The notes under the pieces are model-generated. The model was given only the letters and a program-made list of their open reading frames with translations. It made no database searches and was not told where the DNA came from. Below are positions 1-35,255 of a stretch of 35,255 bases of DNA, in pieces. Source of the DNA: a virus (lineage: Duplodnaviria > Heunggongvirae > Uroviricota > Caudoviricetes); the IMG/VR virus record IMGVR_UViG_2913147268_000009. One strand, 5' to 3'. A program made the translations under genes and the position numbers. The stretch's first letter is position 1; each line of letters starts with the position of its first letter.

Positions 1-1143
1 CTATGCTGTTTTGATATCTACGATAATCCAGTCTTTACCACGATCATCATTGTATCGGTCGGTCATTTTTCTGGATTTATGGCCTAACAACTTTTGCGTA
101 TCCAGACCCTGTTCCCGATATAACCGTTCTGACAGAGATCGCTGCTCATGAAATGTGGGCGCAGTTCCTTGCTCCCATTTTATGCCACATTTTTCCCGGG
201 CCTTTTTAAAAGCCGTTGTCAGAGTATTTGCAGAAACCTGGTCTCCTCTGTTTGCTTGAGAGGTAGTGTGACGGTAATGGACCAGATATTTACTAACAAC
301 AGCATCCCTGCACTGAGATATAACTTCACGAAGGGTAATATTCAGAGCATCGCATTTCAGGTTAAGCGGAATAGCAAGTTTTGAACCGGTTTTTTCCTGA
401 GTAATGTGCAACATGTCGTCCCATATATCAGAGAATTTCAAATTGCAGATATCGCCTAAACGTTGTCCAGTAACAAGAGCAAGTAGCATGCCGCATTTTA
501 AATAGGGCTGCCGTCTGCTTACGCTGTCAAATATTGCCTGCCATTCGGGCAGTGACAATCTTTGGCGGTTTACTCGATTTCGCGGTTGTTTTGTTGCCTG
601 CGCTGGGTTAAATCCTGGCGGAACATGTCCTGCGTGTTGTGCTTCTTTGAAGACGTCGATCAACACCATTCTCACGACTTGCGCCATCCTGTTATGACCT
701 TCAGCCTTTACAGCATCAATTATTTCGGCAATATCAAGTGCGGTAATATCCTTGAGGTGTTGCATTCCACAATGCTCACGGAAAAGACGAATGGGTTTGC
801 CTTTTTGCCGATAGGAGTTGGGTCTTAGTTCATTATGTTGCAGCCTGTCCTCTTGGATAGAAATATATTTATCAAGCCATTCTGTCACCGTAATGTCTGA
901 GCGCCTGCCTTTCATTCTTTCCAGACGCTCATTGACGCTTAATATTTGTCTGGTACGTTGTTCAGCAATAATGGTATTTGCTTCAGTAGCAACTTGTTTT
1001 GCTTCATTCTCATCAGTTCCTAAGCTATGAAAACGACCGGATAGTGGATGTTTGTATTGCCAATATACCTTTCCGGTTCGCTTATCTAATTTGCAATATA
1101 AATTGGGTATAGAGATTTTGTGAGATCGGGGTCTAGCAGCCAT
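1..1143 (-). CDS. int: Lambda-family tyrosine integrase
   Basis: 380-aa ORF, stop codon at 1-3 (rc TAG), ATG at 1143-1141. Translation resembles recalled lambda Int along its length, including C-terminal catalytic motifs (HELRSLSARLY, LLGHKS). Followed by xis. Confidence 0.93.
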   Translation of the reverse strand: MAARPRSHKISIPNLYCKLDKRTGKVYWQYKHPLSGRFHSLGTDENEAKQVATEANTIIAEQRTRQILSVNERLERMKGRRSDITVTEWLDKYISIQEDRLQHNELRPNSYRQKGKPIRLFREHCGMQHLKDITALDIAEIIDAVKAEGHNRMAQVVRMVLIDVFKEAQHAGHVPPGFNPAQATKQPRNRVNRQRLSLPEWQAIFDSVSRRQPYLKCGMLLALVTGQRLGDICNLKFSDIWDDMLHITQEKTGSKLAIPLNLKCDALNITLREVISQCRDAVVSKYLVHYRHTTSQANRGDQVSANTLTTAFKKAREKCGIKWEQGTAPTFHEQRSLSERLYREQGLDTQKLLGHKSRKMTDRYNDDRGKDWIIVDIKTA

Positions 1144-1369
1144 CAGCGATTATCCTTTGGAGTTTTGGGTTTGCGTTTATTGGGAGTTGCGGTTCTGCAA
1201 GCGTTCCTACAAAACGGGAATTTCGGTCAATCATCCAGTAGCGACCAACTTTTATAGCGGGTGGGGCCATCATTTTCCCTTGCGCGTATTTTTTCAGAAC
1301 TCGCTCACTTGGTGCTAAGTCCCCAAATTCTTCTTTAGCCCAGTCCTGTAAAGTGATTAGTCGAGACAT
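1133..1369 (-). CDS. xis: Excisionase
   Basis: 78-aa ORF overlapping the int start by 11 nt; strong RBS (GAGGAGG) just upstream of the ATG at 1369. Size and position match lambda Xis. Confidence 0.75.
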   Translation of the reverse strand: MSRLITLQDWAKEEFGDLAPSERVLKKYAQGKMMAPPAIKVGRYWMIDRNSRFVGTLAEPQLPINANPKLQRIIADGC

Positions 1370-1508
1370 TTGTCCTCCTCTTAGCTGCTGAGGGAGTTTG
1401 TGACCGATATATCTGACATGATATTAAGCTCATGGCAGGTACATCTCTTGACTGGTCATAGAGATAAATTTAATGCTGAGAAATGCAGTATTGAATTTAT
1501 CAATTTTT

Positions 1509-1748
1509 CTATTTCCTGCGCATGTCACGTAACTTCTTAATGTGTTCTGCCGTTTCGATCTCTTCTGCTATCCGATCTGCATCAGCTTTATTCACAGGTT
1601 CAAAGTCATGATTAAAGCGGAACATGCTGGCGATACATGTTCTGCCTTTTCGGATGTAGTGAACTTTGTTGTGGGTAGAACGCAGGATTTTGCAGGGAGT
1701 GCCGTGGTGGTCGACGTACCAGGTGTTAGGGTCAATCACTCTGAACAT
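1509..1748 (-). CDS. Hypothetical early-left protein (79 aa)
   Basis: ORF with ATG at 1748, co-directional with the int-xis operon, overlapping the upstream gene end by 17 nt. No recognised domain. Confidence 0.35.
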   Translation of the reverse strand: MFRVIDPNTWYVDHHGTPCKILRSTHNKVHYIRKGRTCIASMFRFNHDFEPVNKADADRIAEEIETAEHIKKLRDMRRK

Positions 1749-2058
1749 TCTTGACCTTGTGTTGTGCGGATTGATATTCAGTGCTGATATTCACCTTTAT
1801 AGCGAACACCTTTACCGGTTTATCGCCAAAGTGCGGATGTGTGATTGTCTTCACTTCATATCCGTCATACGGAACATCAATTCTGCGACTGGAATCGTCG
1901 CGCTTCGGATATCCCTTTGTGATAATCAGGCGGTCATATTCCCGGAACATAATTCGCTTATTCCAGTAGTCATTACACAAGCGATACTCTTCCGTTTTCT
2001 CTCCGCGAATCATGGCATCGAAGTATTCACTTTTAACAGCAAGTTGCAGGTTAGCCAT
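1732..2058 (-). CDS. ASCH/DUF3850-like domain protein
   Basis: N-terminal motif KSEYFDAMIRGEKTEEYR resembles ASCH-fold (PUA-like) proteins. ATG at 2058-2056 overlaps the stop of the upstream TraR-like gene (ATGA coupling). The ORF track starts 3 nt earlier at a GTG. Confidence 0.4.
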   Translation of the reverse strand: MANLQLAVKSEYFDAMIRGEKTEEYRLCNDYWNKRIMFREYDRLIITKGYPKRDDSSRRIDVPYDGYEVKTITHPHFGDKPVKVFAIKVNISTEYQSAQHKVKNVQSD

Positions 2059-2279
2059 CACTTAATCCCCCTTTGTTTGCGGATAAGCTCCAGATCTTGC
2101 TGGCAACTGGCGCAAGTCCGACAACCCTGAACGGCCAGGCGTCTTCGTTCATCTATCGGATCGCCACACTCACAACAATGAGTGGCAGATACAGCCAGGT
2201 AGTTCAGGCGGCGCATTTTTATTGCTGTGTTGCGCTGTAATTCTTCTATTTCTGATGCTGAATCAATGATGTCTGCCAT
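2058..2279 (-). CDS. TraR/DksA-family C4 zinc-finger protein
   Basis: 73 aa with paired CxxC motifs (CCECGDPIDE ... CRTCASC), typical of the phage TraR-like family. Confidence 0.7.
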   Translation of the reverse strand: MADIIDSASEIEELQRNTAIKMRRLNYLAVSATHCCECGDPIDERRRLAVQGCRTCASCQQDLELIRKQRGIK

Positions 2280-2377
2280 CTTTCATTAATCCCTGAACTG
2301 TTGGTTAATACGCTTGAGGGTGAATGCGAACAATAAAAAAGGAGCCTGTAGCTCCCTGATAATTTTGCTTTTCATGT

Positions 2378-2659
2378 TCATCGTTCCTTAAAGACGCCGT
2401 TTAACATGCCGATTGCCAGGCTTAAATGAGTCGGTGTGAATCCCTTCAGCGTTACCGTTTCGCGGTGCTTCTTCAGTACGCTACGGCAAATGTCATTGAC
2501 GTTTTTATCCGGAAACTGCTGTCTGACTTTTTTGATTTCAGAATTAGCCTGACGGGCAATGCTGCGAAGGGCATTTTCTTGCTGAGGTGTCACTGAACAA
2601 GCCCCATGTCGGCAAGCATAAGCACACAGAATATGAAGCCCGCTGCCAGAAAAATGCAT
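2378..2659 (-). CDS. Hypothetical protein (93 aa)
   Basis: ORF with ATG at 2659 in the xis-exo accessory region; no recognised domain. Confidence 0.35.
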   Translation of the reverse strand: MHFSGSGLHILCAYACRHGACSVTPQQENALRSIARQANSEIKKVRQQFPDKNVNDICRSVLKKHRETVTLKGFTPTHLSLAIGMLNGVFKER

Positions 2660-2669
2660 TCAGTGGTTG

Positions 2670-2861
2670 TCATACCTGGTCTCTCTCATCTGCTTCTGCT
2701 TTCGCCACCATCATTTCCAGCTTTTGTGAAAGGGATGTGGCTAACGTATGAAATTCTTCGTCTGTTTCTGCTGGTATTGGCACAAACCTGACTCCAATTT
2801 GAGCAAGGCTATGTGCCAAATCAATACTCGTTCTTAACTCAACAGGAGATGCTTTGTGCAT
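2670..2861 (-). CDS. Small protein resembling lambda orf63
   Basis: 63-aa ORF ([26 protein letters not shown]...) recalled as the lambda orf63 product, in the same position just upstream of exo. Confidence 0.45.
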   Translation of the reverse strand: MHKASPVELRTSIDLAHSLAQIGVRFVPIPAETDEEFHTLATSLSQKLEMMVAKAEADERDQV

Positions 2862-3022
2862 ACCGCCCCCCGTTTATTATTTATCTCCTCAGCCAGCCGC
2901 TGGGCTTTCAGCGGATTTCGGATAACAGAAAGACCGTGAAATACCCAGCCTCGCTTTGTAACGGAGTAGACGAAAGTGATCGCGCCTACCCGGATATTAT
3001 CGTGAGGATGGGTCATCGCCAT
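2834..3022 (-). CDS. Small protein (lambda orf60a position)
   Basis: 62-aa ORF immediately upstream of exo, overlapping the neighbouring small ORF; positional call only. Confidence 0.3.
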
Positions 3023-3693
3023 TGCTCTCCAAATACAAAACCAATTTCAGCCAGTGCTTCGTCCATTTTTTCGATGAACTCCGGCACCATCTCGTCAAAA
3101 CTCGCCATGTACTTTTCATCCCGCTCAACCACGACATAATGCAGGCCTTCACGCTTCATTCGTGGGTCATAGTTGGCAAAGTACCAGGCATCTTTTCGTG
3201 TCACCCACATGCTGTACTGCACCTGGGCCATGTAAGCCGACTTTATGGCCTCGAAACCACCGAGCCGGAACTTCATGAAATCCCGGGAGGTAAACGGGCA
3301 TTTCAGCTCAAGGCCATTGCCGTCACTGCATAAACCATCGGGAGAGCAGGCGGTGCGCATACTTTCGTCGCGATAGATGATCGGGGATTCAGTAACATTC
3401 ACGCCGGAAGTGAATTCAAACAGGGTTCTGGCGTCGTTCTCGTACTGTTTTCCCCACGCCAGCGCCTTAGCATTAACTTCCGGAGCCACACCGGTGCAAA
3501 CCTCAGCCAGCAGGGTGTGGAAGTAGGACATTTTCATGTCAGGCCACTTCTTTCCTGAGCGGGGCTTTGCTATCACGTTGTGAACTTCTGAAGCGGTGAT
3601 GACGCCGAGCCGTAATTTGTGCCATGCATCATCCCCCTGTTCGACAGCTCTCACGTCGATCCCGGTACGCTGCAGGATAATGTCCGGTGTCAT
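3013..3693 (-). CDS. exo: Lambda exonuclease (Red-alpha)
   Basis: 226-aa translation ([40 protein letters not shown]...GFVFGEQWR) is near-identical to recalled lambda Exo; start overlaps the bet stop. Confidence 0.97.
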
Positions 3694-4475
3694 GCTGCCA
3701 CCTTCTGCTCAGTGGCTTTCTGTTTCAGGAATCCAAGAGCTTTCACTGCTTCGGCCTGTGTCAGTTCTGACGATGCGCGAATGTCGCGGCGAAATATCTG
3801 GGAACAGAGCGGCAATAAGTCGTCATCCCATGTTTTGTCCAGGGCAATCAGCAGAGTGTTAATCTCCTGCATGGTTTCATCGTTAACCGGAGTGATGTCG
3901 CGTTCCGGCTGACGTTCCGCAGTGTATGCAGTATTTTCGACAATGCGCTCGGCTTCATCCTTGTCATAGATACCAGCAAATCCGAAGGCCAGACGGGCAC
4001 ACTGAATCATGGCTTTATGCCGTAACATCCGTTTGGGATGCGACTGCCACGGCCCCGTGATTTCTCTGCCTTCGCGAGTTTTGAATGGTTCGCGGCGGCA
4101 TTCATCCATCCATTCGGTAACGCAGATCGGATGATTGCGGTCTTTGCGGTAAATCCGGCACGTACATGATTCATTGTCCTGCTCAAAGTCCATGCCATCA
4201 AACTGCTGGTTTTCATTGATGATGCGGGACCAGCCATCAACGCCCACCACCGGAACGATGCCGTTCTGCTTATCAGGGAAGGCGTAAATTTCTTTCGTCC
4301 ACGGATTAAGGCCGTACTGGTTGGCGACGATCAGCAATGCGATGAACTGCGCATCGCTGGCATCACCTTTAAATGCCGTCTGACGAAGAGTGGTGATCAG
4401 TTCCTGTGGGTCGACAGAATCCATGCCGACACGTTCAGCCAGCTTCCCAGCCAGCGTTGCGAGTGCTGTACTCAT
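3690..4475 (-). CDS. bet: Red-beta single-strand annealing protein
   Basis: 261-aa translation ([59 protein letters not shown]...) matches recalled lambda Bet. Confidence 0.97.
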
Positions 4476-4480
4476 CCGTT

Positions 4481-4777
4481 TTATACCTCTGAATCAATAT
4501 CAACATGGTGGTGAGCAATGGTTTCAACCATGTACCGGATGTGTTCTGCCATGCGCTCCTGAAACTCAACATCGTCATCAAACGCACGGGTAATGGCTTT
4601 TTTGCTGGCCCCGCAGCGTTGCAAATGATCGATGCAGAGTGATTCAAACAGGTGCTGTGGAAGACCTTTTTCCATGTCGTCTGCCAGTTCTGCCTCTTTC
4701 TCTTCACGGGCGATCTGCTGGTAGTGACGCGCCCAGCTTTGAGCCTCAAGACGATCCTGAATGTAATAAGCGTTCAT
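4481..4777 (-). CDS. gam: Gam, RecBCD inhibitor (short GamS-length form)
   Basis: 98 aa ([54 protein letters not shown]...) matches lambda Gam from its internal start. The upstream in-frame region encodes FRSSAM but has no ATG before a stop, so only the short form is encoded. RBS AGGAG lies upstream. Confidence 0.93.
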
Positions 4778-4852
4778 GGCTGAACTCCTGAAAATGGCTG
4801 TGAAAATATCGCCTGCGAAATGCCGGGCTGATTAGGTAAACAGGAAAGGGGA

Positions 4853-5143
4853 TTAGTGATTCAGGCCGTTGCCGCGTCCGTCGAGAAAAACTTCCACGAG
4901 CAAATCACGGGTATAAGTGCGCTCGATGCCGCGATGCAGATAAAGCCGTCCGCGTAAATTAGCTGATGCAGTCCAGGTACCATCTTTGTGTTTGACCAGC
5001 ATTCCTGGCATGACCGCACCGCGATTAACGGTCTGCGTTCCGTAATGTTGATGAACCATAAAAACTCCTGCCCGTAAGCTGGGCTGCTGAACATATAGAG
5101 ACTTCTGCGCGTATTCAGGCGGTGGATGGCCGCCGGTTGTCAT
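4853..5143 (-). CDS. Hypothetical protein (96 aa), first ORF of the leftward pL operon
   Basis: ORF between the predicted pL/OL and gam; not arginine-rich at the N-terminus, so not N-like; no recognised domain. Confidence 0.35.
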
Positions 5144-5336
5144 AACTAAGCCGCCTCGTTGAAGCGACTAAGGTATGAAATGTTGAGTTAATTTCAGCTG
5201 GTCACACCGACGTTCACGCGTCCGTTTCACCCCTCGCACTCCCCGAAGCCTGCTGAAATTCAAACTGCGGATCTAAGCGGTCATCGCAACGGTGAATCAG
5301 GTAGTTGCCGTATCGTTGTGTTGTTGCGATGAACTT

Positions 5337-5396
5337 ATTTAAAACTATAGTTGTTTTATCGTCAACAACAAAAGTTGTTTTATTGGTTGTTTTAGA
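5337..5396 (-). promoter_or_regulatory. pL promoter with OL operator cluster
   Basis: On the minus strand: TTGACG, 17-nt spacer, TTAATA. Three operator-like sites with AACAAC/GTTGTT half-sites (for example AAAACAACTATAGTTTT) at about 24-bp spacing. Confidence 0.5.
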
Positions 5397-5501
5397 TATA
5401 ACTGGTTGTATTTAGGATGGATTTATTTTGTGACTTGAATCGCATAGCGATAACTGAAGCGAGGTTATGGTGGTTTTTTTAACGGTGTGTGTGATGAGGG
5501 G

Positions 5502-5531
5502 AGGGCAAAAGAAAACCCGGCACGGTGACCG
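5502..5531 (-). terminator. Candidate intrinsic terminator downstream of cI
   Basis: Minus-strand hairpin CCCGGTCACCGTGCCGGG followed by TTTTCTTTT, about 125 nt after the cI stop. Confidence 0.3.
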
Positions 5532-5654
5532 GGATTCTTACGCCGTTAGGTAAAGATATTATTGCGGTGGCTTAATATTACTACCTAGAGCAAAGATAGG
5601 AATTAGTTCTTTACTGAATGAGCACAATGCCCAGTTGATAATTTTTAATTGGTA

Positions 5655-6344
5655 CTACCCATGCTTCCTATATGTCTGCGGCATGCTCCCAATAACCTTA
5701 CCGAAGATGAACACCCGGTTCATCTCGTCTTTCTCGATCGGGTCCCACGGTGAGTAGCTTTTGTTATCAGAGATGACCAGCAGCTTATCCTTCATCATTT
5801 GCAGGCGCTTTACATGGGCTGTGTCGTCGTACAGAAACGCATAGATACCATCACCGTCGAAAGATTTAACTGTGATATCAACGAACAGCAGATCACCTGG
5901 TTCGATCGTTCCTGACATGCTGTCACCACGCACGTTAATGATGCGGATATTTTCCGCCTTCCTACCATCGAACATGTGACGAGCATCGTCAAACGAGTAC
6001 TCAACCGAGCGTAGAACTTCTACAAACTCACGGTTGATGACTCCCGGCCCAGCACTGACTTCTATATCAAGAACGTCAATCTTGAAGTATTTGGAATGGC
6101 TGACAGTTGATTGTATTGGTTGCACTGTACTGTCTGACATATTTCCAACGCCAGAAGATAACCATTCTGCGCGCACACCCAAAGCGTTCGCGATCTCCAC
6201 GATTTTAGTTGTTTGATTAGCTTTCCCTGTTTCGATTTTCTGAATAGCAGCCTGGCTAACCCCGACCAAATCCCCAAGCGCCTTTTGTGTAAGGCCTCGC
6301 GCTAATCTGGCTTCTTTAAGTCTTTCTGAGAGTGTTGTTTTCAT
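5655..6344 (-). CDS. cI: cI-like prophage repressor (HTH_XRE plus S24 LexA-like peptidase domain)
   Basis: Helix-turn-helix (LTQKALGDLVGVSQAAIQKIETGK) and C-terminal S24 autocleavage features (NVRGDSMSGTIEPGDLLFVD ... KRL). Likely start is MKTTLSERLK at 6344, essentially leaderless relative to the predicted pRM; the ORF track extends to 6410. Confidence 0.85.
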   Translation of the reverse strand: MKTTLSERLKEARLARGLTQKALGDLVGVSQAAIQKIETGKANQTTKIVEIANALGVRAEWLSSGVGNMSDSTVQPIQSTVSHSKYFKIDVLDIEVSAGPGVINREFVEVLRSVEYSFDDARHMFDGRKAENIRIINVRGDSMSGTIEPGDLLFVDITVKSFDGDGIYAFLYDDTAHVKRLQMMKDKLLVISDNKSYSPWDPIEKDEMNRVFIFGKVIGSMPQTYRKHG

Positions 6345-6350
6345 AGTCCA

Positions 6351-6421
6351 AATGTACAACCAAGGTTTTATTCCATCAAACGAAAATGGTTGTTGACTAA
6401 AAACAACCATAGTTTTAATCT
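6351..6421. promoter_or_regulatory. OR operators with divergent pR/pRM
   Basis: Three sites sharing the AACAACC core (ACAACCAAGGTTTT, AAAATGGTTGTTGAC, AAAACAACCATAGTTTT). pR reads TTGACT (about 6393-6398), 17-nt spacer, TAATCT, then the RBS GGAGG and cro ATG at 6449. Confidence 0.5.
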
Positions 6422-6448
6422 TGATTCAAATTAACCACGGAGGTTGTT

Positions 6449-6679
6449 ATGAACCCAGCTATCAAAACAGCGATCAATATCGTTGGTTCACAAAAGAAAC
6501 TGGGCGCTGCTTGCGAAGTTTCACAGCAGGCCGTCTATAAGTGGCTTCACAACAAAGCAAAGGTATCCCCTGAACATGTCGGCAGCATTGTTACGGCTAC
6601 TGGTGGAGTAGTGAAGGCATACCAGATTCGCCCGGATCTTCCGAAGTTGTTTCCACACACCGAAAAGAACGCAGCTTAA
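6449..6679 (+). CDS. cro: Cro-like HTH regulator
   Basis: 76-aa ORF divergent from cI with RBS GGAGG; HTH-like segment (KLGAACEVSQQAVYKWL). Confidence 0.8.
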   Translation: MNPAIKTAINIVGSQKKLGAACEVSQQAVYKWLHNKAKVSPEHVGSIVTATGGVVKAYQIRPDLPKLFPHTEKNAA

Positions 6680-6692
6680 ATTTCCATTTCAC

Positions 6693-6704
6693 GCTCTTTA
6701 ACAA
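6693..6704 (+). promoter_or_regulatory. boxA-like antitermination motif (nutR position)
   Basis: GCTCTTTAACAA immediately downstream of cro, matching the recalled rrn/lambda boxA consensus; no convincing boxB hairpin follows. Confidence 0.4.
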
Positions 6705-6748
6705 TAAGCAATCAACTTAACAGTCAATTCAAACTAAAGGAGTCAATT

Positions 6749-7288
6749 ATGCAACCACTTACATACCAACAGACTAGCGGATTTAGCCCGACTGCGGTGA
6801 TAAATCGTTCTCAAACAAAACAGGTGCCAGGCCACGAAAAAATCCGTGATGCCGTCCGCGCCTGGTCGGCTGTAGATAATCAGGATGTCGTTGCCACACT
6901 CATTGTGAATGAGTATCTGGAGCAGGGCGGCGGCACCATCGATTTCCCTGATGATGTCAGCCGTGCACGCCAGAAGCTGTTCCGCTTCCTCGATAACAAA
7001 TTCGATTCTGAAAAATACCGAAATAACGTGCGTGAACTGACCCCGGCAATTCTGGCGGTACTACCGCTGGAATATCGCGGTTACCTGGTTGAGCAGGATA
7101 GCTTCATGGCTAGGTTGGCTGAAATGGAAAAGGAACTCAGTGAGGCAAAACAGGCTGTCATTCTCAACGCACCACGCCACCAGAAACTGAAGGAAATTAG
7201 TGAAGGTATTGTGTCGATGTTTCGTGTGGACCCAGATCTGGCTGGTCCATTGATGGCGATGGTTACTACCATGCTGGGGGCGATATGA
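6749..7288 (+). CDS. YdaT-like protein in the cII position
   Basis: 179-aa ORF with RBS AAGGAG between cro and O; the cro-like then YdaT-like order is typical of Rac-type immunity regions. Family assignment is from recall only. Confidence 0.4.
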   Translation: MQPLTYQQTSGFSPTAVINRSQTKQVPGHEKIRDAVRAWSAVDNQDVVATLIVNEYLEQGGGTIDFPDDVSRARQKLFRFLDNKFDSEKYRNNVRELTPAILAVLPLEYRGYLVEQDSFMARLAEMEKELSEAKQAVILNAPRHQKLKEISEGIVSMFRVDPDLAGPLMAMVTTMLGAI

Positions 7289-7374
7289 CAGGTTCAGAAA
7301 TGGCGAAAGCCGGTCTGCTGGAACAGAACCGACTTTCAGGTGCAAATCGTAACACACTCATTGCGGGAGGAATT

Positions 7375-8304
7375 ATGGCAAACACTGCTGAGATATTCAA
7401 TTTTCCAGTGCCGGATGCGGCACAAAAGGAGCCGCGCGTGGCAGATCTCGATGATGGTTATACGCGCATTGCAAATGAGTTGCTGGAAGCTGTGATGCTG
7501 GCCGGATTAACACAGCACCAGCTTCTGGTCTTTCTGGCTGTCATGCGCAAAACATATGGCTTTAATAAAAAACTGGATTGGGTTAGCAACGAGCAACTTT
7601 CCGAATTAACCGGGATATTGCCGCACAAGTGTTCTGCTGCAAAAAGTGTTCTGGTAAAGCGTGGGATTTTTATTCAGAGCGGGCGGAATACCGGCATTAA
7701 TAATGTGGTCAGTGAATGGTCAACATTACCCGAATCAGGTAAGAAAAATAAAGTTTACCTGAAAGAGGTAAATTTACCTGAATCAGGTAAAAAAAGTTTA
7801 CCCAAATCAGGTAAAGGCGTTTACCCGAATCAGGTAAACACAAAAGACAAACTAACAAAAGACAATATAAAACCTTTTTCGTCCGAGAATTCTGGCGAAT
7901 CCTCTGACCAACCAGAAAACGATCTTCCTGTGGTGAAACCGGATGCTGCAATTCAGAGCGGCAGCAAGTGGGGGACAGCAGAAGACCTGACCGCCGCAGA
8001 GTGGATGTTTGACATGGTGAAGACCATCGCGCCATCAGCCAGAAAACCGAATTTTGCAGGGTGGGCTAACGATATCCGCCTGATGCGTGAACGTGACGGA
8101 CGTAACCACCGCGACATGTGCGTGCTGTTCCGCTGGGCATGCCAGGACAACTTCTGGTCCGGTAACGTGCTAAGTCCGGCCAAACTCCGCGACAAGTGGA
8201 CCCAACTCGAAATCAACCGTAACAAGCAACAGGCAGGCGTGACAGCTAGCAAACCAAAACTCGACCTGACAAACACAGACTGGATTTACGGGGTGGATCT
8301 ATGA
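7375..8304 (+). CDS. O: Replication initiator O
   Basis: N-terminus (MANTAEIFNF ... VADLDDGYTRIANELLEA ... RKTYGFNK) aligns by eye with lambda O; strong RBS GGGAGG before the ATG at 7375 (the ORF track starts at 7285). Contains internal iterons. Confidence 0.85.
   Translation: MANTAEIFNFPVPDAAQKEPRVADLDDGYTRIANELLEAVMLAGLTQHQLLVFLAVMRKTYGFNKKLDWVSNEQLSELTGILPHKCSAAKSVLVKRGIFIQSGRNTGINNVVSEWSTLPESGKKNKVYLKEVNLPESGKKSLPKSGKGVYPNQVNTKDKLTKDNIKPFSSENSGESSDQPENDLPVVKPDAAIQSGSKWGTAEDLTAAEWMFDMVKTIAPSARKPNFAGWANDIRLMRERDGRNHRDMCVLFRWACQDNFWSGNVLSPAKLRDKWTQLEINRNKQQAGVTASKPKLDLTNTDWIYGVDL
7726..7875. repeat. Replication origin: palindromic iterons plus AT-rich segment inside O
   Basis: Four to five copies of the 17-bp palindrome TTACC(C/T)(G/A)AATCAGGTAA at about 7726, 7774, 7798 and 7821 (a degenerate copy near 7756), with 23-24 bp spacing, followed by an A-rich stretch (7841-7875). 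Confidence 0.7.
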
Positions 8305-25172: not shown

Positions 25173-26201
25173 ATGGGATTGTTTACGACCCGCCAGTTAC
25201 TCGGTTATACCGAACAAAAAGTTAAATTCCGTGCGCTGTTTCTGGAGCTGTTTTTCCGCCGTACGGTGAATTTCCACACCGAAGAGGTGATGCTGGACAA
25301 AATTACCGGAAAAACGCCGGTGGCGGCCTATGTCTCCCCGATCGTTGAAGGAAAAGTGCTTCGCCATCGCGGTGGTGAAACCCGCGTGTTACGTCCGGGC
25401 TACGTCAAGCCCAAACACGAATTTAATTACCAGCAGGCGGTTGAGCGCCTTCCTGGTGAAGATCCGGCTCAGCTGAACGACCCGGCCTACCGTCGTCTGC
25501 GTATCATTACCGATAACCTCAAACAGGAAGAGCACGCCATTGTCCAGGTGGAAGAAATGCAGGCGGTGAATGCCGTGCTGTATGGCAAATACACCATGGA
25601 AGGGGAACAGTTTGACACGGTCGAGGTGGATTTCGGACGCTCTGAAGGAAATAACATTGAGCAGGCCGACGGTAAAAAATGGTCTGAGCAGGACCGTGAT
25701 ACGTTTGATCCGACGCATGATATTGACCTTTACTGCGATCAGGCCAGCGGTCTTGTAAATATTGCCATTATGGACGGTACGGTCTGGCGTCTGCTGAATG
25801 GCTTTAAGCTGTTCCGCGAAAAACTGGATACCCGTCGCGGCTCAAATTCACAACTCGAAACGGCAGTGAAAGACCTGGGAGCGGTGGTGTCTTTCAAAGG
25901 GTATTACGGTGATCTGGCCATTGTGGTGGCGAAAACGTCTTATGTGGCAGACGACGGTACCGAAAAACGTTATCTGCCGGTGGGCACACTGGTCCTGGGG
26001 AATACGGCAGCAGAGGGCATTCGTTGCTATGGTGCCATTCAGGATGCGCAGGCGTTGTCCGAAGGTGTGGTGGCCTCTTCCCGTTATCCGAAACACTGGC
26101 TGACTGTGGGCGATCCGGCCCGTGAATTCACCATGACGCAGTCCGCACCGCTGATGGTGCTGCCGGATCCGGATGAGTTTGTGGTGGTGCAGGTGAAATA
26201 A
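25173..26201 (+). CDS. E: Major capsid protein E
   Basis: 342 aa with extensive identity to recalled lambda gpE (YVSPIV.G.V.R.RGG ... PGYVKPKHE ... KLDTRRGSNS.LETAVKDLG ... GDPAREFTM.QSAPLM). Confidence 0.96.
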   Translation: MGLFTTRQLLGYTEQKVKFRALFLELFFRRTVNFHTEEVMLDKITGKTPVAAYVSPIVEGKVLRHRGGETRVLRPGYVKPKHEFNYQQAVERLPGEDPAQLNDPAYRRLRIITDNLKQEEHAIVQVEEMQAVNAVLYGKYTMEGEQFDTVEVDFGRSEGNNIEQADGKKWSEQDRDTFDPTHDIDLYCDQASGLVNIAIMDGTVWRLLNGFKLFREKLDTRRGSNSQLETAVKDLGAVVSFKGYYGDLAIVVAKTSYVADDGTEKRYLPVGTLVLGNTAAEGIRCYGAIQDAQALSEGVVASSRYPKHWLTVGDPAREFTMTQSAPLMVLPDPDEFVVVQVK

Positions 26202-26252
26202 TCCGTGAGCGGGGGCGAAATGCCCCCGTGTCTTTTTTCACAGGAGGCTGAG

Positions 26253-26636
26253 ATGGCAACAAAAGAAGAAAATCTGAATCGTCTTCGTCAACTGGCTGGC
26301 CTGCTGGGGCGCGAGGCGGATATGTCGGGGAGTGCTGCGGATATTGCGCAACGTGTGTCTGAGTGGGAAGAGGAGCTTGCTGTTTCCCCGGAGGGCATTA
26401 TGCACTCTGATGAGAGCGGGGCTGATCAAAATCACACAGACGATGGTGAGCAGTTGAACAACACGGATGCTCCGGATGATGTTAAAGCCGTCCGGGTACG
26501 GAAGTGCCTGCAAGTAATGGGGTATTGCCCGGAGACAGGTCGTCCCGTTGAGCTGGCGTTACGGGGTATGCGTGTTCTGGTGCCATCATCACTGGCAACG
26601 GCCATGATACAGCACGGAACGGCTGAATATGCGTGA
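26253..26636 (+). CDS. FI: DNA packaging protein FI
   Basis: Start chosen at the ATG at 26253 with RBS AGGAGG (the ORF track starts at 26205); lambda FI size and position. Confidence 0.85.
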   Translation: MATKEENLNRLRQLAGLLGREADMSGSAADIAQRVSEWEEELAVSPEGIMHSDESGADQNHTDDGEQLNNTDAPDDVKAVRVRKCLQVMGYCPETGRPVELALRGMRVLVPSSLATAMIQHGTAEYA

Positions 26637-26982
26637 TTTTCAGAATGCCTTTGATGCTGCCCTCGCCGGGGTAGACAGTACGATCGTTGAAGTGATGGGA
26701 CTCTGTGCGCAGTTCACCTCGGGGGCACAGTGTGGCAGCGAAGTTCAGGGGGTTTTTGACGATCCGGAGTCGCTGGGGGTTGCCGGTGGCGGGGTCCGTA
26801 TTGAAGGAAGCTGCCCGTCATTATTTGTGCGGACGGATACGGTTCGTGCCGTGCGGCGTGGTGACACGCTGACCATTAATGGTGAGACATTCTGGGTGGA
26901 TCGTGTTTCTCCGGATGACGGGGGCAGCTGTTATCTCTGGCTCAACCGTGGGCAACCACCCGCAGTTAACCGGCGACGATAA
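26629..26982 (+). CDS. FII: Head completion protein FII
   Basis: 117 aa with lambda FII-like C-terminus (FWVDRVSPDDGGSCYLWL.RG.PPAVNRRR). Confidence 0.92.
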   Translation: MRDFQNAFDAALAGVDSTIVEVMGLCAQFTSGAQCGSEVQGVFDDPESLGVAGGGVRIEGSCPSLFVRTDTVRAVRRGDTLTINGETFWVDRVSPDDGGSCYLWLNRGQPPAVNRRR

Positions 26983-26996
26983 ACGCAGGGTGAATT

Positions 26997-27572
26997 ATGG
27001 CGATAAAAGGGCTTGATCAGGCGATTGACAATCTGAGCCGGGTTCGTAAAAACGCCATTCCGGCTGCTTCTGCAATGACCATTAACCGCGTGGCCATAAC
27101 GGCGATTAATCAGTCTTCGTCACAGGTTGCCCGGGAAACCAGGGTGAGACGGAAACTGGTAAAGGAACGGTCCAGACTGAAACGGGCGACGGTCAGAAAT
27201 CCGAATGCCAGAATTATCGTTAACCGCGGTGATCTCCCTGTGATTAAGCTGGGGATCAGAATGCTGGGGCGTCGTCCGAACAGCATACTCAAAGCCGGTC
27301 AGCATCGTTATCAGCGGGCATTTATCCAGCGATTAAATAATGGGCGCTGGCATGTTATGCAACGTCTTCCCCAGGCCAGATATGAGGAGGGCAATGACGA
27401 CAAGGGAAGGAAAAAGCGTAATCGCCTTCCCATTCAGGTGGTGAAAATCCCGATGGCGGCCCCACTGAAACAGGCATTTGATGAGAATGTTGACCGTATC
27501 CGGCGTGAACGCCTGCCTAAAGAACTGGCATACGCGCTGAAACAACAACTGAGGATTGCGATAAAACGATGA
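26997..27572 (+). CDS. Z: Tail completion protein Z
   Basis: 191 aa in the lambda gpZ position; conserved gene order. Confidence 0.88.
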   Translation: MAIKGLDQAIDNLSRVRKNAIPAASAMTINRVAITAINQSSSQVARETRVRRKLVKERSRLKRATVRNPNARIIVNRGDLPVIKLGIRMLGRRPNSILKAGQHRYQRAFIQRLNNGRWHVMQRLPQARYEEGNDDKGRKKRNRLPIQVVKIPMAAPLKQAFDENVDRIRRERLPKELAYALKQQLRIAIKR

Positions 27573-27964
27573 AACACACTGACATTCGTGCCGCAGTGCT
27601 GGATGCACTCGAGCAGCATGAACACGGGGCGACGCTGTTTGATGGTCGCCCCGTTGTTTTTGACGAAGAGGATTTTCCTGCGATCGCGGTTTATCTGACG
27701 GATGCAGAGTATACCGGTGAAGAGCTGGATGCAGATACCTGGCGGGCCACGCTGCATATTGAGGTGTTTTTACCGGCACAGGTACCGGATTCAGAGCTTG
27801 ATCAGTGGATGGAAAGCCGGATTTACCCGGCGATGACCGCGATCCCGGCACTGGCAGGACTGATTACCACGATGGTTACGCAGGGCTATGAGTATCGTCG
27901 TGATGACGATATGGCGTTATGGAGTTCTGCAGATCTGACTTATTCCATTACATACGAGATGTGA
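27569..27964 (+). CDS. U: Tail terminator U
   Basis: 131 aa closely matching recalled lambda gpU ([14 protein letters not shown] ... LTY.ITYEM). Confidence 0.95.
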
Positions 27965-27971
27965 GGACGAT

Positions 27972-28724
27972 ATGGCAACACCAAATCCCCTTGAGCCGGT
28001 AAAAGGTGCCGGTACCACTCTGTGGGTTTACAACGGCAAGGGTGATGCTTATGCAAACCCGTTGTCAGACGATGACTGGCAGCGACTGGCTAAGGTGAAG
28101 GATCTGACGCCGGGCGAGATGACGGCAGAATCCTACGATGATAACTACCTGGATGATGAAGACGCGGACTGGACCGCGACCGGGCAGGGGCAGAAATCTG
28201 CAGGTGATACCAGTTTTACGCTGGCCTGGAAACCGGGAGAGGAAGGCCAGAAAGGGCTTATAGGCTGGTTTGAAAGCGGCGATGTCCGGGCCTATAAAAT
28301 CCGTTTTCCGAATGGCACGGTGGATGTGTTTCGTGGCTGGGTCAGCAGTATCGGTAAGGCCGTGACGGCGAAAGAAGTGATCACCCGCACGGTGAAAGTC
28401 ACTAACGTGGGTAAACCTTCTGTAGCGGAAGAACGCAGCAAAATTACGCCGGTCAGTGCGATTAAGGTGACGCCGACATCCGGTACGGTGGCAAAAGGGA
28501 AAACAACCACCCTGACGGTTTCTTTTGAGCCGGAAAGTGCAACCGACAAGACGTTCAGAGCGGTTTCCGCCGATCCGTCGAAAGCCACCATTAGTGTGAA
28601 AGATATGACAATTACGGTAAACGGCGTGGCGACAGGTAAGGTGCAGATCCCTGTGGTGAGCGGAAATGGTCAGTTCGCCGCAGTGGCTGAAGTCACCGTT
28701 ACTGAAGCGGGCGCTGCAGGGTAA
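27972..28724 (+). CDS. V: Major tail protein V
   Basis: 250 aa, lambda gpV-like with a C-terminal Ig-like extension. Confidence 0.95.
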
Positions 28725-28737
28725 ACGGAGGTAATAC

Positions 28738-29169
28738 ATGTTTCTGAAAACAGAACAATTTGAATATAACGGTGTGTCTGTCACGCTTTCCGAATTGTCT
28801 GCGCTGCAGCGTATCGAGCATCTTGCCCTCCTGAAACGGCGTGCAGAACAGGCAGAATCCTGCGGCAACCTGCAGGTAAGCGTGGAAGATCTCGTCAGAA
28901 CCGGCGCGTTTCTGGTGGCGATGTCCCTGTGGCATAACCATCCACAGAAAACGCAGTCACCGTCAATGAATGAGGCCGTGATGAAGATAGAGCAGGAAGT
29001 GCTCACCACCTGGCCTGCCGATGCCATTGCCCGGGCGGAAGACGTGGTGTTGTGCCTGTCCGGGATGATCGAAGCTGTTCGTCCGGATACTGATATTACT
29101 GAAGTGGCGAAAAATAACACGCTGACTGATGATGATTTTTCTGCGGGAAAGTCTTCGACGGCGAGCTGA
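28738..29169 (+). CDS. G: Tail assembly chaperone G
   Basis: MFLKTEQFEYNGVSVTLSELSALQRIEHLALLKR ... matches recalled lambda gpG. Confidence 0.95.
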   Translation: MFLKTEQFEYNGVSVTLSELSALQRIEHLALLKRRAEQAESCGNLQVSVEDLVRTGAFLVAMSLWHNHPQKTQSPSMNEAVMKIEQEVLTTWPADAIARAEDVVLCLSGMIEAVRPDTDITEVAKNNTLTDDDFSAGKSSTAS

Positions 29170-29609
29170 ACTTTGCCCTCAGACTGGCGCGTGAGATGGG
29201 GAGACCCGACTGGCGCGCCATGCTTGCCGGGATGACATCCACCGAATATGCCGACTGGCACCGTTTTTACCGCACGCATTATTTTCAGGATACCCAGCTG
29301 GATATGCATTTTTCCGGGCTGACGTACGCTGTACTCAGCCTGTTTTTTTGCGATCCGGATATGCATCCCTCTGATTTCAGTCTGCTTGTCCCCCGGCATG
29401 AGGAAGAGCAGGTGGAGAGGCCGGATGAGGACAAAATGCTGATGCAGAAAGCGGCAGGACTTGCCGGAGGCGTCCGGTTCGGTGGGGACGGAGGGCGCGA
29501 TATTTTATCGTCTGCGGATGTGGCGGATGTCATGGTGGATGATGCCGCATTAATGATGGCTTCAGCGGGGATTCCGGGAGGTGTGAGATATGTCCCAGCC
29601 GGTTGGTGA
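28738..29609 (+). CDS. Tail assembly chaperone G-T fusion (programmed -1 frameshift)
   Basis: The T ORF (29196-29609) is in the -1 frame relative to G, with the slippery heptamer G GGA AAG at 29145-29151 near the G 3' end, as in lambda. Confidence 0.85.
29145..29151 (+). promoter_or_regulatory. Slippery heptamer GGGAAAG for the G to G-T frameshift
   Basis: In the G frame it reads G|GGA|AAG, the X_XXY_YYZ pattern at the same relative position as in lambda. Confidence 0.8.
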
Positions 29610-32163
29610 TCTTGTTATTGACCTGAGTCTGGATGCTGTCCGTTTCGATGAGCAGATGAGCCGGGTAAGGCGTCATTTTTCAGGTCTGGATACCGACGCC
29701 AGAAAAACCGCCAGTGCTGTTGAACAGGGCCTGAGCCGCCAGGCGCTGGCTGCACAAAAAGCCGGGATTTCCGTCGGGCAGTATAAAGCGGCCATGCGAA
29801 CCCTGCCCGCACAGTTTACGGATATCGCCACGCAGCTTGCAGGTGGTCAGAATCCCTGGCTGATCCTGCTGCAACAGGGCGGTCAGGTGAAGGACTCCTT
29901 CGGCGGGATGATCCCCATGTTCAGGGGGCTTGCCGGTGCGATCACCCTGCCGATGGTCGGGGTCACCTCGCTGGCGGTGGCGACAGGTGCGCTGGTGTAC
30001 GCCTGGTACCAGGGAGATTCCACGCTTTCAGCGTTTAATAAAACCCTGGTTCTTTCCGGTAATCAGTCCGGACTGACTGCCGATCGTATGCTGACTCTCT
30101 CAAGAGCCGGGCAGGCAGCAGGGCTGACGTTTAACCAGGCGAGAGAGTCACTGGCAGCCCTGGTGAATGCCGGTGTGCGTGGTGGTGAACAGTTTGATGC
30201 CATCAACCAGAGTGTCGCGCGTTTTGCGTCTGCATCCGGTGTGGAGGTGGATAAAGTCGCTGAAGCCTTCGGGAAGCTGACCACTGACCCGACGTCGGGA
30301 CTGATGGCGATGGCGCGCCAGTTCCGTAACGTGACGGCAGAGCAGATTGCGTATGTTGCACAGCTGCAGCGTTCCGGAGACGAGGCCGGGGCATTGCAGG
30401 CGGCGAACGATATCGCCACGAAAGGCTTTGATGAGCAGACCCGTCGCCTGAAAGAAAACATGGGAACACTGGAGACCTGGGCGGATAAAACAGGGAAGGC
30501 ATTCAAATCGATGTGGGATGCCATTCTGGATATCGGTCGTCCGGAATCCTCAGCGGATATGCTCGCCAGTGCGCAGAAGGCATTTGATGAGGCGGATAAA
30601 AAATGGCAGTGGTACCAGAGCCGGAGCCAGCGCCGCGGTAAAACCTCCTCTTTCCGGGCCAACCTTCAGGGCGCATGGGATGACCGGGAAAATGCCCGTC
30701 TGGGTCTGGCAGCGGCAACGCTGCAGTCGGATATGGAAAAAGCCGGTGAACTGGCGGCAAGGGACAGGGCTGAGCGTGAGTCGTCACAGCTGAAGTATAC
30801 CGGAGAGGCGCAGAAGGCGTATGAGCGCCTGCTGACGCCACTGGAGAAATATACCGCCCGGCAGGAAGAGCTGAATAAGGCCCTGAAAGACGGGAAAATC
30901 CTGCAGGCGGATTACAACACGCTGATGGCGTCGGCAAAAAAGGATTATGAGTCGACGCAGAAAAAGCCGTCCGGTGTGAAGGTGTCTGCCGGTGAGCGCC
31001 AGGAAGACCAGGCGCATGCAGCCCTGCTGGCGCTTGAAACCGAGCTCAGGACGCTGGAAAAACACAGCGGTGTGAATGAGAAAATCAGCCAGCAGCGCCG
31101 GGATTTATGGGAAGCGGAAAATCAGTATGTGGTCCTGAAAGAGGCCGCCACGAAACGGCAGTTATCTGAGCAGGAAAAATCCCTGCTGGCCCATGAGAAA
31201 GAGACGCTGGAGTACAAACGCCAGCTGGCTGAGCTGGGCGACAAGATTGAACACCAGAAACGGCTGAATGAGCTGGCACAGCAGGCGGCGCGGTTTGAAC
31301 AGCAGCAGAGCGCGAAGCAGGCGGCAATCAGCGCAAAAGCCCGCGGACTCACCGACCGTCAGGCGCAGCGGGAGTCGGAAGAGCAGCGCCTTCGTGAGGT
31401 GTACGGTGATAATCCGGCTGCGCTGGCGAAGGCCACATCTGCACTGAAGAACACCTGGTCTGCGGAGGAGCAGCTTCGTGGAAGCTGGATGGCCGGGATG
31501 AAGTCCGGCTGGGGCGAGTGGGCGGAAAGTGCGACGGACAGTTTTTCGCAGGTTAAAAACGCGGCCACGCAGACCTTTGACGGTATTGCACAGAATATGG
31601 CAGCGATGCTGACCGGCAGCGAACAGAACTGGCGTGGTTTCACCCGTTCTGTGCTGTCCATGCTGACAGAGATTTTTCTGAAGCAGGCGATGGTGGGGAT
31701 AGTCGGGAGTATCGGCAGCGCCATTGGCGGGGCTGTTGGTGGCGGCGCATCCGCGTCAGGCGGTACAGCCATTCAGGCTGCGGCGGCGAACTTCCATTTC
31801 GCGACCGGGGGATTTACGGGGACGGGGGGTAAATATGAACCTGCGGGGATTGTTCATCGCGGGGAGTTTGTCTTCACGAAGGAGGCGACCAGCCGGATTG
31901 GTGTCGGCAATCTGTACCGCCTGATGCGGGGCTATGCGGAAGGTGGTTATGTCGGCGGTGCCGGAAGTCCGGCGCAGATGCGGCGGGCGGAAGGCATTAA
32001 TTTTAATCAGAACAATCACGTGGTGATTCAGAACGACGGCCCCAACGGGCGGGCAGGGCCGCAGCTGATGAAAGCGGTGTATGAGATGGCCCGCAAGGGG
32101 GCACAGGATGAACTCCGGCTGCAGTTGCGTGATGGCGGTATGTTATCAGGGAGCGGTGGATGA
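29590..32163 (+). CDS. H: Tail tape measure protein H
   Basis: 857 aa (lambda gpH is about 853 aa); coiled-coil and Ala/Gly-rich regions; conserved position. Confidence 0.95.
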   Translation: MSQPVGDLVIDLSLDAVRFDEQMSRVRRHFSGLDTDARKTASAVEQGLSRQALAAQKAGISVGQYKAAMRTLPAQFTDIATQLAGGQNPWLILLQQGGQVKDSFGGMIPMFRGLAGAITLPMVGVTSLAVATGALVYAWYQGDSTLSAFNKTLVLSGNQSGLTADRMLTLSRAGQAAGLTFNQARESLAALVNAGVRGGEQFDAINQSVARFASASGVEVDKVAEAFGKLTTDPTSGLMAMARQFRNVTAEQIAYVAQLQRSGDEAGALQAANDIATKGFDEQTRRLKENMGTLETWADKTGKAFKSMWDAILDIGRPESSADMLASAQKAFDEADKKWQWYQSRSQRRGKTSSFRANLQGAWDDRENARLGLAAATLQSDMEKAGELAARDRAERESSQLKYTGEAQKAYERLLTPLEKYTARQEELNKALKDGKILQADYNTLMASAKKDYESTQKKPSGVKVSAGERQEDQAHAALLALETELRTLEKHSGVNEKISQQRRDLWEAENQYVVLKEAATKRQLSEQEKSLLAHEKETLEYKRQLAELGDKIEHQKRLNELAQQAARFEQQQSAKQAAISAKARGLTDRQAQRESEEQRLREVYGDNPAALAKATSALKNTWSAEEQLRGSWMAGMKSGWGEWAESATDSFSQVKNAATQTFDGIAQNMAAMLTGSEQNWRGFTRSVLSMLTEIFLKQAMVGIVGSIGSAIGGAVGGGASASGGTAIQAAAANFHFATGGFTGTGGKYEPAGIVHRGEFVFTKEATSRIGVGNLYRLMRGYAEGGYVGGAGSPAQMRRAEGINFNQNNHVVIQNDGPNGRAGPQLMKAVYEMARKGAQDELRLQLRDGGMLSGSGG

Positions 32164-32489
32164 AAACCTTTCGCTGGAAAGTGAAGCCGGATATGGAGGT
32201 GAACTCGCAGCCATCGGTGCGTGAAGTGCGTTTTGGTGACGGGTACTCACAGCGTATGGCGGCAGGGCTGAATGCTGACCTGAAAACATACAGGGTGACG
32301 CTTTCCGTGACCCGGGAGGAGGCCCGGCATCTGGAAGCGTTCCTGGCAGAGCACGGTGGCTGGAAGGCATTTTTGTGGAAGCCACCCTATGCATACCGGC
32401 AGATAAAGGTGACCTGTGCCGGGTGGTCTGCGCGGGTCGGGATGTTGCGCGTTGAGTTCAGCGCGGAGTTTAAGCAGGTGGTGAACTGA
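32160..32489 (+). CDS. M: Tail tip protein M
   Basis: 109 aa, the lambda gpM length and position. Confidence 0.93.
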   Translation: MKTFRWKVKPDMEVNSQPSVREVRFGDGYSQRMAAGLNADLKTYRVTLSVTREEARHLEAFLAEHGGWKAFLWKPPYAYRQIKVTCAGWSARVGMLRVEFSAEFKQVVN

Positions 32490-32756
32490 TGCAGGATATT
32501 CGAGAAGAAAGTCTGAACGAGTCGGTTAAGTCAGAGCAGTCACCGCGGGTGGTACTCTGGGAAATCGACCTGACGGTACAGGGCGGTGAGCGGTATTTTT
32601 TCTGTAATGAGCTGAATGAAAAAGGGGAGCCGGTCACCTGGCAGGGGCGTAAGTATGAGGCATACCCGATTGACGGCAGCGGCTTTGAGATGAACGACCG
32701 GGGCAGCAGTGCCAGACCGTCGCTGACGGTGTCCAATCTGTTCGGTCTGGTCACCG
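32489..32756 (+). pseudogene. L: Tail tip protein L, truncated after ~89 codons
   Basis: First ~89 aa match recalled lambda gpL (MQDIR...VVLWEIDLT..GGERYFFCNE.NEKGEPVTWQGR.Y..YPI.GSGFE...). The reading frame then runs into REP sequence; the ORF-track ORF continues to 33040 as junk. Confidence 0.85.
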
Positions 32757-32912
32757 CTGTTGTGTCTTATCAGGCCTACGAGTTCAGTGCTGTGTGTAGG
32801 TCGGATAAGGCGCTCACGCCGCATCCGACAATAACAGCATTGCCTGATGCGACGCTGTTGTGTCTTATCAGGCCTACGAGTTCAGTGCTGTGTGTAGGTC
32901 GGATAAGGCGTA
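32757..32912. repeat. REP/BIME cluster
   Basis: Two copies of a unit containing GCCTGATGCGACGCTG..GTCTTATCAGGCCTAC and GTAGGTCGGATAAGGCGCTCACGCCGCATCCGAC-type palindromes, matching recalled E. coli REP consensus. Confidence 0.75.
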
Positions 32913-33052
32913 AGTTAAATTTAGTTTTTTATGTTGTAAATATTGATTTAAACGATCTTTTAACCCACAAAACAAAATTAAACCAGAATAAAATTCTAAC
33001 AACAAGAATACACTCAGATAAAAACATCATGGTGAATTGAATTTACAGCATA

Positions 33053-33313
33053 ANNNNNNNNNNNNNNNNNNNNNNNNNNNNNNNNNNNNNNNNNNNNNNN
33101 NNNNNNNNNNNNNNNNNNNNNNNNNNNNNNNNNNNNNNNNNNNNNNNNNNNNNNNNNNNNNNNNNNNNNNNNNNNNNNNNNNNNNNNNNNNNNNNNNNNN
33201 NNNNNNNNNNNNNNNNNNNNNNNNNNNNNNNNNNNNNNNNNNNNNNNNNNNNNNNNNNNNNNNNNNNNNNNNNNNNNNNNNNNNNNNNNNNNNNNNNNNN
33301 NNNNNNNNNNNNN
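33053..33313. other. N-run (assembly gap or masked sequence), 261 nt
   Basis: Contiguous N characters; content unknowable from this window. Confidence 1.
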
Positions 33314-34099
33314 TCAGGCACGCTATTACCTGTTATTACTGGAAAAAGAAGGTGTGGTTCAGCGCTCTCCATTAAGGCGAGGCATGGCAACATACTGGCT
33401 TCTGAAAGGAGAGAAGCAGGCGGGGCAGAACTGTTCTTCCACAACTTAATAACTCAATCTGTGGGCATGCTTCACTGAAACAGATAAAAGTTACATCAGA
33501 GTGCAGATTCAGTTTTGCAGCATTCATCACAAAATAGAAATTTAGTATTTTATGTCAGAATACTTCACATGATAATAAAAACCTGTCTGGATTTACTGCA
33601 TGGCCAGACATTACAAAATACAAACGCCATAAACTTCATTCAGCCTTCTTGCTGTCCGGTAACGGAGGCTGCTTTTTCGTTACACCTTTCCCCGGCAGCA
33701 TCAGTAGCAGTAATTTATAGATTCTACGAACTGAGACTGTCTGTCCGGGGAGAACGTACACAGCCCGACACAATGTACCAGTCAATAATATCCGGTTTCT
33801 GATTCCCTGCCTGACAGACCACTCTCTGGCAACTTTGTATTCAGTTCATCTACTACTGGAGACAGATTTATAAAATCCAACTCCACGATCTTTGACCGTC
33901 CGCATCCCCTACTCTCTGTGCTGCGGTCATCGGTTAATTCCAGCGTCCGTCCGTTACGATCAGATATTACTGAACCGCCCCGGGTTTCCTGGAGAGTGTT
34001 TTATCTGTGAACTCAGGCTGCCAGATCATTGTTTCCGATGGAAGCATAATAAGCTTTTTCTGCTTCTGCCGGAGGAGTATGGCCCAGCCTTCCCAGCAA

Positions 34100-34929
34100 T
34101 CATCGATTGTTATACCAGTCCACCCACGTGAGTGTGGCCAGTTCCACTTCTGCACGGTNNNNNNNNNNNNNNNNNNNNNNNNNNNNNNNNNNNNNNNNNN
34201 NNNNNNNNNNNNNNNNNNNNNNNNNNNNNNNNNNNNNNNNNNNNNNNNNNNNNNNNNNNNNNNNNNNNNNNNNNNNNNNNNNNNNNNNNNNNNNNNNNNN
34301 NNNNNNNNNNNNNNNNNNNNNNNNNNNNNNNNNNNNNNNNNNNNNNNNNNNNNNNNNNNNNNNNNNNNNNNNNNNNNGCGGGCCCACAACGCCTGCTCCA
34401 GCGCATCCAGCACGAATGTCGTTTCCATAGACGATGAGACCCACCACCCCACGATGTATCCGGCAAACACATCAATGATGAACGCCACATAGACGAAGCC
34501 CTGCCATGTGCTGACGTAAGTAAAATCAGCCACCCACAGCTGGTCAGGACGTTCTGCCACGAACTGACGGTTTACGCGGTCACCTGCAGCAACGGTTTTC
34601 CGGCTGACGGTAGTGCGGACCTTTTTACCCCGGAGAACACCGGCAAGTCCCATAACCGCCATGAGGCGCGCCACTGTACATCTGGCCACCCTGATTCCTT
34701 CCCGTAACAACTGACGCCAGACTTTACGCACACCGTACACCTGATGATTTTCATCGTATACGCGCTGTATCTCTCTCTTCAGCCAGTCATCGCGCTGACA
34801 ACGGGCACTGCGTTTATCAGGATGATGCCGCTGCTGCTGACAATGGTAATACGTTGACGGGGCAATATGCTGTTCACTGCATACCGGTCCGACCCCGTAC
34901 TGCTCACGCAGCTTATCCAGCAGTGGCAT
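34100..34929 (-). CDS. IS629-like transposase OrfB (interrupted by the N-run)
   Basis: [24 protein letters not shown]...WVADFTYVSTWQGFVYVAFIIDVFAGYIVGW...LEQALWAR, then the N-run, then ...RAEVELATLTWVDWYNNR followed by TGA at 34102-34100. Frame across the gap is unverifiable. Confidence 0.65.
34159..34377. other. N-run, 219 nt, inside IS orfB
   Basis: Contiguous N characters; the hidden sequence is expected to resemble 14686-14880. Confidence 1.

Positions 34930-35255: not shown

What the first reader, a model, noticed from the sequence alone, without database searches (positions are those of the whole stretch)
6680..6748. rrn-type boxA motif downstream of cro without a visible N gene or boxB hairpin
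GCTCTTTAACAA (about 6693-6704) matches the NusB/NusE-binding boxA consensus and sits exactly where nutR would be. However, no arginine-rich N-like ORF precedes the Red genes and no boxB stem-loop follows boxA. Antitermination here may be N-independent (RNA-based or host-factor only), use an unrecognised small protein, or be vestigial.
Basis: partly seen in the sequence, partly recalled or inferred. Interest (0 to 1): 0.45.

Follow-up and report, generated by a model that had tools for sequence, protein, structure and literature searches.

The report
Orphan boxA in N-less lambdoid prophage
A perfect host-factor binding motif (boxA) sits just after the cro gene of a lambda-like prophage that has no N protein and no boxB hairpin, and following it up exposed an unannotated, structured leader RNA on the opposite early operon, in the exact slot where a related phage carries its antiterminator RNA.

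Summary
GCTCTTTAACAA at 6693-6704 is an exact rrn-type boxA, 13 nt after the cro stop. It lies in a 69-nt unstructured, G-poor spacer before a YdaT-type cII analogue. No boxB hairpin, N homologue, second boxA or HK022-type put RNA is present.

Comparison shows a mosaic:
- This cro-boxA-ydaT allele is in 1523 of 5426 complete E. coli genomes and in the viable phage PhiR34_1.
- Sister phages with the same early genes (4A7 type) lack boxA entirely.
- Among 43 diverse ydaT loci only two others have it, both followed by hairpins, and one of those encodes an N-like protein.

I read it as an orphan nutR-type boxA. It most likely still loads NusB/NusE without N (anti-Rho, or suhB-like repression of ydaT), but it could be a relic.

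The larger result is on the left operon. From its first bases the pL transcript is a ~147-nt RNA with strong covariation. It is absent from Rfam and present in 2198 of 5426 E. coli genomes. In two relatives it replaces HK639 putL between near-identical flanks, and across 43 loci it never co-occurs with putL or a nutL-type boxA. It is a candidate new cis-acting antiterminator RNA; no function was tested.

The parts
6693..6704 (+). boxA, GCUCUUUAACAA. Exact rrn-type consensus; also fits the functional consensus GYTCTTTAANA.
   Evidence: consensus from Baniulyte et al. (10.1101/091223)
6680..6748 (+). cro-ydaT intercistronic spacer. 69 nt, A27 C15 G6 T21 (C>G, rut-like), unstructured. Shine-Dalgarno AAGGAG lies about 32 nt after boxA.
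6449..6679 (+). cro-like repressor gene (76 aa, phrog_35)
6749..7288 (+). cII analogue of the YdaT family (179 aa; phrog_163, PF06254). Distant match to solved YdaT 8bt1.
6386..6428 (+). OR operator palindrome and pR (TTGACT-17-TAATCT); transcript start about 6428
   Evidence: read from sequence; palindrome listed
5655..6344 (-). cI-type S24 repressor gene
5516..5533 (-). intrinsic terminator ending the cI transcript, upstream of pL
5337..5365 (-). pL promoter (TTGACG-17-TTAAAT) among operator repeats; inferred start about 5330
   Evidence: read from sequence. The same promoter-then-RNA arrangement is seen in all variants.
5185..5331 (-). pL-leader structured RNA. P1 5331-5323/5290-5282; P2 5279-5277/5237-5235; P3 5270-5265/5248-5243; P4 5231-5229/5202-5200; P5 5225-5219/5212-5206. 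Possible pseudoknot 5260-5252/5198-5190.
5089..5177 (-). kil-leader element: CAUACC, covarying hairpin (5169-5149), invariant 28 nt UUAUGACAACCGGCGGCCAUCCACCGCC (5145-5118), then GCGCAGAAGUCU. Its hairpin is annotated 'terminator' in HK639.
4853..5059 (-). kil (KilR-like, phrog_294), first gene of the pL operon, followed by gam, bet and exo
2339..2357 (-). strong intrinsic terminator inside the pL operon, between the recombination genes and xis/int
   Evidence: same site in PhiR34_1

Best explanation
The motif is a genuine nutR-type boxA that has lost its partners.

Shown:
- It is an exact consensus NusB/NusE site in single-stranded, G-poor RNA, 13 nt after cro. This is the slot where N-encoding relatives with the same cII-type gene carry boxA plus boxB-like hairpins.
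- This phage lineage has no N, no boxB, no boxA on pL and no HK022-type put.

Inferred:
- RNA polymerase leaving cro transcribes boxA. NusB-NusE bind it and, with NusA, NusG and SuhB, tether it to the polymerase, as at rrn and CRISPR leaders.
- This hides the overlapping rut-like spacer and occupies NusG, which protects the ~8-kb right operon from Rho.
- In the intact sister phage PhiR34_1 that operon has no strong intrinsic terminator before Q, so a Rho-only antiterminator would suffice.
- The effect is modulatory rather than essential, because 4A7-type sisters lack boxA.
- Intrinsic terminators exist only on the left operon. That operon begins with a separate, covarying ~147-nt RNA in the slot HK639 uses for putL, and I infer it is that operon's cis-acting antiterminator.
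For: - Exact 12/12 match, unique in the window and unique in the 44.6-kb phage PhiR34_1.
- Unpaired context; spacer has 6 G against 15 C.
- The strict motif occurs 4 times in 707 kb of 43 ydaT loci counted on both strands. Two of the four lie in the ~160-nt post-cro slot.
- L093 has boxA plus a hairpin at both nutR and nutL positions and a phrog_271 N-like ORF. L107 has lambda N and lambda nutR.
- A related cro in Salmonella phage UPF_BP1 is followed by HK022 putR, so this slot swaps antitermination cassettes.
- The identical module is in viable phage PhiR34_1 (99.7%) and in 1523/5426 E. coli genomes.
- PhiR34_1 has no strong + strand intrinsic terminator from pR to Q, but strong ones on the pL strand.
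- BoxA acting without N is documented for suhB and a ParE-like toxin gene (10.1101/091223) and for CRISPR arrays (PMC7665894, abstract).
- Leader RNA: 86% of cells paired, 12 pairs with double changes, covariation score 0.336 against 0.152 in shuffles (0/500), slid controls at most 0.086.
- Cassette swap with putL between >95% identical flanks.
- Among 43 loci it never co-occurs with putL or a nutL-type boxA.
Against: - No binding or read-through data exist.
- 4A7-type sisters (11 of 80 IMG/VR loci) and most ydaT phages, including putL-only and phi80-type ones, have no post-cro boxA. They carry a 30-nt spacer with a GC hairpin instead. The element is therefore not required.
- The boxA allele is nearly clonal, so conservation says nothing about selection.
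- In the two characterised mRNA contexts (suhB, CKO_00699) boxA repressed expression rather than antiterminating.
- The window's own prophage is degraded after gene P and lacks the nin-Q region.
- The leader RNA's function is inferred from position only.
Confidence: 0.42

Rival explanations
1. Non-functional relic. The cro allele came by module exchange from an N-encoding phage and the boxB part of nutR was lost. boxA persists only because the allele is young, and it has no measurable effect.
For: - Sister phages do without it.
- boxA-bearing relatives pair it with hairpins and, in L093, with N.
- The allele is almost clonal, so there has been no time to decay.
- The slot is a recombination hot spot.
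Against: - All 12 positions are perfect, a better match than lambda's own boxA.
- The allele is the commonest one: 69 of 80 IMG/VR loci and 28% of E. coli genomes.
- A consensus boxA in unstructured RNA would be expected to bind NusB/E, from established knowledge of that complex.
- No donor sequence with the same spacer plus boxB was found.
Confidence: 0.3
2. suhB-type attenuator. The Nus complex assembled on boxA loops the RNA to the polymerase and blocks ribosome access to the ydaT Shine-Dalgarno sequence 32 nt downstream. This lowers cII-analogue synthesis and promotes Rho polarity on O and P, tuning the lysis-lysogeny choice to Nus-factor availability.
For: - boxA lies within 50 nt of the ydaT start codon, the search criterion of Baniulyte et al.
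- In their work repression persisted with up to 100 nt between boxA and the Shine-Dalgarno sequence, and it applied to a non-Nus gene.
- The spacer is rut-like.
Against: - ydaT has a strong AAGGAG Shine-Dalgarno sequence.
- Repressing O and P would be costly for lytic growth.
- No comparative support: other alleles have tight cro-ydaT spacing.
Confidence: 0.2
3. An N-type system after all. Either N is supplied in trans by a co-resident prophage, or an unrecognised N analogue and RNA signal are present.
For: E. coli strains often carry several lambdoid prophages (general knowledge). The phi80-type 'N' is not recognisable as N by PHROG annotation (phrog_25091, unknown function), so N-like proteins can be missed.
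Against: - No boxB-like hairpin within the pR leader.
- No boxA on pL.
- No N-like ORF by PHROG or tblastn.
- PhiR34_1 grows on K-12 MG1655 according to its record.
Confidence: 0.05
4. Chance occurrence of a 12-mer in AT-rich spacer DNA.
For: The spacer is A/T-rich. With 2 mismatches allowed, matches are common.
Against: The exact match is expected 0.003 times per window. It lies in the one slot where nutR sits, and the same CGCTCTTTAACA recurs in that slot in two unrelated alleles.
Confidence: 0.03

Closest known systems
Lambda/P22-type nutR site (boxA + boxB, read by N with NusA/B/E/G)
   Same: Position directly after cro and before the cII-type gene. The boxA sequence overlaps a rut-like, G-poor spacer, as at lambda tR1.
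   Different: No boxB hairpin, no N gene, no matching nutL. Sister phages lack the site.
rrn leader/spacer boxA and CRISPR-array leader boxA (N-independent Nus complex with SuhB)
   Same: Exact rrn consensus GCUCUUUAACAA, no phage protein needed, and only Rho-type termination to overcome on this operon.
   Different: Those elements precede untranslated RNA. This one is intercistronic in an mRNA, with no boxC or boxB neighbours, and function is untested.
suhB and CKO_00699 5'-UTR boxA (Baniulyte et al. 2017)
   Same: An orphan boxA less than 50 nt upstream of a start codon, overlapping a pyrimidine-rich rut-like stretch.
   Different: Those repress the downstream gene. Here the direction of the effect is unknown, and an upstream gene is translated to within 13 nt of boxA.
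HK022 putL/putR and HK639 putL (cis-acting antiterminator RNAs binding the RNA polymerase beta' zinc-binding domain)
   Same: The pL-leader RNA starts within a few nt of the pL start. It is about 100-150 nt with two covarying stem-loops and conserved junctions. It sits upstream of the same kil-leader and terminator region, and in L090/L108 it replaces putL between the same flanks.
   Different: No sequence or covariance-model similarity to put (at most 8.3 bits). Different conserved motifs (GACCGCUUAGA, GAGUGCGAGGGGUGAAA, GUGACCA). Only one copy per genome. Mechanism untested.
phi80-type early region (nutL boxA GCUUUUUAACA, N, tL1A/tL1B, kil)
   Same: Same YdaT-type cII, same kil-leader element downstream, same overall operon layout.
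   Different: phi80 carries N and a nutL boxA on pL and no boxA after cro. The window has the reverse arrangement.

Membership tests
N-dependent nut site (lambda, P22, 21, phi80 types) | boxA sequence that can bind NusB/NusE | tested here: met
   12/12 match to the rrn consensus
N-dependent nut site (lambda, P22, 21, phi80 types) | boxB stem-loop a few nt downstream of boxA | tested here: not met
   No hairpin; -5 kcal/mol, z = +0.37; z = +0.56 over the whole leader
N-dependent nut site (lambda, P22, 21, phi80 types) | N gene as the first gene of the pL operon | tested here: not met
   ORF-free leader, then kil; PHROG; tblastn with three N types
N-dependent nut site (lambda, P22, 21, phi80 types) | Cognate nutL on the pL transcript | tested here: not met
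   No other boxA within 2 mismatches in the window
N-independent BoxA element (rrn, CRISPR leader, suhB) | Perfect match to GYTCTTTAANA with C at position 4 | tested here: met
   GCTCTTTAACA; consensus
N-independent BoxA element (rrn, CRISPR leader, suhB) | Single-stranded presentation in the nascent RNA | tested here: met
   Predicted unpaired; prediction only
N-independent BoxA element (rrn, CRISPR leader, suhB) | NusB/NusE/SuhB recruitment and a boxA-dependent change in Rho termination or translation | not testable with these tools
   Needs ChIP and reporter fusions
N-independent BoxA element (rrn, CRISPR leader, suhB) | Conservation of the element across diverged relatives | tested here: not met
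   Absent in 4A7-type sisters and in 40 of 43 ydaT loci
HK022 put RNA family | Sequence and structure match to putL/putR | tested here: not met
   Model R1 built from 9 puts: 88-99 bits on controls; at most 8.3 bits (E > 1) in the window and sister loci
HK022 put RNA family | Location at the start of the early transcript, upstream of terminators | tested here: met
   For the pL-leader RNA only. Nothing equivalent on pR.
HK022 put RNA family | Protein-independent antitermination that depends on the beta' zinc-binding domain | not testable with these tools
   Needs rpoC mutants or in vitro transcription
Structured cis-regulatory RNA (generic) | Compensatory base changes supporting helices | tested here: met
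   P3 6/6 and P5 5/6 pairs with changes on both sides; 0/500 shuffles reach the score
Any Rfam 15 family | Covariance-model hit over 4800-7300 | tested here: not met
   Only chance-level hits (E >= 0.87)

The most novel reading that the evidence does not exclude
This very common E. coli prophage type may run both early operons without any phage antitermination protein, using two different cis elements.
- On pL: a previously undescribed ~147-nt structured RNA, unrelated in sequence to put. It would be a third class of lambdoid early antiterminator, alongside N/nut and put.
- On pR: a bare consensus boxA that recruits the host rrn-type Nus complex.
Probability: 0.3. Interest if true: 0.8.

Novelty: new variant of a known kind. 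Interest (0 to 1): 0.6.

Why it matters
Early antitermination in lambdoid phages is textbook material with two known solutions: the N protein with nut sites, and put RNA. N-less lambdoids are usually assumed to be put-like (for example PMC12315714). In this case put is demonstrably absent.

Two testable elements remain:
- An orphan consensus boxA in an mRNA. It would extend N-independent Nus-factor regulation to a phage decision circuit present in more than a quarter of sequenced E. coli.
- An unannotated covarying RNA in the putL slot, present in about 40% of complete E. coli genomes. If it is an antiterminator, it offers a new RNA that reprograms RNA polymerase. It would also help explain how these prophages express kil, the Red genes and int/xis.

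Tried and rejected
1. HK022 put. blastn of putL/putR against the window found nothing. A covariance model from 9 put sequences found nothing either, while controls scored 88-99 bits.
2. A second copy of the pL leader or of the new RNA on the pR side. None by blastn or by model R2 with filters off, in the window and in the full PhiR34_1 genome.
3. An N-like protein. The 31-aa TTG ORF with RGVKRTRERR (5168-5263, minus strand) is rejected. It has no Shine-Dalgarno sequence and no PHROG hit. It lies inside the RNA, and variants carry stops and non-triplet indels.
4. A coding reading of MTTGGHPPP (ATG at 5143). Downstream conservation is at nucleotide level, in different frames and with non-triplet indels.
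5. AgvB-like anti-sRNA. AgvB lies downstream of PR', not at pL. Only a 12-nt GcvB complement was seen.
6. Rfam. No family matched.
7. Selection on boxA from within-allele variation. The allele is too clonal; the only variant found is a 12-nt duplication downstream of boxA.
8. A donor phage with the same spacer plus boxB. None in the phage collection. Alignment with the L093, L098 and L107 spacers was inconclusive.
9. King et al. 2011 (PMC3187212), on put-like RNAs and HK639, could not be read.

Full report
**Context.** The window is a lambdoid prophage of the Bievrevirus/DLP12-like kind.
- Positions 2100-8992 are 98.6% identical to the viable phage PhiR34_1. The queried stretch 4800-7300 is 99.7% identical.
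- The layout is: int, xis, small ORFs, exo, bet, gam and kil on the minus strand; a 270-nt ORF-free leader; pL; a terminator; cI; OR/pR; cro; a 69-nt spacer; a 179-aa YdaT-family cII analogue; then O and P.
- After P the prophage is rearranged and lacks the nin-Q region. PhiR34_1 keeps that region, with Q at 14657.

**The observation.**
- GCTCTTTAACAA at 6693-6704 is exact and unique in the window. About 0.003 exact matches are expected per window.
- It starts 13 nt after the cro stop. The Shine-Dalgarno AAGGAG of ydaT lies about 32 nt further on.
- The spacer has 6 G against 15 C and no predicted structure.
- No boxB hairpin, no N and no second boxA are present.
- An arginine-rich 31-aa frame in the pL leader is an artefact of a G-rich structured RNA.

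**Comparative picture for boxA.**
- The cro-boxA-ydaT allele is nearly clonal and very common. It is in 1523 of 5426 complete E. coli genomes and in 69 of 80 IMG/VR loci retrieved with the YdaT protein.
- The other 11 IMG/VR loci, and phage 4A7, carry a different cro and a 30-nt spacer with no boxA anywhere in 8.5 kb. Their pL leader and downstream genes are the same.
- In 43 diverse ydaT loci from other Enterobacteriaceae, most spacers carry a GCCGC-loop-GCGGC hairpin over the cro stop. phi80 and HK639 do the same.
- Only L093 and L098 have the strict boxA there, and both follow it with hairpins.
- L093 repeats a boxA-like sequence and the same hairpin on pL, and it encodes a phrog_271 N-like protein.
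- L107 has true lambda N and lambda nutR.
- A related cro in Salmonella phage UPF_BP1 is followed by HK022 putR.
- The strict motif occurs 4 times in 707 kb (both strands), and two of these are in this ~160-nt slot.
- The slot after cro is therefore an exchange site for antitermination cassettes. The window carries half of a nutR.

**What there is to antiterminate.**
- In PhiR34_1 the + strand from pR to Q has no strong intrinsic terminator.
- The pL strand has strong ones after exo, and the window keeps one at 2339-2357.
- A Rho-only, Nus-factor mechanism would therefore be enough on the right. The left operon would need a processive antiterminator.

**HK022-type put.** A covariance model from nine put RNAs scores 88-99 bits on HK639, UPF_BP1 and three genome loci. 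It scores at most 8.3 bits in the window and its sisters.

**The pL leader RNA.**
- The leader is conserved from the first transcribed bases across different immunities.
- A pattern scan found at least 120 IMG/VR contigs with 32 distinct cores of about 8 sequence types. One further pattern match (L257) was set aside as a chance hit; in the 12 variants whose upstream flank was examined, the element lies directly after a sigma-70 promoter.
- The fold has these parts:
  - P1: a closing CAUC/GAUG helix around a variable insert.
  - The conserved stretch ACCGCUUAGA.
  - P3: a stem-loop.
  - The conserved stretch GAGUGCGAGGGGUGAAA.
  - P5: a stem-loop with an invariant G.G and a UGAGAG-type loop.
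  - The conserved stretch GUGACCA.
  - Invariant CGC/GCG and GGU/ACC pairs that close the two domains.
- On 17 sequences, 86% of cells pair. All 6 P3 pairs and 5 of 6 P5 pairs show changes on both sides. The covariation score is 0.336 against 0.152 in shuffles (0 of 500 reach it), and slid controls reach at most 0.086.
- Non-triplet indels and stop codons exclude a coding reading.
- Rfam has no match.
- There is one copy per genome. It is in 2198 of 5426 E. coli genomes and is unannotated in the records listed.

**The cassette swap.**
- In L090 and L108 the sequences on both sides of this RNA are more than 95% identical to the sequences flanking putL in HK639. The central ~100 nt are unrelated.
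- Across 43 loci, the new RNA (3 loci), putL (3 loci) and a phi80-type nutL boxA (15 loci) never co-occur.
- This positional equivalence is my basis for proposing a put-like role. It is inference, not demonstration.

**Mechanism for boxA.**
- Known Nus biology gives two precedents without N.
  - Anti-Rho modification upstream of untranslated RNA, as at rrn and CRISPR leaders.
  - Translational repression followed by Rho termination when boxA precedes a Shine-Dalgarno sequence by up to 100 nt, as at suhB and a ParE-like toxin gene.
- I favour N-independent Nus loading with an anti-Rho outcome (confidence 0.42).
- The alternatives are a relic (0.3), a suhB-like attenuator of ydaT (0.2), a hidden or trans-acting N (0.05) and chance (0.03).
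- Dispensability in sister phages caps any claim of essential function.

**Verdict.** The boxA itself is a modest new variant of a known element. The leader RNA found while checking it is the more interesting lead.

Noticed in passing
window 5185-5331 (minus strand): Unannotated, covarying ~147-nt RNA at the 5' end of the pL transcript. It has no Rfam match, is present in 2198/5426 E. coli genomes, and occupies the HK639 putL slot in relatives.
   Followed up: yes
window 5089-5177 (minus strand); also L002, L005-L009 and many genome loci: kil-leader element: a covarying hairpin with an invariant GAG, then an invariant 28 nt UUAUGACAACCGGCGGCCAUCCACCGCC (it would begin a short [12 protein letters not shown]), then GCGCAGAAGUCU. 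It is conserved upstream of kil in N-type, put-type and new-RNA phages. The hairpin is annotated 'terminator' in HK639. Its function is unknown.
   Followed up: partly
window 5315-5326 (minus strand): CAACAACACAAC in the P1 stem and loop of the leader RNA is the exact complement of GUUGUGUUGUUG. That 12-mer lies in a 53-nt sequence found between gcvA and ygdI in 5425/5426 E. coli genomes. I identify that locus and its seed (R1) region as gcvB from memory; no feature is annotated there. The match is reminiscent of GcvB sponges such as AgvB, but it occurs only in this sequence type of the RNA.
   Followed up: partly
L004 4755-4775; L264 1210-1230; L268 253-270; most of L090-L133: In most YdaT-type phages the cro stop codon sits in the loop of a conserved GCCGC-(5-8 nt)-GCGGC hairpin, followed by CCUAACCACGAAAGGGAAAGCAAUG. 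The window allele lacks it and has boxA instead. Its function is unknown. The same hairpin with a U-tract is terminator tL1A in phi80.
   Followed up: partly
window 9252-11422: A 549-aa fragment matching the first third of a 1642-position PHROG family of unknown function (I took it for intimin/invasin-like). It is followed by an inverted partial duplicate (10877-11422, minus strand), placed where ren and the nin region should be.
   Followed up: no
window 9002-16500: The prophage is rearranged after gene P. No ren, nin genes or Q were seen. There are unrelated ORFs, a tail-gene fragment (14269-14544) and an inverted 167-bp piece matching the PhiR34_1 J-gene region (12978-13144), before the lysis genes resume at about 16513.
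   Followed up: partly
window 32799-32874, 33600-33778, 33967-35255: Rfam hits at the right end: a REP-type naRNA4, an AS-pc02-like antisense RNA, and the ALIL frameshift pseudoknot, which I read as marking an IS3-family element interrupting the tail region.
   Followed up: no
L098 about 2160-2254 and L125 about 2010-2102 (minus strand): Two prophages share a pL leader with boxA (GCUUUUUAACA or GCUCUUUAACA), then a conserved ~60 nt ending in a CACG-(A)GAAA-CGUG hairpin. No recognisable N was found downstream. This may be another nutL type.
   Followed up: no
L265 2778-2789 (E. coli PEC403): The only spacer variant found is a 12-nt tandem duplication (TTAACAGACTGA) downstream of boxA. It leaves boxA intact and lengthens the spacer to 81 nt.
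   Followed up: no
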